Of a stretch of DNA of 40,638 bases, positions 1-40,638 are shown piece after piece. Below the pieces are notes generated by a model. It worked only from the letters and a program-made list of their open reading frames with translations, was not told where the DNA came from and made no database searches. Positions within the stretch are counted from its first letter, which is position 1; the number at the start of each line of letters is the position of its first letter. The translations under genes and the position numbers were made by a program. This DNA is from a virus (Duplodnaviria; Heunggongvirae; Uroviricota; Caudoviricetes). The stretch lies in the IMG/VR virus record IMGVR_UViG_2778261641_000011. The stretch is one strand, 5' to 3'.

Positions 1-165
1 AAGAAATAGGGCTTCCACCTGGGAAGCCCTTTCTTTTTATAGTTCGGCTGTATGTAGGGTACAGCACGATGAATCTGTTAGAGGCGCAATAGTGACAGAT
101 TTGATTATCAATTCCTATTTTGTTCTAAGGATAAAACCTTAGGTTGTGATCATCCGCACAATCCC

Positions 166-408
166 TTAGTAACGCCAGCGGTCATAACGCTGATATTTCG
201 GCACTTTTGGTGCTTTAATCGCCTTAATAACCCACACCACCGCAATCGCCAGTAGTAACCACGGCAGCAACTTAATCATCAATGCCAGCATACCGCCGAG
301 GAACATAATGGCCGTCGCCACAACCAGCGCGGCGATAATGCCCAGCAACGAAACGCCGGTGACCATCAGCATGACAAAAAAGCCAATCACAAAAAGTAGT
401 TCCAGCAT
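166..408 (-). CDS. pspG: Phage shock protein G (small inner-membrane protein)
   Basis: The 80-aa translation MLELLFVIGFFVMLMVTGVSLLG...KYQRYDRWRY matches PspG. The longer track ORF 166..618 is an upstream in-frame extension that overlaps the dusA 3' end. Host flank, not prophage. Confidence 0.8.
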   Translation of the reverse strand: MLELLFVIGFFVMLMVTGVSLLGIIAALVVATAIMFLGGMLALMIKLLPWLLLAIAVVWVIKAIKAPKVPKYQRYDRWRY

Positions 409-541
409 GATGCTCTCCCAAATATGAAATCTCTTGCTGGCATTACAAGAATCATGCCAAAAATAATCTATTGATTTAACAGCAAAACGCCCCGCGACGG
501 TGCGCAGGGCGTGGTGAATTTGACTACTTTTTGGTGAAAAG

Positions 542-1579
542 TTAACGCTTATCCGCCACCAGTTTGAGCGCGTGTTCCAGCACATTAATGTCTGCACCCG
601 CTTTATGGGCATTTTCACTTAAATAACGCCGCCACTGCCGCGCGCCAGGAATACCCTGGAACAAGCCCAACATATGCCGGGTAATATGGCCGAGATACGT
701 CCCCTGGCTGAGTTCACGCTCAATGTACGGATACATGGCGCGCACTACCGCCACCGGATCGGCATCGGTATCCGAGGAACCAAAGATCTCCCGGTCTACT
801 GCCGCCAGAATACCCGGATTCTGATACGCCTCGCGCCCGACCATCACGCCATCCATATGTTGCAGGTGTGCTTTGGCCTCTTCCAGCGACTTGATACCAC
901 CGTTAATCGACATTGTCAGATGCGGAAAGTCACGCTTCAGTTGATACACACGCGGATAATCGAGCGGCGGGATTTCACGGTTTTCTTTCGGGCTTAACCC
1001 CGAAAGCCAGGCTTTACGTGCGTGGATGATAAACATCTCACACTCGCCTTTGCCGGAAACAGTGTTGATGAAATCGCAGAGAAATTCATAGCTGTCCTGG
1101 TCATCGATGCCAATACGCGTTTTCACCGTCACTGGAATCGACACCACATCGCGCATCGCTTTCACACAGTCGGCAACCAGCTGCGCATTACCCATCAGAC
1201 ACGCACCAAACATGCCGTTCTGCACCCGGTCAGACGGGCAGCCGACATTCAGGTTGATCTCATCATATCCACGCGCTTCTGCCAGCTTCGCACACTGTGC
1301 CAGCGCCGCCGGATCGCTACCGCCGAGTTGCAACGCTACCGGATGTTCTTCTTCACTGTACGCCAGGTAATCACCTTTACCGTGAATAATCGCCCCTGTG
1401 GTCACCATTTCGGTATACAGCAACGTATTGCGGGAAAGCAGACGCAAGAAATAGCGGCAATGTCTGTCCGTCCAGTCGAGCATAGGAGCAATGCTAAACC
1501 GAGAATTCCAGTAAACACCAGTTTTTTCAGGCATCACGCTGGTTTGATTAATTTTTTGTGTTTCATGATTATCGTGCAT
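542..1579 (-). CDS. dusA: tRNA-dihydrouridine synthase A; N-terminal ~32 codons are prophage-supplied
   Basis: 345-aa ORF with TIM-barrel Dus motifs ([13 protein letters not shown], catalytic Cys region). The 5' end (1484-1579) lies inside the prophage-derived att repeat. Alternative start at the downstream MPEKTG Met is possible. Confidence 0.88.
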
Positions 1580-1585
1580 TTTTGA
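1476..1585. repeat. attL: phage-derived copy of the dusA 5' end, with the putative crossover core tcgagcat at 1476-1483
   Basis: Aligns with 39149-39258 at roughly 75-80% identity by eye. An identical 8-bp block (tcgagcat) marks the junction between the host dusA body and phage sequence. Confidence 0.7.
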
Positions 1586-1610
1586 ACATTTCAGGCTATT
1601 TTTCTCGCAT

Positions 1611-1648
1611 TAGGTTCCCGCACAGGTTCCCACGTTTTATGGGAACCC
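1611..1648. promoter_or_regulatory. Clustered GGTTCCC repeats (two direct, one inverted) upstream of int; candidate integrase arm-type binding sites
   Basis: ggttccc at 1613-1619 and 1625-1631, inverted gggaacc at 1641-1647. The same motif recurs beside attR at 39088-39094. Confidence 0.4.
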
Positions 1649-1667
1649 GAAATAACGAGGTCGTGTA

Positions 1668-2765
1668 ATGGCGTACTATAACATAGAGAAACGACTAAAA
1701 TCCGATGGCACACCACGCTATCGCTGTAATGTGATTATCAAAGAAAAAGGTGTTATCACTTACAGGGAAAGCAAAACATTCCCTAAACATGCTCATGCCA
1801 AAACATGGGGCACACAGAAAGTGATGGAATTAGATCTATATGGCATTCCATCATCAAATGCAGTTGACGGACTTACAGTCCGTGACTTACTACACAAATA
1901 TTTAAATGACCCAAATGCCGGAGGTAAAGCAGGCCGTACTAAAAGATATGTGCTGGAACTGCTTATGGATAGTGACATCTCCGCGATCAAACTATCTGAA
2001 CTGACAGAAAATGACGTAATTGAACATTGCAGGCTAAGAAACAACGCTGGCGCAGGTCCAGCAACAGTCAGCCACGATGTTAGTTATCTTGGCAGTGTTC
2101 TGGATGCGGCCAAACCTGTATACGGAATTAATTACACATCAAACCCGGCGAAAAGTGCTCGTCCATATCTACTTAAACTTGGTTTGATTGGTAAATCAAA
2201 CCGTCGTAATCGTAGACCAGCATCTGATGAACTGGACATGCTCATTGAAGGCCTTCAACAACGATCTACTCATAAATGCTCAAAAATTCCGTTCGTTGAT
2301 ATCCTCAAATTTTCTGTGTGGTCCTGTATGCGAATCGGAGAAGTATGCCGGTTACGATGGGAAGATCTCGACCAGGAACAAAAATCTATACTCGTAAGAG
2401 ACAGGAAAGATCCACGCAAAAAGGAAGGCAACCACATGAAAGTAGCCTTGCTTGGGGAAGCCTGGGATATCGTCCAACGACAGCCCAAAAAATCGGAATT
2501 CATTTTTCCATATAACAGCACTTCTATTACTGCGGGATTTCAGAGGGTAAGAAGCAAATTAGGTATTAAGGATCTGCGATACCATGATTTGCGTAGAGAA
2601 GGGGCAAGTCGCTTATTTGAGGCTGGTTTTAGTATTGAGGAAGTAGCCCAGGTTACAGGGCATCGTTCATTAAACGTGCTATGGCAGGTATATACCGAAC
2701 TGTATCCGAAATCTTTACATAATCGTTTTGAAGAGCTCCAAAGGAGCAGAAATAAGACCCCTTGA
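1668..2765 (+). CDS. Tyrosine recombinase / site-specific integrase of the dusA-targeting type
   Basis: 365-aa ORF directly adjacent to attL. C-terminal catalytic region has the HxxR ... Y signature (HDLRREGASRLFEAG...LWQVYTELY). SD acgagg lies upstream of the ATG. Confidence 0.9.
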   Translation: MAYYNIEKRLKSDGTPRYRCNVIIKEKGVITYRESKTFPKHAHAKTWGTQKVMELDLYGIPSSNAVDGLTVRDLLHKYLNDPNAGGKAGRTKRYVLELLMDSDISAIKLSELTENDVIEHCRLRNNAGAGPATVSHDVSYLGSVLDAAKPVYGINYTSNPAKSARPYLLKLGLIGKSNRRNRRPASDELDMLIEGLQQRSTHKCSKIPFVDILKFSVWSCMRIGEVCRLRWEDLDQEQKSILVRDRKDPRKKEGNHMKVALLGEAWDIVQRQPKKSEFIFPYNSTSITAGFQRVRSKLGIKDLRYHDLRREGASRLFEAGFSIEEVAQVTGHRSLNVLWQVYTELYPKSLHNRFEELQRSRNKTP

Positions 2766-2813
2766 CACTGTTTATCCATACAGTTAAAAATAATACTGTA
2801 TACAAACACAGTA
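2766..2813 (+). promoter_or_regulatory. Two tandem LexA (SOS) boxes over a sigma70-like promoter for the dinI-like gene
   Basis: CTGT-N8-ACAG motifs at 2768-2783 (CTGTttatccatACAG) and 2796-2811 (tACTGTatacaaacACAGta). A perfect -35 TTGACA sits at 2762-2767. Confidence 0.6.
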
Positions 2814-2826
2814 TAGAGGGACTTTT

Positions 2827-3075
2827 ATGCGTATTGAAATCTGCATAGCCAAAGAAAAAATGACTAAAATGCCAACCGGTGCTGTGGATGCGTTAAAGGA
2901 AGAATTAACCCGACGCATCAGTAAACGTTATGACGATGTAGAGGTGATCGTAAAAGCCACCAGCAACGATGGCCTTTCTGTTACACGCACCGCAGATAAG
3001 GATTCTGCAAAAACTTTTGTTCAGGAGACTCTGAAAGATACCTGGGAATCTGCTGACGAGTGGTTTGTTCACTAA
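2827..3075 (+). CDS. dinI: DinI-family damage-inducible protein
   Basis: 82-aa product [11 protein letters not shown]...[16 protein letters not shown] closely resembles E. coli DinI (MRIEVTIAK ... QETWESADDWFV). LexA boxes lie upstream. Confidence 0.85.
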
Positions 3076-3140
3076 TTAACACGTAAAATCGGTAACGGCT
3101 GGAAATCATTCAATAATCGCACTATCGAAAGTTCGCCAGC

Positions 3141-3180
3141 CAGCCGCAGCACGTTCTTGCATACGACGTGGCTGCGGCTT
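3141..3180. terminator. Hairpin between convergent dinI-like and invertase genes (putative bidirectional terminator)
   Basis: Imperfect inverted repeat cagccgcagcacgt ... acgtggctgcggct. No strong U-tract, so weak. Confidence 0.3.
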
Positions 3181-3218
3181 CCAACATTAGACAAATAACT
3201 CTTTAAATTGCTTTTAAA

Positions 3219-3782
3219 TTATTTCGTTTGAATGCCAGTAACAGGAAATCGTTTATATAGGGTTGATAGCCCAACGTTATAGATACGTGCAACATAACGC
3301 CGTGATTTCCCTGCCGCTATGAGCGCTCCCATCTGTTGCCACTGCTCGTCGCTAAACTTCGGTCTACGCCCACCAATCCGGCCTTTGGATCTGGCAATAG
3401 CCAAACCAGCTAAAGTTCGCTCGCTATTCAAATCAGATTCATACTGCGCAGCAGAAAGAATATTACGGAAATTATAGCGACCACTTGCTGTTTTCAGGTC
3501 TACGCCATCTGTAATACTCCGAAAATTAACACCTTTTTCGTGCAGATTTTGAAACATCAATAGCGCATGCAGCACATTTCTCCCTATCCGATCTAACTTC
3601 CAGACAATCAACTCATCTCCACTTTTCATCACCGTAATTAATTCCTTTAACACAGGGCGATTAGCTGTTCTGCCACTGGCATATTCTTCATAAATTCGCT
3701 CACAGCCAGCTGACTCAAGTGCAAGACGTTGCAACTCTGTATCCTGATGATTTGTTGATACACGAACATACCCGTAAATCAT
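3219..3782 (-). CDS. Serine recombinase, DNA invertase of the Gin/Hin/Pin/Cin family
   Basis: 187 aa, MIYGYVRVSTNHQDTELQR...VWKLDRIGRN...GRIGGRRPK...STLYKRF, near colinear with Hin/Gin. Catalytic Ser in the RVST motif; C-terminal HTH. Confidence 0.9.
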   Translation of the reverse strand: MIYGYVRVSTNHQDTELQRLALESAGCERIYEEYASGRTANRPVLKELITVMKSGDELIVWKLDRIGRNVLHALLMFQNLHEKGVNFRSITDGVDLKTASGRYNFRNILSAAQYESDLNSERTLAGLAIARSKGRIGGRRPKFSDEQWQQMGALIAAGKSRRYVARIYNVGLSTLYKRFPVTGIQTK

Positions 3783-4203
3783 GAGTGCTTCTCCTGTTGT
3801 AAAAACAGGAGAAGAGGCGAAATATCACCTGATTCAGAAAAATATTTCAAAGGTTGGTTTGGGAGAAGCGGCAAAACGGAATGTGGGAACAGGGGAAAAT
3901 CAGATACCAGATATGTCTGCATTTCCATCTGGCAAAAACTGGTTTCAGTTACCAAGTGGTCATATTGTCCAAATGTTTTCGATGAATGTTTATGGGGCGG
4001 ACACTAACGGAACTACAGGTAATTTCCCTATTGCATTTCCTTCAGGCGCACTGGCTGTTAGTGCCTTATGGTCAGATGGCACATTAACGGCTGCTCCGAC
4101 CTTTAAACTTATGGGGTACACGACAACAAGGACATCAGTAACCTTAAAAGTATCAACCGGAAATGGTTTGTATGGAACTATGATTATCGCAATAGGAAGA
4201 TAA
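3781..4203 (+). CDS. Alternative tail-fibre C-terminal variable segment (Sv'-like); silent in this orientation
   Basis: ORF in frame across the crossover site, sharing the GLGE codons with the expressed tail fibre. No independent RBS; only the part from ~3857 would be expressed after inversion. Confidence 0.5.
   Translation: MSASPVVKTGEEAKYHLIQKNISKVGLGEAAKRNVGTGENQIPDMSAFPSGKNWFQLPSGHIVQMFSMNVYGADTNGTTGNFPIAFPSGALAVSALWSDGTLTAAPTFKLMGYTTTRTSVTLKVSTGNGLYGTMIIAIGR
3843..3868. other. hix/gix-like 26-bp inversion crossover site (invertase-proximal)
   Basis: atatttcaaaggTTggtttgggagaa. Its reverse complement begins ttctcccaaaccaa, identical over 14-15 bp to the site at 5704-5718. Confidence 0.6.
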
Positions 4204-4204
4204 T

Positions 4205-4648
4205 ATGAATCAATATATTTATTCCCCTTCGGAAAATGCTTTTTATGCTGTTAATTTAAAAAATACTTATGAAGCAAATGGAACATGGCCCGCTGATGCA
4301 TTAGATATTCCTGATGACATTTCTGTAAAATATATGGCGGAACCGCCACAAGGGAAAATCCGAGTTGCAGGGGAACATGGTTTTCCCACATGGGCTGAAA
4401 TACCTCCACCATCACATGAGGAACTTATTGAACAGGCCGAATCAGAGAGGCAATTATTGATTAACCATGCCAACGAATACATGAACAGTAAACAATGGCC
4501 CGGTAAAGCAGCTATTGGTCGTCTGAAAGGTGAGGAACTGGTGCAATATAATTTGTGGCTGGATTATCTGGACGCACTGGAACTGGTCGATATTTCCAGT
4601 GCTCCAGATATTGAATGGCCTACGCCTCCGGCAGTTCAGGCCAGATGA
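4205..4648 (+). CDS. Alternative tail fibre assembly chaperone (U'-like)
   Basis: 147 aa with the typical Tfa N-terminus MNQYIYSPSENAFY and C-terminal region. Convergent with the active Tfa gene, as in the Mu G segment. Confidence 0.7.
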   Translation: MNQYIYSPSENAFYAVNLKNTYEANGTWPADALDIPDDISVKYMAEPPQGKIRVAGEHGFPTWAEIPPPSHEELIEQAESERQLLINHANEYMNSKQWPGKAAIGRLKGEELVQYNLWLDYLDALELVDISSAPDIEWPTPPAVQAR

Positions 4649-5225
4649 CATCCGGTGCGGTGCTGGTATCTGTTGCCGTCACCGCGTCAATGTAATCCAG
4701 CGCAGCGTTAAGTTGGGCGGTTTCTGCCTGCGTCAGATTCCGTCCGGCCTGCAATTTCAGTTGAATCAGACTGATGGAAGCCATTGCTGCATCAATCAGT
4801 GACTGGCGCTGTGCTTCTGCCGCTTCTACTGCGGCACCGTGTTGTGCCTCAGTATCGGTCACCCATTTCTCACCATCCCATTTATCGTATGGCGTTAATG
4901 GGGCGATAATGGTTGTATTTTCAGGGTAATCACCCGGAGCTGTGATTTCTTTGGTATCTCCCGTTTCGGTACTATAGACAACTTCACCGCGATGGTCTGG
5001 CACATATTCCCATGAGTTTAAATCTACAGAACGACAAATTGCATAACCAGCTTTGTTTGAGCCCGGAGCATCTAAACAAGAACATGCCGGGATACCGACG
5101 CCGACAGCGAGATATTCAGTTGATGTAGAAATATATTCCCGCGTTTCACCATCATAATTATAAATGATAATGTCTCCCGCTTTTATGGCAATGAGTTTGC
5201 TATTTAATACAGCTTTATTCATCAT
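4620..5225 (-). CDS. Tail fibre assembly chaperone (U-like, active orientation)
   Basis: 201 aa; ATGA overlap with the tail-fibre stop. C-terminal Tfa-type sequence (DYIDAV...WPELP). Confidence 0.75.
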
Positions 5226-6007
5226 GCGGCCCTCACAATATAATTAAAGGCGATGTTACGTGGACGATTTTCATTTGCTGTTGGAACAACATTTGCCGCC
5301 GAGAAGTGAACATCTTGTCGGATTTTTCGGTCATTAGCGTATGTCATAGACACATTGATGTTATTCCGGACTGAGGTACCTCCGTAAAAAGCTCCACTCA
5401 CACTTTGAACATCGACAATTGCATTAATTTCGCTGTTTACGCGCAACTGACCAAAACCGCCAGTAATGTTTCGAATAGCATCTCCTTGCGATGAAAGCAG
5501 AGTTCGCCCACTATCCACACCACGTTCATCATCCCAGCCACGAATAAACTCACCGCGTAAATCAGGCAATTTATTTGTCGGGTAAGACTTTGCCAGTTCC
5601 GGGTATTCTTCAGCAGAAAAAGCCGCACCATTGCATTTCAGCCAGCCTGTTGGTGGAGTGGCTGAAGGCCACGGAACAGGCACACCAACGGGTAATGCCG
5701 AACCTTCTCCCAAACCAAGGTTTTCGAGAGCCGTTTTCACCGTGCCATCCGATTTGATATCGCCAAACGGATTCTTGCGGCTTAACAGCAGCGCACGAAG
5801 CGCGGTAAGCAGTTGGTCGTGCCGCGCCTTCTCCAGACTGGCACCGGATGCCTCCACCACGCTGCAGAGTTCTTCCTGCAACATGTCAAAGTAGTCATCA
5901 TCCAGATCGGTGGCAGGCGTGCCTGTCTGGGGGTTACCACGGGTAAAACCGTTCTTACCCGCGCCGAACTTATCCTTCTGCGCGGTTTTCGTGTCTATAC
6001 GATGCAT
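5222..6007 (-). CDS. Tail fibre protein: constant N-terminal part fused to the currently selected variable C-terminus
   Basis: 261 aa with N-terminus [21 protein letters not shown] typical of phage side tail fibres. The crossover site lies in frame at codons ~93-101. Confidence 0.8.
5705..5730. other. hix/gix-like 26-bp inversion crossover site inside the tail fibre gene
   Basis: ttctcccaaaccAAggttttcgagag; compare hixL TTCTTGAAAACCAAGGTTTTTGATAA. Encodes LENLGLGEG in the tail-fibre frame. Confidence 0.65.
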
Positions 6008-6010
6008 GGA

Positions 6011-6595
6011 TTACTCCGGATATTTAAAAATTACGTAGGTATGCGACGGGCAGAGTTTGTTAAGCACACACTCGACAACGGTGTCGCCCCAGATACGCAG
6101 CGCGGAATCACAGGGATCGCCACATGTCATCCAGGTGGTGTTGGTGGCGGCTGGCATGTTGACCTGCCAGTAATACCGCCATTCCGGCGCATTCACAGCG
6201 TCAGTACAGGCCGATGAGCAGGTGAACGTGCTTTTGTCGTATCGCGTGATGGTGGCATCTGGTCTGCCCAGGGCAGCAAGCTGTGCAAGATAAAAATCCT
6301 CGTTGATGCCGCCCGCCAGGTTAACCTTCGCATCCAGCCGTTGCTGACGCTGGCGAAGGGTCTGTGTCCCTGCGGGAATACATTCATCCGGCAGGCCACA
6401 CAGACGCTCCCAGCGATTTATCAGCTCGGTGGTGGTGCGCGGATCAAGCTCCCGCATCAGGGCATCCGCACGCTGATGAACACGGGTTAATGAAGGTGCC
6501 GCACCGGCAATCGCCGGATCGCTGGCTGACCATGCAGGACCGGGCGGCAACAGTGCCGATAACAGGCGGATGTAATCATCGTTTGTCACGTCCAT
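6011..6595 (-). CDS. Tail protein, Mu gp48-like (DUF2313)
   Basis: 194 aa; Cys-rich C-terminus. Position between baseplate J and tail fibre matches Mu gene order. Confidence 0.7.
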
Positions 6596-7644
6596 GAAAT
6601 CGTCCCCAGAACCGCCAGCTCATTTTTCGCAATGGAGATATTGTCCACCGGTGCAAGCAACTGATGGCTGTATTCCCCGTTCGCACCGGAAATCGCCTCA
6701 CTGATACGCGATACCTTCAGTTCTCCCTGCGGATAACCATCACGCAGCAGGAACGAACGCAACTCCGCGGTAATGGCAGCCCGTATTTCTGGTGTGTCCG
6801 GCGTCACGCGGATATGAAAATCCACCGTATGTGCCACCGGCCTGAATACATACAAATCAGAGCCTGCCACCGGGGCCAGTGGCTCAATGTGTTGTCTTGC
6901 CGCCGTTTCCGTTGATTCTTCCGGAATGGGATTAATCAGGTCGCTGCTGGCAATCATCACACCGACAGTTCCCGTTCCCATCCAGTGACGGTATGTCCAT
7001 GCGCGGGTAATGCCGGGCACTTCTTTAGCCCAGACGACATAGTCCCCGTCAGCCCCGCCCTGCGGCGTCCAGTAATACCGCTCAATGACGCGGGCGCGCC
7101 ACGTTTCCAGATCTTCTGTATCAAATCCGCCTGTCATGGTGTCAGTCACACCGGAAGACGGCAGACCATTCACCGGCGTGACCAGGATTAATGCCGTACC
7201 ATCGTCAGCGTTACCGACCGCGCCTGTAGTTGAGCAAGTGATCGGCACACGCAGGACACCACCGGAGCTGGTTGCATCGGCAGTTGCCGTGTACTGAACC
7301 AGGTCATCGCGCTGAATCACGCTCCCGGCAGTCACCTTCAGGCCATCGCTGACACCTTCCCAGCGCATATACCCGCTGGCAGCCGTGGCCCCCTTGCGCG
7401 GACACCGTTTCATCGCAGCATGTCGCGCCAGCCAGGACTCATCGCACAGGTCAGGCAGCATATTCATTGCCAGATAATCGATGTACCCGTAAACCGTATG
7501 CAGCGCCGCCGCATACACCTTTGCCCGCACGTCTTCATCCATGCGCCGGAGCGTGTCGCTGACGTCCAGCCTGGCAAATAAATCGTTACGGAGCATACTG
7601 ATATTTTCTGCCAGCGTCGGGCGCTGAAATTCACTGTCCGCCAT
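6586..7644 (-). CDS. Baseplate J-like protein (Mu gp47-like)
   Basis: 352 aa; synteny within the baseplate module; overlaps both neighbours. Confidence 0.75.
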
Positions 7645-8059
7645 GCGTTATCGCACTCCACAGATCATCAAAAGAAATCATTACCGGTCCGTCACGACGC
7701 CAGAGAGTGATACTGTTACCCAGCTCATTAATCCCGGTGCGGCGGATATCCAGATCAATACGGGACACCACGCCATCATCAATCATCCATTGCAGGCATT
7801 CGCGGATATACCCCCTTACCGTCTGCACCAGCTGATTGGTCAGTTTGCTGCGCTGAAGCAGCCACAGTCGGGAGCCGTAACGGTCATTCTGTACCGCAGG
7901 CCAGGTATCCCCCCACCATCCCATCGGGACGTCGGCGTTGTCATCAGGCTCCGCCCGCCGCCAGGTAAACAGGGAAATCACCACGGCGCGGGTCAGCGGA
8001 TCCAGCGGTGCGCTGGCGCAGGTGCGTTTACCGTTCACCGTCAGCCACAGTTCCATCAT
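7631..8059 (-). CDS. Baseplate protein, Mu gp46-like
   Basis: 142 aa; overlaps neighbours; Mu-like gene order. Confidence 0.65.
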   Translation of the reverse strand: MMELWLTVNGKRTCASAPLDPLTRAVVISLFTWRRAEPDDNADVPMGWWGDTWPAVQNDRYGSRLWLLQRSKLTNQLVQTVRGYIRECLQWMIDDGVVSRIDLDIRRTGINELGNSITLWRRDGPVMISFDDLWSAITHGGQ

Positions 8060-8604
8060 GCCTCCATCGCTTTATCAGGTTTGTCGGTGTTACTACCCTG
8101 ACCGTTCTCTCTGTGACGATGCCCGTTATAGGCAAGCCGCATCGCTGACATGGTGGTGCCGGTGGAGTCGCACAGGTCTTTCACCTGTCCGGTCACTTCC
8201 AGGTCCATTTCAAAACGTGCCTTAGGCGCATTGCGAAACGTGATCGTTTTACCTGCACCGTCCACCACGATCCCCTCCCGGGTCAGCGTCACGGACTGCC
8301 CCTGATCGTCATAGACAGCCACCTCACCCGTCTGCAGCCCTTTCAGGCGGTAGCGCCGGTCCGACACCGTAACAACCACCGCATGAGAACGGTCGCCATC
8401 CGGAAACAACACCACCGCTTCCGCACCGCTGTTTGCCCTTGCGGTAAAACCGTAGGGTTCAAGATGTTCAACCCCGGCTTTGGGTTCACCGGCAATCAGG
8501 GACACATCCACGGTCTGACATTTCGTGGCGGCACTGATGCTTTTCACCACTGCCCGCCCAATCAGGCCGAGGAGTTGTCGCTGCATGGCTTCAATCGTCC
8601 TCAT
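8056..8604 (-). CDS. Baseplate assembly / spike protein V (Mu gp45-like)
   Basis: 182 aa; ATGA-type overlap with the upstream gene; gpV-like size and position. Confidence 0.7.
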   Translation of the reverse strand: MRTIEAMQRQLLGLIGRAVVKSISAATKCQTVDVSLIAGEPKAGVEHLEPYGFTARANSGAEAVVLFPDGDRSHAVVVTVSDRRYRLKGLQTGEVAVYDDQGQSVTLTREGIVVDGAGKTITFRNAPKARFEMDLEVTGQVKDLCDSTGTTMSAMRLAYNGHRHRENGQGSNTDKPDKAMEA

Positions 8605-9683
8605 CAGAACGGGTCCTCCTGTACTCTGGCTTTTTTCTTTTTCCGCGCGCCGGGGGCTTCGGGTTCAGGCAGATAAGCATCAGGTGGGCCGACACGGATT
8701 TCCGTCAGGGTGCCGTTCTGGTCCTGAGTAAACGTGACTTCCGAAACAAGCAGTTCGGTATTGTCGAAACCACAGACCGGATCAAAGACAATCACCCGCT
8801 GGTTGGGCTGCCACAGCGTACCGTTACCCTGTCGCCAGCCCTGCACCACATAGGTGGTTTCATCCGTCCGCGCCGCCCGTTGCCGGGCTTCAAAGTCAGC
8901 ACGCGCAATACAGCCTGCCCCCGTAGCCTGCCCTGTCTGCCTGATATACATCGGACGGTAACGGGCAATAAATGCGTCCTCTGTGCGGGCCCGCAGCGCG
9001 GTGGTGGTGGCCTCACCGAAATCATCGTCGTTTCCGGCACGCTGCCCCGCCACCTGGTAAACAGAAAACCGCTCCCGTATACTCTTCTCCGTATCGCAGG
9101 AAAGGATGTTTTCCCCGAGTACCAGCGCGGTATGTGCCCGCGTTGAGCCAATACCGCCAATCACCAGCCTGCCGTGCGGGTCGTCGTAAGCCAGTGCCTG
9201 CTGCTGACCGAGTATTTTGTTGATTACCTCAATCACCGTTTCACCGTGATCAGGCTGAACATCAGGAATAACACCCGACGGCGCACCGCTGTTCACCACC
9301 TCAATGCCGAAAGGCGCAGCAAGCGCCTGCGCAATCTGCACCAGCGAGCGTCCGTTAAACTGTGTCGGTTCGGCTGCACAGTCAATCAGGTCAGCCGTCA
9401 GACTACGTCCGGCAATACCGGTGCTGACCGAACGGGAATCGTAACGAACGGGGGTCGCCTCCACCCAGCCGGTGATCACCAGCTCATCACCAATCAGCAC
9501 TTCCACTTTTGAACCGTTTTTAATGCGCGGCTGAAGCGTGGTGATACCCTCATCTCCCGGCCACTGGCGGGTGATCTCCACACTGAAATCCCGCGCCAGC
9601 CGTTCAATACCGGCACCGATGCGCACCGATGTCCAGCCATTCCACTCCCGGCCATTTACCCGTAGCGTGACATTGTCGTTCAT
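8604..9683 (-). CDS. Baseplate hub / late control D-like protein (Mu gp44-like)
   Basis: 359 aa; position downstream of the DNA circulation protein. Confidence 0.7.
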   Translation of the reverse strand: MNDNVTLRVNGREWNGWTSVRIGAGIERLARDFSVEITRQWPGDEGITTLQPRIKNGSKVEVLIGDELVITGWVEATPVRYDSRSVSTGIAGRSLTADLIDCAAEPTQFNGRSLVQIAQALAAPFGIEVVNSGAPSGVIPDVQPDHGETVIEVINKILGQQQALAYDDPHGRLVIGGIGSTRAHTALVLGENILSCDTEKSIRERFSVYQVAGQRAGNDDDFGEATTTALRARTEDAFIARYRPMYIRQTGQATGAGCIARADFEARQRAARTDETTYVVQGWRQGNGTLWQPNQRVIVFDPVCGFDNTELLVSEVTFTQDQNGTLTEIRVGPPDAYLPEPEAPGARKKKKARVQEDPF

Positions 9684-11008
9684 TGCACTGGCACCTTCAG
9701 AGGGATCACCGGCACAAAGCCGGGATGCGTAATGGCATTACGCCGGATAATGTCCGCGTCACGCGCCGCGTTATCAAACCAGGTCGCCGCCAGCACCAGC
9801 GCGGGTAAAACCTCATCCGGTGTGCGCTGAATGATCCGTGCAGACTGTTCAAGGCGCGTGTTGATATCCGCATTCAGATCTGCTTTCACCCGGCGCAGCG
9901 CCAGAAACAGCGCATCGCTGGTTGTACGGGACAACTCCTTATCAATTGCCGTATTCAGTGTGTCGCGAATGTCAGTCAGTTCTTCCCACGTCGGCAGGTC
10001 AACCGTGTTTTTCACCGCCGGTGCATTGTTCAGTGCCGGATGCGTGACGGAAGGCCAGCCAGTGCTCTGCGCGGGTGTTGTTGCCTGCCCCACTGCGGAA
10101 TTCTGCATCACCGCGGAAGTTGTTGGCGCAGGCAATCGGGTGACGGCATACGCCGCTTCGCTGATTGCGGTCGTACGAAGGGTGCTGGCAACCACGTTAC
10201 GCTGCTGCGTCGCCGTGGCGGTGGTTTTACTGTCCGTTTTCCAGACGCCGCGCGGTTGCAGATCGCTGCCGAGGCTGACACCGGAAAGCGTTTTGATCAT
10301 GGTGACCAGGTCGCTGGCGTTACCATAAAGGCGTTTCCCGGTACGCCACATTTTCTGCACCTGCTCAACGAAATTTTTGCCTGACGATGGCGGCGGCAGA
10401 AGTACCGAGATATCCCCCTGCAACAGCCTGGCGGCATCCGATACGGCAGAATCCACCACTTTCATCGCATCAGAAACATACCCCAGCATTATGCTGGCAT
10501 TACCGATAACGTCGTTCTGCACGAAATCCGCCACACCATCGATACTGAAACCGCTGAAGCTGTCACTGATGCAGTCATCCAGTGCAGAACAGGATGACAT
10601 CAGCGTCTGCGCCGTCGCCGCACCTGATGTGGGGTAAGAGATTTCTCCTGCTTCGACAAACTTCAGGTCAAAGCGGACAATACGCCCTTCACTTTTCGAT
10701 GTGCTGACCCGAACTTCCCCGTCAACACAGACTTTCAGCTCACCATATGTCGGGTGGACAAGCGTGCCGGGACCGGGTTTATTCAGCGCTTCAATCAGGC
10801 GATCGCGCTGGTCAAAGCAGTCATCTCCCACCACATAAGCTGTGATGGACGGGCGGAAAGTGACTTTTCCCAGATCTTCGGTATAGGGCTTGTCGCGGTT
10901 CGGATATTCGTGTGTTTCCACACGGCGACCGGTTCCCGCACTTTCTTCTTCAACCTTAAACGGTACGCCGCGAAATGACGCATCCTGAAGCCTGTTTTTC
11001 CACGTCAT
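9680..11008 (-). CDS. DNA circulation-like tail protein (Mu gp43 / N-like)
   Basis: 442 aa; immediately downstream of tape measure in the Mu order; overlaps the next gene. Confidence 0.65.
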   Translation of the reverse strand: MTWKNRLQDASFRGVPFKVEEESAGTGRRVETHEYPNRDKPYTEDLGKVTFRPSITAYVVGDDCFDQRDRLIEALNKPGPGTLVHPTYGELKVCVDGEVRVSTSKSEGRIVRFDLKFVEAGEISYPTSGAATAQTLMSSCSALDDCISDSFSGFSIDGVADFVQNDVIGNASIMLGYVSDAMKVVDSAVSDAARLLQGDISVLLPPPSSGKNFVEQVQKMWRTGKRLYGNASDLVTMIKTLSGVSLGSDLQPRGVWKTDSKTTATATQQRNVVASTLRTTAISEAAYAVTRLPAPTTSAVMQNSAVGQATTPAQSTGWPSVTHPALNNAPAVKNTVDLPTWEELTDIRDTLNTAIDKELSRTTSDALFLALRRVKADLNADINTRLEQSARIIQRTPDEVLPALVLAATWFDNAARDADIIRRNAITHPGFVPVIPLKVPVQ

Positions 11009-11029
11009 ATAAACTCCGGATACAAAAAA

Positions 11030-11094
11030 CCCGCCAAATCTGCTTTGTCAGTTATTTACATCGCAGAAGATGTGGCGGGAACCTAATATTTTTA
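11030..11094 (-). terminator. Intrinsic terminator downstream of the moron gene
   Basis: On the minus strand, hairpin cccgccacatcttctgc ... gcagatttggcggg followed by TTTTTTG. Confidence 0.5.
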
Positions 11095-11098
11095 ATTA

Positions 11099-11593
11099 CT
11101 ATCTGAGTTGAACATCAATGGAATAAATATTACCACTCTTTATAAATTTAGAATCTGTCCTTTCATCAAAAGATTCAAATGACTGTACCTTTAAAAACTT
11201 TTTCATTTTATTTTCAAAAATACTTTCATTAACACCAGTTAAATACTTGAACGCTCTACCAGCAAGGACCTCATTACTTAAATCCATTGTGTTTTTATTG
11301 TCTTTGAAAAACCAAACAATAACCTTTTGTGGGCATGATGGATTATAAACAGATATATAAAACTGCGGCTCATATTTTTCATCAGCGTCATCACTAAGCA
11401 TTTCTTCAGAAGATAATTCTCTTCTGAATTCATATTGCCGCTTAGTTATTCCTTCATCCTTTATTATCTCTTGCTTAACTGGTGCAATACCTATAGAAGA
11501 GATTAATTCTGACTCATTAAAGCTGAACTTACACTCTTCCGCAGCCAAGTTAAAAGATAAAAGTGCAGATATAAAAAAAACAAAGATACGCAT
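11099..11593 (-). CDS. Moron: secreted or periplasmic protein of unknown function
   Basis: AT-rich island inside a GC-rich tail operon. Likely start is the internal Met (MRIFVFFISALLSFNLA-AEE, signal peptide with an AXA-type site). Promoter-like TATAAT upstream and a terminator downstream. Confidence 0.6.
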   Translation of the reverse strand: MRIFVFFISALLSFNLAAEECKFSFNESELISSIGIAPVKQEIIKDEGITKRQYEFRRELSSEEMLSDDADEKYEPQFYISVYNPSCPQKVIVWFFKDNKNTMDLSNEVLAGRAFKYLTGVNESIFENKMKKFLKVQSFESFDERTDSKFIKSGNIYSIDVQLR

Positions 11594-11692
11594 AATCATC
11601 CCTTCAATCATTTGTAAGGAATGATTATATTAACTACTTAAAGCTGAAAACCCAAATTATGCCAGACAAAAACACATTAATCATTTTGTACA

Positions 11693-13525
11693 CTACCTGA
11701 ACCGCGTATAGCCAACATCATGGCTGACATCAAAACCGCTGGATCGCGTTTCCATAACCCGCATACCCGGAGGCGAATTCACAAAAGAGACCTTGATCTC
11801 ACCATCAACTTTTGGCACAGAAGCTTTGTTAATCATGAAGGGATTCGAGCCTGTGGCATCGGAGGCGTTGTTTGACTGAGCCGGATCCACCGCCGGATAA
11901 GGTGTGTATCCCCGCGCCGGTATTCCCGTCCCATAAGCATCATAAGCACCCGCGCCCCACTGCGCAGAGTTAATGGCATCGACCGTGTCACCGGAACTGT
12001 CGGTAAACCACTCAATAATTGGCTTCAGCTTGTCCCACATATCCTGAAACCACTTAACAACCGGTCCCCAGTTATTGATCACCATCCCCAGCGGCGACCA
12101 GGCAAAAACCTTCTTCAGAAGTTCCCAACCTGCCTCAAAATAAGGACCAATGGTTTCCCAGAGCTTCTTGAAATAAGGTCCGACAACATCCCAGTTAGTG
12201 ATAATTAATCCCGCAGCCAGAGCAATCGCCGTCGCAATCATGCCAATCGGCGTCATCGACATAATCCTGCTGACAATACTGATGGCACTGCCCACGCCCA
12301 TCAATCCCAGTTTCAGAATCGCAAGACCGGCAGCAAGCCCGACGACGCCGCGAATAACCCGGGGATTTTCATCCGCAAACTTCGTGAATTTCTCCCCCAA
12401 CTCCCCCAGCCATTGTGTGATATTTTTAGCGTCACCAGAAAATGCGCCGCCAATAGCCGCAAGGCCGTTAGTTGCGGTCCCTGTCATTGCCTCCCACAGG
12501 TTGGACAGCGTACCAAGCTGTGCCTGAACACGTTTATTCAGGCTGGCCTGTTTATTCATCTTCTGCTGGATCTGATCGTAGCCATCCTTTCCTTTATCGA
12601 TTAGTGCATTGACCACCTGAAGGGTTTCGGCATCATCACCAAATATTGCCTTAAGTACACCTGTTCGCTTAACGTCGGTCAGTTTTCGCAGCTTTGCCAG
12701 TTGCCTGAACATGTTATCAAGACCGCCAAAACTCCCTTTGCCGTCAGTAAAATCGAGCTGTACCCCGAGTCTCTGGCGGGCCATGACTTTATTGACGTCC
12801 CTGATTTTCTTAACGCTTAATCCGGACTGGATAACTTTTCGCAGGGCATTACCTGCCGACTCCCCGTTCATCCCCATCTGATCCATCATGACACTGATGG
12901 GGGCAAGACTCTGTGCAGCCTGAAGACCGTCCTTATTCACCATCTTCAGAACAGAGCTGGTTTTAGTGAAGAATGACAGCATGTTGGTGTCGTCAACGCC
13001 CAGATAAAACGCCTTCTGAATTGTGTCGAACAGCCCCATCATGTCTTCTGAGGCCGTTCCGGTAGCATCCTGCATCTTTGCGGCAAACTCGGCAGCCGCT
13101 TCCGGTGTTTTTTTCAGTTGTACCGCAAGATAAGCTGTCGCTTTACCCACACCACCCAGAATGTTTTCTGCCGGGATCCCCTGACGCACCAGCATCTGCA
13201 TCATGTTCTGGAAATCAGCCGTTGTACCGGGTAGCTGGTTACCCAGGCCAATAGCCAGTTTATTGATGTCCTGAAAGCTCTTTCCAACCTCGCCGTTCGC
13301 ATCCATCATGGCGACTTTCAGCCCGGTGGCGGCGTTTTCCTGATCGGCATAAGATTTCAGGGAAAGCGTCAGACCCGCTGCCAGTCCGCCACCAAGCGCC
13401 AGCCCACCCTGTGACGCTTCTTCCGCCTGGCGTTTAAATCCCCGGATTTTCTTTTGCATTTTCGACAGCGCGGGAGAAAGCCTGTCGACACCGGTGATCA
13501 ACGCCTTAAGCTCAAATTCAGCCAT
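11693..13525 (-). CDS. Tail tape measure protein
   Basis: 610 aa, Ala/Gly-rich coiled-coil-like with hydrophobic segments; lies between the chaperone and baseplate genes. Confidence 0.85.
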   Translation of the reverse strand: MAEFELKALITGVDRLSPALSKMQKKIRGFKRQAEEASQGGLALGGGLAAGLTLSLKSYADQENAATGLKVAMMDANGEVGKSFQDINKLAIGLGNQLPGTTADFQNMMQMLVRQGIPAENILGGVGKATAYLAVQLKKTPEAAAEFAAKMQDATGTASEDMMGLFDTIQKAFYLGVDDTNMLSFFTKTSSVLKMVNKDGLQAAQSLAPISVMMDQMGMNGESAGNALRKVIQSGLSVKKIRDVNKVMARQRLGVQLDFTDGKGSFGGLDNMFRQLAKLRKLTDVKRTGVLKAIFGDDAETLQVVNALIDKGKDGYDQIQQKMNKQASLNKRVQAQLGTLSNLWEAMTGTATNGLAAIGGAFSGDAKNITQWLGELGEKFTKFADENPRVIRGVVGLAAGLAILKLGLMGVGSAISIVSRIMSMTPIGMIATAIALAAGLIITNWDVVGPYFKKLWETIGPYFEAGWELLKKVFAWSPLGMVINNWGPVVKWFQDMWDKLKPIIEWFTDSSGDTVDAINSAQWGAGAYDAYGTGIPARGYTPYPAVDPAQSNNASDATGSNPFMINKASVPKVDGEIKVSFVNSPPGMRVMETRSSGFDVSHDVGYTRFR

Positions 13526-13936
13526 GTGTGCGTTTCTCCTGCTCTATCCTGTTTGCCTGACTGACCAGCAAGGGAATTTCACTGATCGGCATACTCAGCA
13601 ATTCGAAGGGATTAATGCGCCAGTAGCTGGCGCAGTCAAAGAAGCGATCAGTGAGGTATTCAGCCGTCAGGCCTGGAGGAAAAAACCAGCCACAAGCCAC
13701 GCCGCTGCATTCAGGTCTGCCGGAGACATCTGGTCGACAGAGCTTTGCGGCACTTTCGCCAGCCGCACAATGTATTTCGACACCACATGCGCCAGAAGTC
13801 TGACGGACTCATCCTGATTCATCTGGTAGGGATACCCCAGCTCGCGGACATCCTTCCCGGTGGGCTCATCAAACTCCAGTACGGAGAGTGTCTCGCCATG
13901 AGCAGTAATCGGTTTCTTTAACTCAAGCTCTTTCAT
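13518..13936 (-). CDS. Tail assembly chaperone with a programmed -1 frameshift extension (G/GT-like)
   Basis: Zero-frame ORF 13667-13936 ends ...LVAGFFLQA. Slippery heptamer T-TTT-TTC (plus-strand 13679-13685) lets the -1 frame continue as PPGLTAEYL... to 13518. Confidence 0.6.
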
Positions 13937-14292
13937 TACTGGTAATCCCCTTCTTCACCGTGGAACTCAAGATCAACCGTGCCTTCTTCGGCATTATGGT
14001 TCGCTTCGCCGTGCAGCCAGGCAGACGACAGTACATAGACCTGACCGTTCGCCAGCTCGGCAGTGATAGTCATCTCATCAGACGAGGTGATTTTGTTCAC
14101 CGGAAAATTCTTCGGCACCTTGAAAGTCCCTTTGACATAAGGCGCACGGTGAGTTTCCTTGCGGTCCACTGAACCGTCCAGGCCGATGATGTCATCATTG
14201 ACCGTCCTGTTCATGGGCACCTCAATGCCGCCGGTCAGCGATAGCTGTTGACCGTCAATTTTGAAATAACAGGTTCCCCCGATACGGGCCAT
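13936..14292 (-). CDS. Tail tube protein
   Basis: 118 aa immediately downstream of the sheath gene; ATGA overlap. Confidence 0.7.
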   Translation of the reverse strand: MARIGGTCYFKIDGQQLSLTGGIEVPMNRTVNDDIIGLDGSVDRKETHRAPYVKGTFKVPKNFPVNKITSSDEMTITAELANGQVYVLSSAWLHGEANHNAEEGTVDLEFHGEEGDYQ

Positions 14293-15788
14293 TATGCAGA
14301 CTCCTCTGAATACTGAAGACGGAACTGGTTAACCACGGCAAAGACACGCAGCTGGTTAACATAGTCAGGCGGGAACAGCGTGTTCAGGCGGTTCGGATCG
14401 CTGGCATCACGCTCCACAACCAGGTACTGCTTAAACAGTTCGTAGTTTTCCACGATCCCCGCACGCTCAAGCTGACGGTAGGTTGCCAGCAGTTCCCCTT
14501 TGATCACCGCCGGGGTGACAATCGCCTGACCGGAACCAAAGCGGGTACCGTCGCTGGCAAGCTTGTGACGCCCGTACTTACTGGTAATGACGGATTTCAG
14601 TTTGCGCAGCACATACGCGCTGGTATGCAGCGTCTCGCTGTCGAGGTAGCTGTTATCCGCAACACCGTAAGCGTTTTTCCTGTACGTGGTGACATCACGC
14701 TGAATGCGCAGTACCCCGCTTTCGACATACGCCGTTGCCACACCATGAGACAGCAGGGTCTGTTGTTCGGTCATCGTGAACCGTTTCCCCTTCGGCGCAG
14801 GCAGCATACCCACCAGCTCACCGGTCTGCGTGGGACGTGCCGGATCGTTGCGGATAAACACCGCTGCGCGGGCGGTACGGCTTGCCGCCAGCTCGTCGGC
14901 AGGCGTCTGGGTGTCTTTTTCGTACCCCGCCAGGGTAATGTGCTGCTGGTTAAACTGGTCACCTGCGGTCACCAGTTCTGACAGCGTGCCGATCTTTGCC
15001 GTATACACATGACCATACAGCTGACGCGCATAGCTCCAGCGACCGCTGGTATCGTTCATCTCGGTCACCAGCGTGTTAACGGAGGCCGTGTCGTTGAACG
15101 GCAGGCCGATATAATCAAACGGCTCATCCGCCATTGCAGCCACCGCGCCGGTGAGAACCGGAGCACCCGTTCCGGCGGTACCCGTCGCCACGGCAATCTG
15201 TACGCCCGCTGGCAGCACTTCGCCCCCACCAAAGCCGTAGTAATTGAGGCTGACAGGAATTTCATTCCCGCAAAGCCCCTTATGACGTGCGGTCAGCGTG
15301 ACAACACCAGCCGAAGATGAAGCTGTAAACGGCAGGGTCGGAACGGCATTGATGGCATCTTTGATACTGCTGGCAATCGTCGCGACGTTATCGCCGTTAG
15401 TCACCGGTGCCTGCACGCGGGTACGTCCCACATACACATTCACCGTGCCGGTTTCGGTTGCTTGCCCGGTCACCGTCAGCGTAACCGTTGCCGCCGCGCC
15501 TGTGGCTTCCGGAACGGCAATCACATACAGCTCGCCAAACGGGTCAGTCTGGCGATAAGCCTCGACCATACGCGCCAGCTGACTTCCCGCACCACAAATC
15601 TGGCGTGCATAGTCTGCCGACGGCATCAGTACCAGACTGTTGGCAACAATCTCTGCACCGTTATTGGCATGACCAATCAGCAGCGATGCTCCGCTGTCCT
15701 GTGCAGTATTCGCCGCCTGATTATCCATTTCCGCATAAAACAGCGGAACCAGCGTATTCGACGGAATGGTGTTAAAGCTTATCGTCAT
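14292..15788 (-). CDS. Contractile tail sheath protein
   Basis: 498 aa; position and size match Mu gpL / P2 FI-type sheath proteins. Confidence 0.85.
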   Translation of the reverse strand: MTISFNTIPSNTLVPLFYAEMDNQAANTAQDSGASLLIGHANNGAEIVANSLVLMPSADYARQICGAGSQLARMVEAYRQTDPFGELYVIAVPEATGAAATVTLTVTGQATETGTVNVYVGRTRVQAPVTNGDNVATIASSIKDAINAVPTLPFTASSSAGVVTLTARHKGLCGNEIPVSLNYYGFGGGEVLPAGVQIAVATGTAGTGAPVLTGAVAAMADEPFDYIGLPFNDTASVNTLVTEMNDTSGRWSYARQLYGHVYTAKIGTLSELVTAGDQFNQQHITLAGYEKDTQTPADELAASRTARAAVFIRNDPARPTQTGELVGMLPAPKGKRFTMTEQQTLLSHGVATAYVESGVLRIQRDVTTYRKNAYGVADNSYLDSETLHTSAYVLRKLKSVITSKYGRHKLASDGTRFGSGQAIVTPAVIKGELLATYRQLERAGIVENYELFKQYLVVERDASDPNRLNTLFPPDYVNQLRVFAVVNQFRLQYSEESA

Positions 15789-15942
15789 CGGTGTTCACCT
15801 TTTTATTCACGCGCCGGATATCACCCGCTACTTCACGGCGCAGCCAGTAGTTGTTCTCGTCAACATTTCGCCCTTCGGCGGGCAAAAGGTCGCCGCGGGC
15901 AGGGTCAGGAACTGACCGCCCTTTAACAGGTTTGACAAACAT
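15772..15942 (-). CDS. Small conserved-position ORF (56 aa) upstream of the sheath gene
   Basis: ATG with a GAGGA RBS; product MFVKPVKGRSVPDPARGDLLPAEG...; overlaps the sheath start by 17 nt. Below the 60-aa track cutoff. Confidence 0.4.
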   Translation of the reverse strand: MFVKPVKGRSVPDPARGDLLPAEGRNVDENNYWLRREVAGDIRRVNKKVNTDDDKL

Positions 15943-15950
15943 GAGGATCC

Positions 15951-16511
15951 TCAGGAAGGAAGGGTTATTTCGGTGTGATGTTCGATATCGCCGTCAGGCC
16001 CGTTACCGGGCTCGAGATAATCAACATCAATCGCCAGCGTTTGCAGTTCATCCAGACTGTTCAGGTCATCCTGCTGGCGGGTATCGTCTTCAGTCAGCTC
16101 GCTGATGACCGAAAAATCGAACTGATAAATCAGCTCATGACGATTCAGATCCAGCAGCGTGCCGCCGTCATAGGTAATCGGGTTACCGCACGCTTCCGGG
16201 TTCCAGCCCAGCAGGGCCTTAAAGAGCATCTGCCGGACATCGTCCACCACATCATACGAGGCAAACTGACCGCGCTCATCACGCCCATTACTCAGTATGA
16301 CAACCACGGAGAAGCCCTCTTTCAGCTCCTGCCAGTAGTCGGTCTGGCTTTTGTTTTCTCCCGGAGAATCATCACCCGGTACCACATACGCCGCCGGGAG
16401 TCTCAGCTTTCCGACCTCCGGCAGATTTTTGAACTGTGCCGCGCCTGCCACCCGGTTTTCAAAATACGGGCAGCGGGCACGCAGCGCAGCAATAACAGGC
16501 GTCAGTTTCAT
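15951..16511 (-). CDS. Tail-associated protein (Mu gp37/gp38-like position)
   Basis: 186 aa; acidic; lies between the head-completion genes and the sheath. Confidence 0.55.
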   Translation of the reverse strand: MKLTPVIAALRARCPYFENRVAGAAQFKNLPEVGKLRLPAAYVVPGDDSPGENKSQTDYWQELKEGFSVVVILSNGRDERGQFASYDVVDDVRQMLFKALLGWNPEACGNPITYDGGTLLDLNRHELIYQFDFSVISELTEDDTRQQDDLNSLDELQTLAIDVDYLEPGNGPDGDIEHHTEITLPS

Positions 16512-17014
16512 CTGTGTCGTCGCTCCGGCTTCAGTGATTTACGCAATTCCCGCGCCAGAAAATAGCGTGTCCAGCTGCGGTTCTTTTCAAGCGTTTCCAC
16601 CATGAAGTTATTACGTGGAGCCAGTCGCCAGCCGCTGCCACCGGATGCACCACGATGATGGCTGCGACGACGCTTTGCCCCTCGCCTCACGCCATAGAAC
16701 AAAAAAGCCGGATAAAAATCACCGGTGATACGGCGGTTTCCCTCTCCATTACGCTGGTTAGGGGCTATACGTGCCATAAAACCAGGGCGATGTTTACTGG
16801 CTCTGGGTACCATGTAACCAATCGAACGAGCCAGGCGTCCGATCTGATAACCGGGGTTTTCACCCGGTGCCGACCGCGCACGGCGCATCACCAGCCGACG
16901 GGCATCACGCATATGACGCTGACCAATCGTGACAAACGCCCGCCGGACACGGGCGCGGTTAAAGCGCATCTCCGCGGGCTGCTGAAAATCAACGTGCAAA
17001 AAGGAAGTCGTCAT
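16508..17014 (-). CDS. Virion morphogenesis / tail-component protein (HK97 gp10-like)
   Basis: 168 aa, Arg-rich; synteny between head-tail adaptor and tail genes; overlaps neighbours. Confidence 0.45.
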   Translation of the reverse strand: MTTSFLHVDFQQPAEMRFNRARVRRAFVTIGQRHMRDARRLVMRRARSAPGENPGYQIGRLARSIGYMVPRASKHRPGFMARIAPNQRNGEGNRRITGDFYPAFLFYGVRRGAKRRRSHHRGASGGSGWRLAPRNNFMVETLEKNRSWTRYFLARELRKSLKPERRHR

Positions 17015-17399
17015 TGTTGCCTCCGTGACTCTGCCTACATTCGCCCAGCTCCGTACACTCCAGCAGCAGAAAGCGCCGCGCCCCGTTCAGATCGCGCTGA
17101 CGTTTCACCCGGTACACACTGTCACCGCAGACCACCTCATAATCAGCGGTGATCCCCCGGCGGTAACGAATGGTGATGTAATGGGTGATGGCGTCCCCGG
17201 TCTGCGCGGTTTCCTGCCAGGTGGTGGCACTGGTCTGGACAACCTTCGCCCATGTCCGGAACGTAACCGGGTATTGAGGCTCCACGCCAAAGTTATCCGC
17301 GGGCATATCCACCCGCTGGCGGATCAGGACGCGTTTATTCAGTTCACCGGGGTCCGGCAGAATGTAGGTTGCGCTGGTCTGCGCCTGACGAATTTTCAT
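16989..17399 (-). CDS. Head-tail adaptor / head closure protein
   Basis: 136 aa; position downstream of connector and capsid genes. Confidence 0.55.
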   Translation of the reverse strand: MKIRQAQTSATYILPDPGELNKRVLIRQRVDMPADNFGVEPQYPVTFRTWAKVVQTSATTWQETAQTGDAITHYITIRYRRGITADYEVVCGDSVYRVKRQRDLNGARRFLLLECTELGECRQSHGGNNDDFLFAR

Positions 17400-17764
17400 A
17401 GTGGTATAAGGCGATAAGGAACAACCAACCAGTTAAAACTCATTGGCAACTCCATTTTCTCAACGTCTGTAACCGTTGAGCGGTTTTCGTAGAAATGGCT
17501 GACAAGTAGCAGAAGCGCCAGCTTCACATCATCAGATATCACAAGCCCATCAGGATCATCCGCAGGCCTGTCATCTGCGGTTGCATACAACTTACGGTTA
17601 AGGAAGTTTTCCGTACGACTCTGAGCGGCCTTACCAAGCAGTTCAAGCAACTCATCTTCATCAGAGAAATCATCATCCAGACGGAGCTGAAGCTTAATCT
17701 CTTCCATTTTTAACAGCATAAAACCTCCTGTGCCCGCCAGAACGCGGGCACAAAAAAACCGCAT
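17396..17764 (-). CDS. Head-tail connector (gp6-like) protein
   Basis: 122 aa; true start probably the internal Met (MLLKMEEIKLQL...); immediately downstream of the major capsid gene. Confidence 0.55.
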   Translation of the reverse strand: MRFFCARVLAGTGGFMLLKMEEIKLQLRLDDDFSDEDELLELLGKAAQSRTENFLNRKLYATADDRPADDPDGLVISDDVKLALLLLVSHFYENRSTVTDVEKMELPMSFNWLVVPYRLIPL

Positions 17765-17797
17765 TACGCGGCGTGCTGTATTACGTAAAAAGACTAA

Positions 17798-19027
17798 TCA
17801 ACCACCAACGCTACCTTTCCCCACCAGCGCTTTAATGGCAGAGGTGTCTTCCAGGATACAGTCAAAACGATGGAAGGCCAGAAAACCGGTCTGATCATAT
17901 TCCGCGTAACGCTCAACCAGACGTTTAAGAATCATGTATCGCACACGACGGATAATGAAGCGATCAAAGTCACCACAGAACATGAATTTTTTACCCGCCC
18001 CGATATCATCAATTTCCTGATCAATGACATACGGTACATTCAACACTGAAGCAGGTGCCACACCAACAATATCCGGCAACCATAAAGGGCGTCCCTGACC
18101 GTCTTCCATCTCACTGATCAGTTTCAGCGTATTATCGTTAAACGCCAGGCGGAATTTCGGCCCGCGACGATATGCAGGATCAATGCTGTGTTTCAGAGCC
18201 AGAATTTCCTGCCACTTCACCGTATTTGCCGCGGCAGTCTGTGTTGTGCCGGTCACAGATGCGACCAGCCCTTTGGGTTGTTTAGGCGTACCAGCACCAG
18301 TTCCCTGAATCAGATAACGGGCTTCACCACGACCAATACGTTCAGCAATGCGACGGGCAAGATAAGCTTCCATATCGATCGCGCTGTCCTGCAGCAACTC
18401 ATTAGACACACGAATGATTTTCGATGTCATTTTGAGCGCCCCAAGACTTCCCATACCGAAATCGGTGTCTTCTTCACCGGCTTCTTCATTTTCGCCCAGC
18501 AGAACACCAACTTCGGAAGTACCATCAGCTGTTGCCCACTCCATAGTGCGACCGTCAGAAGTGGTCAGAATCTGCGCCACACTGGCGATGCCACCGTAGG
18601 ATTTCATCTTCTCAACAACTTTCGCCAGGAATGTTTCTGGTACGGTATATCCGCCCTTTTCATCCTGAGCTACACCCTGGGCACGAAGTTCACGCAACGC
18701 CTTTCGTTCTTCTGATGTCAGCTCACTGGCACCGTGACGCATCCACTTATCAAAAACCTGAGCTCGTTTCTCATCCTGTTGCGGATTGTTTTCCGGATCA
18801 AGATTCTGACGCTGCTCTTCCTCATTGCTTTCAATGTACGCCTGATCCTGACGACGCAGTTCTTCTTCGCGTGCAATTCGTTCATCAAGCGCTTCCAGTT
18901 CGGATTTTGCTTTGTTCCACTCAGTGCGCTGCTCTTCCGTCCATGCGTTATCACCAATTTTTTCATTCAGGGCGCGCATGTCAGTTGCGATAGTATTACG
19001 TTTCTGTTTCAGTTCATGCAGTTTCAT
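17798..19027 (-). CDS. Major capsid protein, HK97 fold
   Basis: 409 aa with an N-terminal coiled-coil delta-domain-like region (MKLHELKQKRNTIATDMRALNEK...) followed by the capsid body. Confidence 0.85.
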   Translation of the reverse strand: MKLHELKQKRNTIATDMRALNEKIGDNAWTEEQRTEWNKAKSELEALDERIAREEELRRQDQAYIESNEEEQRQNLDPENNPQQDEKRAQVFDKWMRHGASELTSEERKALRELRAQGVAQDEKGGYTVPETFLAKVVEKMKSYGGIASVAQILTTSDGRTMEWATADGTSEVGVLLGENEEAGEEDTDFGMGSLGALKMTSKIIRVSNELLQDSAIDMEAYLARRIAERIGRGEARYLIQGTGAGTPKQPKGLVASVTGTTQTAAANTVKWQEILALKHSIDPAYRRGPKFRLAFNDNTLKLISEMEDGQGRPLWLPDIVGVAPASVLNVPYVIDQEIDDIGAGKKFMFCGDFDRFIIRRVRYMILKRLVERYAEYDQTGFLAFHRFDCILEDTSAIKALVGKGSVGG

Positions 19028-19037
19028 GATGTTTCCT

Positions 19038-19640
19038 TTACGCGTTAAGAAGGGTCAGGACGCGTTCACGCGCCATACGTTGATTAATGGCTTTCTGTAG
19101 CGCGCCACTGTTGCGCGCCTCCTTCCATGCTTTCATGGAGCGAACAGCCGAGTCAGCCTCCTGATAGGCAGGATATGTCACAGGACTGACATCCAGCAGA
19201 CGGGAAAAGCGGGTTATCTCGCGAATAACAACCCCGTCCTCATCCTGATACCACTCCTCACCGTCACGGGCGACACGGAAAGCGAAAGATGACTGGTTAA
19301 TATCTCCACGTTGCATCGGGGCCAGCACCAGATCACGAATGGTCTGTGTCTCCGGAGCCTGGATGTCATAGCGTAATCCGCGCTCATCAACTGAAAGATT
19401 CAGCGTGCCTGCTGCACTACGCCCAAGAATAAAATTAGGATCGTGGTTAAACAGTGCGCGTACATCATCACCAAGCACATCGTCAAAAGCGCCGGGCCGG
19501 ATGATTTCGCGGAATGAACCGAATATCAGCTCAGAACGACAGTCAAACACCGATCCATAACCGATAATGTGCGCCGGGTTATCGTCATGCCGCTCAGCAC
19601 GCACCTCACCGCTGTAACAACGGATTTCACGGTCATTCAT
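19038..19640 (-). CDS. Prohead maturation protease (HK97 family)
   Basis: Start placed at MNDREIR, which has a GAGGGA RBS; the track ORF extends to 19697. Lies between portal and capsid. Confidence 0.75.
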   Translation of the reverse strand: MNDREIRCYSGEVRAERHDDNPAHIIGYGSVFDCRSELIFGSFREIIRPGAFDDVLGDDVRALFNHDPNFILGRSAAGTLNLSVDERGLRYDIQAPETQTIRDLVLAPMQRGDINQSSFAFRVARDGEEWYQDEDGVVIREITRFSRLLDVSPVTYPAYQEADSAVRSMKAWKEARNSGALQKAINQRMARERVLTLLNA

Positions 19641-20859
19641 TGGTTTTTCCCTCATCGTTTTTTGGGGGCTTAAAATCTCCTGCCGGGTTAGCAGCATTCA
19701 CGCTTACCAGCATCTCGTCCAGCCCTTCAACCGGATTCATATCCTCAAATGCGCGGGCCTCATTACGGCTCATCCATCCATCGGTAATAGCGAAGTGATA
19801 GAATTGCGCGCGCTCCTGCGGAGTTCCGCGTAAAAGCCCCGTCAGATTGAACCTGACGTAATACCCGGCGGCTAACTCAGCGCGGGTAAACAAGCGACGG
19901 TTAAGCTCCTGCTCCCAGTTCGTCACCCACGGCATCATCGTGTAGCGGACAAACTGAATCGCCTGCGCAGAAATATTGGAGAAGGTGGCTTTTTCGAGGT
20001 CATTAATCATGTGCGCAGGAATATTGAAAATACCGGCGATCATTGAACGGTTCAGCTTCATCATGTCAATGATCTGAGCGTCAACTGGCGACACAGTCAG
20101 TGCCTTGTAATCCAGATCGGCTGGCAGCAGCATGGTTTTGTTTTCCTGGCGGCGTAACGCCTGCGATGCCTTCTGCCACTGATCTTTAAGCCAGCCCCAG
20201 CTTTCCTTATTGAGTCCGCTTTTAACGGATACTATCCCCGCCGGACGGGCATTACCGCTGAAGAAGCTTTCTGTGTATTTCTGACCGCTCATCCCCATGC
20301 CTATTGTTTCGGCATGTTGCATAATCGGACTCAGCCCCATCTTCTGATTATTACCCAGCGCTCGGATGTGGATCATATCGTCGGGGCTGATCGCAAACGC
20401 CCCATATTCGTTGTACAAACCGTAGGTGTATCGGCCACCAGTATTCATAAGCGTCGTTTCCCACGGCATACAGCAATCCAGGGATATGACTTCACCGCGA
20501 CGATTACGTTTCACCCAGGTATACCCATTCCCCCAGCCAAGGATGTGACGTTGCTTCAGTTCGCGCCATTTGTAGCTGGTTTGCCAGGTATTGGGCTCAT
20601 CATGAACCAGATAAAACGCAGGATGATCGCGTGCGGGTTCAACCTTCCCCTTGTACCTGCGCATAACATGCAACGGCATCTGGGCAAGGCTGGAAGACAG
20701 GACATAGATACAGGAATACACCGCAGCCAGTTTCATCGCAGTCTCAGGACTGACATAAACGTCTGCCCGGAACAGCCCATCAGTATCAACGGCATCCCCG
20801 GTTATCGGGGTGGAAGGATTCTCCAGTGATTTACTTCTGAACAGAGCATCAAGCAGCAC
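19633..20859 (-). CDS. Portal protein (HK97 family)
   Basis: Track ORF is 19633-20907 but both candidate starts are GTG. GTG at 20859 has an AGGGGGA RBS and gives the N-terminus [16 protein letters not shown]. Confidence 0.75.
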   Translation of the reverse strand: MLLDALFRSKSLENPSTPITGDAVDTDGLFRADVYVSPETAMKLAAVYSCIYVLSSSLAQMPLHVMRRYKGKVEPARDHPAFYLVHDEPNTWQTSYKWRELKQRHILGWGNGYTWVKRNRRGEVISLDCCMPWETTLMNTGGRYTYGLYNEYGAFAISPDDMIHIRALGNNQKMGLSPIMQHAETIGMGMSGQKYTESFFSGNARPAGIVSVKSGLNKESWGWLKDQWQKASQALRRQENKTMLLPADLDYKALTVSPVDAQIIDMMKLNRSMIAGIFNIPAHMINDLEKATFSNISAQAIQFVRYTMMPWVTNWEQELNRRLFTRAELAAGYYVRFNLTGLLRGTPQERAQFYHFAITDGWMSRNEARAFEDMNPVEGLDEMLVSVNAANPAGDFKPPKNDEGKTNE

Positions 20860-21010
20860 GCGTCCCCCTTCTGGCCATAGCCAGTGCGCCCACCAGCAGT
20901 AAAGCACCGGACAAAATCAGAGCCGGAGCCATACCAAACTGCAGGTAAATCCCGCACGTAAGCAGGCCAAAACCAGCCAGCCCGATAACATCAGCAATTA
21001 GTGATTTCAT
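20846..21010 (-). CDS. Small hydrophobic protein (54 aa, two predicted TM helices) translationally coupled to terminase
   Basis: ATGA overlap with the terminase large-subunit stop; product [53 protein letters not shown]. Below the 60-aa track cutoff. Confidence 0.4.
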
Positions 21011-22740
21011 AGAATTAAGAGATCATCGTCCGGATCAAGAGATGAGAGGAAATCGTCAGGTTCTTTGAGCATTGCCCGACCGATCGTCATAATCAGTGCA
21101 ACCGCACCATCGATTTTGTTTTCCGCCTGCTCCTTGACGGGCTTCACTAAATCATCGTTACCTGGCATGTTTTTGCCGACCACATTGCCGATACACCAGG
21201 TCATGATGGGATTGCCGTCATGATGAAAGCGTCCCGATTCAATCGCTGCTTCCAGCTCTTTCATAGGATCGGACATATTGGCGAAGTTCTGGACGATAGT
21301 GACGGGATTCAGATCTTCATCAGCAAGGTCATGTGACAGCCCGGTCGCCCCGAAGGGGTCGATGGGTGACTCACTGACCGGGCTGATTTTGTTCGCCGCT
21401 TTGGCCTCTTCGAGGATGTAGCGATAATCCACCTCTGCACCATCGGTAACGGTCAGGACGCCCATTTCCACCCATTTCTGAAAGCGTTCGGCTGTCCGTC
21501 TATCTTCATTTTTCTCGACGCTGTACACCGTGTCATACGGTACCCAGAAGCGCGGGGCCACACTGTAGTAATGCGTTTTACCGTCAATCTCGCGGGTATA
21601 AAGTCGCGCCATGCTGTTCATATCCAGCTTACGCGCCAGGTCAAAGGCCAGAATGCACGGCTGCCCCTCGAACTGCTCAAGGGTCAGTGATTTATCCTCG
21701 CAGCTCTGCCAGCTCACCAGGTTGAAATACGCCGAACGTGCCGACACCCAGATATTGAGGTGTTTTGTCTTAAAGACGTTTGCCAGACGGGCGTTATTTT
21801 TCGCACGCTGCTGCTGACTTAACAAAAATTCGCGATAAACCGACACGCCAATATTTGGATTGGCTTTTTCCAGCACCTGCGGGTCGGTCCAGTCGTCACC
21901 TTCATCAACGGTATAGATGATCCCGAACAGTTCATCGTTGGGTACCGAACCGTTGAGCATCTCGATAACTTCCCGCCGCTTGTCGTAGCACGGCCCCTCA
22001 ATGTTGTACCCGGCGGTGGTGATGGCCCACATCAGTGGCTGACGTCGCGCCCCCATCCCGGTAAGCATCGTGGTATAAAGCGCATCGGTGGCGTGCTCGT
22101 GATATTCATCCACCACCGCACAGTGGGGTGATGAACCATCACCGGGGTTACCGATCAGCGGTTCAAAACGCGCACCATCCTCCGGACGGTTCATGTTTGA
22201 GGCGTTAACCTCAATCCCGAACGCTTCCGTCAGCATGGGTGTGCGTTTACACATCAGTCTTGCCGGACGAAAGACTTCCCATGCCTGTTTCTCCGTCGTG
22301 GCACCGGAATACACTTCCGCGCCGAACTCGTTATCACAGGCAAAACAATACAGGGCGACACCGGCAGAGATTGCCGATTTGCCGTTCTTACGGGGGATTT
22401 CGGTATACACCTCACGGAAGCGGCGCAGCCGGGAGCCTTTATTGACCCAGCCAAACGCGCAGCAGATCACAAAGAGCTGCCACGGCTCCAGCGTGATGGG
22501 CATCCTCTTGAATGCCCACTCACCCTTGGTGTGCGGCAACAGCTGAATAAATTTGGCGGCCCGTTCAGCCAGATCCTTGTCGAAGCGGTAACGAAACGAC
22601 TTACTTTTTTCCGCCATCAGGTCATCAAGATGGCGCTGGCAGGCCTGAATCACAAACTGGCAGGCCACAATCTTTCCGCGCACGACATCCCGGGCATACT
22701 GATTGGCAGCATTTACGTTGGGGTAAGATTTCCGGCTCAT
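21007..22740 (-). CDS. Terminase large subunit
   Basis: 577 aa with an ATPase N-domain and nuclease C-domain architecture; preceded by the small-subunit gene. Confidence 0.9.
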
Positions 22741-22753
22741 GATTCGATGATTT

Positions 22754-23248
22754 TCAGATTGTCAGAAACGGGTTAGTGGCTTTCTTCTTCCCCGCCAGGC
22801 CAATCAGACGCTGGCGGCTGCTGGGGTCGAGTCCGAGCATTGCACCCGTGCTGCTCATCTCGGACTCCTGTTCTTTTTTGGCGGTCAGCTCCGGATTTTT
22901 GACCATGCCGCCCATTGCACCGGTGATGGTGTTGCCCTGTATGGCAATATTTTTCACGGCACGTCGCCAGAACTCATAGGCCACGCACCACCGCTCAAGT
23001 ACCGCCAGGTCAGTCACGCACAGCAGGCCCTGACCGCAGAGTTCTTTGGTTGTCAGTTGCCACATGATCGTGGCGAGAGGGAGATCTTCTTCAGCGAACC
23101 ACTCCGGTGGCTCAACACCTTTGATGGGCGTAAAAACAGGTTCATCTTTGTTCAGGGCTCGCTTGCCGGGGTTTCCGGCCAGCGCCTTGCGCGCCGTTGG
23201 CTTGGGGCGACGCCCGGAACGCCCCGCCGTTCCAGCCATATGCGGCAC
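22754..23248 (-). CDS. Terminase small subunit (P27-family-like)
   Basis: 164 aa with a basic N-terminus ([22 protein letters not shown]) typical of small terminases. Confidence 0.7.
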
Positions 23249-23347
23249 TCCTGGTTAAATTTCATTTTTCGCGGGTATAAAAAAACGATGGGGCGGGCAG
23301 TCCGGAAGACGTCAGGCTGCAGGGATTTGACCCGCCCCTCCCCTCAT

Positions 23348-23393
23348 GCAGTTGAGAATTATTATCACTAGGCAGTTGAGAATTATTATCACT
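23348..23393. repeat. Two tandem 22-bp direct repeats (gcagttgagaattattatcact) between the HNH and terminase genes; candidate cos/terminase recognition element
   Basis: Exact copies at 23348-23369 and 23372-23393; a flanking GC-rich inverted repeat lies at 23291-23340. Confidence 0.5.
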
Positions 23394-23739
23394 TTAGCCG
23401 TTCACGGGCCGTCTTCGCCTTATGGCACGGCCAGCACAGGCTCTGCAGATTACTGTCTGCATCGGTGCCGCCATGCACTTTAGGGATGATGTGGTCAACG
23501 GTTTTAGCTTCACGCACCACACCGGCACGCAGACATAACTGACACAGGCCTTTGTCACGTTTCAGCACACGCGCACGGATAACGTCCCACTTCGAACCGT
23601 AGCCGCGCTGATGACGGGATTGTCCTGGCTTGTATTGCTTCCAGCCTTCGCTTTTGTGGCTTTCGCAGTAGCCTGACGGGTCTGTCGTGGTATTACGGCA
23701 GCCGCGAACGCGGCAGGCTTTTGGAGTTCGAGGGGGCAT
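23389..23739 (-). CDS. HNH homing-type endonuclease associated with the packaging module
   Basis: 116 aa with Cys-rich zinc motifs and a DHIIPKVHGG...N HNH core. Confidence 0.8.
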   Translation of the reverse strand: MPPRTPKACRVRGCRNTTTDPSGYCESHKSEGWKQYKPGQSRHQRGYGSKWDVIRARVLKRDKGLCQLCLRAGVVREAKTVDHIIPKVHGGTDADSNLQSLCWPCHKAKTARERLK

Positions 23740-23765
23740 AAATATATTCCTGTTCTTTGTTCGGA

Positions 23766-24038
23766 CTATTTGACTGCTGCCAGCAAAGCGTTACGGCGCA
23801 TCTCGATACTTCGAATCCCCGCTTTGTCAATATTGCATTGTCCCAACGCCGAAAGCAGGCTCACATTCAGATCCAGACTGGCCCCATAGGTCAGCGGCTC
23901 GGGAATGACTGGCTGGGGAGTTTCAGTAGTCAGGCTTGCTGGCAACGGTACCGCCGGAATCGGTACGTAAACTGTTCGCGTACTTCCGCAACCGGTCAGC
24001 AGCGGCAGCAGGCACAGGGCGTACAGCACAATCATCAT
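23766..24038 (-). CDS. o-spanin (Rz1-like outer-membrane lipoprotein), overlapping the Rz frame
   Basis: Starts at MMIVLYALCLLPLLTGC (lipobox LTGC); Pro-rich mature part. Out of frame within and beyond the Rz 3' end. Confidence 0.6.
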   Translation of the reverse strand: MMIVLYALCLLPLLTGCGSTRTVYVPIPAVPLPASLTTETPQPVIPEPLTYGASLDLNVSLLSALGQCNIDKAGIRSIEMRRNALLAAVK

Positions 24039-24348
24039 CCGCAACAGCCACTTTGATATCAGCCTGGGTTCTCTGTGACTCCAGTGCGATCTGCTGTTTT
24101 GCATGCTGGTTAGCCTCCAGAACTGTATTGACGATTTGCAGTGATTGCAGGACGTTATTGGTAATAGCGGTTGCCGATTCGGCATTTTGTACAGCCTCAT
24201 CAGCACGTTTCTTTTCGCGCTGGTATTTGCTGTGGTAGTGGTTAGCTGACCAGACGAGAGAACCGAATAAAGTCAGGAGGAAAGCAGAAATAACCAGCTT
24301 ATAGCGAAGTTTCATTAACCACCCCGCCAGCTTCTTTGAATTTGGCAA
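23923..24348 (-). CDS. i-spanin (Rz-like)
   Basis: 141 aa; N-terminal TM segment (LVISAFLLTLFGSLVW) then a coiled-coil periplasmic domain; follows the endolysin. Confidence 0.7.
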   Translation of the reverse strand: MPNSKKLAGWLMKLRYKLVISAFLLTLFGSLVWSANHYHSKYQREKKRADEAVQNAESATAITNNVLQSLQIVNTVLEANQHAKQQIALESQRTQADIKVAVADDDCAVRPVPAAAADRLRKYANSLRTDSGGTVASKPDY

Positions 24349-24775
24349 TCAGACTATCGATCTTGTGTTCATACTGACCGTAGCCAGCACCGGGCAATGA
24401 AGCCCAAATATTGCTGCAACGGTCGATTGCCTGACGAATATTGCCACGGTCAATCATCGGTAAAGCGCCACGCTCTTTAATCTGCTGCAGAGCTACAGCG
24501 TCCTGGCTTTCTGGAGAAAAATCTTTCAGGCCAAGCTGTTTACGGTAAGCATCCCACCAGCGTGAAAGAAGCTGGTAACGTCCGGCGGCTGTTGACTTGA
24601 GTTTCGGGTTTAGCGTGACAAGTTTGCGAGGGTGATCGGAGTAATCAGTGAAGAGTTCACCACCGACAATAACGTCATAACCGTGGTTACGTGTCGGTTG
24701 TCGTCCGTTATCCGTTCCTTCTGACCAAGCCACCATATCAAGGAAAGCTTTACGCTGGGAATTTAGTACCTGCAT
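24299..24775 (-). CDS. Endolysin, lambda R-type lytic transglycosylase
   Basis: 158 aa, near identical in motif content to lambda R (NSQRKAFLDMVAWSEGTDNGRQPTRNHGYDVIVGGELFTDYSDHPR...). Confidence 0.9.
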   Translation of the reverse strand: MQVLNSQRKAFLDMVAWSEGTDNGRQPTRNHGYDVIVGGELFTDYSDHPRKLVTLNPKLKSTAAGRYQLLSRWWDAYRKQLGLKDFSPESQDAVALQQIKERGALPMIDRGNIRQAIDRCSNIWASLPGAGYGQYEHKIDSLIAKFKEAGGVVNETSL

Positions 24776-24778
24776 AAA

Positions 24779-25114
24779 TTACTCCTTAGAGCCACCAAAT
24801 TTGTTACCGATTACTCGCATTGCAGCCCCACGAATAGCATCGACACCGATCAGCCCCACCCCACCACCAATGGCAACAGAAAGTGATTTAGGCCATCCGA
24901 CATACTCAAGCGCGGATGCAAAGGTCAACGTCAGAGCGCCACATAGCAAAATCTCGAGCGTTTTTCGCTTCCAGCCACCACCACCGCCAAAATAGGCGAT
25001 GCGCAAACCAGCCATAACAATCGACATAATCACTGCGCCCAGCGGCGTATCTCCACGCCACCAGCTCTGAAACAACTCCAGCCAGTCCGGCCAGGTATTT
25101 GGGTTATGAGGCAT
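24779..25114 (-). CDS. Holin
   Basis: About 111 aa from the internal Met (MPHNPNTW..., AGGTGAG RBS); three hydrophobic segments and a charged C-terminus; immediately upstream of the endolysin. Confidence 0.6.
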   Translation of the reverse strand: MPHNPNTWPDWLELFQSWWRGDTPLGAVIMSIVMAGLRIAYFGGGGGWKRKTLEILLCGALTLTFASALEYVGWPKSLSVAIGGGVGLIGVDAIRGAAMRVIGNKFGGSKE

Positions 25115-25158
25115 TTCGTCATCTCTCACCTCGCGATATTTGCGGGTGCTGTGTTGGA

Positions 25159-25185
25159 AATAAAAAGGCCACGCAACGTGGCCAC
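25159..25185 (-). terminator. Intrinsic terminator between the methyltransferase and holin genes
   Basis: Minus-strand hairpin ggccacg-ttg-cgtggcc followed by TTTTTATTT. Confidence 0.55.
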
Positions 25186-25190
25186 CAGAA

Positions 25191-26243
25191 TTATTTCCCC
25201 ACCAGTTCACTTACCTCTTTCACCGTCTGATTAAACCGCTCTGACTCAAGTTCAACACCTAACGCCCGACGCCCCAGCGCCATTGCCGCTTTTATTGTGG
25301 AACCGGATCCCATAAAGAAATCAGCAACCAGATCGCCTTGTCGACTACTGGCACTGATTATTTGCCGGAGCATATCCGCAGGCTTCTCACACGGATGTTT
25401 ACCCGGGTAGAACTGAACGGGTTTATGCGTCCAGACGTCGGTATAAGGCACGGAGACTGATACGGAGAAATAGCGCCGGAGAGATTTAAACTCATCCAGC
25501 AATTCAGAATATTTGCGATTCAGTGAATCATAAGATGCCACCAGCTGGTGGTGTGGTTGTTCCAGTTGTTGTTCCTGAAACTTCTCTGCCGCTATACGGG
25601 AAAACAGTGCCTGTAACTTCCGATAGTCAGCCTCATTCGGCAACTGCCACTGACTGGCACCAAACCAGTGGGAAACCATATTTTTCTTACCTGTGGCTTC
25701 GGCAATTTGTTTTGCCGTTATACCCAGTTCGGCACGAGCATCCCTGAAATACGATATCAGCGGTGCCATTATGTGCTGTTTGAGTTCCCTTTCTTTTGCC
25801 GCATAGCCGTCACTTTTGCCGCGATATGGCCCCTGGTAATGTTCAGCAAACAGAACGCGCTCTGTGGCAGGAAAATATGCGCGCAGACTTTCTTTATTAC
25901 ACCCATTCCAACGTCCGGACGGCTTCGCCCAGATGATATGGTTAAGCACGTTGAAACGTTCACGCATCATGATCTCAATATCAGATGCCAGGCGATGCCC
26001 ACAGAACAGGTAAAGGCTTCCGTCAGGTTTTAACACCCGCCAGAACTGGGCCAGACAGTGGTCCAGCCACTTAAGGTAATCTTCGTCCCCTTTCCACTGA
26101 TTGTCCCAACCGTTAGGTTTCACCTTGAAGTAAGGCGGATCGGTAACAATCAGGTCAATGGAATCATCAGGCAGGGACTGAATAAAATGCAGGCAATCAG
26201 CGTTGATTAAATCAACACTGTTTATTTTTACAGTATTTTTCAT
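25191..26243 (-). CDS. Orphan DNA methyltransferase (N6-adenine or N4-cytosine, beta class)
   Basis: 350 aa with motif IV TDPPY near the N-terminus and AdoMet motif I FFMGSGST near the C-terminus. No restriction endonuclease gene nearby. Confidence 0.85.
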   Translation of the reverse strand: MKNTVKINSVDLINADCLHFIQSLPDDSIDLIVTDPPYFKVKPNGWDNQWKGDEDYLKWLDHCLAQFWRVLKPDGSLYLFCGHRLASDIEIMMRERFNVLNHIIWAKPSGRWNGCNKESLRAYFPATERVLFAEHYQGPYRGKSDGYAAKERELKQHIMAPLISYFRDARAELGITAKQIAEATGKKNMVSHWFGASQWQLPNEADYRKLQALFSRIAAEKFQEQQLEQPHHQLVASYDSLNRKYSELLDEFKSLRRYFSVSVSVPYTDVWTHKPVQFYPGKHPCEKPADMLRQIISASSRQGDLVADFFMGSGSTIKAAMALGRRALGVELESERFNQTVKEVSELVGK

Positions 26244-26393
26244 GGATCAGTAAGCGTAACTCTGGTAGGCTCACTCTGCTTTTGCGCTAAAGCAGTGGGC
26301 CGTGGTTCGCTTGTGACCAGTAAGCATGAGCGAATGGCTGGCAGGTGCTACCAACACCCACCAGCCGCCCATTTTCACAGCAGGAAACCGCTA

Positions 26394-26597
26394 TTACTGG
26401 CAGCGTCTGAATTTATTCCCGTACCCGCCGTTATCCTTCGCCAGACCCGCCAGAACTAACTGAGTCAGTATTAACTGGCACCGGGCTTCGCTTACTCCGG
26501 TAGTTCTCGTCATCATGCGTGGCGTTACCCACTTGTCAGCAGGTAAGAAATGAAGGACTGCGGCGGCGGTTTCTGTCATATCTTGCTGTTTTAGCAT
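26394..26597 (-). CDS. Small putative winged-helix DNA-binding protein
   Basis: 67 aa from the Met with an AAGGGA RBS (track ORF 26394-26621); C-terminal helix-rich region; sits directly upstream of the methyltransferase. Confidence 0.45.
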   Translation of the reverse strand: MLKQQDMTETAAAVLHFLPADKWVTPRMMTRTTGVSEARCQLILTQLVLAGLAKDNGGYGNKFRRCQ

Positions 26598-26723
26598 GTC
26601 TTTTTCCCTTCTGGTTAACATGACATACCAATAACTCTTGTCTAAAAATCCAGCAAGATAAAAAGTCAGTATTCACGACCACCAGCGTGTTTACTGTACT
26701 GCACCAAGTTTACAGGTACAAAA

Positions 26724-26750
26724 AACCCGCTCAGTGGCGGGTTCCTAAAT
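26724..26750 (-). terminator. Intrinsic terminator just downstream of the Q-like gene (tR'-like)
   Basis: Minus-strand hairpin aacccgc-cactga-gcgggtt followed by TTTTTTG. Confidence 0.6.
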
Positions 26751-26789
26751 CTTATCAACGGTAGACATACAAAGCCCATCGTTGGGAAA

Positions 26790-26818
26790 ATCTTATCCAT
26801 ATTTTTTGAAAAATGCAA
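26790..26818 (-). promoter_or_regulatory. Candidate late promoter (PR'-like) between Q and the terminator
   Basis: Minus strand TTGCAT - 17 nt - TAAGAT, about 40 nt upstream of the terminator hairpin. Confidence 0.3.
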
Positions 26819-26849
26819 GCATCATGTCGACATCTTCGGCGAAAACCAT

Positions 26850-27632
26850 TTATCTTGTCACCTTTCTCAATTGTATCTCTGCATATGCTTCTTCCTGCCA
26901 GCACTTTGTAACCAGTTTATCAATGACATCTGCATATCCTTTGTACCACTGATAATCCGTCAGGTCTGGTACCAGCTTCTGGACATGATGCCGCGCCAGT
27001 GTGGTTGGTAAACGGCTAAACCGGTTTCCATTGCAACGCCCACAAATCTTATAAACAGGCGTGCCATGAAGCCGGGTCCTTTTTTCATCCAGGACAATAC
27101 CTTTACCCTTACACCCTCTGCACGCTGTGCTGACTTCTCCCTTACCATGACAATGCTGACATAGTTCCTTCACCCACTCTTCCTTGATAACAGATTCCCC
27201 GCTTCTGGAGTGTTTCACCACTTCGCGCAATACATTATGAAATCCAGTACCAGCACAATGCTCACAGCGAGCCTTACTTGCCGCAGACCTGGAATAATCA
27301 GCAAAGGCAAAATTCACAAGGTAAGGGATGATCTGTAACCGGGTTTCTTCACTCAATTTGTTCAATGTCGGGTTATCCAGTGCCATCGCGTAATTGAGCA
27401 GACCTTCAATCGCAAATTGAGGATCCTGAACACCAACTTTTGCCAGGAATAAGGCAAACCCAAGCGGTGCTTTCGACTGCACCATCCCCTGCGCAGCCAT
27501 CACATCCGTAATCGTTAAACCACCTGAGCCTGTCGCCGGTGCGTCATCGCTCAATTTTGGAGATTTTGGGGAGTAATATTTTGGTAAGGCTTCAAGGTTC
27601 ATGCTCGTTCTCCACTTACGCCAATACGCCAA
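26850..27632 (-). CDS. Putative late-gene antiterminator (Q-like), multi-zinc-ribbon
   Basis: 260 aa with four CxxC pairs (CEHCAGTG, CQHCHGKG, CRGCKGKG, CGRC); located immediately upstream of a promoter-plus-terminator unit preceding the lysis genes. Confidence 0.55.
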   Translation of the reverse strand: MAYWRKWRTSMNLEALPKYYSPKSPKLSDDAPATGSGGLTITDVMAAQGMVQSKAPLGFALFLAKVGVQDPQFAIEGLLNYAMALDNPTLNKLSEETRLQIIPYLVNFAFADYSRSAASKARCEHCAGTGFHNVLREVVKHSRSGESVIKEEWVKELCQHCHGKGEVSTACRGCKGKGIVLDEKRTRLHGTPVYKICGRCNGNRFSRLPTTLARHHVQKLVPDLTDYQWYKGYADVIDKLVTKCWQEEAYAEIQLRKVTR

Positions 27633-28611
27633 TTGCCAGCGCGCGATCGATAAAACGAAATATCAGCTCCAGCTGAGAGCCATACTTCTCTTCAAATGCC
27701 ACGGTATCCGCATGCAGCTCGTCGTGATGCTTTCTGCACAAAGGCAACACAAAGAGGTCATGCGCTTTTGTACCCATTCCACCCTGACCGTGGCCTATCA
27801 GGTGGTGGGGATCATCAGCAGGCTTTCCACAACATGCACACGGCTGCGTCTTAACCCAGCGCGTGTACTTTTCATTAACCCAGCGGCGACGTTTTGGGCG
27901 TAACATAAAAGACTCCGGCGACTCCGGATCCACTTTCAGCGCCAGCACCTTTTTCGCTTTATCCTGGATAATGCTGGTGGCAGGAACCGAAGGCACAAGG
28001 TCACTTTCCCGTGTGACAGACGGCACAACAGGCTTCGGTAATCTCAGTGCCTTACGGGCTGCACTTTCCGGTAAGGCATCCGCCAGGTCATTACGAATCA
28101 GCCACCAGCACAGTTCCGGCATTGTCACAACGTGACTATCATCAAAACCGAGATCCCGACGCACAACAGACAACACCCAACGGGCACAGTTATCCGTTGC
28201 CATTGATTCCAGCCGTTCCGTGAACTGATCGCGCAGCTGGTTATCGCAGTGCCAGCACAGACGGATTGCGCCCGGAGCGTGTCGCATTGTGGTCATGTTC
28301 TCGCTGTGCCAGTCGGAATGAGGCCACTGGCAGCCTTTTTCACGAAGTAACCAGCTTTCAAGACATTCCACGCCACCAGCACGACGGATCACTGCCTCAT
28401 TGCGGAACACGGCCCGAACGGCAGGATCATCCGCCAGCGGTTGTGATGCCGCCGGAACGGCACCACTGGCGAAAGATGAATAACGTTCCGGCTCAGGCTC
28501 CAGCAGGACACGCCCCTGCATAAACAGGGGCATCAGCTCTGAACCTGGCCTGAACAATACGATCCCCATACGCGGGGCAATTTCAGGGGTCAGTAGTGCT
28601 CTCACGGTCAC
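27616..28611 (-). CDS. DUF968-like phage protein with an HNH-like motif
   Basis: 331 aa; C-terminal CACCGKPADDPHHLIGHGQGG...CRKHHDELH; lambdoid nin-region position. Confidence 0.5.
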   Translation of the reverse strand: MTVRALLTPEIAPRMGIVLFRPGSELMPLFMQGRVLLEPEPERYSSFASGAVPAASQPLADDPAVRAVFRNEAVIRRAGGVECLESWLLREKGCQWPHSDWHSENMTTMRHAPGAIRLCWHCDNQLRDQFTERLESMATDNCARWVLSVVRRDLGFDDSHVVTMPELCWWLIRNDLADALPESAARKALRLPKPVVPSVTRESDLVPSVPATSIIQDKAKKVLALKVDPESPESFMLRPKRRRWVNEKYTRWVKTQPCACCGKPADDPHHLIGHGQGGMGTKAHDLFVLPLCRKHHDELHADTVAFEEKYGSQLELIFRFIDRALAIGVLA

Positions 28612-28612
28612 C

Positions 28613-29422
28613 TCAATGAACGGTATCGAGCAGCTTTAACAGCTCAGGGAATCGGGATTCGAAGAAATGCGGCTGCGTCTCGCGCGGATTTGCGGGACTG
28701 GTGATGTTCTTGCCGAACATGCAGCCTTTCGCTGTCAGCGACCAGAATTTTTTGATGTTGTTAATCGCGGTACGGCTGTATCGTTCGCGCTGCTCGACGA
28801 TCCCCAGCTTCACCATCTGGTGATATGCCTGATTAGCCGTCAGGCGGATACCATACTGTTTCAGCAGTGCACTCAGTGACAGTGTCGGGCGACTTGAGCC
28901 ATCGTGTGCATCAGCAGGAGCATCAATGGCATAGCGCGGTGCCAGATTCGGTAAGCCAACAGCCTCCTGGAGTTTCTGACAGGCACCAAGCACAGATGAG
29001 TTAGACAGGTTTAACTCCCGACGCATAAAGTCCAGCAGAATCACACCAGCCTGCATCTTGTCAGCAGCCTGTCCGGATAATTTTTCCGGTGCGCTGGTTA
29101 CCATGTCGAAAGTACGGATCACCTTCAGATGGAATGACGGGCTGATCCACATTGCATAGGCATACACCAGTTCCTTGCAGACATAAGTTCCCCGTTCATT
29201 TCCCCCATGAATCACACTCACCGGGTCAACACCCAAATTCTGGGTGTTGGTCAATTCATGAACAAGTTCAACAGTTTGTTGGCTGGAAAGAAACTTTCCT
29301 GGCTCCTTGGTTCTGGCATTTGCACCAGATGCTACTGCTGCGCGATGCAGATCGTTCAGGCTGTAACGCCCATAAGCATCACGACGAACTTCAATACCAT
29401 CAATGACCATCAGATTATTCAT
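28613..29422 (-). CDS. KilA-N domain protein
   Basis: 269 aa; N-terminal KilA-N-like region (IDGIEVRRDAYGRYSLNDLHRA...YVCKELVYAYAMWISPSFHLKV). Confidence 0.65.
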   Translation of the reverse strand: MNNLMVIDGIEVRRDAYGRYSLNDLHRAAVASGANARTKEPGKFLSSQQTVELVHELTNTQNLGVDPVSVIHGGNERGTYVCKELVYAYAMWISPSFHLKVIRTFDMVTSAPEKLSGQAADKMQAGVILLDFMRRELNLSNSSVLGACQKLQEAVGLPNLAPRYAIDAPADAHDGSSRPTLSLSALLKQYGIRLTANQAYHQMVKLGIVEQRERYSRTAINNIKKFWSLTAKGCMFGKNITSPANPRETQPHFFESRFPELLKLLDTVH

Positions 29423-29441
29423 ACTTCGTTTCTCCTCTTAA

Positions 29442-29831
29442 TCAGGCGGCTGCACCCGCCGTTTTCTCGTACTTACTGATAGTGATCTCGACCTTCCCTT
29501 CCGGGATAACCGGTCCCCACTCCACCAGCATTCTTTTCACCTGACTGTCGTCTTCCCACACACCCGCGTGGGTCAGGGCGTCAAACAGCGCCTTGTTATA
29601 GTTGTCCAGATCGCGGATCCGGTTATCCGGAGGAAACAACACGATCTCCACTGAAGCAGGTGCCGACGTTGGTTTCGGCAGACGACGTAACTGCTCAACT
29701 ATTGCTGCGCACGCCGCGCTCTGGAATTTTCGCCCCGCCGCGCTTATCAGGCTCTTACCAGCAAACGCCCCTTTGTTGGGGTGTCGCCAGTACGTGTTCA
29801 CGCTGGGCGGAAAAGGCAGGATCAGCTTCAT
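29442..29831 (-). CDS. rusA: Holliday junction resolvase RusA
   Basis: 129 aa; RusA motifs (PPSVNTYWRH, RDLDNYNKALFDALTHAGVWEDDSQV). Confidence 0.85.
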   Translation of the reverse strand: MKLILPFPPSVNTYWRHPNKGAFAGKSLISAAGRKFQSAACAAIVEQLRRLPKPTSAPASVEIVLFPPDNRIRDLDNYNKALFDALTHAGVWEDDSQVKRMLVEWGPVIPEGKVEITISKYEKTAGAAA

Positions 29832-30154
29832 ACTTTCAGGTCCCTCTCATGTAACCAGTGGGTTGCACGCAGCCTTGCGTTTTCCTCACCGGCAAGCAGT
29901 GCGCGGATAATCCCGACCGCCTCGCTGTCGTCGTCCTTCACCGCGGTATGAAGCGTTATCCCCCGGGCCACGCCACGCTTTATCGTGATGACGCCTTTTT
30001 TCTCCAGTGCGCGAAGATGCTCCACCGCTGCATTCACTGAACGGTATCCCAGCATGGTTGCCACCTCCTGATTGGTTGGCGGGAAGCCACGTTCTTTCTG
30101 GTAAGAAATCAGCATATCCAGCACCTGCTGCTGGCATTGAGTTAACGTCGTCAT
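29828..30154 (-). CDS. LexA N-terminal DNA-binding-domain-only protein (no S24 peptidase domain)
   Basis: 108 aa; aligns with the LexA N-terminus (LTxxQQxVxDxI...PPTxxEvAxxLGyRSxNAAxEHLxALxKKGVIxIxxGxxRGIxL). Lacks the Ala-Gly site and Ser/Lys catalytic domain. Confidence 0.65.
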   Translation of the reverse strand: MTTLTQCQQQVLDMLISYQKERGFPPTNQEVATMLGYRSVNAAVEHLRALEKKGVITIKRGVARGITLHTAVKDDDSEAVGIIRALLAGEENARLRATHWLHERDLKV

Positions 30155-30804
30155 GCCGCCATCTCCCTGACCAGTTTTTCCGCCTGCTGGCGAACCTGCA
30201 CCAGAAAGGCTTCACCACATGCCTCAAGTTCATCGCGCCCGATGTAGCTGATTGCCGGTCCCTTCCAGGTCTTGTCGAAAACAGCAATAGCACCAGCGAA
30301 GAAAGCTCCTGTCGGCACCTGCTTCTCATCCTTCGGGATAAACCAGGCAGGCAGTTCAAAACCAATACGCCCGCGAATAAAAGCAATATGGTCCGCATCT
30401 TCCGGCCACCACACTTCGCTGGTGGCAGCTTTGATCAGGAAAACATAGCGCCCGCCCTTATCACGCATGGCACTGGCATGTTTCATGATGTAACGCATGC
30501 CGGTGATGTATTGCCCCTCATGCTGACTGGCGCGGCTGTATGGGGGATTACCAAAGGCAGCACCTTTAAGCTCCGCAAGACGTTCTGACCAGTCATGTGC
30601 CAGCGCATTGTCTTCCGCCGTGTAATACGCGGCACATTTGGCGTTATCACCGTCGGTGAACAGATCCAGAACAAACGGGCCAAACAGGGTGTTAATTCCC
30701 CAGAAAATGTTGTCCGGCGTGCGCCACTGATCGCCCACTTCCTTCAGTTCATGGGCTGGTTTGTTCCGCAGTTCCACCAGCGCCTGGCAATATTTATTAC
30801 TCAT
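30151..30804 (-). CDS. Phage Dam-type N6-adenine DNA methyltransferase
   Basis: Start at MSNKYCQ (TAATG coupling with the upstream stop; track ORF extends to 30837). Catalytic GNPPYS motif. Confidence 0.75.
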   Translation of the reverse strand: MSNKYCQALVELRNKPAHELKEVGDQWRTPDNIFWGINTLFGPFVLDLFTDGDNAKCAAYYTAEDNALAHDWSERLAELKGAAFGNPPYSRASQHEGQYITGMRYIMKHASAMRDKGGRYVFLIKAATSEVWWPEDADHIAFIRGRIGFELPAWFIPKDEKQVPTGAFFAGAIAVFDKTWKGPAISYIGRDELEACGEAFLVQVRQQAEKLVREMAA

Positions 30805-31298
30805 TAAGCCCCCACGTAATTCCCTGACAGATACCACTCTTCACCCGATGCAGCGCGCTTGCTGCTTTTCCGTAAGCACCGCTCACGACGCGCCAGAAAA
30901 TTGTTTCGTTCTGGCTGGAAGTGGCTTTCACGGAATGCCGCCATCCACACGGTTGCAGCACGACGGTATAAGCCCCTGGACTCCAGTTCTTCAGCCTGGC
31001 GGGTCAGGCACAAAATCACCCGGGGATCGTTAGTGCCGACATAGAAATTGCGCACAGGTCTGGTTTCACGAACTGGTTGTGGTTCCGGCTCCTGCGCTCT
31101 CTCAGTCAGGCGTGGGAAATGTCTGCGTGTATCTCCTTCACAACGGTGAGCCACACGCCCACTCTGACGTAACTTGCTTGCTGACTGCAGAACGCGCTGC
31201 CGTGAGTAACCTGCAAAAGCATCCGCAATGTCTCCGGAAGTACAGCCCGGATGGGCTTCAATGAATTTCTGAACGTCATTCAAAAGACTCATAATCAC
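30804..31298 (-). CDS. Hypothetical early-region protein
   Basis: 164 aa; ATGA overlap with the replication-gene stop; basic C-terminal half. Confidence 0.5.
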   Translation of the reverse strand: MIMSLLNDVQKFIEAHPGCTSGDIADAFAGYSRQRVLQSASKLRQSGRVAHRCEGDTRRHFPRLTERAQEPEPQPVRETRPVRNFYVGTNDPRVILCLTRQAEELESRGLYRRAATVWMAAFRESHFQPERNNFLARRERCLRKSSKRAASGEEWYLSGNYVGA

Positions 31299-32221
31299 CC
31301 CCTGAATCCTGCCGGGATCTGGCTGTAGTCCACGTTGTCGTAACTGGATTTGAAGTACGGGTCTTCGCGTTTTTCGGTGTACGTGCTTACGGACGGCGAT
31401 AAGCGCAGGGAAAGCTCATCCCATTTTTCCCGCAGCTTCGACGGGCTGAGCACGTTACGGCACCAGAACGGATCGCGGCTGACGCGGCTGTACATCTCGC
31501 AGATTTGTTTGTGAGTACGACCATCCTGCACACACATCAGGCGAATTTCGTTTGCCCAGGCTGTCCAGTTCGGTTCTTTGGGACGAACCACCTCGCCGTC
31601 ACATTCGGCAGCCTGCTCGTACAGGGCGATGATTTTTTTCCAGAGCCACTGTGCGCAGGTCAAATCATCCTGCGTTCCCCACTGGCGCTTTTTAGGGCTG
31701 AATACAACCGCATCAGGATGGCGAGTTAAAAAATCATGTTCATCCGTCTGCGTGTCCGGTTGCGAAGCGTCCGGACGAGAAGGTTTTTTATCTGACGGAT
31801 CATGTTTTGATTTTACTGACGGATCCCCGCCAGATTCTGACGGGTGAAAACCCGATTTTTTGCCAGATTTCGACGCATCAAATTTTGACGGGTCAGATTT
31901 TGACGGGTCAGAATCTGACAGTTGAGAAAATGCCGCTGCCTGAAGCTTCGCAACGTTAAGCTGATAAACATTCGACGCATTGCGGTTACCCTGGCGACGC
32001 GCCTTACGCGTTAACCAGCCTTCTGCTTCCAGCCGTGCGATAGCCGTTCTGACGGTGCTCATCCCCGCGCCAATCTGGCGGGCAATGGTTTCAATTGATG
32101 GCCAGCACACACCTTCGTCATTACTGAAATCAGCCAGGCGGGCCATAATTGCCACGCTGGATAACTTCATGCCTGACGCAGCGCAACCATCCCATACATA
32201 GCCGGTTAATTTAGTGCTCAT
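31295..32221 (-). CDS. Replication initiation protein (winged-helix N-terminal domain, O-like role)
   Basis: 308 aa; N-terminal wHTH region (VAIMARLADFSNDEGVCWPSIETIARQIGAGMSTVRTAIARLEAEGWL); low-complexity linker encoded by internal iterons. Confidence 0.6.
   Translation of the reverse strand: MSTKLTGYVWDGCAASGMKLSSVAIMARLADFSNDEGVCWPSIETIARQIGAGMSTVRTAIARLEAEGWLTRKARRQGNRNASNVYQLNVAKLQAAAFSQLSDSDPSKSDPSKFDASKSGKKSGFHPSESGGDPSVKSKHDPSDKKPSRPDASQPDTQTDEHDFLTRHPDAVVFSPKKRQWGTQDDLTCAQWLWKKIIALYEQAAECDGEVVRPKEPNWTAWANEIRLMCVQDGRTHKQICEMYSRVSRDPFWCRNVLSPSKLREKWDELSLRLSPSVSTYTEKREDPYFKSSYDNVDYSQIPAGFRG
31790..31920. repeat. Iteron-like direct repeats (TGACGG-containing) inside the replication gene; candidate ori
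   Basis: At least five copies of (c/t)TGACGG(g/a)tc at 31793, 31817, 31838, 31884 and 31900, including the tandem ttgacgggtcagattttgacgggtcaga. Confidence 0.5.
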
Positions 32222-32230
32222 GACCGACCT

Positions 32231-32569
32231 CTATTTCCCTGAATTTACGACGAAACTGTTCGAGCGGACTGAAGCATTCATGCTCATAGCCTTCGCGGAG
32301 GTAGATAACCCGTTGTGTTTCCGGTTCCCAACGAATGACTCTGACGGGCACTCCGTAGTGATCTTTGAACCAGCGGTTAACTTGTCGCAAAGGACTGTCT
32401 CCTTCTGCCGGTTGAAATCACCCACAGCCCACTCAGCAAAGCTGTGGGTTACAATTTCCCTGTCACCTGGTACATTCACTGCATAGCAATATTCCACCTT
32501 CGCTTTTCCACCCGGTACAGGAAGCGCAATCAGTTGCGAGCGACGGTAGTGTGTTGTTAAACTGTTCAT
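32231..32569 (-). CDS. Hypothetical early-operon protein
   Basis: 112 aa; ATGA overlap with the upstream gene's stop and 9-nt spacing to the replication gene support translation on this strand. Confidence 0.45.
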
Positions 32570-33195
32570 GCGTTAGTTTCTCCACAACCAGAAGCAATCG
32601 ACGCCACGACGCCCGGAGCTGCACACTCGCGGGCGTTACTCTTTTCCGGCGCACAAAAAACACGAAATAACAGTGTTAAATGCTCCTGCCACTTCGCCAT
32701 TACTTGGTAGCTGTTCTCTTCGATTTGCTCACGCTCAGCCTGGTCAATAACTCCATCAGCAGTTGCCTTGCGTAAGTACTGGGAATGCTTGCCAATCCAT
32801 TCTATTGACTCCATCAGCCGCTGATTAATGTCACCATTGTCAATGTCATCAATGACCACCAGCGGCACAAACACCCCATTACTACGACGGGCTATCGCAT
32901 CCGTTACATGCCTGGTACCACTGGCATCCTGTAAAACCATGGCCCACTCAAGTGGAAAAATTTGATCCCCACCGCTACGCAGTCTGTTATGCAATTGATC
33001 TTTTGCTGGGGTGATATCATCAGATTTATACAAACCAAGAATTTCTGCTGCTTCCTCATAGCCATGAGGTAAATCAGCAATCGTTCTTCGTATTGCTGCC
33101 ACCAGCCATGCTGGCTGTTTATCAACTTTCCATTCAGGTTCTTTACCCACGTTTAAGTCCTCATATCTGTGGTTTCTGTAAATCGATTTATCCAT
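32566..33195 (-). CDS. Putative cII-like early regulator (function uncertain)
   Basis: Position immediately after cro. Start placed at the internal Met (MDKSIY; alternative MKNLMDKS at 33207); the track ORF reaches 33264 and would overlap cro. Confidence 0.4.
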
Positions 33196-33388
33196 TAGAT
33201 TTTTCATAAAGCTCAGGTTTAAATGGCAACCGTCCGCAAGTTCTATATGCAGCCTCTGCTGCACGTCCTTTTGGAATTAACTGGCCAGGACGGTTTCGCC
33301 ACTGATAAACGGCTTCAGTTGTTATGCCGAAAAAAGCAGCAACTTTCTCAATGCTGCCGAAGTAGCTTTCGATATCGTCAGTCGTCAT
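33188..33388 (-). CDS. Cro-like HTH regulator
   Basis: 66 aa; HTH (KVAAFFGITTEAVYQWRNR); divergent from the cI-like repressor. Confidence 0.7.
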   Translation of the reverse strand: MTTDDIESYFGSIEKVAAFFGITTEAVYQWRNRPGQLIPKGRAAEAAYRTCGRLPFKPELYEKSNG

Positions 33389-33394
33389 ATGCCC

Positions 33395-33465
33395 TCCAAA
33401 CTAAGTTTTATTAGATGTTAATTATCAATCTATCTTAGGTCAATAAAAACTAAGATTACTTAGTA
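33395..33465. promoter_or_regulatory. Divergent promoter/operator region (OR-like) with repeated AACTAAG half-sites
   Basis: aaactaag at 33398-33405; inverted repeat CTAAG-atta-CTTAG at 33450-33463; cttag at 33434-33438. Confidence 0.4.
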
Positions 33466-33485
33466 ATTAAAGAAATGGTGCTCCT

Positions 33486-34112
33486 ATGGAAACGGTTGGT
33501 CAGCGTATAAAAGCTCTGAGAAGGGTTACCAGAACGTCCCAGAAAGAATTGGGTAAATTTTGTGGAGTAAGTGACGTTGCTGTGGGGTACTGGGAGAAAG
33601 ACATCAATGTCCCTGGTGGGGAAGCACTTTCAAAATTAGCGAAGTTCTTCAATACGTCAATAGATTACATTCTTTATGGTGCTGAGTTTGAAGGCAAACT
33701 CGTCACAAACATGCGCAGAGTTCCTGTAATCTCGTGGGTGCAGGCTGGGCAGTTTACTGAGTGCAGGACAGCAGAAGTGTTTAGTGAAGTAGACAAGTGG
33801 GTAGATACATCATTAAAGATTGGTGATAACTCATTTGCATTGGAGGTTAAAGGCGACTCCATGACTAACCCTAATGGCCTCCCAACAATACCAGAAGGCG
33901 CAACAGTGATTGTAGATCCTGATGCAGAACCCCGGCATGGAAAAATAGTCATCGCTAGACTTGATGGAACAAACGAAGCCACAGTAAAAAAATTAGTTAT
34001 CGATGGCCCTCAAAAGTTTTTAGTGCCATTAAATCCCCGGTACCCCAACATCCCGATCAATGGTAATTGCCTCATCATTGGTGTAGTCAAAGGAGTTCAA
34101 TACGAACTCTAG
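33486..34112 (+). CDS. CI-type prophage repressor (HTH plus S24 LexA-like peptidase domain)
   Basis: 208 aa; N-terminal HTH (TSQKELGKFCGVSDVAVGYWE); Ala-Gly site (VQAGQF); Ser in GDSM and Lys in TVKKL. Confidence 0.85.
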   Translation: METVGQRIKALRRVTRTSQKELGKFCGVSDVAVGYWEKDINVPGGEALSKLAKFFNTSIDYILYGAEFEGKLVTNMRRVPVISWVQAGQFTECRTAEVFSEVDKWVDTSLKIGDNSFALEVKGDSMTNPNGLPTIPEGATVIVDPDAEPRHGKIVIARLDGTNEATVKKLVIDGPQKFLVPLNPRYPNIPINGNCLIIGVVKGVQYEL

Positions 34113-34131
34113 CCCCCCCTTTTCTCTAACC

Positions 34132-34166
34132 AAAACACCGAACTAAGAAAAGTTTGGTGTTTTCTC
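34132..34166 (+). terminator. Hairpin terminator downstream of the repressor gene
   Basis: 13-bp stem (aaaacaccgaact / agtttggtgtttt, one mismatch) ending in a U-run. Confidence 0.5.
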
Positions 34167-34170
34167 TTGC

Positions 34171-34196
34171 CATTAAAACTAAGTTAAGTTAGATTT
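34171..34196. promoter_or_regulatory. Candidate OL-like operator with the same AACTAAG motif
   Basis: aaaaCTAAgttaagTTAGatttt, partially palindromic and sharing aaactaag with the OR region. Confidence 0.35.
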
Positions 34197-34297
34197 TATA
34201 TCAAAGATAACGAACAGGCAGGACGCCCACGAAGTAGCCGCCGGTGGCGTATGAATGACCGGATGATTCGTTAAATACTATGTGTAAGAGAGCGCAA

Positions 34298-34501
34298 ATG
34301 AACCGTTATTTCACATGCTCGTTTTGTGGCGCAAACGAGCTGCAGGCAAAAAAAATCATCGCCAAAGGCGGAAAAGATGAAGTTGCTATCTGCTCTGAGT
34401 GCGTAGTCTTGTGTGTCGGGGCATTAATCAATATCAGCACAACTATTCAGTTCACACCAAATGAGAATGCGCCTTTAGATGCGCGGAAATCTGGAGGTTA
34501 A
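34298..34501 (+). CDS. Small protein with a ClpX-type C4 zinc-finger (ZBD-like) N-terminus
   Basis: 67 aa from the Met with a GAGAG RBS (track ORF from 34280). CSFCG...ICSECV matches the ClpX N-domain pattern CSFCGK...YICDECV. Confidence 0.55.
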   Translation: MNRYFTCSFCGANELQAKKIIAKGGKDEVAICSECVVLCVGALINISTTIQFTPNENAPLDARKSGG

Positions 34502-34509
34502 AGAACAAA

Positions 34510-34785
34510 ATGAAAGTCCAGATTTTAAACAATAGTGGTGAAGTCGTTTGGTCATACGACATAGCCGCTCCTGTAGATCAGAGCGGCGATAGCTGGACCA
34601 ATGGGAAACATCAGATTATGGCTGGAGTTGTATTCTCTTTACGCCGTGCTTTGGAACAGGCTGAAGTATTTCCATCAGACCCTGAATGGAAATGGCCTTT
34701 TTCTATTTGTCCAAATTCGGAGAGCACATTTCAGAAAATTGGTCAGAAAGTCGCACTCGAAGAGCATCAGCCAACTGTTTCCTGA
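34510..34785 (+). CDS. Hypothetical protein, co-oriented with the ClpX-ZBD-like gene
   Basis: 91 aa; strong RBS (ggaggttaaagaacaaaATG); 8-nt spacing from the upstream gene. Confidence 0.5.
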   Translation: MKVQILNNSGEVVWSYDIAAPVDQSGDSWTNGKHQIMAGVVFSLRRALEQAEVFPSDPEWKWPFSICPNSESTFQKIGQKVALEEHQPTVS

Positions 34786-34948
34786 TTTTTTCAGGTAACT
34801 CGTCGGCATCGCAGAAACAACAACGCTCGATCATGTTGAAAGCCGATTCGTAGAACTGTTTCTGCTGAGTGTCGCTGAGACAGGAAAAGAGCGACGTTAC
34901 GATGATTTTATTAATTGCATTATCAAGTTCTTTTTCATCAAAAGTCAT
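34703..34948 (-). CDS. Hypothetical small protein, convergent with 34510-34785
   Basis: 81 aa; AAGGA RBS; the 3' ends overlap by 83 nt, so one of the two calls may be wrong or shorter. Confidence 0.35.
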   Translation of the reverse strand: MTFDEKELDNAINKIIVTSLFSCLSDTQQKQFYESAFNMIERCCFCDADELPEKIRKQLADALRVRLSDQFSEMCSPNLDK

Positions 34949-35189
34949 TTGATTTTCCTTTTATGTATACGGGCTTAAAAGGATACCACCGAGCCTGAAG
35001 TGGTGAAAAGACAGGCACATAACAGCTAAGTATTTTCAACCAGAGAGAATCCTTAGCGTTGTGGTGAATGCGGCTCAGCGCACGCGGGTTAAGGTTGAGG
35101 CTGACAGTCGACCTTCTGTGGATACCCACCCGCCTGGTGTGCAACCTTCGCCAGGCACCGGGAGGCACCCGGCACCACAACTTTATGCT

Positions 35190-35248
35190 GTGTGTAGTCT
35201 TGGCGGTACCAGCTTGTATCCTTGCTTCCGGCTGGTACCGCTCTTTTT
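35190..35248 (+). ncRNA. Candidate small RNA or attenuator: 10-bp hairpin plus U-tract inside a ~400-bp structured non-coding leader
   Basis: cggtaccagc (35204-35213) pairs with gctggtaccg (35231-35240), followed by ctcttttt. The surrounding 35040-35434 has no credible ORF. Confidence 0.25.
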
Positions 35249-35249
35249 A

Positions 35250-35336
35250 CAAAACAGAGAAGAGCATCACCGGACGACGGGCTCATAACCCAATCCATCC
35301 GGGCGGCAGTCACCGCAGGTGTTCTTCTCTGTTTTG
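35250..35336. repeat. 16-bp inverted repeat enclosing ~55 nt of GC-rich sequence
   Basis: caaaacagagaagagc (35250-35265) versus gttcttctctgttttg (35321-35336), 15/16 complementary. Confidence 0.5.
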
Positions 35337-35461
35337 TGGAGAAACTAACCGCCCCTACGGGGGCATTCATGGAAATGTAATTGACTCAATAATCGCCGGA
35401 CGGTGAGGGCTTCCTTTTACCCGAATTCAGCGCGGTGCAGCGCATATACGTGGAGAACAAA

Positions 35462-35998
35462 ATGTCATTTATTAAAACTTTTTCCGGGAAGCATTTTTAT
35501 TATGACAGGATAAATAAAGACGACATCGTTATTAACGATATCGCGGTTTCCCTTTCAAATATCTGTCGCTTTGCAGGACATCTTTCACACTTCTACAGTG
35601 TCGCCCAACATGCGGTGCTTTGCAGCCAGCTGGTGCCGCAGGAATTTGCTTTTGAAGCTTTAATGCATGATGCAACAGAAGCATATTGCCAGGACATCCC
35701 CGCACCACTGAAACGACTTCTTCCTGACTATAAACGTATGGAAGAAAAAATAGACGCCGTAATCCGTGAGAAATACGGGTTACCTCCTGTTATGAGCACG
35801 CCAGTGAAATATGCCGATCTCATTATGCTGGCAACCGAACGCCGCGATCTCGGGCTTGATGATGGCTCTTTCTGGCCTGTACTGGAAGGTATCCCGGCAA
35901 CAGAGATGTTCAAAGTGATTCCACAGGCACCGGGCCATGCCTATGGGATGTTTATGGAACGTTTTAACGAGTTATCGGAGTTACGCAAATGCGCATGA
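35462..35998 (+). CDS. HD-domain phosphohydrolase (YfbR/YfdR-like 5'-deoxynucleotidase)
   Basis: Start at ATG with a GGAGAA RBS (track ORF from GTG 35435). Metal-binding pattern H...H ... HD ... D (HLSHFYSVAQH, LMHDATEAY). Confidence 0.7.
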   Translation: MSFIKTFSGKHFYYDRINKDDIVINDIAVSLSNICRFAGHLSHFYSVAQHAVLCSQLVPQEFAFEALMHDATEAYCQDIPAPLKRLLPDYKRMEEKIDAVIREKYGLPPVMSTPVKYADLIMLATERRDLGLDDGSFWPVLEGIPATEMFKVIPQAPGHAYGMFMERFNELSELRKCA

Positions 35999-36351
35999 AT
36001 GTTTTCGAAATGGAAGGGTTTCTTCGTGGGAGATGTGTACCGCGAGATCTGAAAGTGAATGAAACAGATGCTGAATACCTGGTACGTAAATTCGATGCGC
36101 TTGAAGCTAAATGTACAGCACTGGAAAACAAAGTAATACCAGTGTCAGCTGAACTGCCGCCAGCGAATGAAAGTGTTCTGTTATTTGATGCTAATGGAGA
36201 AGGCTGGCTAATTGGCTGGCGTTCTCTCTGGTATACATGGGGGCAAAAAGAAACCGGAGAATGGCAGTGGACATTTCAGGTCGGGGACCTTGAAAACGTC
36301 AATATCACTCACTGGGCAGTAATGCCAAAAGCACCGGAGGCTGGAGCATAA
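35989..36351 (+). CDS. DUF551-like phage protein
   Basis: 120 aa; characteristic C-terminal ...THWAVMPKAPE. Confidence 0.55.
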   Translation: MRMNVFEMEGFLRGRCVPRDLKVNETDAEYLVRKFDALEAKCTALENKVIPVSAELPPANESVLLFDANGEGWLIGWRSLWYTWGQKETGEWQWTFQVGDLENVNITHWAVMPKAPEAGA

Positions 36352-37160
36352 TGACCACATTTACCGATAAAGAACTGATTAAAGAAATCAAAGAACGAAT
36401 CAGCAGCATGGACGTGCGAGACAATGTTGAGCGCCGTGCTTATGAAATTGCTCTGGCATCGCTGGAAGAGGATCCGGTGGCATGGCTGCATTCAGACAAT
36501 GGCTTAGGTATTCCGGCAATAACCAGGAGTAAAAACATTGCTGACAGTTGGTTATCAAAGGGCTGGTATGTTCAGCCGCTATATATAGCCAAGCCAGTGC
36601 CGGTGGTGCCAGATGCTCGTCCATCTTTAAATAATGGCATAGTCGGTTTTGATGAAGGCTGGAACGCCTGCCGAGCTGCCATGCTCTATGGTGCCGTACC
36701 TGCAAGCCAGGCTTACAAGTTGCCACAAACGCAGTTTAAACAGGTTGCTGACCTCTACGAAATGCAATTTGATGACGGTCGCACTTGTACCTTTCACACT
36801 GATGCGCAAAAGGCTGTGCAATGGCTTCAGGCGTGCGACGGAAACAGGGTTCAGGAATACGTTAAGCTGGAACGATTGCAGAACGCACTGTCTGGCAACT
36901 CTCCGGTAACTCCGGATGGTTGGGTTATGGTGCCGAAGAGACTAACAGCCGAGAACGGCGCTAAGGGGGCGCTATCCGGTGAATTTTCAGAAACTACGTT
37001 TATAAGCTGCCTGGAATGCTTTGGCGATGATGATTGCGATACCTGTGACGGGAGCGGGCGTATTGAAATTAAAGTGCCAGTCACGTGGTCGACCATAAAA
37101 TCTATCTGGGATAAAGGTATCGAGTATTTTGCAGCAAAACCATCACAAGAGGTGAAGTGA
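36351..37160 (+). CDS. Hypothetical phage early protein (Cys-rich C-terminal CxxC motifs)
   Basis: 269 aa; ATGA coupling on both sides; CLECFGDDDCDTCDGSG near the C-terminus. Confidence 0.55.
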   Translation: MTTFTDKELIKEIKERISSMDVRDNVERRAYEIALASLEEDPVAWLHSDNGLGIPAITRSKNIADSWLSKGWYVQPLYIAKPVPVVPDARPSLNNGIVGFDEGWNACRAAMLYGAVPASQAYKLPQTQFKQVADLYEMQFDDGRTCTFHTDAQKAVQWLQACDGNRVQEYVKLERLQNALSGNSPVTPDGWVMVPKRLTAENGAKGALSGEFSETTFISCLECFGDDDCDTCDGSGRIEIKVPVTWSTIKSIWDKGIEYFAAKPSQEVK

Positions 37161-37732
37161 TGAACAACTTAATGATCGACCTTGAGACGATGGGGAAAAA
37201 TAAGGATGCACCGATCGTTTCCATTGGCGCGGTGTTCTTCACCCCAGAAACAGGAGACATCGGACAAGAATTCTATACGGTTGTTAGCCTGGAAAGTGCT
37301 ATGGGGCAAGGAGCTACACCTGACGGCGATACCATCCTGTGGTGGTTGAAACAAAGCCCTGAAGCACGAGCTGCAATCTGTATTGATGATACTTTGTCGA
37401 TCAGCGATGCACTCTCTGAACTGAGCCATTTCATTAATCAGCATGCAGACAATACAAAATATTTAAAAGTCTGGGGTAACGGGGCCACCTTCGACAACGT
37501 AATTTTACGTGGAGCTTATGAGCGAGCAGGACAAATCTGCCCGTGGGCATACTGGAATGACCACGATGTACGCACGATCGTTACGCTTGGGCGTTCCATC
37601 GGATTCGACCCCAAAATGGACATGCCTTTCGATGGCGAACGGCACAACGCCCTGGCCGATGCCCGTCATCAGGCAAAATATGTTTCCGCTATCTGGCAGA
37701 AATTAATTCCTGCCACCAGCACAGAATTATAA
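37157..37732 (+). CDS. DEDDh-type 3'-5' exonuclease
   Basis: 191 aa; motifs IDLETMG (Exo I), WGNGATFDNVIL (Exo II), HNALADARH (Exo III). Confidence 0.75.
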   Translation: MMNNLMIDLETMGKNKDAPIVSIGAVFFTPETGDIGQEFYTVVSLESAMGQGATPDGDTILWWLKQSPEARAAICIDDTLSISDALSELSHFINQHADNTKYLKVWGNGATFDNVILRGAYERAGQICPWAYWNDHDVRTIVTLGRSIGFDPKMDMPFDGERHNALADARHQAKYVSAIWQKLIPATSTEL

Positions 37733-37768
37733 TTTTCCCGGGTGCAGCCGGTTTTGATGGAGAAAATT

Positions 37769-38050
37769 ATGAACACCTTGTTTTTACTGATGGCTGAATT
37801 CAATACCCCAAACATTGAACTCTCAGCAGTTAGCCAAAAGTACTTTGGTATGAGTCCAGCCACGGCAGAAGCAAAAGCAAACGCTTGTAAGTTGCCCGTT
37901 CCAACATATCGCATCGGCACATCACAAAAAGCAAAACGTTGCATCAATATTCAGGATCTTGCGGAATACATAGACAAAAGGCGAGAAGAAGGACGTATCG
38001 AGTGGGAACAGGTCAGAACAGTCAAACAGAAGGACAAAGAACATCACTAA
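37769..38050 (+). CDS. PrtN-like small transcriptional regulator
   Basis: Start at ATG with a GGAG RBS (track ORF from GTG 37742). MNTLFLLMAEFNTPNIELSAVSQKYFGMSPATAEAKANACKLPVPTYRIG resembles PrtN-family proteins. Confidence 0.5.
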   Translation: MNTLFLLMAEFNTPNIELSAVSQKYFGMSPATAEAKANACKLPVPTYRIGTSQKAKRCINIQDLAEYIDKRREEGRIEWEQVRTVKQKDKEHH

Positions 38051-38054
38051 AGAA

Positions 38055-38080
38055 AAAACCCGCCTGAAGGCGGGTTTTCA
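38055..38080. terminator. Strong bidirectional intrinsic terminator
   Basis: aaaaaacccgcc-tgaa-ggcgggtttt, with A/T runs on both sides. Confidence 0.7.
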
Positions 38081-38097
38081 AAAAGCACCAGCTATGA

Positions 38098-38271
38098 TCA
38101 TGCTGCTTTGCGACGACGAAGCTTACCCTGCTGCTCTTTACCAGAGACAGTAGCGTGAGTGAACGCATTAGGAGCAGCCTTCATCAGAACTTCAACAGCA
38201 GCACCCATACCTGCGAATGCTTTCATTGTGTCGAACTTAACCTGTGGCTTGGTTGCTTTTTGATCTTTCAT
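38098..38271 (-). CDS. Small basic protein (57 aa), unknown function
   Basis: ATG with a GGGAG RBS; product MKDQKATKPQVKFDTMKAFAGMGAAVEVLMKAAPNAFTHATVSGKEQQGKLRRRKAA; ends at the bidirectional terminator. Below the 60-aa track cutoff. Confidence 0.45.
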   Translation of the reverse strand: MKDQKATKPQVKFDTMKAFAGMGAAVEVLMKAAPNAFTHATVSGKEQQGKLRRRKAA

Positions 38272-38341
38272 AGAAAACTCCCGAGACAGTAAAGGCGTCT
38301 CTAACCCTTTCTTTAAAGCTAGCTTGTTTCGCTAACTTATG

Positions 38342-38362
38342 CCAATCGATCATGTCGATTGG
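38342..38362. promoter_or_regulatory. Perfect 8-bp inverted repeat (ccaatcga-tcatg-tcgattgg) upstream of the small ORF
   Basis: Palindrome in the intergenic region between the GNAT-like gene and the small ORF. Confidence 0.3.
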
Positions 38363-38467
38363 TGACATCGTTTCTTAGTAGTTTAAGCACAAAACGACTG
38401 CCATAGATGTACCTTTAAGGTAATCTGGACGGGTATCCTACAATTTGTAGACCCTTCTCGTCTATAC

Positions 38468-39004
38468 CTACTGAGCAAATTTAAGAAAGATATCCTGCAG
38501 CTCATCAATGACTGCCGACATCACATAACCGCACTGTTCCATGCGGAAACCAAAAGACTCGTAATACTGCACCAGTTCTGGTACTGGCTCTACAATGTGG
38601 ACAACTTTACATTCAACAGCTTTACAAAATATAAAAGCACTCATAAGAGTGAGTAAAACCATGCGCCCTTTCAATGGGTGAGATTCATCTTCTCTAGAAA
38701 ACCTTTCGATCATATGGATACGAAAGATGTTTTCTTCAACCCCATAAACACAAATTGCTGCTCCTGATGGTATTCCCTGAACCCGACCTTGCTGAACAAG
38801 TTTTATGCAGAACTCATACTTTTCTCTGGAGTTGCCATAGGTACTTAACGCATAGTCCCATTCAAGCTCACCATAGCCACCACACAGAATCTTGTAATCA
38901 TCATTACTGAGCGGACCAACAGCAAGAGGTAAGCCGACATGATCAATAATCAACTGGATATTGTTACGTACTGATTGACCTATCTCGTCCAGGGTAAGCA
39001 TCAT
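38468..39004 (-). CDS. Moron near attR: putative GNAT-fold acyltransferase-like protein
   Basis: 178 aa; AT-richer than the phage core; TATAAT-like -10 upstream; GNAT-like segments (QQGRVQGIPSGAA, VLLTLMSAFIFCKAVECKVVHIV). Fold assignment is tentative. Confidence 0.5.
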   Translation of the reverse strand: MMLTLDEIGQSVRNNIQLIIDHVGLPLAVGPLSNDDYKILCGGYGELEWDYALSTYGNSREKYEFCIKLVQQGRVQGIPSGAAICVYGVEENIFRIHMIERFSREDESHPLKGRMVLLTLMSAFIFCKAVECKVVHIVEPVPELVQYYESFGFRMEQCGYVMSAVIDELQDIFLKFAQ

Positions 39005-39085
39005 GGCCTCTCAAGCGGAACACTAAAAGTCGCATTATATCTCATTCTTAAGCCGCGTATGGATTACACCTTGAAATGAAAACGC

Positions 39086-39107
39086 CGGGTTCCCAATAGG
39101 CTCCCAC
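39086..39107. promoter_or_regulatory. GGTTCCC-type repeats next to attR (candidate integrase arm sites)
   Basis: ggttccc at 39088-39094 and ggctcccac at 39099-39107 match the motifs at 1613-1647. Confidence 0.35.
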
Positions 39108-39129
39108 AGAGTGTATAACTACTTGTTTT

Positions 39130-39252
39130 TCAACAACGGTACATCCTATCGAGCATTGGTGCAACGCTAAACCGACCACTCCAGTGAACGTCAGTTTTTT
39201 CAGGCATTGCGCTGGTTTGGTTGATTTTTTGCATTTCAGAATTACCGTGCAT
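39130..39252 (-). pseudogene. dusA: Displaced original 5' end of host dusA (attR), fused to phage sequence
   Basis: Encodes MHGNSEMQKINQTSAMPEKTDVHWSGRFSVAPMLD, about 75% identical to the N-terminus of the intact dusA, then diverges into RMYRC-stop at the crossover core. Confidence 0.7.
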
Positions 39253-39258
39253 TTTCAA
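39149..39258. repeat. attR: host-derived copy of the dusA 5' end
   Basis: Imperfect direct repeat of 1476-1585 sharing the tcgagcat core at 39149-39156. Confidence 0.7.
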
Positions 39259-39550
39259 ATGTAGAGATTATTTTATCGATATATCATTGGGTTATGTTAT
39301 TCAGCATCACTGTTCAGGAGGCTCAATAGCGGGGTACTATACCATAACAACAGGAAGCGCCTGTCTCATTGCAAAAGAAAATTGAGATCAAATCAAGGCA
39401 TGAAGCTCTCACGAAGTGATGGAAATAATCTTATTAGCCGTTAGCCTTGTTAAGGACAATGATAAACAATCCAGGTTCGACGATAAATAAAAAATCACAC
39501 ATTAAACTCCGGTGATATCTCTTCCTGCTAATGGCACTGATAGAAGAAAA

Positions 39551-39576
39551 AAGAACCCAATAAGTATTAGGTTCTT
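39551..39576. terminator. Hairpin terminator downstream of the flanking host ORF
   Basis: aagaacc-caataagtatta-ggttctt flanked by A/T runs. Confidence 0.4.
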
Positions 39577-39615
39577 TTATGTAATGCCTTCCATACCATC
39601 GAAGAACTTCACATA

Positions 39616-40638
39616 TTATTTCGCCGATTTAACCCCGAATAAATCATAAATTAAATTAGAAGTATCTGTAAGTATTTTAATCTTTTCCTTTGAGTTTGGG
39701 TCAAACGACTTAGCAAAGTCAATTAATTTCGGTGCAGCATCTCGCATTTTGCTTAAAATATCAGGTTCGAGCTTTCCTTCATTCACCAGAAGTGACATTT
39801 TATCCAGATAGTCATCAAATTTCATCCCCCCCCGGTCCGCCAGATGCTTCATCTCTCCCAGGTACTTCTTCATATCACGTTGAGATAATTCTTCAAACTG
39901 AGCTGTCAGATAGTTCTCATTATATTCATTAATATTCACTTTTTCTGCTCCGGCTAAATCTGTGTAGGCACTAGAATATGAAAGTGAAATTAACAGCGAA
40001 GCAAATAATTTTAAGCTGTTGTCATCATGTTCCTGGCAGGCATTAACAAACGTTAAAAAACCAGAACCTATTGCTTGAAAATGTATATTCGCTAAAGGTT
40101 CATTATCCTTAGATTCCTCATAAAATAGCTGAACCGTGGAGGGAAGGCCATTCTTAGTTTCTACATCAAAAGTACATCGTTCAATGGGAGTCGCATCTTT
40201 ATTATCCCCAGGATTACATATACTATTAATCGCGAAATGAAAAATAGCCCGGTCAACAACTGATGCAATAAAGTCACGATCGTTTAAATCCTCATCAGTG
40301 CAATCGTCAATATACTTATTGACCCACACTTTGAGATTAGTTATTTGCTCAATTAAAAACACATTTTTTTTACGTGCATGCCATAAATTATGAGTGATTC
40401 TTTGAATAAACAAATCTATTTTTGCAATAATTATATCCCGATGACGCAGCGCTGAATAATCAATAGACTTACCATATATATTATTTAATTTACCTTTGAT
40501 TGTACCTCTATTATCTAATTTATCTTTGGTTGCATCTATATTATCTAATTTATCTTTGTTTGCATCTTTATTATCGAATTGATTTGAATTGAGTGTTTTA
40601 TTAAAGTATCCAGTTGCACCGGGTATTATCTTCAACAT
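39616..40638 (-). CDS. Host-flank hypothetical protein with a KD-rich tandem-repeat N-terminal region (possibly 5'-truncated by the window edge)
   Basis: 340-aa ORF reaching the last base of the window; AT-rich; N-terminal region repeats KDKLDN-type units. Confidence 0.5.
40481..40593. repeat. Tandem ~30-bp direct repeats (about 3.5 copies) within the host ORF
   Basis: ttatctaatttatctttggttgcatctata-like units at 40481, 40511, 40541 and 40571. Confidence 0.55.

Follow-up and report, generated by a model that had tools for sequence, protein, structure and literature searches.

When a prophage lies within a protein-coding gene, is that gene broken or repaired? The question is raised by dusA in the 40,638-nt stretch of viral DNA analysed here (the window), in which a full-length dusA borders one end of a prophage and a second version of its 5′ end lies at the other. 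We asked which version belongs to the host, to which base the prophage extends, and from where dusA would be transcribed in the lysogen.

Integration into dusA with replacement of its 5′ end is an already known, common and published family trait. Farrugia 2015 (PMC4482086) found the dusA integrase family in more than 200 bacteria, with Escherichia among the best-represented genera. In these elements the tyrosine integrase gene is divergent from dusA, insertion takes place in the 5′ end between semi-conserved direct repeats, the element swaps the dusA 5′ end and with it the TIM barrel's first beta strand, and excision occurs as a circle (PMC4482086). Balasubramanian 2019 (PMC6328086) described phage 1720a-02 integrated 100 nt into dusA, with a 7-base core within TCCAGTCGAGCATGGGAGC, the reported attB of C. 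rodentium; the junctions of 1720a-02 were sequenced, as was the regenerated attP from infected mice. Durand 2021 (PMC8409611) dealt with dusA-specific integrative elements of Vibrio, such as IMEVchUSA3. A lacZ fusion in E. coli showed that a related element gives dusA a new promoter and an N-terminus of identical length, dusA′-lacZ being still expressed after integration at a somewhat lower level; the PrtN-like protein RdfN was identified as the excisionase, without which a dusA element is not excised (PMC8409611). In a 2026 paper on DusA, dusA integration and 5′ replacement figure as background knowledge.

Borders of the prophage

The initial annotation had described 1476-1585 and 39149-39258 as diverged copies of the dusA 5′ region that share an 8-bp core, tcgagcat. 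An ungapped comparison bears out the first point: 90 of 110 positions are identical (82%), and beyond both edges identity drops at once to background (0-6 of 10). The core was likewise found where it had been placed, as 8 identical nucleotides at each end:

1476..1483, no strand: core/overlap copy at attL, TCGAGCAT (from junction comparison and the rebuilt attB and attP)
39149..39156, no strand: core/overlap copy at attR, TCGAGCAT (from junction comparison and the rebuilt attB and attP)

The longest run common to both copies is not TCGAGCAT but CAGTTTTTTCAGGCAT, of 16 nt, at 1519-1534. The crossover must fall in TCGAGCAT, since nowhere else do the flanks switch from host to phage identity. At both ends TCGAGCAT sits inside CCAGTCGAGCAT(A/T)GG(A/T)GC, in agreement with the attB motif printed in PMC6328086. 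In attP, inverted TCCTA and TAGGA border the core, and from this the overlap is probably the 7-nt TCGAGCA.

We rebuilt the sites predicted to exist before integration by joining the outer flanks (1101-1483 and 39157-39600) into attB, the empty site, and the inner flanks (38701-39156 and 1484-1900) into attP. All 827 nt of the rebuilt attB are identical (100%) to the uninterrupted dusA of many complete E. coli genomes, so 39149-39258 is the native dusA 5′ end, as the initial annotation had supposed. The empty site is contiguous in 3615 of 5426 complete E. coli genomes, and the attL junction seen here is present in 741 of them, about one in seven. An unbroken match to the rebuilt attP (98.3% over 873 nt) was found in the genome record of phage mEp460; the 110-nt dusA look-alike is therefore phage-borne, not a duplication of the target. 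The predicted joining of 1476-1483 to 39149-39156 thus fits, in silico, both the empty sites and the mEp460 attP. These comparisons fix the borders of the prophage to the base: the insert covers 1484-39156 and is 37,673 bp long, with one core copy counted. In the record of phage Lys8385Vzw (MT225100, about 1560-1580) the core stands twice in tandem, TCGAGCATTCGAGCAT. We considered this doubled core as a natural variant and judged it most likely an artefact of circularised prophage coordinates that include both core copies.

In sequence comparisons most of the insert resembles phage SKA5, the head and tail genes match phages of the SfV group, and the early region and integration module match mEp460. 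By these similarities, the element is a mosaic lambdoid SfV-like myovirus prophage with an SfV/Mu-like contractile tail and an mEp460-type integration module. Near its left end lies a gene for a Din-family DNA invertase (3219-3782, minus strand) with resolvase and HTH_7 domains. Beside it, a segment of about 1.9 kb is bordered by gix/cix-like 20-nt inverted repeats (3849-3868 and 5704-5723, 90% complementary), and is probably an invertible tail-fibre host-range switch.

Hybrid dusA, integrase and excisionase

With the borders known, the genes around the junctions could be assigned as follows.

542..1579, minus strand: hybrid dusA, 345 aa, with codons 1-32 from the phage and the remainder from the host (ORF list, Pfam, translation)
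1484..1585, minus strand: phage-borne dusA 5′ look-alike: 32 codons and the 6 nt ahead of them, within the P′ arm of attP (82% identity with the native copy)
39149..39258, minus strand: displaced native dusA 5′ end with its ATG at 39252 (translation; 100% match to empty-site genomes)
1586..1667, no strand: divergent dusA-int control region, 82 nt (geometry)
1668..2765, plus strand: dusA-specific tyrosine integrase (Int), 365 aa (PF00589, E 1.6e-20)
37742..38050, plus strand: PrtN/RdfN-type excisionase, or recombination directionality factor (RDF) (PF11112, E 4e-23; phrog_1300, excisionase)

The hybrid DusA has its full length, and Pfam places the Dus domain (PF01207, E 8e-105) at residues 30-340. 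Its phage-derived part consists of bases 1484-1579, that is, 96 nt or 32 codons, in frame; the earlier statement that the intact gene carries about 32 phage-derived codons is correct in coordinates, sequences and codon count. In mEp460 the look-alike and the P arm form one continuous stretch. Hybrid and native DusA differ at 9 of the 35 N-terminal residues, and reading frame, length and the APMLD strand are preserved by the phage copy. The displaced remnant encodes MHGNSEMQKINQTSAMPEKTDVHWSGRFSVAPMLD and meets a stop five residues on, leaving a 40-codon stub that runs into the prophage. The dusA of this lysogen should not be annotated as disrupted.

Int reads away from dusA: its ATG at 1668 (plus strand) and that of dusA at 1579 (minus strand) are divergent and separated by an 88-nt spacer, 1580-1667. 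Its catalytic residues R222, H306, R310, H332 and Y342 are invariant in 42 homologues, and Int homologues are divergent from an adjoining full-length dusA in 34 of 49 loci of other species. The pattern of a dusA-specific integrase recognized at the outset is therefore upheld by a PF00589 tyrosine recombinase whose relatives adjoin dusA and which belongs to the family of PMC4482086. A structure model of Int comprises a beta3-alpha domain, a low-confidence linker, core-binding helices and a catalytic domain, with residues 1-58 predicted confidently as three strands and a helix. Fold matches were Tn1549 Int and full-length lambda Int, the fold of the N-terminal domain itself being not confidently assignable. 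Pfam and NCBIfam offered no N-terminal domain for Int, and sequence searches of PDB and NCBIfam returned only XerA/XerC/XerD-like matches to the catalytic domain. The homologous gp22 of mEp460 is INT_Rci (cd00796) according to the depositor's note. In the circular phage the excisionase gene lies across attP from int. Past the int stop we noted a TTGACA at 2762-2767 and the LexA-box-like palindromes CTGTTTATCCATACAG (2768-2783) and TACTGTATACAAACACAGTA (2794-2813), followed downstream by a DinI-family gene (2827-3075, PF06183); by sequence, this looks like a prophage-borne dinI under SOS control.

Fifteen loci with integrase homologues (L023, L025-L027, L029-L032, L034, L040, L047, L048, L050, L053 and L054) have no dusA within 1500 nt upstream and are probably retargeted relatives or tandem arrays. 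Nine of them were inspected in full and retain paired repeats and the block GTGCAT...TTTTAGGCTATTTT, with the exception of L026, which has ATGCAT and a diverged block. As this block is kept where dusA is missing, it may serve int, as a promoter or another binding site, and not dusA.

The region 1586..1667 must hold the int promoter as well as the replacement promoter of dusA. Transcription of dusA must begin in phage sequence, because only phage DNA lies upstream of it, in which the first gene runs in the opposite direction. A consensus scan of 1400-1900 yielded no sigma-70 promoter at the tool's threshold, and none was convincing by eye. The claim that dusA is driven by phage sequence thus rests on this geometry and on the lacZ experiment with a different, related element (PMC8409611), and from these it is supported. 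A weak candidate is TGTTATAGT, an extended −10-like sequence on the minus strand (1683-1675) that points toward dusA from within int codons 3-6; its YeP3 equivalent is TGCTATAGT. We do not rely on TGTTATAGT as the dusA promoter, since its sequence is already set by the conserved MAYY codons. At the other end of the prophage, a terminator-like hairpin of 13 pairs with a T-rich tail behind it (39549-39578, minus strand) precedes the native dusA promoter region, and a promoter-like site, TTAACA and GATTAT spaced by 17 nt, lies at 39453-39425. Hairpin and promoter-like site may mark the native dusA transcription unit, now detached from its gene.

Beside this native end, a variable cargo slot (38282-39087) lies between the excisionase module and the repeats of the P arm. 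Here it holds a gene for a 178-aa protein (38468-39004, minus strand; phrog_4350) that gave no match in Pfam, NCBIfam or PADLOC. Other genes fill the slot of related phages, a YafO-like toxin pair being one example and a DUF4065 pair another. In all of the E. coli phages checked, cargo genes with an annotation are co-oriented with the displaced native dusA promoter, and no terminator was predicted between that promoter and the cargo genes. Given the shared orientation and the lack of a predicted terminator, the host dusA promoter might drive the cargo after integration.

Repeats on both arms of attP

The initial annotation had also pointed to GGTTCCC repeats at 1613-1647 and 39088-39107 as likely arm-type integrase sites. 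Five such candidates and one further site were placed relative to the core in attP.

1613..1619, plus strand: candidate arm-type site P′1, GGTTCCC, at +137 (clustering, comparative)
1625..1631, plus strand: candidate arm-type site P′2, GGTTCCC, at +149, 12 nt after P′1 (clustering, comparative)
1641..1647, minus strand: candidate arm-type site P′3, inverted GGTTCCC, at +165 (clustering, comparative)
39088..39094, plus strand: candidate arm-type site P1, GGTTCCC, at −61, the exact left edge of the conserved module (comparative)
39099..39105, plus strand: candidate arm-type site P2, GGCTCCC, at −50, 11 nt after P1 (comparative)
39116..39128, minus strand: possible IHF site between P2 and core (−33), the consensus-like AAACAAGTAGTTA with 1 mismatch (weak evidence)

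The number of GGTTCCC copies in the window is of no significance (8 against 4.7 expected), and the degenerate 9-mer AGGYTCCCA, with one mismatch allowed, occurs in the window at chance level. As these overall counts are at chance level, only clustering and comparative data carry weight. Only two 7-mers in the window have at least three non-overlapping copies within 40 nt; simulated sequences had 0.12 on average. The sole other triple cluster is ATTTTGG, three times in 31 nt (27554-27584) in a region of replication genes, and these copies may be origin iterons.

Comparison with relatives gives the repeats a fixed place. SKA5 and Lys8385Vzw have different genes beside attP, and their homology to the window resumes exactly at 39088, so the conserved integration module starts there. 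A direct pair of repeats (at least 7 of 8 positions matching, spacing 10-12 nt) is present in 41 of 46 related-integrase loci of other species, and in most of the 41 it begins about 55-59 nt ahead of the int ATG; by chance such a pair arises in 10% of shuffles and 15% of control windows. Together with the inverted third copy it occurs in 23 of the 46 loci, the corresponding figures being 0.2% for shuffles and 0 of 315 for control windows; half of the related loci lack the third repeat.

The motif itself varies by lineage: GGTTCCC, GCACCCC, GTACACC, GGACACC, GTCACCC, GTGCTAC and TTGCTAC were found. Wherever a phage genome gives both arms, the two arms bear the same lineage-specific motif. Yersinia phage YeP3 has GCACCCC at −60, −49, +137, +149 and +165 from the core, so that the layout here (−61, −50, +137, +149, +165) reproduces the YeP3 geometry with a different motif. 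C5a, AH2, JBD90 and YL2 likewise carry their lineage-specific motif on both arms, phages of Pseudoalteromonas, Burkholderia, Pseudomonas and Ralstonia having each its own. Residues in the predicted N-terminal strands of Int differ between motif classes, a co-variation that is confounded by shared descent. The IHF-like site recurs at the same position (−33) in YeP3 and at −31 in AH2, against a chance expectation of 0.42 per 280 nt (per attP), and was not found in the attP of C5a or JBD90. A locus of Xenorhabdus innexi (L053, 1200-1500) has the core TCAAGCAT between a left P arm with AGCACCCC twice and a right P′ arm with GTACACC repeats; from its sequence, this hybrid junction is as expected for two tandem dusA-type elements of different motif classes.

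The layout and the concerted change of motif on both arms support the proposal that the GGTTCCC repeats are arm-type sites, to which Int would bind. The term arm-type does not occur in PMC4482086, which mentions neither such sites nor an N-terminal arm-binding domain, and our searches of the open-access literature for arm-type sites of dusA integrases returned nothing relevant. The conserved, co-varying repeat layout of attP is thus a modest addition, not found in the open-access papers searched.

Mechanism, alternatives and comparison with known systems

The course of events can be read as follows. A lambdoid SfV-like phage inserted by site-specific recombination at dusA codons 33-35, in the APMLD motif with which the Dus domain begins. 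Int (1668-2765) exchanged strands within TCGAGCAT, probably over the 7-nt overlap. The P′ arm of attP bears a 102-nt imitation of the dusA 5′ end, and through it integration fuses 32 phage codons and their upstream DNA in frame to the host gene, giving a full-length DusA and leaving the native 5′ end and promoter stranded at attR. Int is likely to be heterobivalent in the manner of lambda Int, with the N-terminal beta3-alpha domain binding the five candidate arm sites, and the PrtN/RdfN-type protein (37742-38050) would direct excision. In the lysogen, dusA would be transcribed from a promoter in or near the 82-nt int-dusA spacer, where occupancy of P′1-P′3 by Int could affect the expression of both int and dusA. 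Excision as a circle would regenerate attP and native dusA: the predicted attP is found in mEp460 and the predicted attB in empty-site genomes, and such excision was demonstrated by experiment for 1720a-02. Taken as a whole, the reading that comprises dusA-specific integration, a phage-supplied 5′ replacement, five arm sites, RDF-directed excision and a dusA on a phage promoter is, in our judgement, very probably right.

Three alternatives were weighed against this reading. That the two 110-nt copies are a long target-site duplication of host DNA made upon insertion would account for direct repeats bordering the element. However, the copies are only 82% identical, the left one is contiguous with phage DNA in SKA5 as well as in mEp460 (98.3%), and empty sites hold the right-hand version only; we reject this explanation, refuted by the empty-site match and the mEp460 attP, as having next to no chance of being true. 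An effective knock-out of dusA, in which the hybrid open reading frame stays intact but is silent or inactive in the lysogen, would agree with the lack of a consensus promoter upstream, with the 9 of 35 first residues that are unlike native DusA, and with the drop in expression after integration in the sole measured case (PMC8409611). Yet expression of dusA′-lacZ persisted in E. coli after the related element of that study had integrated, the phage copy keeps frame, length and the APMLD strand, and a full-length dusA is retained beside int in 34 of the 49 loci from diverse species. We hold a knock-out to be quite improbable.

The remaining alternative concerns the protein that binds the repeats, which might be another product of the module, either the PrtN/RdfN-type excisionase or a regulator of int and dusA transcription, and not the N-terminal domain of Int. 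The repeats are located in the int-dusA control region, and PrtN-family proteins bind DNA as activators, with repeated boxes as their targets. Because the module carries RDF and Int together, the concerted motif change cannot separate one from the other as repeat binder, and the lack of a confident fold assignment for the N-terminal domain also leaves room for a different binder. Against it stands the arrangement of the repeats, with the same motif on both arms, conserved distances to the core, and a split of two copies on P and three on P′, as in lambda attP. Excisionase sites, in contrast, usually lie on one arm only, next to the core. Int has the extra N-terminal beta3-alpha domain and the low-confidence linker to its core-binding domain, as does lambda Int, and residues in the strands of this domain track the motif class. 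On balance, a binder other than Int seems unlikely, and we retain Int as the probable ligand of the five sites.

A broader reading joins these elements: dusA-associated integrases would be lambda-like and heterobivalent, the N-terminal domain and the motif having co-diversified, Int would couple int to dusA, and the native promoter would drive the cargo. We offer it tentatively, as it is rather doubtful that all its parts hold together. If true, there would be specificity classes (GGTTCCC, GCACCCC, GTACACC, GGACACC and others) on a fixed attP scaffold. With three of the five sites in the 82-nt int-dusA spacer, Int occupancy would link autoregulation of int to how strongly a host enzyme of tRNA modification is expressed. 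Transcription from the displaced native dusA promoter would enter the slot 38282-39087, whose cargo would be expressed only after integration.

As the family is published, the same module has been studied experimentally and the junction is present in 741 of 5426 genomes, the central finding is both right and already known. As a phenomenon it brings nothing new; its value lies in correct annotation, with borders given to the base and the dusA of the lysogen not called disrupted. The repeat layout makes a small addition by giving the dusA family a defined attP whose motifs alter in concert between lineages. Such a layout could 1) aid the automatic delimiting of dusA elements; 2) help explain tandem arrays of different dusA elements; and 3) guide work on whether a prophage recombinase modulates a host tRNA-modification gene.

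Among known systems, lambda attP has two P and three P′ arm sites. The prophage here shares with lambda a three-domain Int (by fold match), two P and three P′ repeats, the location of int by the P′ arm, and a possible IHF site between P2 and the core. The N-terminal domain of its Int, however, has no detectable sequence similarity to that of lambda Int. The P′ sites of lambda are closer to the core than the 137-171 nt seen here, where the greater distance arises because the dusA look-alike fills the spacer. Also unlike lambda, one P′ site is inverted, the PrtN-type excisionase gene is not adjacent to int, and insertion hits a protein-coding gene, which is repaired. The prophage and ICE SXT, which lies in prfC, differ in integrase lineage, target gene and type of element.

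The DAI elements of PMC4482086 show no essential difference from the prophage. Elements of the IMEVchUSA3 type share with it the dusA target and an RdfN gene across attP from int; IMEVchUSA3, however, is a mobilisable island under IncC plasmid activators, whereas the prophage here is a phage, and integrases from Vibrio loci and from Vibrio phages are about 50-55% identical to the Int described here. The closest systems are mEp460 (NC_019716), 1720a-02 (KF030445) and SKA5 (OR670062), which have the same integration module at 98-100% identity; in 1720a-02 the part of the module that starts with the core, includes the dusA′ piece and ends 233 nt into int is 99.8% identical over 425 nt. SKA5 also has most of the SfV-like structural region, whereas mEp460 has a lambda-like tail-fibre region in place of the SfV/Mu-like contractile tail and invertible fibre segment found here. 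The cargo slot beside attR differs from those of SKA5, Lys8385Vzw, PhiR40_1, phiSTEC1575-Stx2k and 1720a-02.

Follow-up and report, generated by a model that had tools for sequence, protein, structure and literature searches.

A predicted SOS-controlled dinI cassette with two LexA operators beside the integrase gene of a dusA-inserted prophage

Temperate phages are already known to carry LexA-repressed dinI paralogues: those of the Salmonella Gifsy prophages have been documented experimentally, and others were noted in phiKO2, in Serratia phages, and in 186 together with its relatives. [quoted passage not shown] Induction of the Gifsy dinI homologues by nalidixic acid was 4.6- to 23-fold (PMC8072944, PMC3121763). 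[quoted passage not shown] In coliphage 186, the LexA-repressed Tum contains a DinI-like module, as do the split versions in PSP3 and Fels-2 (PMC3121763). The dinI-like genes of 186, PSP3, Fels-2, phiKO2 and OS31 often lie beyond the tail-fibre genes and are divergent from them (PMC3121763, PMC7556043). The phiKO2 gene is cited as LexA-regulated in PMC7556043. The chromosomal dinI of E. coli K-12 (b1061; structures 1GHH and 7YWA) is also LexA-controlled.

In this study, a 40,638-nt stretch of phage DNA, referred to as the window (40.6 kb), was analyzed. It contains a prophage inserted in dusA (542-1579, minus strand), with copies of the att core repeat at 1519-1534 and 39192-39207. Beside the integrase gene there is very probably an SOS cassette, composed of a sigma-70 promoter with two LexA operators flanking the -10 hexamer, followed by a ribosome-binding site, the gene for a DinI paralogue of 82 aa and a hairpin at the end. 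The coordinates are collected in Table 1. Elements of this type, SOS-controlled dinI cassettes, are familiar and unremarkable, and this one is already annotated in phage records. SKA5 (OR670062) was 100% identical over the int-dinI region, and mEp460 gp21 (JQ182728) was 98.6% identical. An identical or near-identical cassette was also found in Stx1 and Stx2 phages, in BP-4795 (ORF85) and in CP-1639. The deposited records label the gene DinI-like or DNA damage-inducible, and the mEp460 record annotates a promoter at TTGACA. The two LexA operators were annotated in none of the compared phage records.

Table 1. Features of the dinI cassette and of its prophage setting, in window coordinates (HI, heterology index)
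Feature	Position	Strand	Basis or remark
Tyrosine integrase gene (context, outside the mobile cassette)	1668-2765	+	PF00589
-35 hexamer TTGACA	2762-2767	+	Perfect; promoter scan and direct reading
LexA operator 1 (predicted), 20-mer CACTGTTTATCCATACAGTT	2766-2785		Fills the -35/-10 spacer; HI 5.77
-10 hexamer AAAAAT	2786-2791	+	18-nt spacer to TTGACA; promoter scan
LexA operator 2 (predicted), 20-mer TACTGTATACAAACACAGTA	2794-2813		Covers the predicted start, about -5 to +15; HI 2.82
Shine-Dalgarno sequence GAGGGA	2816-2821	+	5 nt 5' of the ATG; direct reading
dinI-like gene, 82 aa, predicted RecA filament groove binder	2827-3075	+	Pfam DinI, phrog_189, PDB alignment, AlphaFold/Foldseek
GC-rich hairpin, possible terminator or RNA-stabilising cassette end	3142-3179	+	Fold of -22.6 kcal/mol; no U-tract
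CI-type prophage repressor, HTH_3 and Peptidase_S24	33486-34112	+	Peptidase_S24, E=1.6e-27

The cassette differed from the described systems in several respects. Each Gifsy gene has one LexA box, whereas two were found here. The Gifsy dinI gene is the first of an operon, ahead of an antirepressor gene (gfoA or gftA) and irsA, while the present cassette has no downstream gene. The Gifsy repressors are not cleaved, in contrast to the S24 self-cleaving type of the present prophage. The N-terminal antirepressor half of Tum, about 70 aa, is missing in the present protein. The OS31 gene is accompanied by a translationally coupled second gene, and no such gene is present here (PMC7556043). The chromosomal dinI promoter has a single box over the -10 (TTGTCA ... 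ACCTGTATAAATAACCAGTA), whereas the two boxes of the phage cassette flank it. Alignment of the two promoters gave the same -35 position with a different operator layout, and the idea that the cassette is a simple copy of the host dinI promoter was rejected for this reason.

The initial annotation described two CTGT-N8-ACAG motifs overlapping a promoter with a perfect -35 hexamer, next to the integrase gene, and all three statements held. Pattern search and direct reading of the 40.6-kb window gave exact matches at 2768-2783 (CTGTTTATCCATACAG) and 2796-2811 (CTGTATACAAACACAG). Only one further match was present, at 26218-26233, within a box at 26216-26235. Three matches were thus observed against 0.48 expected, a number reached in 1 of 100 shuffles. 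The two motifs straddle the -10 of a predicted sigma-70 promoter, and promoter and motifs lie 13 nt 5' of the open reading frame. The TTGACA/AAAAAT pair agreed with the consensus at 10 of 12 positions in the promoter scan; the -35 was perfect and the predicted -10 was only fair (4 of 6 positions). TAAAAA at 2785-2790, with a 17-nt spacer, is an alternative -10. The TGA stop codon of the integrase gene (2763-2765) falls inside the -35 hexamer.

The LexA operator is defined as a 20-bp palindrome-like sequence, TACTG(TA)5CAGTA, with CTG-N10-CAG arms. By direct reading, box 2 agreed with this consensus at 17 of 20 positions and box 1 at 15 of 20. The matrix scoring proposed in the initial annotation was carried out with a heterology index (HI) matrix derived from 18 E. 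coli operators in the literature (PMC3009722, Table 4). The HI values of box 1 (5.77) and box 2 (2.82) cannot be compared numerically with published HI and were read only against the training sites scored leave-one-out (mean 6.65, maximum 12.8), within whose range both fell. Box 2 was the best site of the window, on par with the umuD, recN and tisB operator class, and box 1 ranked third. Three sites with HI of at most 6 were found in the window, and none was found in 300 dinucleotide-preserving shuffles. Both boxes overlap the predicted core promoter or start site. The dinI cassette is predicted, with near certainty, to be DNA-damage-inducible.

A third strong box lies inside the coding sequence of a Dam-type methylase gene of the late operon, within its first ten codons. 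The box in this gene was conserved in Citrobacter and Morganella phages despite amino acid changes.

The conservation of the boxes was investigated among relatives. The viral contig search returned 567 relatives, of which 80 loci were kept. Since the retained loci were mostly at least 93% identical, the conservation test rests on 23 promoter variants and has limited depth; the most diverged copy was about 72% identical in DNA. Of 60 related loci, 58 retained both boxes, as did 22 of the 23 promoter variants. Changes were mostly confined to the AT-rich spacers and outer flanks, and those in box 1 mostly affected the central spacer. The CTG/CAG arms were unbroken in all promoter variants but that of BP-4795, in which one base was changed. 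TAAAAAT was invariant across all cassette variants, and the Shine-Dalgarno sequence was kept as GAGGGA or GGAGGG. The distance between box centres was 28 bp here and 29 bp in one variant class. Because this spacing varies, cooperative binding of two LexA dimers is not indicated. The two loci without boxes, L091 and L092, were considered as counter-examples and rejected, because they are 5'-truncated dinI remnants that have lost the first 10 codons and the entire promoter. A genome contig search with the DinI-like protein gave only four near-identical Escherichia/Shigella loci and added no diversity.

The gene directly after the promoter was assigned to the DinI family in the initial annotation, and profile searches agreed. 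The translation of the open reading frame matched Pfam DinI (PF06183) with E=1.1e-19 and 70.9 bits, against a cut-off of 24.2, over profile positions 1-63 of 63. It also matched phrog_189 ('RecA filament binding protein DinI') with E=5.7e-31. The alignment with E. coli DinI (1GHH/7YWA) was full-length (E=3.7e-13), and the two proteins have the same length and fold with about 47% identity. A single-sequence AlphaFold model (pLDDT 77) gave strands at residues 2-8, 39-45 and 50-53 and helices at 17-34 and 58-80, which is the beta-alpha-beta-beta-alpha fold of DinI. The best Foldseek matches of the model were 1GHH and 7YWA (E=1e-5, TM 0.64-0.68), and the next match was at E=0.06. The match to NCBIfam NF007893, the chromosomal DinI equivalog, reached 73 bits and was below the cut-off of 111. 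The phage protein is therefore a DinI-like paralogue and not a DinI equivalog, and identical biochemistry to chromosomal DinI cannot be assumed. Its RefSeq name is DinI-like.

E. coli DinI contacts RecA through a hydrophobic pocket (L13, L21, W71, W77 and F78) and an acidic patch (E24, E69 and D76) (PMC9926225). The aligned residues of the phage protein were M15, L23, W73, W79 and F80, and E26, D71 and E78. Among these eight contact residues, five were identical to those of E. coli DinI and three were conservative replacements.

The borders of the cassette were determined by comparison with other phages. Homology with their dinI cassettes starts exactly at the -35, which is the left cassette edge. 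The 60-nt upstream contexts formed 10 clusters at 80% identity and included several unrelated 5' sequences. Since the homology begins at the -35, promoter, operators and gene form a mobile unit. The comparison indicates that the cassette is a self-contained, horizontally mobile phage 'moron' with its own predicted promoter. About a third of complete E. coli genomes (1831 of 5426) carried it, with up to 7 copies per genome. In the Stx and BP-4795 phages it adjoins att repeats or effector genes and not the present integrase. At the other end, no intrinsic terminator was called 3' of dinI, where the hairpin has no U-tract. The hairpin belongs to a noncoding segment of about 97 bp that is common to lambda, HK-type phages and phi80.

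A mode of action can be proposed for the cassette. In an undamaged lysogen, host LexA dimers on box 1 and box 2 would exclude RNA polymerase; with 8 bp between the two 20-mers, both could be occupied together. DNA damage would give rise to RecA-ssDNA filaments, LexA would cleave itself, and the dinI promoter would open. The very tight box 2, together with the second box, may result in low leakiness and a relatively late induction by strong damage. The phage protein would then bind the RecA filament groove in the manner of E. coli DinI, with M15, L23, W73, W79 and F80 as the hydrophobic pocket for RecA F203 and E26, D71 and E78 as the acidic patch, and would add to the cellular DinI dose. What the analysis shows are the motifs with their scores and conservation, the borders of the cassette, the protein family and the contact residues; occupancy by LexA, induction by damage, binding to RecA and the sign of any influence on prophage induction are inferred.

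The action of DinI depends on its dose: filaments are stabilised when DinI is stoichiometric, and the co-protease activity is blocked when its level is high (PMC6590174). The elements of the RecA filament groove used by DinI are those used by lambda CI (PMC9926225). DinI, UmuD and lambda-type CI share these elements. Because of this dose dependence and the shared groove, an extra DinI copy would most likely alter the threshold of slow RecA*-dependent cleavages during SOS, or their timing; the cleavages concerned are those of UmuD and of the prophage's own S24 repressor. The translation of the repressor gene showed the Ala-Gly site (VQAGQF), the serine (GDSM) and the lysine (VKKL). By its domains and these residues, the prophage CI is of the S24 self-cleaving type and is a candidate RecA*-dependent substrate for DinI influence. 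The proposal of the initial annotation that the phage copy could tune RecA-dependent repressor cleavage is therefore plausible. It is consistent with the S24-type CI, the conserved RecA-contact residues and the groove elements shared by DinI and lambda CI (PMC9926225). The one genetic test in relatives, deletion of dinI homologues in Gifsy phages, speaks against such an effect there, although these phages depend on antirepressors (PMC3121763). In the literature, no experiment was found that measured how a DinI of an E. coli prophage affects CI cleavage or the induction of Stx phages.

Other explanations of the locus were weighed against SOS control by LexA. The motifs might have arisen by chance in AT-rich promoter DNA, with the gene expressed constitutively or by read-through from int. 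The region is indeed AT-rich, the -10 is weak and the co-oriented int gene lies immediately 5'. However, the shuffles did not hold even one site of this strength, let alone two 28 bp apart, the arms are kept across promoter variants while the spacers vary, and int is absent 5' of the homologous cassettes in other phages. The chance explanation is already refuted statistically and is hardly credible. It is also very improbable that a LexA-controlled antirepressor operon, like the Gifsy dinI-gfoA/gftA-irsA operon or 186 Tum, is represented here by a remnant or variant, with an antirepressor fused to dinI or located 3' of it. The idea was suggested by the Gifsy dinI genes, which head such operons, by the fusion of the DinI-like half of the 186 protein to an antirepressor (PMC3121763), and by the 151-position PHROG profile, which the 82-aa protein covers only at positions 71-149. 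It was largely refuted by the absence of any plus-strand open reading frame in the 143 bp (3076-3218) between dinI and the convergent invertase gene, and by a protein of 82 aa without an N-terminal extension. In other phages, moreover, the genes that follow the cassette are unrelated; one phage has nleC there, on the opposite strand, and another has an 'avirulence' effector gene. With a complete S24 autocleavage domain, the prophage repressor would not need an antirepressor. The boxes could also, or mainly, be read by a protein of the prophage itself, a non-cleavable homologue of the LexA N-terminal domain (29828-30154), which would be expressed from the early operon and, during lytic growth, would silence the dinI promoter and other LexA-box promoters again. 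This 108-aa protein matched PF01726 (LexA_DNA_bind) with E=1.7e-18 and has no S24 domain. Its recognition helix, NAAVEHLRAL, is almost identical to NAAEEHLKAL of E. coli LexA, and the prophage has three strong LexA boxes. The LexA N-terminal domain by itself binds operators weakly in the absence of the dimerising C-terminal domain, and a dimerising role of the 40-residue tail of the phage protein is hypothetical. A precedent is GIL01 gp6, a phage homologue of the LexA N-terminal domain with a regulatory role (PMC6182141). For lambdoid phages, nothing relevant on such a protein was found in the literature. The proposal is drawn purely from sequence features of the present prophage, and many other phages also carry the dinI cassette. 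A role of this protein at the dinI boxes is unlikely. There is a similarly small chance that the dinI double operator and the methylase box form a LexA-box regulon of the prophage's own, read by host LexA and by the phage protein, which would repress phage and host SOS promoters again after the onset of lytic growth.

The SOS-controlled cassette may alternatively serve only the host, as a lysogenic-conversion or fitness moron. An extra SOS-inducible DinI would then protect the lysogen by lowering SOS mutagenesis or toxicity and by improving survival of DNA-damaging drugs, and would have no part in the lysis-lysogeny decision of the phage. The autonomy of the cassette and its position at the edge of the prophage, apart from the phage operons, are in agreement with this, as is its occurrence in phages with unrelated neighbouring genes and immunity types. 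The unaltered induction in the Gifsy dinI deletions points the same way (PMC3121763). A prophage DinI-like gene is among the groups associated with the evolution of quinolone resistance in E. coli (PMC10575684), and the prophage DinI-like genes of C. rodentium are listed as fitness cargo (PMC6456863). However, the S24 repressor of the present prophage, unlike the Gifsy repressors, must enter the same RecA groove, and protection of the host does not exclude an effect on CI cleavage. A purely host-directed function is a real possibility that falls somewhat short of an even chance.

The cassette is of little weight as a discovery; the biological question of interest is DinI dose. In EHEC-type strains, the number of SOS-inducible DinI copies can reach seven; the question of multi-copy dose raised by such strains is not newly exposed by the present finding. 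The combined DinI dose in EHEC could measurably shift RecA* activity towards LexA, UmuD and S24-type repressors, including those of Stx phages. If this is true, the multi-copy DinI dose would affect the induction of toxin phages and SOS mutagenesis under antibiotics.

The initial annotation described two consecutive CTGT-N8-ACAG motifs overlapping a promoter with a perfect -35, and both parts of that description were borne out. A pattern search gave three exact matches in the window (2768-2783, 2796-2811, and 26218-26233) against 0.48 expected. The hexamers of the predicted promoter lie at 2762-2767 and 2786-2791, and therefore box 1 fills the -35/-10 spacer. Box 2 begins 3 nt past the -10 and overlies the expected start site. 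The -35 hexamer contains the TGA (2763-2765) that ends the integrase gene, and LexA bound right behind this stop codon could in principle impede the completion of int transcripts.

Features of the dinI cassette and of the prophage
Feature	Position	Strand	Remarks
pspG	~166-410	-	E. coli chromosomal DNA at window start
dusA	542-1579	-	Pfam Dus; E. coli chromosomal
Tyrosine integrase	1668-2765	+	Leftmost prophage gene
-35 TTGACA	2762-2767	+	Perfect hexamer
LexA box 1	2766-2785		CACTGTTTATCCATACAGTT
-10 AAAAAT	2786-2791	+	Paired with TTGACA by promoter scan; 18-nt spacer; 10/12 positions match
LexA box 2	2794-2813		TACTGTATACAAACACAGTA
GAGGGA	2816-2821	+	Ahead of dinI-like ATG at 2827
dinI-like gene	2827-3075	+	Next after integrase
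Hairpin	3142-3179		14-bp stem, -22.6 kcal/mol, without U-tract
Pin/Gin-type invertase	3219-3782	-	Convergent with dinI-like gene; adjoins invertible tail-fibre segment
Dam-type DNA methylase ORF	25191-26243	-	Between Q antiterminator and lysis genes
Third LexA box	26216-26235	-	TACTGTAAAAATAAACAGTG
LexA DNA-binding-domain-only protein	29828-30154	-	108 aa; PF01726 E=1.7e-18; phrog_362 'transcriptional repressor'
Prophage repressor	33486-34112		HTH_3 and Peptidase_S24, with Ala-Gly site and Ser/Lys motifs

The LexA matrix check proposed in the initial annotation was run with a count matrix of 18 E. coli LexA operators from Table 4 of PMC3009722, and sites were scored by the Berg-von Hippel/Lewis heterology index (HI), in which lower values are closer to known operators. 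Against the leave-one-out scores of the 18 operators (mean 6.65, maximum 12.8), by which HI has to be read, box 2 scored 2.82 and box 1 scored 5.77, the best and the third-best values of the window. Second came the site at 26216-26235, and sites below the top three were far weaker (HI 8.6, then 10.7). Of 300 dinucleotide-preserving window shuffles, none had any site with HI <= 6.

The ORF directly downstream of the boxes was a DinI-family gene, as claimed. Its 82-aa product matched Pfam DinI (E=1.1e-19) and phrog_189 'RecA filament binding protein DinI', and gave a full-length alignment with E. coli DinI (1GHH, 7YWA; E=3.7e-13). The single-sequence AlphaFold model (pLDDT 77) showed DinI topology, with DinI structures as its only significant Foldseek hits. 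In the RecA-DinI cryo-EM structure, a hydrophobic pocket of L13, L21, W71, W77, and F78 takes RecA F203, and the acidic patch of DinI is formed by E24, E69, and D76 (PMC9926225). The aligned residues were M15, L23, W73, W79, and F80 for the pocket and E26, D71, and E78 for the patch. Since the NCBIfam score was 73 bits against a cut-off of 111, the product is identified from its sequence as a DinI paralogue, not the chromosomal orthologue.

The 5' end of dusA is the insertion site of the prophage (~37.7 kb), and a 16-bp direct repeat (core) at 1519-1534 and 39192-39207 marks attL and attR. A replacement 5' end of dusA is supplied by the phage; in the SKA5 record this piece is labelled a 'tRNA-dihydrouridine' fragment. 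Window 1600-3300 was 100% identical to Escherichia phage SKA5 and 98.6% to mEp460. The serine invertase (Resolvase and HTH_7 domains) and its invertible segment occupy 3219-6007, the segment carrying, in opposite orientations, two alternative C-termini for the tail fibre together with their chaperones. Rightward of the invertase region lie Mu-like tail genes, an HK97-like head, and a lambdoid early region.

No plus-strand ORF was present in the 143 bp downstream of dinI; therefore, neither the Gifsy-type layout of dinI followed by an antirepressor nor the 186 Tum-type fusion applies here. A terminator scan found no canonical terminator behind dinI. The noncoding segment 3' of dinI (~97 bp, 3083-3180) is common to lambda, HK-type phages, and phi80, all without dinI. 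It showed 87-97% identity to DNA behind the tail-fibre genes of lambda, HK629, HK75, phi80, and others. Its counterpart in HK633 is annotated as attP, with similarity to the K-12 ykgJ-yagV intergenic region.

Conservation was investigated in 60 related loci, drawn from phage records, IMG/VR contigs, and genomes of E. coli and Shigella. Among 23 distinct promoter variants, 22 kept both boxes; only two loci were box-less, both 5'-truncated gene remnants. Most changes affected the AT-rich centre of a box or its outer flanks, and TAAAAAT in the -10 region was invariant. The CTG/CAG arms were intact in all variants but BP-4795, whose box 1 ends ACAA, not ACAG. One variant class had CTGG for CTGT, a form also occurring in ruvA and cho. 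The centre-to-centre distance of the boxes was 28 bp in the window and 29 bp in the BP-4795/Stx class, which does not point to strict helical phasing and therefore not to obligatory cooperativity.

Homology to the dinI regions of Stx, BP-4795, CP-1639, and other phages begins exactly at the -35, and the 60-nt upstream sequences formed 10 clusters at 80% identity. Thus, the unit is a mobile promoter-operator-gene cassette, by its sequence a classic moron. The -35 hexamer holding the int stop codon is also its recombination boundary. Of 5426 complete E. coli genomes, 1831 carried the cassette, and single genomes had as many as 7 copies. In Stx/BP-4795-type phages (dinI loci L004, at 1-180, L007, L009, and L012), tandem ATGCCCCAT(T/A)G-like repeats precede the cassette and may represent arm-type integrase sites at the att end; the motif also flanks the 5'-truncated remnants L091 and L092.

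Because the prophage repressor is of the S24 type, induction would be expected by the lambda route, RecA*-stimulated self-cleavage. Bound to the two non-overlapping operators, host LexA dimers would keep the dinI promoter shut until LexA is cleaved in the SOS response. Experiments on homologous Gifsy loci support this predicted mechanism: there, damage-dependent control requires the LexA box and mitomycin C leads to DinI accumulation (PMC3121763); nalidixic acid induced Gifsy dinI homologues 4.6- to 23-fold (PMC8072944). The DinI-like protein would then sit in the RecA filament groove. DinI stabilises filaments at stoichiometric amounts and inhibits co-protease activity in excess (PMC6590174). 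Therefore, the extra prophage dose would most plausibly alter, in one direction or the other, the timing or threshold of the slow UmuD and CI cleavages. A purely host-fitness role of the cassette is an equally serious explanation.

The -35 of the chromosomal dinI promoter is in the same position, but the -10 there is overlain by one box, and Gifsy dinI homologues have one box each rather than two. The two-operator layout is thus a modest variation on both. LexA control of phage dinI-like genes is on record for Gifsy prophages and 186 Tum (PMC3121763) and, as cited in PMC7556043, for phiKO2. The cassette gene is already annotated as DinI-like in SKA5, mEp460, BP-4795, CP-1639, Stx phages, and RefSeq genomes, and the mEp460 record also annotates the dinI promoter. 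The double-LexA-box observation is correct and well supported; elements of this kind are already known, and the identical sequence is already deposited.

The third strong LexA box (HI 5.3) lies 8 nt past the methylase ATG, inside the first ten codons. It is kept in Citrobacter phage phiNP, and in Morganella phage IME1369_02 as TACTGTTAATTTAAACAGTG, although the encoded KNTVKINSV has become KSTVNLNSV. In the late operon, this box may serve as an operator or as a roadblock formed by LexA. Just past a terminator-like hairpin that follows Q, and ahead of a small minus-strand ORF starting near 26598, is a weaker LexA-like site (TCTTGTCTAAAAATCCAGCA, 26636-26655, HI 8.6). The LexA DNA-binding-domain-only protein is without the S24 cleavage domain, and its recognition helix (NAAVEHLRAL) is near-identical to that of E. 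coli LexA (NAAEEHLKAL); it could be a non-cleavable binder of the same SOS boxes. This protein and the third box are the sole elements here hinting at something less ordinary.

Follow-up and report, generated by a model that had tools for sequence, protein, structure and literature searches.

Switching of tail fibers by DNA inversion is textbook biology. For the P segment of the e14 prophage in E. coli K-12, the repeats TTGGTTTGGGAGAAGG / CCTTCTCCCAAACCAA have been identified by experiment as the endpoints of inversion (PMC12529663). PinQ and PinE are each able to invert this segment, and PinQ-driven inversion yields StfE2, which blocks adsorption of phage T2 (PMC12529663). Here, we analyzed a 40,638-nt stretch of Caudoviricetes DNA (IMGVR_UViG_2778261641_000011; hereafter the window), for which a first-pass annotation had described a tail-fiber switch resembling the Mu G segment at positions 3219-6007. 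The region does have the makeup of a tail-fiber inversion switch, but as judged by the matches of YmfQ, the fiber and the crossover sites at sequence level, its closest known system is the e14 Pin/P segment and not the Mu G segment.

Gene order and orientation in the window are those of e14 (ymfQ-stfP-tfaP-tfaE-stfE-pinE). The YmfQ / Mu gp48-like baseplate gene (6011-6595, minus strand; Pfam Phage_Mu_Gp48) lies immediately upstream of the fiber gene, which ends the tail operon, and its product is 98.5% identical to e14 YmfQ. The constant N-terminal part of the tail fiber (5719-6007, minus strand; 96 aa) shares 97.9% identity with the N-terminus of e14 StfP/YcfK, and the Tfa chaperone for cassette A (4620-5225, minus strand; Pfam Caudo_TAP, 1e-31) shares 87.5% identity with e14 TfaE. 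The e14 site in stfP is identical to the distal crossover site of the window (26/26), the proximal site likewise agrees with e14 in its inner half-site and core, and the two e14 repeats that define the P-segment endpoints are present in the window at 15/16 and 16/16. At their 3′ ends, the tfa genes share 29 nt, as they do in e14, and in both systems the invertase gene points away from the segment. The two loci differ in that the window invertase has 54% identity to PinE, belongs to another clade and is not a PinE orthologue, and in that the fiber tips are diverged, with roughly 60% identity to StfE for the cassette A tip and 31% to the StfP tip. Moreover, whereas e14 is a defective remnant at icd, the window element is an apparently intact SfV-like temperate myovirus prophage in the E. 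coli dusA gene, with a host flank that is 100% E. coli. This shows the P segment of K-12 to be the remnant of a system that is still present in complete-looking SfV-like prophages.

Two 26-bp crossover sites were located: an invertase-proximal site at 3842-3867 with core TT at 3854-3855, and a distal site inside the fiber gene at 5705-5730 with core AA at 5717-5718. The latter coincides with the first-pass position, and the former is shifted by one nucleotide from the 3843-3868 given there. Written as 12+2+12, the reverse complement of the proximal site reads TTCTCCCAAACC AA CCTTTGAAATAT and the distal site reads TTCTCCCAAACC AA GGTTTTCGAGAG; the sites are inverted relative to each other and have the central AA/TT dinucleotide in common. 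The perfect inverted repeat between them measures 15 nt (3854-3868 and 5704-5718), a length reached in 0/200 shuffles of 3100-6300, where the longest inverted repeat arising by chance was 14 nt, seen once. A 14-mer of the crossover repeat occurs at these two places only in the 40.6-kb window. We also considered a multi-segment shufflon operating through further crossover sites; the sole extra match, at 27135, has two mismatches, which is chance level, and this option was discarded. The proximal site has an outer half beginning with CCTTT in place of GGTTT, and this motif is kept in 9/12 distant relatives (10/12 with mismatches allowed), 53-96 nt upstream of the ATG. The distal site presumably resembles hixL, as had been claimed; a text search of the literature for the hixL sequence returned no match, and the crossover sites were compared instead against those of e14, P1 (cix) and D108.

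Between the central dinucleotides lies a segment of 1861 bp, which, in agreement with the roughly 1.86 kb described earlier, contains two fiber C-termini and two convergent tfa genes, all four with Pfam support. Cassette A (5222-5716, minus strand; 164 aa; Pfam Collar, 7.5e-16) is the C-terminus that currently continues the reading frame of the constant part, and its tfa gene has the same orientation as the fiber in the present arrangement. Cassette B is a silent C-terminus of 115 aa (3856-4203, plus strand) with a gp53-like C-terminal domain (Pfam PF21882, 6.8e-09), followed by its own Tfa chaperone (4205-4648, plus strand; Pfam Caudo_TAP, 1.7e-32), which is 53% identical to e14 TfaP. The inner half-site codes for G-L-G-E, and both sites are in frame within the fiber reading frames as first annotated, except that the silent frame starts at 3856 and not at 3857. 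When 3856-5716 is inverted in silico, the 96 constant codons run on in frame into the 3856-4203 cassette, and the 261-aa fiber with a collar domain becomes a 212-aa open fiber with a gp53-like domain. The predicted fusion of the constant N-terminus to the silent segment is thereby borne out, also as a contiguous gene in sequenced genomes, and the reading frame, whose loss across the crossover the first-pass annotation had named as the outcome that would speak against a switch, is kept in the inverted form. In BLAST comparisons with other phages, the matches end at the cores (query positions 755 and 2619), and G+C drops from about 0.56 to about 0.43 at the distal site. Both observations show the segment to be an exchangeable module, with cassettes traded between phages exactly at the crossover sites. 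The mosaic nature of the cassettes also explains why complete E. coli genomes contain no exact copy of the 3.2-kb region, the best match being 93.8% identical over 93% of its length.

Orthologous prophages carry the segment in both orientations. E. coli RSHH22/SK6988 and M8 are sister strains with an orthologous dusA prophage and an invertase whose protein sequence is 100% identical; over 9163 bp, they differ by one SNP and an exact flip between the core dinucleotides, and since the two are otherwise near-identical, the inversion must be recent. In E. coli EC2001, a segment with 97.8% identity has the opposite orientation relative to the invertase and cassette B is fused to a fiber gene, the expressed fiber having a C-terminus 100% identical to cassette B. 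The predicted recombinant junction forms part of a contiguous annotated gene in 7 complete E. coli genomes (98-99% identity), and the present junction is found in 513. That the window's own copy can invert is extrapolated from these orthologous prophages.

Given the invertase domains, the inverted sites, the kept frame and the two orientations in relatives, we assign the locus to the serine-invertase tail-fiber switches and consider it highly probable that it is a working switch of the Pin/Gin/Cin type. In the mechanism that we propose, the first 96 fiber codons (6007 to 5719, minus strand) are fixed and the remainder is located within the 1.86-kb segment between the inverted 26-bp sites. The adjacent serine invertase would bind both sites as dimers and cut at the central AA/TT dinucleotide, whereupon the ends would rotate by 180 degrees. 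The flip would replace the collar tip and its Tfa (5222-5716, 4620-5225) by the gp53-like tip with the chaperone that belongs to it (3856-4203, 4205-4648), and a population of lysogens would release two kinds of particles with different receptor-binding tips. By analogy with the family, host range may be switchable. In practical terms, the release of two particle types by lysogens would carry weight, as does the finding that flipping of the homologous e14 segment has recently been tied to defense against phage T2 (PMC12529663). The window invertase is the probable catalyst. Other Pin-type invertases of the host could flip the segment in trans, a possibility that counts against this assignment.

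The invertase gene (3219-3782, minus strand) encodes a 187-aa serine DNA invertase with catalytic Ser9 and a C-terminal HTH (Pfam Resolvase, 3e-36; HTH_7, 7e-12), separated by 59 nt from the proximal site. Among relatives of solved structure, Mu Gin is the best match (E 1e-56, residues 1-181). In alignments, Ser9 coincides with the catalytic serine of Gin, Cin and Pin, and the protein is 100% identical to those of phage SKA5 and E. coli RSHH22/M8. The earlier assignment to the Gin/Hin family is upheld by these domains. Identity to eight canonical proteins is, however, only 48-55% (49-55% for Gin, Cin and PinE, with Gin at 49% and PinE at 54%), and 36% to PinQ/PinR, which is below the 68-98% that the sampled canonical invertases have among themselves. 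The window invertase and PinE have the same recognition helix, STLYKRFP, in keeping with the e14-type crossover sites of the window. In the leader of the invertase gene, a hairpin with a perfect 11-bp stem (3788-3814, minus strand; fold of 3770-3830, -23 kcal/mol, z -4.85) contains the Shine-Dalgarno AGGAG in its 3′ arm, 8 nt before the AUG. The stem is identical in five relatives, and the hairpin would be expected to limit translation of the invertase. A promoter-like site for the invertase at 3821-3850 (minus strand; consensus scan, 9/12 matches) has its -35 element, TTGAAA, inside the outer half of the proximal crossover site; it is a consensus match only, promoter-like sites in the region being no more numerous than chance.

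The Fis-site consensus is KNNYRNNWNNYRNNM, with a 48-bp spacing of the two sites. This consensus is matched 7/7 at nt 23-37 and nt 71-85 in all eight canonical genes, and both places fall within the annotated P1 enhancer. In the 5′ end of the window invertase gene, a scan at consensus level found no such two-Fis-site enhancer (6/7 and 4/7), two mismatches in site II being synonymous changes, and 0/13 genes of its clade have a 7/7 match at either place. A strict modern Fis motif (G..YA-WWWWW-TR..C) gave almost no matches, even in gin and cin, and was dropped; the looser 15-bp consensus adopted here recovers the annotated P1 enhancer in all canonical genes. An alternative Fis-like pair with 48-bp spacing in the clade (nt 306/354; at least 6/7 in 8/13 genes) was rejected as evidence for an enhancer, because a near-counterpart exists in the canonical genes (nt 308/356) and the coding sequence is conserved there. 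Synonymous-site conservation is raised in codons 1-15 only (0.65 versus a mean of 0.42), which is suggestive but weak, and is not raised over the equivalent of site II.

The protein differs from the canonical invertases in the same respect. At the positions of Hin residues K47, R48, K51, F105, H107, M109, R154 and L155, which control activation by Fis and the enhancer (PMC3798978, PMC4513852), the window invertase has K, E, T, N, R, I, A and L. Likewise, the conserved Fis/enhancer contact residues (Hin K47, K/R48, K/R51, Q151, R154 and L155; PMC3798978) are not retained as a set, the window invertase having K, E, T, Q, A and L. Positions 48, 51, 151, 154 and 155 are variable among 120 clade proteins and kept in all eight canonical ones, which have in common helix-B basic residues, the Arg154 equivalent and helix-E residues that the clade lacks; helix E of the clade is invariant as YNFR..I..A..Y, versus FFFH..M..L..M in the canonical proteins. 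Residues 101-125 of the window invertase do not vary among relatives whose overall identity is 65-82%. Members of the clade occur widely in Enterobacterales, with a conserved proximal site of the form AAACC-AA-CCTTT. Since the canonical Fis/enhancer marks are missing, activity and regulation cannot simply be transferred from Hin or Gin. Tentatively, and with rather less than even confidence, we suggest that these proteins may form a distinct clade of tail-fiber invertases, which would act on Pin-type sites but would have given up the Fis/enhancer control that is canonical for Hin, Gin, Cin and Pin. If so, the clade would be naturally enhancer-independent or otherwise controlled, for example by limited translation of the invertase. 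To our knowledge, this divergent branch is the one unusual point of the locus. Action on hix/pix-like 26-bp sites without Fis or enhancer would bear on how serine invertases are restrained, and could provide a simpler recombinase for engineering.

The flip might instead serve mainly as an anti-phage defense of the lysogen, with an invertase-adjacent fiber fragment acting as a chimeric adsorption-blocking protein, as StfE2 does after inversion of the homologous e14 segment (PMC12529663); an open frame that starts with an ATG at 3781 indeed crosses the proximal site and continues into cassette B. However, the sole plus-strand promoter-like site (3755-3782) would start transcription after this ATG, and the prophage looks complete. 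In addition, the segment comes directly after the baseplate genes and has chaperones for both tips, the arrangement expected of a working fiber. We therefore consider a mainly defensive role improbable, and defense and host range are in any case mutually compatible.

The locus could also be a frozen relic, in which repeats and invertase gene persist although the window invertase no longer flips the segment, and the orientations in relatives reflect trans-acting Pin-type enzymes or old events. Pin enzymes acting in trans are known (PMC12529663), and in helix E and at the Fis contacts, the window invertase is unlike every invertase that has been tested. Nevertheless, the gene is intact and encodes the catalytic Ser9, and relatives show no change in residues 101-125. 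The broad distribution of the clade in Enterobacterales and its conserved proximal site argue for purifying selection on function, and the clean flip that separates near-identical sister strains speaks for recent inversion. A relic thus appears very improbable, and a working tail-fiber switch remains our preferred reading.

As such a switch, the locus shares its logic with the G segment of Mu and D108, where a constant Sc part is combined with two alternative Sv+U cassettes, and where gin lies just outside the segment, about 55-60 nt from the site, and reads away from it like the window invertase. At about 3 kb and with long fibers, the G segment is larger than the window segment, which is 1.86 kb with fibers of 261 or 212 aa; Gin, 49% identical to the window invertase, has the canonical enhancer and Fis-contact residues that the latter lacks, and the D108 sites have a TC core. 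P1 Cin is a serine invertase with 26-bp cix sites and an AA/TT core, as in the window, and cixR matches the distal site at 20/26 positions (counted by hand). Unlike the window invertase gene, cin lies upstream of the C segment and reads into it. An enhancer annotation covers nt 19-90 of cin; in the corresponding part of the window gene, the Fis-site consensus has been lost. Finally, Hin and the Salmonella H segment represent the same recombinase family and, from the hix sequence, the same 12+2+12 site layout, but Hin inverts a promoter, whereas the segment next to the window invertase consists of coding cassettes.

The window is a piece of E. coli chromosome that contains an apparently entire prophage integrated within dusA, and the invertase gene (3219-3782, minus strand; Pfam Resolvase and HTH_7) is part of this prophage. 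On the left, the flanking DNA with pspG and dusA (542-1579, minus) matches E. coli chromosomes at 100% identity; a displaced dusA fragment is located at the right end. From left to right, dusA is followed by a tyrosine integrase (1668-2765, plus), a DinI-like gene (2827-3075, plus), the serine invertase, the invertible segment and, rightward of it, a minus-strand tail operon with Mu-like baseplate genes; in its structural region the prophage shares 97-98% identity with SfV, SfII and E. coli myoviruses (vB_EcoM-689R6 and SKA5, for example). Integration in dusA is read from two areas, 1580-3100 and about 38400-39600: the integrase adjoins an intact-looking dusA, and on the far side a tRNA-dihydrouridine synthase fragment has been annotated at the corresponding place in other genomes. 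Two further prophage genes encode a DNA methylase (25191-26243, minus; N6_N4_Mtase, 1.6e-42) and, at 33486-34112 (plus), a CI-like repressor containing an S24 peptidase domain. Between the tape-measure and Mu gp43-like genes, a 170-aa ORF (11099-11611, minus; 32% G+C) with a signal-peptide-like N-terminus has no Pfam match and looks like an inserted accessory gene (moron); in SKA5 a hypothetical protein is annotated at the corresponding gene-order position.

Among inverted repeats, a repeat search ranked the pair 3849-3868 / 5704-5723 first. In the 12+2+12 notation customary for hix, gix, cix and pix sites, the proximal crossover site beside the invertase (3842-3867) reads, as its reverse complement, TTCTCCCAAACC AA CCTTTGAAATAT, and the distal site inside the fibre gene (5705-5730) reads TTCTCCCAAACC AA GGTTTTCGAGAG. 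The first-pass annotation had recognized this pair and placed the right-hand site correctly, but its left-hand site, 3843-3868, was off by one base. The perfect repeat common to both sites is 15 nt long, the longest in 200 shuffles of the region being 14 nt (once), and the 14-mer TTCTCCCAAACCAA occurs in two places only in the window, namely the two crossover sites. Open reading frames and Pfam matches agree with the earlier description of an invertase, two fibre C-termini and two tfa genes. The constant part of the fibre (5719-6007, minus; 96 aa), directly downstream of a Mu gp48/YmfQ gene (Pfam), is presently fused in frame to a C-terminus with a tail collar domain (cassette A; 5222-5716, minus); the silent C-terminus (cassette B; 3856-4203, plus) carries a gp53-like C-terminal domain, and Caudo_TAP is matched in each of the tfa genes (cassette A, 4620-5225, minus; cassette B, 4205-4648, plus). 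The convergent tfa genes share a 29-nt 3'-end overlap (4620-4648), likewise 29 nt in e14, and a short inverted repeat near it (4558-4575 / 4684-4701) may reflect similar Tfa C-terminal sequences.

In silico inversion of 3856-5716 preserves the reading frame: the present 261-aa fibre, in which ENLGLGE is followed by GSALPVG, becomes a 212-aa fibre in which ENLGLGE is followed by AAKRNVG. The loss of frame that had been raised as a possible refutation does not occur, and the proposed joining of the constant part to cassette B is borne out, although from 3856, since the suggested start at 3857 runs into stop codons. A corresponding inversion is seen between natural genomes. The E. coli strains RSHH22 and SK6988, which do not differ from each other, and M8 all contain the orthologous dusA prophage with an invertase protein 100% identical to that of the window, and over 9163 bp the former differ from M8 by one SNP and an exact flip between the central AA/TT (core) dinucleotides. 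In E. coli EC2001 the segment (97.8% identical) is turned the other way round relative to the invertase, and cassette B is joined there to a fibre gene that belongs to another tail module. In 7 complete E. coli genomes, uninterrupted annotated genes match the predicted recombinant junction (404-nt probe, constant part plus cassette B) at 98-99% identity, and the native junction is matched in 513. Matches to other phages and prophages begin and end at the cores (query 755 and 2619), and at the distal site (about 5700) the G+C content of the tail genes, about 0.56, gives way to about 0.43 across the invertible segment, invertase and integrase; the segment behaves as an exchangeable module. The cassettes of relatives are exchanged at the point of the G+C step (about 5700).

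A catalytic serine is present in the invertase, whose recognition helix (STLYKRFP) is identical to that of PinE, features that fit a predicted action on pix-type sites. By analogy with the family, invertase dimers on the two sites would synapse, all four strands would be cut at the central dinucleotide via phosphoserine links, and one subunit pair would rotate by 180 degrees before religation. Alignment with Gin, Pin and Cin, as earlier proposed, gives only 48-55% identity to a canonical set of eight (PinE, D108 Gin, Cin and the invertases of pro483, 500465-1, Kp4869-2, P88 and P88_4B11), which are 68-98% identical among themselves; identity to PinQ/PinR is 36%. The best 120 database relatives are all at least 77% identical to the window invertase, bear generic names only, and come from Escherichia, Salmonella, Citrobacter, Klebsiella, Enterobacter, Serratia, Kluyvera and others, with more distant members (65-82% identity) in Morganella, Erwinia, Shimwellia and Apirhabdus. 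Judged by sequence, the window invertase belongs to a large, widespread clade about 50% identical to Pin/Gin/Cin.

Fis sites were scored with a consensus and a 48-bp spacing known from older literature. All eight canonical genes match 7/7 at both nt 23-37 and nt 71-85, 48 bp apart and within the annotated P1 enhancer (nt 19-90 of cin), versus 6/7 and 4/7 in the window gene; at this consensus level, none of 13 clade genes reaches 7/7 at either position. How far this test can be trusted depends on its consensus, which the canonical genes support as a positive control, and an unbiased scan of the canonical set singles out just these two positions. Two of the window gene's site II mismatches leave the encoded amino acids unchanged (GCA GGA to GCT GGC), and no other conserved Fis-like pair stands out in a scan of the clade genes. 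At the equivalents of Hin K47, R48 and K51, canonical K, K/R and K/R are replaced in the window by K, E and T (with variation at 48 and 51 among the 120 relatives), and at Q151, R154 and L155, canonical Q, R and L correspond to Q, A and L (variable in the clade); in Hin these residues contact the enhancer and Fis, and their conservation among invertases has been reported (PMC3798978). Helix E (Hin 104-107, 109, 112 and 115) reads FFFH, M, L and M in the canonical set and YNFR, I, A and Y in the clade, where positions 105, 107, 109 and 115 (N, R, I, Y) are invariant in 119 of the 120 relatives and residues 101-125 are unaltered even at 65% overall identity. In Hin, the inactive dimer is held by F105 and M109, Fis-independent activity results from about half of the substitutions at these two positions, and H107Y is the classic Fis-independent mutant (PMC4513852, PMC3798978). 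These sequence-level differences from the canonical set in Fis sites, contact residues and helix E are signs that the clade may not use canonical Fis/enhancer activation, and we regard this clade as the single lead worth experimental work.

The outer half of the proximal site (3842-3853) starts CCTTT, versus the usual GGTTT. This clade-specific form, AAACC AA CCTTT, is present in 9 of 12 distant loci carrying relatives of the invertase (10 allowing mismatches), 53-96 nt before the ATG. A candidate promoter-like site for the invertase, by consensus match, has its -35 within the same outer half. In the invertase leader (3788-3814, minus-strand RNA), the 3' arm of a perfect 11-bp hairpin holds the Shine-Dalgarno AGGAG, 8 nt upstream of the start codon; the fold (-23 kcal/mol, z -4.85), with a stem unaltered in five relatives from other genera, may hold invertase translation low.

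Taken together, both the original observation and its interpretation are supported, and as a switch the feature is of an ordinary and well-understood type. By analogy, we infer that the system would switch host range; a defence role resembling that of e14 StfE2 is possible, secondary to host-range switching, which we prefer. The likeness to the Mu G segment drawn earlier holds for the layout: in e14 and Mu/D108, as in the window, the invertase lies outside the segment and reads away from it, about 60 nt from the site, whereas cin of P1 reads into the segment. The closest system, however, is e14 of K-12, by gene order (ymfQ-stfP-tfaP-tfaE-stfE-pinE), sites and protein identities: YmfQ is 98.5% identical, the StfP N-terminus 97.9% (against the 96-aa constant part), TfaE 87.5% (cassette A Tfa), StfE about 60% (cassette A tip) and TfaP 53% (cassette B Tfa), and the distal crossover site matches at 26/26 positions; the inner half-sites and AA core are identical too. 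Sequencing and qPCR showed that PinE and PinQ invert the P-segment with the e14 repeats as its endpoints (PMC12529663), and both e14 orientations coexist in clonal cultures (PMC4272514). The window system is apparently the intact-phage counterpart of the e14 P-segment.

Follow-up and report, generated by a model that had tools for sequence, protein, structure and literature searches.

Morons located in or beside the tail genes of lambdoid phages can be expressed from the prophage and encode exported envelope proteins, as do bor and lom of lambda and cor of phi80, N15 and HK022. The gp15 moron of phage HK97 was reportedly described by Juhala et al. in 2000 and by Cumby et al. in 2012. It adjoins the tape-measure gene, is expressed from the prophage and encodes an inner-membrane protein whose block to genome entry depends on the tail of the incoming phage, and Cor excludes phages through inactivation of FhuA (PMC3594210). 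In the Streptococcus thermophilus phage TP-J34, the lipoprotein Ltp reportedly targets the tape-measure protein (Bebeacua et al. 2013, cited in PMC3952083). The genome papers on SfIV and SfII describe a single moron, situated between Q and the lysis genes.

Here we analyze a gene, hereafter gene X, from the tail operon of an SfV-like prophage. Like gp15 of HK97, X is extra DNA of deviating GC content within a tail operon, lies beside the tape-measure gene and encodes a small protein that is predicted to be directed to the envelope. The two differ in that gp15 is located upstream of the tape-measure gene of a siphovirus tail and specifies a YebO-like inner-membrane protein, whereas X is located downstream of that gene in a Mu-type myovirus tail operon and encodes a predicted soluble periplasmic protein; the exclusion phenotype belongs to gp15 and is extended to X by analogy. 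Ltp is prophage-encoded, resides outside the cytoplasmic membrane and reportedly hits the incoming tape-measure protein, which is the mechanism that we propose for X; it is a Gram-positive lipoprotein and its gene belongs to the lysogeny module rather than to the tail operon. Bor, Lom and Cor are outer-membrane proteins or lipoproteins encoded at other genome positions, whereas X carries neither a lipobox nor a beta-barrel prediction. Comparison of sequences and folds found no homology of X to HK97 gp15/YebO, Cor, SieA/B, Imm/Sp, Ltp or phrog_8545, and X is not homologous to Bor or Lom. By analogy, we regard X as probably working like gp15 and Ltp while being a member of neither family.

Genomic context of gene X

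The window, i.e., the whole stretch of DNA analyzed (40,638 nucleotides), is the genome of an SfV-like temperate phage that combines lambdoid control genes with a head of the HK97 type and a contractile tail of the Mu type. The integration site of the prophage in E. coli adjoins dusA, and its structural genes are on the minus strand; an identical stretch is found in E. coli strain Br_178_kylling, and near-identical stretches occur in many other strains and in phage SKA5. The segment 11030..11692 contains a single substantial open reading frame, on the minus strand (11099..11611, 170 aa). Gene X most likely starts within it at the ATG at 11593 (11099..11593, minus strand) and encodes a 164-aa predicted exported protein (MRIFVFF..., WP_023277704.1, PHROG 8976), the in-frame ATG at 11611 further upstream yielding the 170-aa form. 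The shorter protein is the PGAP call in the identical genome. PHROG 8976 matched the long frame with E = 5e-107, residues 7-170 corresponding to profile positions 1-164 of 164; since the profile begins at the methionine of ATG 11593, the 164-aa start is favored. It is also backed by a Shine-Dalgarno sequence read from the DNA, GAAGGGA (11599..11605, minus strand), at a spacing of 5 nt 5' of this ATG.

Upstream, X is flanked by the tail tape-measure gene (11693..13525, minus strand; PF10145), which is 97% identical to that of SfV until its last codons, and downstream by the DNA-circulation gene N of the Mu N/gp43 type (9680..11008, minus strand; PF07157, E = 5.7e-34). The gap between the two measures 684 bp and is filled by X. 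A sequence-only reading of this DNA had described an AT-rich gene lodged between the tape-measure and DNA-circulation genes, amid GC-rich and translationally coupled neighbors, and each of these points is borne out. X has a GC content of 0.311 and a GC3 of 0.26, against 0.52-0.59 and 0.57-0.64, respectively, in the neighboring genes; measured against 367 windows of 495 bp drawn from the structural module, its GC content gives z = -6.8, and no other 495-bp window of the entire 40.6 kb has so low a GC content. Neighboring tail genes overlap by 4 nt (N/P) or by 1 nt (P/gp45, sheath/tube and tube/chaperone), whereas X is set apart by 99 nt on its upstream side and by 90 nt on its downstream side.

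The segment is absent from SfV, SfII and SfI, in which both flanks are 96-97% identical and the annotated distance from the tape-measure gene to N is 45 bp (about 60 bp when counted as far as the conserved start of N). Homology to SfV and SfII ends in the final tape-measure codons, at about 11695-11700, and is regained at the A-run 11024-11029, so that the limits 11030 and 11692 proposed from the sequence match the breaks at both ends. The same tail junction was found in about 1,070-1,090 of 5,426 complete E. coli genomes (about a fifth), X being present in 84; phage SKA5 also carries it. Comparison with related prophages, which the sequence-only reading had put forward as a check, thus finds X missing not only from SfV, SfII and SfI but also from most E. 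coli relatives, and it is not a standard tail gene. Nor is it conserved over Mu-like and SfV-like tail modules, being absent as well from the modules with a tight junction (L020 and L021), and unrelated genes take its place in other modules. A repeat search at the insertion boundaries found no direct repeats and no transposon-like ends, and insertion by a mobile element was rejected on this ground.

Predicted export and structure of the X protein

The protein begins with a predicted Sec signal peptide (11540..11593, minus strand; residues 1-18, MRIFVFFISALLSFNLAA) and a probable cleavage site before E19-E20-C21. The N-terminus reads MR, then IFVFFISALLSF, then NLAA/EEC, the slash marking the putative cut. 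In a Kyte-Doolittle analysis, the best 10-residue window reaches 3.0, and the remainder of X does not exceed 0.7 over 19 residues; no member of the family has a second hydrophobic segment. Family-wide, the N-terminal pattern comprises M-R (or M-K), a hydrophobic run of 12-16 residues, small-x-A at about residue 18 and E/x-x-C, the signal segment being otherwise poorly conserved in sequence. A variable sequence with a preserved architecture is typical of signal peptides. Signal peptide and cleavage were judged by a hand-made heuristic, which recovers the n-h-c architecture and the small-x-A site throughout the family, in agreement with the signal peptide proposed earlier. The lipobox [LVI][ASTVI][GAS]C is absent from every family member, and the first cysteine of X (position 21, A-E-E-C) lies three residues past the predicted cleavage site; for these reasons the reading of X as a lipoprotein (SPII) was rejected. 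Judged from these sequence features, export of X to the periplasm is likely.

AlphaFold2 modeling, a step also suggested in the sequence-only reading, yielded a compact alpha/beta domain (pLDDT 86.9, pTM 0.79) from which residues 1-20, modeled with low confidence, are detached. The model has no solved fold relative: Foldseek against the PDB returned no match at E <= 0.001, and a PDB profile search with X gave no credible match. The one weak match in BFVD is a virome protein auto-named 'periplasmic binding protein' (TM 0.60, E = 3e-6). From these features, we infer that mature X is a soluble periplasmic alpha/beta protein of about 146 aa.

Distribution and conservation of the X family

Homologues of X formed 14 clusters in a search of 5.8 billion proteins and only 12 in an HMMER profile search of 1.84 billion representatives; wider homologue searches recovered no distant annotated relatives. 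A scan of one genome per species found homologues only in Kluyvera and Atlantibacter. Identity to X ranges from 41-67% among the aligned family members, with 45 positions invariant throughout; among these are exactly two cysteines, C21 and C87, which probably form one disulfide. With a dN/dS of about 0.14 where synonymous sites are unsaturated, X is a real gene under purifying selection. The exact protein is encoded on at least 1,000 contigs of E. coli, Shigella sonnei and Salmonella, where it is always named 'hypothetical', and the E. coli, Shigella and Salmonella hosts come from animals, food and patients. Scans of Pfam, NCBIfam and PADLOC gave no match for X, PHROG 8976 is labeled as a family of unknown function, and literature searches by accession number and PHROG identifier retrieved no paper mentioning these proteins or the site that they occupy.

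A cargo slot between the tape-measure and DNA-circulation genes

The site between the tape-measure gene and N accommodates genes of at least five families that are AT-rich, unrelated to one another and, by prediction, all equipped with export signals. Its most common state is empty, as in about half of an even 60-record sample. In addition to X (predicted signal peptide, tail-gene strand, GC 0.31; the 84 complete E. coli genomes mentioned above), three families are encoded on the tail-gene strand: a 176-aa protein with an N-terminal membrane anchor (phrog_5485, GC 0.34, 174 complete E. coli genomes), a 162-aa protein with the classical signal peptide SFA/KP (GC 0.34, 101 genomes) and a 225-aa lipoprotein with the motif LLGGC (phrog_1353, GC 0.42, 54 genomes). 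The fifth, an OB-fold PF12869 protein with an N-terminal anchor and a GC content of 0.39, is encoded on the opposite strand, and one of its alleles was found in 7 genomes. Altogether, about 420 of the 5,426 complete E. coli genomes hold one of the five described cargo genes, and the cargo-bearing E. coli relatives have near-identical N genes.

The five families are mutually unrelated by BLASTP. Homology of X with the 162-aa family was considered and rejected, as a profile-profile comparison with hhalign gave a probability of 4.7% and aligned the signal peptides alone. The OB-fold cargo resembles X in occupying exactly the same slot, in being AT-rich and in its predicted envelope targeting, which takes the form of an anchor; it differs in its unrelated sequence, its opposite strand and a bidirectional hairpin at the tape-measure side. 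It matches phrog_8545, which carries the annotation 'superinfection exclusion Sie-like', a database annotation only.

Tape-measure gene, X and N follow each other in this order in each of the 44 IMG/VR loci that allowed a judgment, and the same order is kept in E. coli, in phage SKA5, in the four metagenome or isolate lineages designated L004-L009, in Kluyvera and Atlantibacter and in Pantoea phage AH07. In every homologous locus X is AT-rich, with a GC content of 0.31-0.42 compared with 0.50-0.55 in the flanks. The earlier picture of a moron inserted into the operon therefore stands as regards the extra DNA, which SfV, SfII and SfI lack, but not as a one-off event, since the slot is a cargo hotspot; a sporadic insertion is contradicted by alleles of 41-67% identity that fill this slot in tail modules of Escherichia, Kluyvera, Atlantibacter and Pantoea.

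Terminator and expression signals

An intrinsic terminator is located at 11024..11079 on the minus strand, with arms at 11079..11065 and 11044..11030, a U6 tract at 11029..11024 and a folding energy of -22.3 kcal/mol; it ends 5 nt before the GGAG of N (11018..11015). A consensus scan overlooked it because the loop is too long. A hairpin with a U-tract occurs at the same position in diverged X alleles (ACCCGCTTCGGCGGGTTTTTTT), likewise behind every unrelated same-strand cargo gene, and in the same place at the empty sites of SfV and SfII (CCCACTCCGGTGGGATTTTTT), where it is an annotated terminator in SfII. The window retains the GGCGGGTTTTTT half of this element within an enlarged stem-loop, and the terminator is missing only in tail modules with a tight 24-bp junction. 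Its presence in empty sites and behind unrelated cargo assigns it to the slot and not to gene X. The sequence-only reading had credited the gene with its own terminator; the hairpin and U6 tract exist, but they are resident in the slot.

An exact TATAAT is present as a candidate -10 element at 11624..11629 on the minus strand, for which the best -35 is TTTTCA (11650..11645) at a spacer of 15 nt, and a candidate extended -10, TGgCATAAT (11656..11664, minus strand), has the best score, 9.5. The best promoter score of the region was matched by about 11% of shuffled sequences, and a consensus promoter scan found none on the minus strand. The TATAAT-like element noted earlier is thus real as a motif, but its promoter scores are no better than those of shuffled sequence. 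Between X alleles, the upstream regions show no sequence relationship. The X homologue of Pantoea phage AH07 starts 16 nt past the tape-measure stop codon, which leaves no intergenic room for a promoter there, and it is probably expressed from the late transcript.

The leader of X contains a hairpin (11592..11628, minus strand) in which the arm 11628..11616 pairs with 11604..11592 over 13 bp and sequesters the Shine-Dalgarno sequence and AUG of X. Its stability of -16.5 kcal/mol corresponds to z = -4.87, and none of 200 shuffles was as stable. The exact TATAAT overlaps the 5' arm. An Rfam scan of 10800-11900 found nothing credible. We suggest that the hairpin may act as a promoter-dependent switch that confines X to the lysogen: in late read-through transcripts it would occlude the Shine-Dalgarno sequence and AUG, and a transcript initiated from the TATAAT would lack the 5' arm and leave X translatable. 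As a separate observation, the alleles of lineages L004 and L008 also pair their Shine-Dalgarno sequences, by unrelated sequences; in other alleles such pairing is not convincing.

Taken with the genomic comparison, X displays most of what defines a moron, namely extra DNA, foreign composition and a downstream terminator, and is very probably accessory cargo, a moron in the sense of Hendrix. The 'classic' moron signature ascribed to it in the sequence-only reading is accordingly supported in part: the terminator is not the gene's own, and the promoter candidates score like shuffled sequence.

Possible functions of X

Our overall reading, held tentatively and a little short of an even chance, is that X serves as an accessory protein of the periplasm and probably excludes superinfecting phages. 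The slot would extend from the tape-measure stop codon to the resident terminator directly before the ribosome-binding site of N. The prophage encodes a Q antiterminator (26850..27632), and during lytic growth the Q-antiterminated late transcript would read through the slot and leave the tail genes unaffected, a behavior deduced from lambdoid late transcription. In the lysogen, the terminator would stop transcripts born in the slot from entering N and the baseplate genes; expression of X in this state is what we infer. The cleavable Sec signal peptide would release X into the periplasm, where it would interfere with the passage of a superinfecting phage's tail tip, tape-measure protein or N protein and thereby prevent DNA delivery. 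That five unrelated cargo families are all predicted to be envelope-targeted argues for a function at the level of the envelope and not for a cytoplasmic defense. The exclusion function itself, drawn from analogy, is possible and somewhat less than evenly probable.

The same moron features and envelope targeting would also fit a lysogenic-conversion factor that alters the envelope physiology or the virulence of its host in the way of lambda Bor and Lom, with no anti-phage role, for example through serum or stress resistance, adhesion or nutrient binding. The wide occurrence of X across animal, food and patient isolates of E. coli, Shigella and Salmonella would suit such a factor, as would the weak fold match to the virome 'periplasmic binding protein' (TM 0.60). 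Against this, X resembles no known virulence or fitness factor, a sister cargo of the slot bears an exclusion-type annotation, and X was never seen outside the tail slot in the 44 judgeable IMG/VR loci or the other contexts examined, a strict confinement that is unusual for a general host-fitness gene; we consider a conversion factor unlikely. Confinement to the slot also suits a role in the lytic cycle, with periplasmic X made late from the Q-dependent transcript instead of from the prophage and, for example, blocking secondary adsorption or injection, shielding progeny from debris or modulating lysis. X is co-oriented with the late operon and embedded in it, no convincing promoter of its own was found, and the near-contiguity of the AH07 homologue with the tape-measure gene fits a lytic-cycle role as well as one in the lysogen. 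Set against the exclusion reading itself are this same orientation, the promoter scores and the consideration that X, at 31% GC, is likely to be bound by H-NS and might not be expressed in the lysogen. Against the lytic-cycle role, SfV, SfII and SfI are viable without X, which is hence dispensable, the leader hairpin would occlude the Shine-Dalgarno sequence of read-through transcripts, and one alternative cargo, being on the opposite strand, cannot be a late-operon gene, all of which makes this role rather improbable.

X might also be pictured as an orphan immunity protein of the periplasm, carried by the prophage to shield its host from bacterial toxins that act there, for instance colicins or effectors of T6SS or CDI systems. 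The vicinity of X contains no cognate toxin gene, X has no significant similarity to any immunity family and its constant linkage to the tail module would go unexplained, and we hold this to be very improbable. The position of X inside the tail operon, constant even in diverged modules, could finally be taken to indicate a regular structural or assembly part of the Mu-type tail. Such a role is effectively excluded by the absence of X from SfV, SfII, SfI and most E. coli relatives despite flanks of 96-97% identity, by its replacement with unrelated genes, and by its predicted signal peptide, foreign composition and lack of any tail-family match.

What is new here is a delineated cargo slot and several envelope-protein families that are common in E. 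coli; none of the five cargo proteins has an assigned function or a solved fold relative. Should they indeed block entry in the periplasm or at the membrane, as the exclusion reading would have it, several new families would join the few superinfection-exclusion proteins listed for Gram-negative bacteria, and the cargo proteins would provide a handle on the passage of DNA from Mu-type tails through the periplasm and be relevant to host range in phage therapy. With its fixed terminator, the slot is in itself a natural example of cargo carried within an essential late operon without disturbance.

Allele exchange at the slot

X alleles that share just 59% identity are carried by a pair of modules matching at 91-100% in their tube, tape-measure, N and P proteins. 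A sliding comparison delimited the divergent block, which takes in the final ~230 nt of the tape-measure gene, all of X and ~420 nt at the start of N, with an identity of 52-71% within the block between tail modules that are otherwise 95-100% identical. Because the block spans the gene ends, X alleles are exchanged by recombination together with the adjoining ends of both neighbors and are not just inherited along with the module. A more elaborate proposal is that the slot forms a dedicated exclusion cassette equipped with the leader switch, in which each exported cargo would recognize, in the periplasm, the C-terminus of the incoming tape-measure protein and/or the N-terminal domain of the injected N protein, and in which these three elements would diversify and swap as one block. 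We regard this as improbable. Divergences of X, the tape-measure C-terminus and the N-terminus of N all correlate (Spearman 0.64-0.80), a pattern that does not separate co-evolution from plain linkage. Among the E. coli modules, identity at the 5' end of N stays at 93-98% irrespective of the cargo, whereas different cargoes go with different 3' ends of the tape-measure gene.

Accessory genes between the tape-measure gene and N

The site between the tape-measure gene and the DNA-circulation gene N, which houses the AT-rich exported-protein gene X in the window, is occupied in other E. coli prophages by four further families of cargo genes, AT-rich and mutually unrelated (for the four families together, comparison loci L012:771-1301, L014:763-1440, L013:738-1124, L015:836-1288 and L022:3011-3499). 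These encode a 176-aa membrane-anchored protein, a 225-aa lipoprotein and a 162-aa signal-peptide protein, present in 174, 54 and 101 of 5,426 complete E. coli genomes, respectively, and an OB-fold PF12869 protein (phrog_8545, annotated 'Sie-like'), which lies on the opposite strand and was detected in at least 7 of the 5,426.

Comparison of two X-bearing tail modules, L004 and L008, revealed a sharp-edged divergent block (L004:5700-6965) of 52-71% nucleotide identity, while the remainder of the modules is 95-100% identical. The block takes in the final ~230 nt of the tape-measure gene, the whole of X and, at the start of N, ~420 nt corresponding to the DNA_circ_N domain; the X alleles thus move together with the adjoining ends of both neighbors.

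The leader of X contains a predicted 13-bp hairpin (window 11592-11628, minus strand; -16.5 kcal/mol, z = -4.87) that buries the Shine-Dalgarno sequence and the start codon; an exact TATAAT coincides in part with the 5' arm of the hairpin. Such a predicted arrangement suggests that X translation could hinge on the position of the transcript start. The Shine-Dalgarno sequence is likewise paired in the L004 and L008 alleles, through unrelated sequences.

A terminator hairpin is kept in the empty site of phages SfV (L001:1845-1889) and SfII (L002:1839-1877), directly 5' of the ribosome-binding site of N and within the essential late operon. In the deposited annotations of both phages, N begins at in-frame ATGs further upstream, next to the terminator or inside it, and not at the conserved GGAG-N7-ATG.

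Other features of the window

A second cargo slot lies between the holin gene and that of the Q antiterminator (26850..27632). In the window, a DNA methylase gene (25191-26243; PF01555) is situated downstream of Q, on the side towards the lysis genes; the otherwise near-identical prophage of E. coli strain Br_178_kylling carries different, plus-strand genes in this stretch, namely a TIGR04255 family member and two hypotheticals. It is this slot, between Q and the lysis genes, for which a moron has been reported in SfIV (PMC3851460).

A resolvase-type invertase gene (3219..3782; PF00239 and HTH_7) adjoins tail-fibre C-terminus and fibre-assembly genes in opposite orientations (3781..4648, plus strand; 4620..6007, minus strand), and the whole region (3219-6007) resembles an invertible host-range segment of the Gin/Cin type. 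A 60-aa ORF (13518-13700) bridges the gap from the tail assembly chaperone gene (13667..13936) to the tape-measure gene and fits the chaperone extension that is commonly made by a programmed -1 frameshift. The far end of the window (39500-40638) is AT-rich (GC 0.33-0.36), encodes a DUF2713 protein cut by the window end (39616..40638), and may represent either a further accessory region or host DNA at the flank.

Follow-up and report, generated by a model that had tools for sequence, protein, structure and literature searches.

The archetype of frameshifting in phage tail assembly, the lambda gpG/gpGT pair (-1 shift at G_GGA_AAG), is said to have been described by Levin et al. in 1993, and Xu et al. 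(Xu, Hendrix and Duda) reportedly generalised the G/GT-type frameshift to long-tailed phages in 2004. In lambda both products are required, and the shift has an efficiency of ~3-4%; that of P2 is reported to be 2- to 3-fold higher. Systems of this type are expected to make a short and a fused product in a fixed ratio, with both absent from the virion (PMC5009743). In phage P2 the -1 shift that gives E and E+E' belongs to the FETUD tail operon, and a downstream stimulatory structure is not reported for it (PMC3091744); both the frameshift site and the E+E' join are annotated in the P2 record (NC_001895). For gp41 of phage Mu a -2 shift was reported (PMC5009743; PMC2628397). In E. coli, dnaX and the IS3/IS911 cassettes use an X_XXY_YYZ tandem-slippage heptamer, accompanied by an upstream Shine-Dalgarno-like element and/or a stem-loop or pseudoknot 5-9 nt downstream.

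The window (the whole 40,638-nt stretch of DNA analysed, whose coordinates are used throughout, with the sequence read on the minus strand) is a prophage of the SfV/SfI/SfII type. Sequence comparison makes it very probable that programmed -1 ribosomal frameshifting, of the lambda G/GT type and more specifically that of P2 E/E+E', takes place in its tail assembly chaperone gene. This is a known kind of recoding that had been correctly called from the sequence beforehand; the SfV RefSeq record and the PGAP-annotated E. coli record inspected do not annotate it. The prophage segment is found at a coverage of at least 80% in 895 of 5,426 complete E. coli genomes (with matches in 1,100) and also in the Shigella serotype-converting phages SfV, SfI and SfII.

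Comparison With Described Systems

The closest counterpart is P2 gpE/gpE+E'. The N-terminal parts belong to the same Pfam family (Phage_TAC_7, "E, or 41 or 14"), and the chaperone gene lies upstream of the tape measure gene in both, the gene directly before it being FII in P2 and the tail tube gene here. The P2 heptamer (TTTTTTG) is a T-run at the homologous ...V-[AG]-G-F-[FL] codons, in the same alignment column as the TTTTTTC of the window, and the shift has the -1 direction in either case. The products measure 91 and 142 aa in P2 and 89 and 139 aa in the window, and the fusion stop of P2 overlaps the tape measure ATG by 8 nt (E+E' 431-858, T from 851), as it does here. On the other hand, the P2 heptamer ends in G and that of the window in C, the tail module is P2-like in the former and Mu/SfV-like in the latter, and P2 is devoid of the hairpin that the SfV subgroup carries 45 nt downstream.

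The lambda G/GT arrangement also consists of two overlapping ORFs between the major tail (tube) gene and the tape measure gene; however, there is no detectable sequence similarity, the slippery heptamer is another one and the lambda tail is non-contractile. With Mu the window shares a Mu-like tail module (sheath, tube, DNA-circulation and baseplate genes), a chaperone of the family Phage_TAC_7, which counts Mu gp41 among its members, and a second ORF that bridges to the tape measure gene. The bridging ORF of Mu uses the +1/-2 frame, whereas the open frame of the window is -1, and gp41 differs further in its length of 144 aa. The site resembles those of dnaX and IS3/IS911 in its X_XXY_YYZ heptamer and its use of E. 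coli ribosomes, but none of the accessory elements of those cassettes is conserved in the window family. G/GT-type features found at the locus are a shifted second ORF that reaches the tape measure start, an in-phase slip site, conservation, and coding without an initiation signal of its own.

The Chaperone Gene and Its Neighbours

The features of the locus are collected in Table 1.

Table 1. Features of the tail chaperone locus, in window coordinates.
Feature	Position	Strand	Description	Evidence
Tail sheath protein gene	14292..15788	minus	498 aa	Pfam Phage_sheath_1, Phage_sheath_1C, Phage_sheath_domII
Tail tube protein gene	13936..14292	minus	118 aa, directly upstream of the chaperone gene	Pfam Tail_tube (PF10618), E=3e-33
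Zero-frame tail assembly chaperone gene ("G"/gpE-like)	13667..13936	minus	89 aa	ORF list, Pfam Phage_TAC_7, phrog_166
Slippery heptamer	13679..13685	minus	T_TTT_TTC in X_XXY_YYZ phase, P-site TTT, A-site TTC; proposed -1 shift site	sequence, phase, conservation
-1-frame extension ("T"/E'-like)	13518..13678	minus	53 codons and stop TGA (13520-13518); proposed to be translated only after the shift	open frame, dN/dS, phrog_32181
Full fusion (GT / E+E'-like), predicted	13518..13936	minus	139 aa, join(13936..13679, 13679..13518), base 13679 read twice	reconstruction and alignment
Conserved RNA hairpin	13616..13634	minus	8 bp, GC-rich, in the -1-frame segment, 45 nt 3' of the heptamer	folding and constraint
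Shine-Dalgarno of the tape measure gene	13536..13540	minus	AGGAG, inside the -1-frame segment (...CAG GAG...)	sequence
Tail tape measure protein gene	11693..13525	minus	610 aa	ORF list; Pfam PhageMin_Tail (PF10145), E=1e-26

The sequence-only reading had proposed a tail assembly chaperone gene with a zero-frame ORF ending in ...AGFFLQA-stop. The minus-strand sequence bears this out: the ORF runs from ATG 13936 to TGA 13669-13667, its product ends in ...AAWLVAGFFLQA*, and the gene stands between those of the tube and the tape measure. The product matches Pfam PF10109 (Phage_TAC_7) with 60.3 bits against a gathering score of 25 (E=1.9e-16, profile positions 2-78 of 79) and phrog_166 ("tail protein") with E=7e-24, and PGAP labels it "phage tail assembly protein". 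In NCBIfam no model matched the chaperone, the fusion or the -1-frame (T) segment. The stop codon of the tube gene shares bases with the ATG of the chaperone gene (TAATG). The presence of a sheath gene further upstream means that the tail module is contractile (myovirus-type, Mu-like). Synonymous variation is near zero at the codons that contain the tape measure Shine-Dalgarno.

The Slippery Heptamer and Its Conservation

The T-TTT-TTC that had been named as the slip site is present in X_XXY_YYZ phase with the zero-frame codons GGT (13687-85), TTT (13684-82) and TTC (13681-79). Across the long ORFs of the window, the frequency of in-frame X_XXY_YYZ heptamers is 0.0039 per codon, and among 52 long ORFs only one other, which looks spurious, has such a heptamer inside the overlap of its zero and -1 frames. 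The heptamer and the open -1 frame together thus exceed chance expectation, the decisive evidence being comparative conservation.

A first scan of IMG/VR returned only copies with 100% identity, and pattern scans were then used to obtain diversity. TTTTTTC is at the exact position in 33 of 34 unique loci that were retrieved through an anchor independent of the slip site. All three synonymous sites of GGT TTT TTC are invariant in 11 relatives in which the neighbouring codons vary freely; for the adjoining Ala codon, all four codons are in use. TTTTTTC, TTTTTTT or TTTTTTG is found at the homologous codons of distant relatives and P2. In all the relatives named here, T_TTT_TTN at the homologous G/x-F-F codons is combined with a -1 ORF that ends at or beside the tape measure start: ST64B, SfIV and phiP27, Burkholderia BgVeeders33, Pseudomonas DVM-2008 and PG1, Bordetella PBb002 and a Haematospirillum element. 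The layout, which the sequence-only reading had described as the conserved G/GT type, is therefore kept down to an amino acid identity of 32-48% between the chaperones of these divergent relatives and that of the window, with the refinement that P2 E/E+E' and not lambda G/GT is the closest type. The slip site is not universal, since Paraburkholderia phage IPK (an UNVERIFIED record) has no T-run.

Among the A-site tetramer classes of E. coli, U_UU.Y is the second most shift-prone; when tested in a reporter in E. coli, UUUUUUC without a stimulator produced ~0.12% frameshifting vs 7.6% in the presence of an IS3 pseudoknot (PMC4066793, Table S3). Because the heptamer alone is weak in that reporter, the efficiency of the shift in the SfV-like prophage may hinge on further context.

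The Predicted Fusion and How It Would Arise

Relative to the chaperone, the frame of the ORF 13700-13518 is -1, as 13936-13700 = 236 = 3x78+2. Reading past the shift gives ...AGFF-PPGLTAEYLTDRFFDCASYWRINPFELLSMPISEIPLLVSQANRIEQEKRTHG*, that is, 53 more codons and a fusion of 139 aa and about 15.6 kDa with the junction peptide ...VAGFFPPGLTAEY...; the first 86 residues are common to the fusion and the short protein. The junction, ...WLVAGFF|PPGLTAEY..., falls in a tryptic peptide of 37 residues. It had been noted beforehand that the -1 frame remains open as far as 13518, where it adjoins the tape measure start. This holds exactly: the fusion stop TGA (13520-13518) and the tape measure ATG (13525-13523) lie in an 8-nt overlap within ATGGCTGA. 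Beyond the chaperone stop the -1 frame is open for 49 codons and the +1 frame closes after 2.

In the proposed mechanism, most ribosomes would finish the 89-aa chaperone by reading GGU UUU UUC CUC CAG GCC UGA. In a minority of ribosomes the tRNA-Phe in the P site (UUU) and that in the A site (UUC) would move one base back on U_UUU_UUC; such ribosomes would translate 53 codons in the -1 frame, stop at the UGA in the overlap with the tape measure AUG and thereby yield the 139-aa fusion. If the analogy with lambda gpG/gpGT and P2 gpE/gpE+E' holds, the N-terminal part shared by both products may coat the tape measure protein and the rare C-terminal extension may recruit the tube protein, both of them presumed partners, and a fixed low ratio between the two products would set up tail-tube polymerisation. 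For phages of the SfV type, neither protein-level evidence nor reporter or genetic data were found in the searchable literature.

The ribosomal (translational) nature of the shift is what we infer. The same 139-aa protein would result from standard translation if RNA polymerase stuttered on the T6 run and added one U to the transcript. The shift site is indeed a homopolymer, with 6 T in the window and 7 T in the ST64B/SfIV/phiP27 group, and a one-base insertion predicts the identical peptide ...GFFPPG..., so that sequence alone does not discriminate between transcriptional and ribosomal slippage and mass spectrometry would not separate them either. Transcriptional slippage is nevertheless improbable. 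In bacteria it has been reviewed for runs of 9 A or T, by comparison with which six is short (PMC5009743), and the homologous P2 case is reported as translational in a study that cites Christie et al. 2002 (PMC3091744). In addition, the run always lies in X_XXY_YYZ phase, the third base of the preceding codon being fixed as T; tandem tRNA slippage needs this phase whereas polymerase slippage needs only the run, an argument of little weight because phase and run coincide.

Coding Character of the -1-Frame Segment

A frameshift, whether ribosomal or transcriptional, would be dispensable if the -1 ORF were translated alone from GTG 13700 as a 60-aa protein. This GTG, a -1-frame codon, precedes the heptamer by 15 nt, the GenBank phage record ON470584 annotates the ORF as a separate "hypothetical protein" (an annotation judged spurious here), and in PHROGs it forms a separate family, phrog_32181, which the extension matches with E=3e-40. 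However, GTG 13700 is not preceded by a Shine-Dalgarno sequence, the matching triplet is CTG in most relatives, and in many of them no more than 21-48 nt separate the opening of the -1 frame from the heptamer. From the opening of the -1 frame to 60 nt past the heptamer, 13 of 22 relatives lack any start codon (ATG/GTG/TTG), and a Shine-Dalgarno for the -1 ORF was found in none of the 22. Judging from these sequences, independent initiation is not possible in most relatives, and an independent small gene is a very improbable reading of the locus.

The segment itself bears the marks of a protein-coding sequence. Its dN/dS is 0.04-0.25 in the -1 frame vs about 0.7-3.5 in the other two frames, differences between relatives are concentrated at third positions, and a motif, A-x-[YF]-[FW]-[RK]-[ILV]-[ND]-P, is kept across distant relatives; as judged by comparative analysis, it is protein-coding and under purifying selection in the -1 frame only. 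There is next to no probability that -1 ORF and T-run arose by accident and that the 140 nt form an untranslated spacer: long open non-coding frames are common in the window (in half of the long ORFs the -1 frame continues for at least 29 codons beyond the stop, in most cases owing to overlap with the following gene), but chance would account neither for the frame-specific purifying selection, nor for the amino acid motif kept in distant relatives, nor for a heptamer invariant at synonymous sites.

The predicted fusion could be aligned with the fusions of 12 other phages, including P2 E+E' (142 aa). Modelling with AlphaFold2 on a 13-row alignment gave a mean pLDDT of 46 and a pTM of 0.31, which is unusable, and a search of PDB sequences returned only chance matches to light-harvesting proteins. 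Neither the fusion nor the T segment of the window matched Pfam PF06528 (Phage_P2_GpE, the E' region of P2); this family matches two of 11 aligned T segments, presumably those of P2 and Bordetella PBb002. Homology between the T segments and P2 E' was not demonstrated, since hhalign of the SfV-group vs the P2-group segments gave a non-significant E=0.07, and the two groups have only the loose motif A..F.W/H..P.EL in common.

Annotation of the Predicted Fusion

As the sequence-only reading had anticipated, standard annotation misses the shift: only the 89-aa product is given in the SfV RefSeq record (NC_003444) and in the one PGAP-annotated E. coli chromosome that was inspected. With the short product alone in these records and a spurious ORF in GenBank, a tail protein of ~139 aa, essential by analogy, would be missing from them, and the ~139-aa fusion is probably missing from many protein catalogues. 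Three "fused" database proteins (P0001-P0003, 137-139 aa) were considered as natural in-frame fusions and rejected; they are singletons in which the frame switches at different, non-homologous points, and they are probably assembly indels. The biology of this locus is textbook and its practical value lies in annotation.

RNA Structure Around the Site

No conserved RNA structure was found at the canonical distance of 5-9 nt 3' of the heptamer, either in the RNAalifold consensus or in folds of the individual phages, and the window sequence contains no Shine-Dalgarno-like motif 6-17 nt 5' of it. Two longer pairings were examined and discarded. The helix CUCACUGAUCG / CGAUCAGUGA, obtained by folding the window sequence alone (z=-2.2), is lost in AH07, EPP-1 and an Erwinia relative and is without RNAalifold support. 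The pairing of UUUUUCCU with the Shine-Dalgarno region of the tape measure gene, proposed by RNAalifold, shows no covariation, and its CCUCC is not conserved. Rfam searches gave nothing near any gathering score, and no terminators or promoter-like sites were detected on the minus strand.

The sole conserved hairpin found, UGCGCCAG-CUA-CUGGCGCA (13634-13616), folds with a dG of -14.2 kcal/mol (z=-4.5). The synonymous heterozygosity of its stem codons TGC, GCC, TAC and CGC is 0-0.06 vs a regional mean of 0.34 (92 unique sequences). Pairing is kept in 99.1% of the cells of an alignment of 41 distinct sequences, the changes in the stem being G-C to A-U in 2 sequences and G-C to G-U in 3. The hairpin is thus an additional feature under strong synonymous constraint. 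It can be speculated, as a doubtful option, that an RNA element specific to this lineage is at work here, which would adjust expression in the neighbourhood of the recoding site, be it by raising the otherwise very low intrinsic efficiency of U_UUU_UUC from an unusual distance, by shielding the stretch before the tape measure start, which would be largely free of ribosomes, or by controlling that start. If so, it would represent a non-canonical accessory to tail-chaperone frameshifting. The family as a whole offers a natural series for studying what sets frameshift efficiency without a canonical stimulator, with TTTTTTC, TTTTTTT and TTTTTTG variants, one member without the run and one subgroup with the constrained distal hairpin.

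Prophage Identity and Tail Gene Context

The 1.1-kb stretch around the proposed −1 frameshift showed 98.5-99% identity to phages SfV, SfI, SfII, SKA5, and vB_EcoM-689R6 and 100% identity to an E. coli chromosomal prophage; used as a query, it matched 1,100 of 5,426 complete E. coli genomes (895 at a query coverage of at least 80%). The minus-strand genes among which it lies make up the kind of Mu-like contractile tail module that is usual in SfV-type phages.

Tail module features (window coordinates)
Feature	Coordinates	Strand	Details
Tail sheath	15788-14292	minus	498 aa
Tail tube	14292-13936	minus	Pfam Tail_tube
Small ORF with the proposed slip site	13936-13667	minus	89 aa
Tape measure protein	13525-11693	minus	Pfam PhageMin_Tail
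Low-GC insert	~11000-11750		~31-35% GC
DNA-circulation protein	11008-9680	minus	442 aa
Further ORF, presumed baseplate	9683-8604	minus	359 aa

An ORF of 170 aa (11099-11611, minus strand) lies within the low-GC island, after the tape measure gene and before the DNA-circulation gene; GC content in the surrounding tail genes is 50-60%. Its translation, judged by eye, has an apparent N-terminal hydrophobic segment; it gave no Pfam match, and its PHROG match is phrog_8976 (unknown function, E = 5e-107). It resembles an inserted moron or cargo gene within the tail operon.

Architecture of the Proposed Slip Site

The observation is confirmed and its interpretation as a frameshift is supported. The ORF end, the slippery heptamer and the −1 frame were all found where the sequence-only reading had placed them. 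The small ORF product matches Pfam Phage_TAC_7 ("tail assembly chaperone proteins E, or 41 or 14"; 60.3 bits, cutoff 25 bits) as well as phrog_166, "tail protein," and ends in ...AAWLVAGFFLQA followed by TGA. The zero-frame codons GGT (13687-85), TTT (13684-82), and TTC (13681-79) set T_TTT_TTC (13685-13679) in X_XXY_YYZ phase, and the ORF at 13700-13518 is in the −1 frame. After a −1 slip this frame reads PPGLTAEYLTDRFFDCASYWRINPFELLSMPISEIPLLVSQANRIEQEKRTHG-stop, resulting in a fusion of 139 aa. In-frame X_XXY_YYZ heptamers occur at ~0.004 per codon within the window, where only one other long ORF, probably spurious, combines a heptamer with a zero/−1 overlap; whether the site exceeds chance is decided by the comparative evidence.

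The TGA of the fusion (13520-13518) falls within ATGGCTGA and overlaps the tape measure ATG (13525) by 8 nt, with an AGGAG Shine-Dalgarno sequence at 13540-13536. The 8-nt overlap (ATGnnTGA/TAA) is seen in the SfV group, ST64B/SfIV/phiP27, and P2 (851-858), and the junction in other relatives is of the TGATG/TAATG type. It follows that a ribosome that has shifted frame always stops on the tape measure start, which would allow termination-reinitiation coupling between the fusion and the tape measure protein.

A plus-strand ORF of 107 aa (13494-13817), antisense to the chaperone and its −1 extension, exceeds the real gene in length and took its place when a naive picker chose genes by ORF length. 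Almost certainly spurious, it represents a trap for ORF callers.

Conservation of the Proposed Slip Site and Likeness to P2

The homologous region was compared in 13 phages or elements and 12 bacterial species. Among the relatives with a chaperone identity of only 32-48%, Salmonella ST64B, Shigella SfIV, E. coli phiP27, Burkholderia BgVeeders33, Pseudomonas DVM-2008 and PG1, Bordetella PBb002, and a Haematospirillum replicon each carry TTTTTTC, TTTTTTT, or TTTTTTG at conserved G/x-F-F motif codons in the same phase, together with a −1 ORF of 50-63 codons whose end coincides with or adjoins the tape measure start. The three synonymous positions of GGT TTT TTC showed no change, whereas all four codons occur for the Ala just before them, and among 34 unique IMG/VR loci, retrieved by an anchor 126 nt from the site, 33 have TTTTTTC at the exact position. 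In Paraburkholderia phage IPK (PV588664, 930-1200; 48% identical) GGC TTC TTC replaces GGT TTT TTC and the overlap of the −1 ORF with the chaperone is limited to 7 nt (...GAG GGC GCG TAA); this must be either another shift site (G_GGC?) or a sequence error, the record being flagged UNVERIFIED.

The arrangement belongs to the G/GT class that had been proposed, and within that class to the P2 E/E+E' type; the P2 shift itself is described in the literature (PMC3091744). The N-terminal family, position and direction of the shift, product sizes, and tape measure start overlap all match: the P2 record annotates a −1 frameshift site and an E+E' join, its TTTTTTG aligns to the same column as the heptamer of the window, its products have 91 and 142 aa, and its fusion stop overlaps gene T by the same 8 nt. 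Homology of the extension to P2 E', however, is not demonstrable (no PF06528 match; profile-profile E = 0.07), only a loose motif being held in common. Despite the Mu-like tail, Mu itself uses a −2 shift (PMC5009743, PMC2628397) and its bridging ORF was confirmed in the +1/−2 frame, whereas in the window the +1/−2 frame runs into a stop after 2 codons.

Translation of the −1 Segment and Proposed Mechanism

In 11 relatives with 73-92% chaperone identity, most substitutions past the chaperone stop are at third positions of the −1 frame, and dN/dS is 0.04-0.25 in this frame vs ~0.7-3.5 in the remaining frames, from which it follows that the segment is translated in the −1 frame. Tandem −1 slippage of two tRNA-Phe on U_UUU_UUC is the mechanism with the best support; it would give a minority fusion product alongside the 89-aa chaperone. 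In phage lambda the N-terminal part shared by gpG and gpGT has the tape measure protein as its partner and the extension has the tube subunit (PMC5009743); by analogy, the same pairings would hold here for the common N-terminal part and the extension.

U_UU.Y is the second most shift-prone class of A-site tetramer in E. coli, and in a reporter UUUUUUC gave only ~0.12% frameshifting alone and 7.6% with the IS3 pseudoknot (PMC4066793, Table S3). At canonical spacing no stimulator is conserved: an RNAalifold consensus of the 11 relatives contained no helix starting 5-9 nt downstream, and per-phage folds had no common structure in the 70 nt after the heptamer, where z-scores were near zero, P2 included, with the exception of the SfV subgroup and PG1 (z = −3.4). 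This agrees with reports of P2-type sites without such downstream structures (PMC3091744).

Transcriptional slippage on the T6 run would yield an identical protein, yet the bacterial cases reviewed involve runs of 9 (PMC5009743), and its likelihood is low. Independent initiation is not a conserved route, since 13 of 22 relatives lack any ATG, GTG, or TTG between the opening of the −1 ORF and 60 nt past the heptamer, none of the 22 has a Shine-Dalgarno sequence for this ORF, and the GTG at 13700 is CTG in most relatives.

Public Annotation

In three singleton "fused" chaperones of 137-139 aa from read-assembly collections the frames switch at differing, non-homologous points, which probably reflect assembly indels rather than natural in-frame fusions; among close relatives no fused version of natural origin was seen. 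The expectation that standard annotation would miss the product held for the SfV RefSeq record and one PGAP-annotated E. coli chromosome, which give the 89-aa product only and leave 13666-13526 empty. In GenBank ON470584 the −1 ORF is entered as a "hypothetical protein." The −1 segment alone matches phrog_32181, a family of unknown function that owes its existence to some annotators treating this ORF as a gene of its own, and the phrase "translational frameshift" is absent from the SfI, SfII, and SfIV genome papers. Recoding of this kind is well known, and here it lies in a prophage family that is very common, where the RefSeq and GenBank records inspected omit it; as an unannotated or new case of recoding already known, its novelty is low.

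A Constrained Distal Hairpin

The synonymous-site scan revealed a second invariant block, the −1-segment codons TGC GCC AGN TAC TGG CGC, which form an 8-bp, GC-rich hairpin, UGCGCCAG-CUA-CUGGCGCA (13634-13616, minus strand; predicted dG −14.2 kcal/mol, z = −4.5). The hairpin starts 45 nt 3' of the heptamer and lies ~90 nt before the tape measure start, in a stretch translated by frameshifted ribosomes only. It is too distant from the slip site for a canonical frameshift stimulator.

Synonymous heterozygosity of the stem codons across 92 unique SfV-subgroup sequences is 0-0.06 vs a regional mean of 0.34, with free variation at the loop codon and the codons on either side of the hairpin; none of the search patterns used to collect sequences covered this stretch. 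Across 41 distinct sequences 99.1% of the hairpin cells are paired, vs 14-50% in slid controls. Pairing-preserving changes comprise the closing G-C to A-U in two sequences and G-C to G-U in three, and the observed covariation score was reached by only 7 of 500 shuffles.

In some relatives (EPP-1, Citrobacter, and Kluyvera; L005, L019, L022, L024) a second T_TTT_TTY run, in the frame of the −1 segment (codons R-F-F), lies ~36-45 nt past the main heptamer and 3-4 nt upstream of the hairpin. In the window this position reads CGC TTC TTT, which is not slippery, and the second run is probably incidental because it is not conserved.

The hairpin matches no Rfam family. The ST64B/SfIV/phiP27, Burkholderia, Pseudomonas, and P2 groups lack it, and in the Hamiltonella relative it is degraded. 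This constrained distal hairpin is the only potentially new element.

Follow-up and report, generated by a model that had tools for sequence, protein, structure and literature searches.

A rare tandem duplication of a Fur-box-type palindrome beside the predicted cos site of an SfV/SfI/phiP27-type prophage

What is the role of the short non-coding stretch that separates an HNH endonuclease gene from the terminase genes in this prophage, and what do the exact direct repeats and the GC-rich inverted repeat within it contribute? In the window, the whole 40,638-nt stretch of DNA that was analysed, all genes in this part lie on the minus strand. In gene direction they run from a Q antiterminator (26850-27632) through a DNA methylase, a holin, an endolysin and Rz/Rz1 to the HNH gene, from where a gap of 149 nt leads on to TerS, TerL, the portal, an HK97-fold capsid protein and a tail sheath. 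The HNH gene (23389-23739, minus strand) encodes a packaging accessory nuclease of the HK97 gp74 type with 116 aa (Pfam HNH, E = 2.8e-16), which is 38% identical to the HK97 HNH protein over 65 aa and 94% identical to that of SfIV. The small terminase TerS (22754-23239, minus strand; Pfam Terminase_4, E = 1.6e-20) is a member of the P27 family with 98% identity to SfIV TerS, and the large terminase TerL (21007-22740, minus strand) matches Pfam TerL_ATPase and TerL_nuclease and shares 26% identity with HK97 gp2 (E = 2e-30); a Pfam Phage_portal match is present in the module as well. By these Pfam assignments, the region under study sits between the HNH gene and P27-family TerS/TerL genes. Its terS border depends on the start codon, for which the list of open reading frames gives GTG at 23248. 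We take ATG at 23239 to be the true start, since it is preceded by AGGAG at 23248-23252 and is the one annotated in SfV and RefSeq.

Elsewhere in the prophage, the open reading frame at 24299-24775, in endolysin position between holin and Rz, has no Pfam match even at E <= 0.01; at the equivalent position, SfV is annotated with the endolysin gene R. A second nuclease of the HNH type is encoded at 27616-28611, directly upstream of the Q antiterminator: a DUF968 protein of 331 aa whose C-terminal domain is HNHc_6-like. In SfI and its relatives, tRNAs are found downstream of Q (PMC3636060); a search with ARAGORN returned no tRNA gene in the gap between Q and the DNA methylase (26244-26849), nor elsewhere in the window.

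Judged by its sequence, the region is the cos site of an HK97-like, HNH-associated prophage of the SfV/SfI/phiP27 type. Sequencing of SfI virion DNA ends had revealed a 10-nt gap, 5'-TGCCCGCCCC-3', relative to the prophage (PMC3636060), and exactly this sequence is found on the gene strand at 23290-23299 (minus strand). The annotated cos-site of phiP27 aligns with it at an offset of 1 nt, and in a search of a phage collection the deposited genomes of SfV, SfIV, SfI, SfII and ST64B were found to start or end within 23200-23450. The cohesive end is flanked by the elements that accompany it in related phages, a G-box with TCAAATC 34 nt upstream of the cut and a block with an A/T tract downstream. 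The initial annotation, which had expected cos or terminase elements in this intergenic region, was thus right about the place, as the SfI cohesive end, the phiP27 cos-site and the SfV and SfIV termini all fall here.

Identity with SfI places the cohesive end at 23290-23299, and the ends of the present prophage are predicted from it. Terminase, acting with the HNH protein, would cut TGCCCGCCCC at this position and produce 10-nt 3' ends, with nicks probably falling between 23289 and 23290 on the minus strand and between 23299 and 23300 on the plus strand. The polarity of the overhang is deduced from the run-off reads, which from both SfI ends yield a gap rather than an overlap and hence indicate 3' overhangs; the overhang of HK97 is likewise 10 nt long and 3' (PMC9410871). 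Packaging would then begin toward terS and would terminate when the motor arrives from the HNH side. As a cos site, the region is ordinary and of a known kind. Its placement would fix the virion ends, and hence the correct genome start, for a type of prophage with matches in 1,128 of 5,426 complete E. coli genomes, roughly one in five; in 612 of them the match covers at least 80% of the query.

Where in this region would TerS bind? From 321 related loci we collected 177 distinct cos regions, stemming from Escherichia, Shigella, Salmonella-type phages, Klebsiella, Serratia, Providencia, Morganella, Photorhabdus, Xenorhabdus, Gilliamella and others. Across these, the highest information content of the region, nearly 2 bits per position, is reached in an almost invariant block of 31 nt, TTTTTATACCCGCGAAAAATGAAATTTAACC, at 23253-23283 (minus strand), corresponding to +7 to +37 from the cut; its conservation exceeds that of the adjacent coding DNA. 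In loci from Photorhabdus, Morganella and Xenorhabdus, the terS ATG lies behind an insertion of 50-70 nt, and the distance between block and cut is unchanged. This constancy in spite of the longer leader argues for an element of cos and not for a translation signal. The minimal TerS site of HK97, CTAACCCGATTTTTT, comprises the 15 bp from +15 to +29 downstream of the cut; it includes an A-tract, and its C:G pair at +21 is essential (PMC11331095); ACCCG followed by an A/T tract is common to this site and to our block. By analogy, TerS most likely recognises this block (23253-23283), which lies across the cut from the repeats.

At the protein level, TerS and HK97 gp1 were not connected by BLASTP (E = 4.9), and Pfam does not place gp1 in Terminase_4. 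A phmmer search of the PDB with TerS gave 0 matches, and a Foldseek search of the PDB with its AlphaFold2 model (pLDDT 69.7) gave nothing below E = 0.8. With similarity between TerS and gp1 undetected, the assignment of the candidate site draws entirely on analogy and conservation at the DNA level; it gives the search for the TerS site of P27-family terminases a starting point.

On the HNH side of the cut, the G-box GAGGGGAGGGGCGGGTCAAATCCCTG (gene strand; 23320-23345, minus strand) is conserved across the 177 cos regions; it follows the pattern GGGG..GGGTCAAATC and keeps the distance to the cut that it has in HK97. We consider it a candidate upstream cos subsite in a cosQ-like position. Further upstream lie the direct repeats, which the initial annotation had described accurately. 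The repeated sequence, GCAGTTGAGAATTATTATCACT, is exact over 22 nt and occurs at 23348-23369 and 23372-23393, with 24 nt from start to start; Tandem Repeats Finder reports a period of 24, 1.9 copies, 100% matches and a score of 92. An adjacent exact 22-mer cannot be the product of chance. The HNH-proximal copy 1 (23372-23393, minus strand) overlaps the last 5 nt of the HNH gene, including its TGA stop codon at 23389-23391, and the cos-proximal copy 2 (23348-23369, minus strand) is an extra copy in comparison with almost all relatives. The unit that was duplicated in tandem measures 24 bp and reads AGTGATAATAATTCTCAACTGCCT and then AGTGATAATAATTCTCAACTGCAT on the gene strand; relatives carry it once, and their full-length matches span 227 nt as compared with 251 nt here.

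This allele is rare. The two-copy form was found in seven of the 5,426 E. coli genomes, five of which were aligned with the window; the duplication junction occurs in 1 of 2.9 million IMG/VR contigs, and all of the first 80 IMG/VR loci lack the duplication. E. coli E89, CUPF06 and XDL are examples of carriers. It is present on different HNH and cos-spacer backgrounds, which points to spread by recombination, concerted evolution or recurrence. In E. coli BY63, the central position of the palindrome has changed from A to G in both copies alike, suggesting either gene conversion or a duplication of separate origin; terS of this duplication-bearing prophage is annotated as frameshifted. The differing backgrounds and the shared change in BY63 speak against an artefact of assembly. 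The repeats are thus a rare 24-bp duplication of a segment that includes an AT-rich, Fur-box-type palindrome as well as the stop codon of HNH; most probably it is neutral or has a mild modulatory effect. The duplication also creates a sigma-70-like site, TTATCA-16-TATTAT, at 23362-23389 on the plus strand, antisense to the late genes, which is the only promoter-like match within 22700-23900. A candidate IHF site in the repeat (WATCAANNNNTTR), with two mismatches by eye and no conservation in relatives, was dropped.

What, then, is the element that was duplicated? Each copy holds a 7-1-7 palindrome, TGATAAT-A-ATTCTCA on the gene strand, at 23377-23391 in copy 1 and at 23353-23367 in copy 2. Scored by consensus matching only, it agrees with the Fur-box-type core TGATAATnATTATCA at 13 of 14 positions, the variant in the window being C instead of A at position 12, and both copies agree with the 19-bp Fur consensus GATAATGATAATCATTATC (PMC11353095) at 14 of 19. 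Overlapping matches to the 19-mer lie 6 nt apart (23348/23354 and 23372/23378), in keeping with the described cluster pattern in which Fur sites overlap with an offset of 6 (or 3) bases (PMC2189734). The palindrome is therefore a predicted Fur site both by consensus and by its overlap pattern. In the whole 40.6-kb window, the two copies are the only matches with at most two mismatches, and about 0.005 core matches at the level of 13/14 are expected per shuffled window, so that a match by chance is unlikely.

The palindrome recurs well beyond the immediate relatives. In 117 of 219 distinct cos regions, a Fur-core match of at least 11/14 is located some 20-30 nt from the AAATC of the G-box, and in seven of these the match is perfect. 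An unbiased search for 15-nt palindromes in 74 strongly diverged upstream regions returned four perfect ones, all of them exactly TGATAAT-n-ATTATCA, against a null expectation of 0.3% per region for any perfect palindrome of this length. In four of the loci (L131-134), the box lies away from the HNH stop, which means that TGA-TAA stop codons do not account for it. In five IMG/VR loci (L159, L162, L165, L167 and L311), two Fur-like palindromes, one beside the G-box and the other at the HNH stop, are spaced 51-59 nt apart within the 115 nt that precede the G-box, a dispersed counterpart of the duplication in the window. No promoter-like site was detected on the gene strand at the Fur box, which is situated inside a Q-dependent late operon and does not overlap the -35/-10 elements of a Fur-repressed promoter, and the palindrome is absent from viable relatives. 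It is an accessory element, located on the side of cos that is packaged last and not required there, and by analogy it most likely binds host Fur as its lambda-type equivalent does; occupancy by Fur is predicted for this site.

The lambda-type equivalent is found in cryptic prophages of E. coli K-12. In an information-theory study, the Fur sites of nohA and nohB ranked among the strongest of this strain: that of nohA, at position -233, has 22.3 bits, was positive in gel shift and was selected in vivo, and that of nohB, with 25.3 bits, was found by Fur titration (PMC2189734). The nohA gene is the Nu1-like small-terminase gene of Qin, and in the sequence of that region the box proves to be a perfect palindrome, TGATAATCATTATCA, with its centre 233 nt before the ATG of nohA (about 3095-3109 of locus L359). 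It ends 36 nt before the lambda-type cosN GGGCGGCGACCT. Phage lambda carries the identical box, TGATAATCATTATCA, at 48,452-48,466 (453-467 of locus L360), 36 nt from its right end. As far as can be read from the sequences, two mechanistically different cos systems thus have a Fur-type operator a short way upstream of the cut, on the side that is packaged last. Our literature search returned no paper linking Fur to cos function, packaging, terminase or prophage in this sense, and the Fur ChIP-exo pan-regulon paper mentions neither phage nor terminase nor HNH in its text or supplements. The connection between the Fur-type boxes of lambda and Qin and those of the HK97/SfV/P27 group was not found in the literature searched.

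Taking these lines of evidence together, we consider it probable that the region is a cos region in which the GC palindrome is incidental, the repeats are a duplicated accessory box of the Fur type, and the TerS site lies across the cut. Each component has to be weighed against other explanations, beginning with the GC palindrome, for which the initial annotation had given an inverted repeat at 23291-23340. The inverted repeat, ggggcggg/cccgcccc, does exist, with coordinates that differ by 1-2 nt: its arms of 8 bp occupy 23290-23297, within the cohesive end, and 23331-23338, within the G-box, with 33 nt between them. An 8-bp GC inverted repeat is by itself unremarkable. Together with the T-run that follows on the gene strand (ATCGTTTTTTT) it could be taken for a hairpin, either a cruciform that terminase recognises or an intrinsic terminator located behind HNH. 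However, the loop would measure 33 nt, a terminator scan called nothing at the inverted repeat, and RNA folding of the region is no better than that of shuffles (z = +0.24). Only three of 71 diverged regions keep all eight pairs, the paired fraction of 0.61 compares with 0.44-0.59 when the partner is slid by one to four columns, and compensatory changes between the arms are absent from these regions. Thus, the combination of covarying stem, short loop and T-tail that marks an intrinsic terminator or a conserved hairpin is missing, and the palindrome is not conserved as such. Since the arms do not covary across relatives, the palindrome is incidental, made up of two separate conserved elements, the C-rich cohesive end and the G-box/TCAAATC element, that are complementary by happenstance; a hairpin is largely refuted by the missing covariation and hardly credible. 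Other hairpins near the G-box, for example GGGTAGGG/CCCTACCC, form in some lineages and are inconsistent across lineages. The repeats, in turn, had been put forward as terminase recognition elements, and they could be pictured as a cosB- or pac-like array of TerS sites that positions TerL and HNH on the GC-rich cut site. They do lie in the intergenic region beside cos, some other lineages have two copies of the palindrome about 56 nt apart, and the TerS sites in lambda cosB are direct repeats, located on the first-packaged side. Against such an array, nearly all relatives with 98-99% identical TerS have a single copy, and SfIV, an isolated, infectious phage (PMC3851460) with 98% identical TerS, 94% identical HNH and the same cos, has a different sequence at this position, TAAGAACCAGTTCCC, and zero copies of the palindrome. 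In several genera, the G-box follows the HNH stop with nothing in between. Packaging can therefore proceed without the element and, as SfIV lacks it despite a near-identical terminase, the repeats are most probably not the TerS site. They are also on the wrong side of the cut when compared with HK97, 48-103 nt upstream on the last-packaged HNH side and not between the cut and terS, where the almost invariant block is found, and their conservation is far below that of the block. A recognition array formed by the conspicuous repeats is hence very unlikely.

If the repeats are an accessory element, does the palindrome bind any factor, and if so, which one? The duplication might be a neutral scar of replication slippage or unequal recombination, in a palindrome that has no bound factor and whose likeness to Fur boxes is without function. 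The rarity of the allele, the dispensability of the element in SfIV, the missing promoter context and the frameshifted terS of the BY63 prophage would all be compatible with this. It does not readily explain why the position of the palindrome is fixed in more than half of 219 diverged cos regions when the non-coding DNA around it has diverged, why the perfect palindromes from an unbiased search all equal the exact Fur consensus, why the same box is found beside cosN in lambda and Qin and is Fur-binding there, or why the duplication occurs on different cos-spacer and HNH backgrounds. We therefore regard a functionless scar as unlikely, while granting it some weight. In most relatives the palindrome is directly adjacent to the HNH gene, and it lies no more than about 60 bp from the cut; it could alternatively be the operator of a phage protein, such as HNH itself with its N-terminal zinc ribbon or another packaging accessory. 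We give this little probability: the half-site equals the exact Fur consensus in several lineages, the box is likewise present at cos sites of the lambda type, where there is no HNH protein, the palindrome is not beside the HNH stop in HK97 and in L131-134, and SfIV is devoid of the palindrome yet has an HNH protein that is 94% identical.

Returning to the accessory Fur-type box, one may ask what it could accomplish at a cos site. A tentative and rather doubtful extension is that iron-loaded Fur, bound upstream of cos, serves as a host factor for the processing of genome ends, both in lambda-type systems and in HNH-dependent systems of the HK97/P27 type. Fur might slow the arriving packaging motor like a brake, or bend the DNA, and so assist it in recognising and cutting cos; alternatively, replicating phage DNA might titrate Fur off host promoters. 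The tandem duplication would then represent a natural two-site allele with stronger Fur occupancy. If true, phage packaging or yield would be coupled to the iron status of the host. With regard to whether Fur or iron affects packaging, nature provides a series of alleles, with one copy in SfII or SfV, two copies in the present prophage and zero copies in SfIV.

How does this locus compare with known systems? It is closest to the cos regions of SfV, SfI, SfII, SfIV and phiP27, with which it shares the gene order Rz, HNH, cos, P27-family TerS and TerL and is identical in TGCCCGCCCC, the G-box and the downstream block. None of these phages, however, has the 24-bp tandem duplication at the HNH stop that accounts for 251 instead of 227 nt in the window. 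The resemblance to HK97 is more distant and extends to the architecture of the site. There, a G-run with TCAAATC (GGGGGGGGGATCAAATC) is found exactly 34 nt from the end of the cohesive end, GAC directly precedes a GC-rich overhang of 10 nt, and a motif of ACCCG with an A/T tract lies downstream of the cut, at a distance of about 15-30 nt. The two systems have homologous TerL and HNH proteins, and cleavage in HK97 depends on the HNH protein gp74. In contrast, TerS is without detectable similarity to its HK97 counterpart in sequence or fold, the HNH gene of HK97 ends about 320 nt from cos, and the HK97 palindrome is degenerate, at 10/14.

The comparison with lambda-type cos sites concerns mainly the Fur-type palindrome. 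As in the window, nohA of Qin, nohB of DLP12 and lambda have a 7-1-7 Fur palindrome that precedes a small terminase gene, in their case a Nu1 homologue, and is located on the last-packaged side, a few tens of bp before the cut. The lambda-type systems differ in having no HNH protein and a cohesive end of the lambda type, and the box of lambda and Qin is perfect and single, whereas the predicted box in the window matches at 13/14 and is duplicated. In lambda, moreover, cosQ and I2, a termination subsite and a host-factor site, are located upstream of cosN; they are packaged last and are not known to be needed for initiation. The G-box and the palindrome have no sequence similarity to cosQ/I2 but correspond to them in their position upstream of the nick site, and by this analogy either of them may have a role in the termination of packaging.

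Follow-up and report, generated by a model that had tools for sequence, protein, structure and literature searches.

The window analysed here (the whole stretch of 40,638 nucleotides of IMG/VR virus record IMGVR_UViG_2778261641_000011, assigned to the Caudoviricetes) carries on its minus strand, in this order, the late antiterminator gene Q, a promoter-like site and an intrinsic terminator, a small ORF for a 67-aa winged-helix protein, a gene for a 350-aa DNA methylase, a second intrinsic terminator, and the holin gene. All of the elements that a first-pass annotation had listed between Q and the holin are present, in the order and on the strand that it gave. The Q protein (26850..27602) contains a zinc finger of the DnaJ-like CxxCxGxG type and is recognised by PF03589 (E 1e-53) and PHROG 127 (E 2e-108); its ORF is open from 27632, but the start is probably at 27602, and the PHROG match begins at residue 11. 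Homologues of this gene are labelled Q in SfV and ydfT or antitermination protein in RefSeq. At the other end, the lambda-family holin S (24779..25114; PF05106, E 6e-27) is identical in length to the S protein of SfV; it opens the lysis cassette and sets the downstream edge of the slot.

The first terminator, which is tR'-like (26720..26746, minus strand), consists of the hairpin ACCCGC-CACUGA-GCGGGU followed by U6; it folds at -13.5 kcal/mol (z -2.0), and is missing from the output of the terminator scan. The second terminator (25157..25183, minus strand) has the form GGCCACG-TTG-CGTGGCC followed by TTTTTATTT; the scan reports its stem (25183-25167) with 7 pairs, 6 of them GC, and its fold is -19.1 kcal/mol (z -3.2). 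It lies 8 nt past the methylase stop codon and approximately 45 nt ahead of the holin ATG at 25114. Both hairpins carry a terminator annotation in SfV and Ayreon, the first one as rho-independent, and the pair of flanking terminators originally proposed is confirmed. The promoter that had been assigned to the Q gene is on less firm ground. A pR'-like late promoter region (26790..26830, minus strand) was delimited by a consensus scan and manual reading: the scan's candidate is TCGACA-18-AAAAAT (26830-26801), which matches at 9/12 positions, the manually read candidate is TTGCAT-17-TAAGAT (26818-26790), at only 7/12, and GATAAGAT occurs twice in the region (26798-26791 and 26756-26749). Promoter-like sites do therefore exist where they were predicted, but they are not enriched (5 found versus 4.6 expected from shuffles), and because the hexamers are weak and the counts equal to those in shuffled sequence, the late promoter is a putative one. 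No promoter upstream of the cassette was found by the sigma-70-like consensus scan; a single weak site of this type (9/12) occurs in the cassette, on the minus strand within the small ORF.

These features bear on the earlier description of the cassette as a moron. A terminator of its own is located downstream (25157-25183), but the minus-strand consensus scan detects no promoter of its own upstream, and base composition is not deviant, with a GC fraction of 0.48 for the methylase gene and 0.52 for the small ORF in comparison to 0.50 for the window. The lack of a detectable promoter, together with normal GC, points to cargo of the late operon that depends on Q, and not to a classic Hendrix-type moron.

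The methylase (25191..26243, minus strand; homologous to SfV orf48) is an orphan DPPY-motif enzyme of 350 aa, as originally noted, and belongs to the beta class of N6-adenine DNA methyltransferases (PF01555, E 1.6e-42): DPPY (motif IV) at residues 35-38 precedes the target-recognition domain, which is followed by the FxGxG motif (motif I) as FMGSGS at residues 309-314. It is identical to M.EcoGII at 282 of 349 residues (81%) over the full length, recognition domain included and with no domain missing, the M.EcoGII sequence used being that of a machine-read supplement with a few OCR errors. The two enzymes are nearly equal in length (349 aa in M.EcoGII), both are prophage-encoded, and both have beta-class architecture, but the window methylase belongs to a different branch of the family, nearer to Anc291, a reconstructed and tested ancestor with which it shares 90% identity. 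The window methylase is assigned to the M.EcoGII family and predicted to be non-sequence-specific, although at 81% identity its specificity could depart from that of M.EcoGII. M.EcoGIX, which is plasmid-borne and single-strand-specific, was ruled out as a homologue. M.EcoGII methylates up to 99% of adenines, in DNA of any sequence context, and its substrates also include single-stranded RNA, DNA:RNA hybrids and single-stranded DNA; it is not expressed in the lysogen, and its constitutive expression harms cells and slows host growth (PMC5778455). All of the reconstructed ancestors are active on both DNA and RNA, no sequence motif is discernible on RNA for M.EcoGII, Anc291 or SUPREM, and the biological function of M.EcoGII is stated to be unknown (PMC11551740). 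In SMRT studies, M.EcoGI/GII homologues in lysogens were given no methylation motif and were judged inactive under the conditions tested.

The first-pass annotation had expected a new methylated motif, to be sought by comparing the methylomes of a lysogen and a cured strain. Such a motif is not to be expected, because an M.EcoGII-type enzyme has none, and since M.EcoGII is silent in lysogens, the comparison would probably be negative and would refute nothing. Its claim that no restriction partner is present is upheld: no endonuclease was found among the ORFs or by PADLOC, the interval from Q to the holin contains no further ORF, and the neighbouring genes are Q and DUF968/YdfU. The adjacent cognate endonuclease of a type II restriction-modification system is thus lacking, and the PADLOC matches are to the MTase_II and orphan-methyltransferase models, besides one weak match to mad2. 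The prophage does encode two methyltransferases, as had been pointed out, the second being a Dam-like methylase at 30151-30804 (PF05869 and TIGR01712, E 1.7e-76). Dam-type methylases of phages (T1, T4 and P1 Dam; PF05869) resemble the window methylase in being orphan adenine methyltransferases without an endonuclease partner, but they constitute another family, of which the characterised members are GATC-specific, and their genes are located in the early or nin region, whereas the window methylase gene is located in the late operon.

The small ORF (26394-26621) could encode 75 aa, but a start at 26597, preceded by AAGGGA, gives a 67-aa protein (26394..26597, minus strand; SfV orf47, PHROG 331) with the N-terminus MLKQQDMTE that is common to its homologues. 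Pfam and NCBIfam profile searches with this protein gave no match; relatives at approximately 50% identity are named 'TrmB family regulator' by NCBI. Its AlphaFold (AF2) model (pLDDT 86.7, topology H1-b-H2-H3-wing) agrees with the small winged helix-turn-helix protein that had been proposed, and a Foldseek search with it returns Z-alpha of ADAR1 first (TM 0.84-0.85, E 2e-3, 15% identity), followed by TrmBL2, IclR and MarR. A Z-alpha identity was rejected because, despite the matching fold, the contact residues, which we take to be N173 and Y177 of helix 3 and W195 of the wing in ADAR1, are not shared: helix 3 of the 67-aa protein (RCQLILTQL) has Cys in place of the Asn and Leu in place of the Tyr, in a manually set register. 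A controller (C) protein of a restriction-modification system was also rejected, the predicted fold being a winged helix and not the five-helix HTH_XRE.

The 150 nt between the small ORF and the methylase gene, previously treated as a spacer, are filled by a conserved structured RNA leader of roughly 135 nt (26240..26379, minus strand) that extends to the methylase AUG at 26243-26241. Its five helices, defined by folding, a covariance model and covariation, are P1 (26371-26367 with 26300-26296), P2 (26366-26355 with 26347-26336), P3 (26332-26325 with 26315-26308), P4 (26295-26289 with 26282-26276) and P5 (26272-26267 with 26257-26252), all on the minus strand. The single-sequence fold has a z score of -3.2, and the covariance model recognises 71 sense-strand loci, ranging from Escherichia to Vibrio and Gilliamella, at 27-156 bits, with antisense scores of at most 21 bits. 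In the model-fitted alignment, compensatory changes are found in 31 of 38 pairs, and 149 cells are changed on both sides versus 46 in shuffles, a value that none of 500 shuffles reaches; the structure-blind MAFFT alignment gives 17 pairs versus 11.1 and 90 cells versus 36. The two innermost pairs of P2 were counted as unpaired in both tests because the seed structure mis-registers them for most sequences, owing to a one-base bulge. Among pattern matches in IMG/VR, 114 of 121 are followed by an M.EcoGII-family methylase at a fixed 90-93 nt, and any Shine-Dalgarno-like (SD) 4-mer before the ATG is present in only 14 of 65 enterobacterial leaders. An E. albertii gene (locus L022) whose product is 96% identical to M.EcoGII likewise has the winged-helix ORF and the RNA leader upstream.

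No match at the gathering score was found for the window in Rfam 15, nor any match at E<=1 for the leader region and five divergent loci, and ARAGORN predicts no tRNA in the intergenic gap. Literature searches turned up neither an account of the leader nor one of M.EcoGII being expressed in dependence on Q, which is not proof of absence. The leader is an undescribed RNA and the sole new element of the cassette; judged by its position and conservation, it most likely acts on methylase translation, by gating or tuning it. Two further proposals were not supported: pairing of the P3 loop, G(G/A)UCA, with UGAUC before the AUG to form a pseudoknot (both segments are nearly invariant, and the pairing is lost in Hafnia and at locus L042), and an upstream ORF beginning at an invariant AUG in P1, of which the stop positions are not conserved.

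The cassette itself is already known, as a standard item of cargo in the late operons of SfV-like and lambdoid prophages. It is 97-99% identical in nucleotide sequence to orf47-orf48 of SfV, and also to the cassettes of mEp460, Ayreon, cdtI and vB_EcoM-720R4, and it has matches in 1928 of 5426 complete E. coli genomes. The SfV-type unit has the same order as the window (Q, terminator, small ORF, methylase, terminator, S), whereas mEp460 and Ayreon have one more ORF and one more terminator in the interval from Q to the small ORF. In cdtI and others, Q and the holin are different, and homology extends only from approximately 25127 to 26743, from terminator to terminator; the order of the cassette recurs with at least three unrelated types of Q and several types of holin. 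In Stx2a, Stx2c, Stx2d and Stx2e phages (phiP27 L23-L24, 1720a-02, Stx2_EH2201), the small ORF, leader and methylase are found directly downstream of Q, and the methylase is followed by tRNA genes and stxAB, where the window has a terminator and the holin instead. The slot had been called the equivalent of the stx locus, but in the Stx2 phages the cassette sits between Q and the tRNA-stx genes and does not take the place of stx; the stx slot of the window is simply empty. Sp5 of strain Sakai was discarded as a comparator, being an Stx2 phage of the Sp5/933W type without a methylase between Q and stx2.

The best explanation of the locus as a whole, with a probability of roughly 0.7, is that the cassette is late-operon cargo in which a non-specific methylase of the M.EcoGII family, expressed in dependence on Q and preceded by an RNA leader, serves in anti-restriction. 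The anatomy of the cassette, the family of the enzyme, and the conservation and covariation of the leader were established by the present analysis. The methylase gene lies in a prophage, past both Q and a terminator, and no convincing promoter precedes it. During lysogeny, the cassette would have no promoter of its own, and transcripts from the late promoter would stop at 26720-26746, so that the methylase would not be made; its predicted toxicity and silence in lysogens are taken from literature on close relatives. Upon induction, RNA polymerase modified by Q would read through the first terminator, transcribe the winged-helix ORF, the leader and the methylase gene, and then pass the terminator at 25157-25183 into the lysis and morphogenesis genes. 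The methylase could then modify adenines of the replicating phage DNA in any sequence context, a non-specificity that is likewise taken from published work on its relatives, and progeny DNA would thereby resist many m6A-sensitive restriction systems of types I, II and III in the next host. The leader RNA, which abuts the start codon and mostly lacks an SD sequence, would gate or tune translation of the methylase in a manner analogous, but not homologous, to the Com-dependent control of mom.

The comparison with the com-mom operon of Mu is one of logic, drawn by analogy, and is not a matter of family membership. Mom and M.EcoGII-type enzymes both modify DNA, are toxic, are silent in the lysogen, and are made late. 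Control of Mu mom is post-transcriptional, through structured mRNA just before the start codon, whereas that of the window methylase only appears to be; the window enzyme is unrelated to Mom, and the leader has no known relation to the translation-inhibition stem of mom. The window contains no ORF of the CxxC...CxxC type, hence no counterpart of Com. Com-like zinc-ribbon ORFs are located upstream of the methylase in relatives from Vibrio and Shewanella (loci L076-L078, L087, L088 and L092), suggesting mom-like translational control, and at four Vibrio loci a small CxxC zinc-ribbon ORF, whose start lacks an SD, follows the leader directly, the methylase gene that comes next having GGAGG. Two of five ORFs scanned with PF10122 (Mu Com) exceed the cut-off of 22.9 bits, one from Vibrio (L078, 24.6 bits) and one from a leaderless Shewanella locus (L092, 33.3 bits); the remaining three fall below it. 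Comparison of the window's winged-helix protein with the 82-113-aa ORFs upstream of Vibrio leaders gave an hhalign probability of only 7.7%, by which homology is not established. About 18 of about 63 enterobacterial loci with an unchanged leader lack the winged-helix ORF, which makes a Com-like partnership of the 67-aa protein with the leader RNA unlikely; this protein may be a nucleic-acid-binding regulator, and is a frequent but dispensable companion of the methylase. Tentatively, and at somewhat less than even odds, the leader would represent an undescribed class of cis-regulatory RNA that gates SD-independent translation of the methylase (in Vibrio, of a Com-like activator), perhaps in answer to a trans-acting factor or to SAM/SAH, and so provides a mom-like second lock beyond Q-dependent transcription.

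The first-pass annotation had suggested either an anti-restriction or an epigenetic role for the methylase. The former is the leading published hypothesis for the M.EcoGII family (PMC5778455, PMC12707154), and the methylase probably shields progeny phage DNA against restriction. Hypermethylated DNA would expose the phage to m6A-dependent type IV nucleases, a point against anti-restriction. The latter role, in which a sequence-specific orphan methylase would work during lysogeny, either in epigenetic regulation or as a 'vaccine' directed at one particular restriction system, is very improbable: the window methylase is too similar to two enzymes shown to be non-specific (M.EcoGII and Anc291, at the 81% and 90% identity given above), M.PflMI, which comes closest among site-specific relatives, shares only about 27% identity with M.EcoGII, the consensus scan detects no promoter from which the methylase could be expressed in the lysogen, and the SMRT results on lysogens, with no motif assigned and inactivity concluded, are contrary to it, even though regulatory orphan methylases such as Dam homologues do exist in prophages and PF01555 enzymes are mostly site-specific, M.RsrI, M.MboII and CcrM being structural relatives. 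An unlikely, but less strained, alternative to anti-restriction is that the enzyme acts in vivo mainly on RNA or on host DNA, with m6A on transcripts or on the chromosome contributing to host takeover. The activity of M.EcoGII on RNA, hybrids and single-stranded DNA, the slower growth of hosts that express it constitutively, and the formal absence of a known role are in keeping with such a function; however, activity on DNA exceeds that on RNA, the latter varies among the ancestors as if neutral (PMC11551740), and expression that starts together with the lysis genes leaves little time for reprogramming of the host.

Translational control by the leader has also to be weighed against other functions of this RNA. 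It is possible, though doubtful, that the leader is not a translational regulator in cis, and is instead a trans-acting or processed small RNA, an element of mRNA processing or stability, or an antitermination RNA like put or EAR, as might befit a highly structured segment between two terminators, close to where a very long late operon begins; direct evidence for occlusion of the start codon by the leader was not found. This possibility is disfavoured by the fixed spacing of the leader to the methylase ATG whatever the Q, lysis cassette or upstream cargo, and by the four Vibrio loci, where the leader is equally tight against the SD-less ATG of the ORF that follows; moreover, antitermination in these phages is already supplied by Q. 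It is highly improbable that the conservation of the 150 nt is due to a small protein gene on either strand or to a DNA operator for the winged-helix protein. The invariant ATG in the gap opens a frame of 33 codons in the window (MGGWWVL...), but the stop codon of this frame, located by its distance from the methylase ATG, varies in position from -118 to +47 nt, and single-base indels are spread along the whole leader. Antisense ORFs of 45-54 aa exist in the region, but G-U wobbles and compensatory changes keep the pairs on one strand only, consistent with the low antisense scores (<=21 bits). As for an operator, the outer arms of the leader, GGCTGG...CCAGCC, resemble an inverted repeat, but the spacing of the repeat varies while pairing is preserved, and the leader is unchanged at loci that lack the winged-helix gene.

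M.EcoGII-type enzymes are sold commercially and widely used for chromatin footprinting, and the cassette described here, which roughly one in three complete E. coli genomes contains, is their native context. Methylomes of lysogens will not reveal the methylase; the informative material is induced cultures or virion DNA. In many Stx2 phages the cassette is located directly upstream of stx, and any control over its passage by RNA polymerase or over its translation lies on the path of toxin expression. If functional, the leader would be a new class of structured RNA tied to one enzyme family across the Enterobacterales, Vibrio and Gilliamella, as well as a compact and directly testable regulatory part, and it could explain how a toxic, non-specific methylase is kept under tight post-transcriptional control.

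Every gene in this part of the window is encoded on the minus strand. The Q antiterminator gene (26850-27602; PF03589, E 1e-53; PHROG 127) is followed by promoter-like hexamers (26830-26790) and a first terminator, a hairpin with U6 (26720-26746; -13.5 kcal/mol, z -2.0); then come a small ORF (26394-26621), for which the conserved start at 26597 gives a 67-aa protein (its homologues begin with MLKQQDMTE), a gap of 150 nt, a 350-aa methyltransferase gene (25191-26243; PF01555) with DPPY near the N-terminus and FMGSGS near the C-terminus, a strong second terminator (25157-25183; 7-bp stem with six GC pairs, -19.1 kcal/mol, z -3.2) and a lambda-type holin gene (24779-25114), after which a lysozyme gene ends the region. 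The first-pass annotation had correctly placed all of the genes of this cassette, both terminators and another methylase, of the phage Dam type (30151-30804; TIGR01712, E 1.7e-76), which gives the prophage two methyltransferases, and its observation that the window contains no endonuclease partner was confirmed. A DUF968/HNHc_6 (YdfU-like) protein encoded directly upstream of Q (27616-28611, minus strand) and a 116-aa HNH endonuclease adjoining the small terminase subunit (23389-23739, minus strand) are not restriction partners of the methylase; both are common lambdoid or HK97-like genes. The promoter that had been assigned to this site is present as hexamers, but these are poor matches, no more frequent than in shuffled sequence. 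A scan found no convincing promoter of the cassette's own, and its GC content does not deviate from that of the window, so that only the terminator is left of the moron interpretation, and the cassette fits the description of Q-dependent late-operon cargo better than that of a classic moron. The sequence GATAAGAT occurs twice on the minus strand, at 26798-26791 (the putative -10 of the late promoter) and, about 40 nt downstream and directly before the terminator, at 26756-26749; speculatively, the downstream copy might serve Q loading as a pause element resembling a -10. On the plus strand, 26616-26752 matches STnc130, an sRNA candidate of Salmonella, below the Rfam threshold (27.7 bits against a gathering threshold of 55, E 0.15); the match is antisense both to the terminator and to the small ORF's 5' end.

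The cassette is real, but already known. It corresponds to orf47/orf48 of Shigella phage SfV, where both terminators have been annotated, and is also found in mEp460, Ayreon, cdtI and vB_EcoM-720R4. Matches to the 1.8-kb segment occur in 42 phage records and in 1928 of 5426 complete E. coli genomes, with coverage of 80% or more in 995 of the genomes. Where Q and holin differ, phages share homology only over about 25127-26743, so the terminator-to-terminator block behaves as a module. An extra 141-aa ORF with its own terminator lies between Q and the small ORF in Ayreon (L002, local coordinates 3806-4416), mEp460 and a Stx2c phage (L003, 6577-7002), and a "porin" among the features under the match in one mEp460 record is possibly this ORF. 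In Stx2c phages, phiP27 (Stx2e), 1720a-02 and several Stx2a and Stx2d phages, the small ORF and the methylase are located between Q and the tRNA genes preceding stxAB; thus, the cassette lies next to the toxin slot on the upstream side instead of filling it, contrary to the first-pass annotation. The toxin slot of the window is empty (76 nt, terminator included), and the Stx2 phage of the Sakai Sp5 type has no cassette. In an E. albertii prophage (L022, 4026-4683), two full copies of the STnc100 sRNA (138 and 132 bits) and one weaker copy follow two tRNA genes downstream of an M.EcoGII-like methylase, the position of stx in Stx phages.

By every sequence criterion, the cassette enzyme is an adenine methyltransferase of the M.EcoGII family, in its usual place behind Q, and is predicted to be non-specific. 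It is 81% identical to M.EcoGII over 349 residues with no domain missing (the comparison sequence being taken from a machine-read supplement with a few OCR errors) and 90% identical to the reconstructed ancestor Anc291. Among site-specific enzymes the closest is M.PflMI, with only 27% identity to M.EcoGII. M.EcoGII, a beta-class enzyme of 349 aa from an E. coli O104:H4 prophage, methylates adenines irrespective of context (up to 99% of dA); the lysogen does not express it, and its constitutive expression is harmful to cells. The role proposed by its authors is to overcome host restriction (PMC5778455), and the anti-restriction function previously suggested for the cassette is in line with this hypothesis. 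The reconstructed ancestors were all active on both DNA and RNA, with no sequence motif on RNA for M.EcoGII, Anc291 or SUPREM (PMC11551740). In E. coli lysogens with M.EcoGI/GII homologues, SMRT studies assigned no methylation motif to these enzymes and judged them inactive under the conditions tested. The idea of an epigenetic role in the lysogen does not hold, and neither does the lysogen methylome as a test of an enzyme whose relative M.EcoGII is silent there. Most likely, the methylase would be made only after induction, blanketing progeny DNA with m6A.

Across 59 phage records, the sequence of the 150-nt gap is 72-100% conserved, and the leader region within it (26240-26379) accompanies the methylase also in loci without the small ORF. 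Its single-sequence fold has a z of -3.2, and leader alignments contain five helices: P1 (UGGGC/GCCCA), which closes a junction with hairpins P2 and P3, and then hairpins P4 and P5, the latter ending 8 nt from the AUG. When 69 sequences are aligned by MAFFT without regard to structure, 17 pairs are compensatory, versus 11.1 +/- 1.3 in shuffles and at most 10 when the 3' partner is slid by 1-3 columns, and both sides change in 90 cells versus 36 in shuffles. A covariance model built from this alignment detected 71 loci, on the sense strand only (27-156 bits; antisense at most 21 bits), ranging from Escherichia to Proteus, Providencia, Serratia, Vibrio and Gilliamella. In the model-fitted alignment, which is biased towards structure by construction, compensatory changes occur in 31 of 38 pairs (at most 17 in slid controls) and both-side changes in 149 cells versus 46, a level reached by none of 500 shuffles. 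Neither the leader region of the window nor five divergent loci matched Rfam 15 at E<=1. Protein coding on either strand of the leader is ruled out by single-base indels, and the frame opened by an invariant AUG was rejected as coding, not being conserved.

The link to the methylase was checked by scanning IMG/VR for the P1/P2 pattern: an M.EcoGII-like gene follows at a fixed 90-93 nt in 114 of 121 matches, and the remainder are three at contig ends, two chance matches in coding DNA and two decayed copies, one (L115, leader starting at about 2145) with an internally deleted methylase of which only the last 62 aa are left, the other (L161, about 13161-13200, minus strand) with the leader truncated after P3 by unrelated AT-rich DNA. 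Leader and small ORF are both present at the E. albertii gene (L022), which is 96% identical to M.EcoGII, and therefore the native gene of M.EcoGII almost certainly carries the leader too. The methylase start codon of the window lacks a Shine-Dalgarno sequence (GCUUACUGAUCCAUG, 26241-26260, minus strand), and only 14 of 65 enterobacterial leaders have an SD-like 4-mer before the methylase ATG. A GATC (Dam) site, 1 nt before this ATG in the window and 2 nt before it in most relatives, is conserved in nearly all enterobacterial copies.

The small protein, previously annotated as a wHTH protein, is indeed predicted to be a minimal winged helix (H1-strand-H2-H3-beta-hairpin wing) in a confident AlphaFold2 model (26-sequence alignment, pLDDT 86.7). 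Its best Foldseek matches in the PDB are Z-alpha domains (TM 0.84-0.85, rmsd 1.1-1.3 A, at an E of only 2e-3 and 15% identity), followed by TrmBL2, IclR, MarR and eS25; identity as a Z-alpha domain was rejected despite the fold match, the contact residues not being conserved in a manual register. The protein has no match in Pfam, NCBIfam or PADLOC, and falls in PHROG 331, a family of unknown function. In roughly 45 of 63 enterobacterial loci, its ORF precedes the leader by about 15 nt; in about 18, the ORF is missing and an unchanged leader follows unrelated cargo, for instance a 220-aa membrane protein, a 79-aa zinc-ribbon protein or other ORFs (region about 700 nt upstream of the leader in L012, L013, L017-L019, L023, L026, L027, L029, L030, L036, L037, L048, L055, L056, L059, L061, L071 and L072). 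The winged-helix protein is not required by the leader-methylase unit, and the real variable-cargo position is the slot between the terminator of Q and the leader, not the methylase. Upstream of Vibrio leaders, an 82-113-aa ORF (L076 1708-2049, L077 1791-2087, L078 1731-1979, L087 1711-1968) has an "EQLxxxG" helix resembling helix 3 of the winged-helix protein; homology is not established (hhalign probability 7.7%).

The leader in four Vibrio loci is followed not by the methylase but directly by the SD-less ATG of a 36-42-aa CxxC...CxxC ORF; the methylase comes next, with a canonical GGAGG site. In one Vibrio ichthyoenteri and one Shewanella locus, both without a detected leader, the methylase follows a similar ORF of 53-55 aa. 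Of the six Com-like zinc-ribbon ORFs (L076 2334-2462, L077 2362-2487, L078 2331-2441, L087 2335-2445, L088 from 2365, L092 from 2368), five were scanned against Pfam, and all five matched PF10122, the Mu Com zinc ribbon, two above the cut-off of 22.9 bits (24.6 and 33.3 bits) and three below it. In phage Mu, Com activates the translation of mom, likewise a classic toxic DNA-modification gene that is silent in lysogens; distant members of the methylase family have independently acquired a Com-like version of this known activator. The leader, which in Vibrio stands before a Com-like ORF, thus behaves as a module set ahead of whichever ORF opens the methylase unit. That it is instead a processed small RNA, or acts in stability or antitermination, is less likely but conceivable; the placement of the leader, taken with the Com-like ORFs, points to post-transcriptional control as the most economical reading. 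This undescribed structured RNA is the part of the cassette that deserves follow-up, and its control logic may possibly resemble that of mom.
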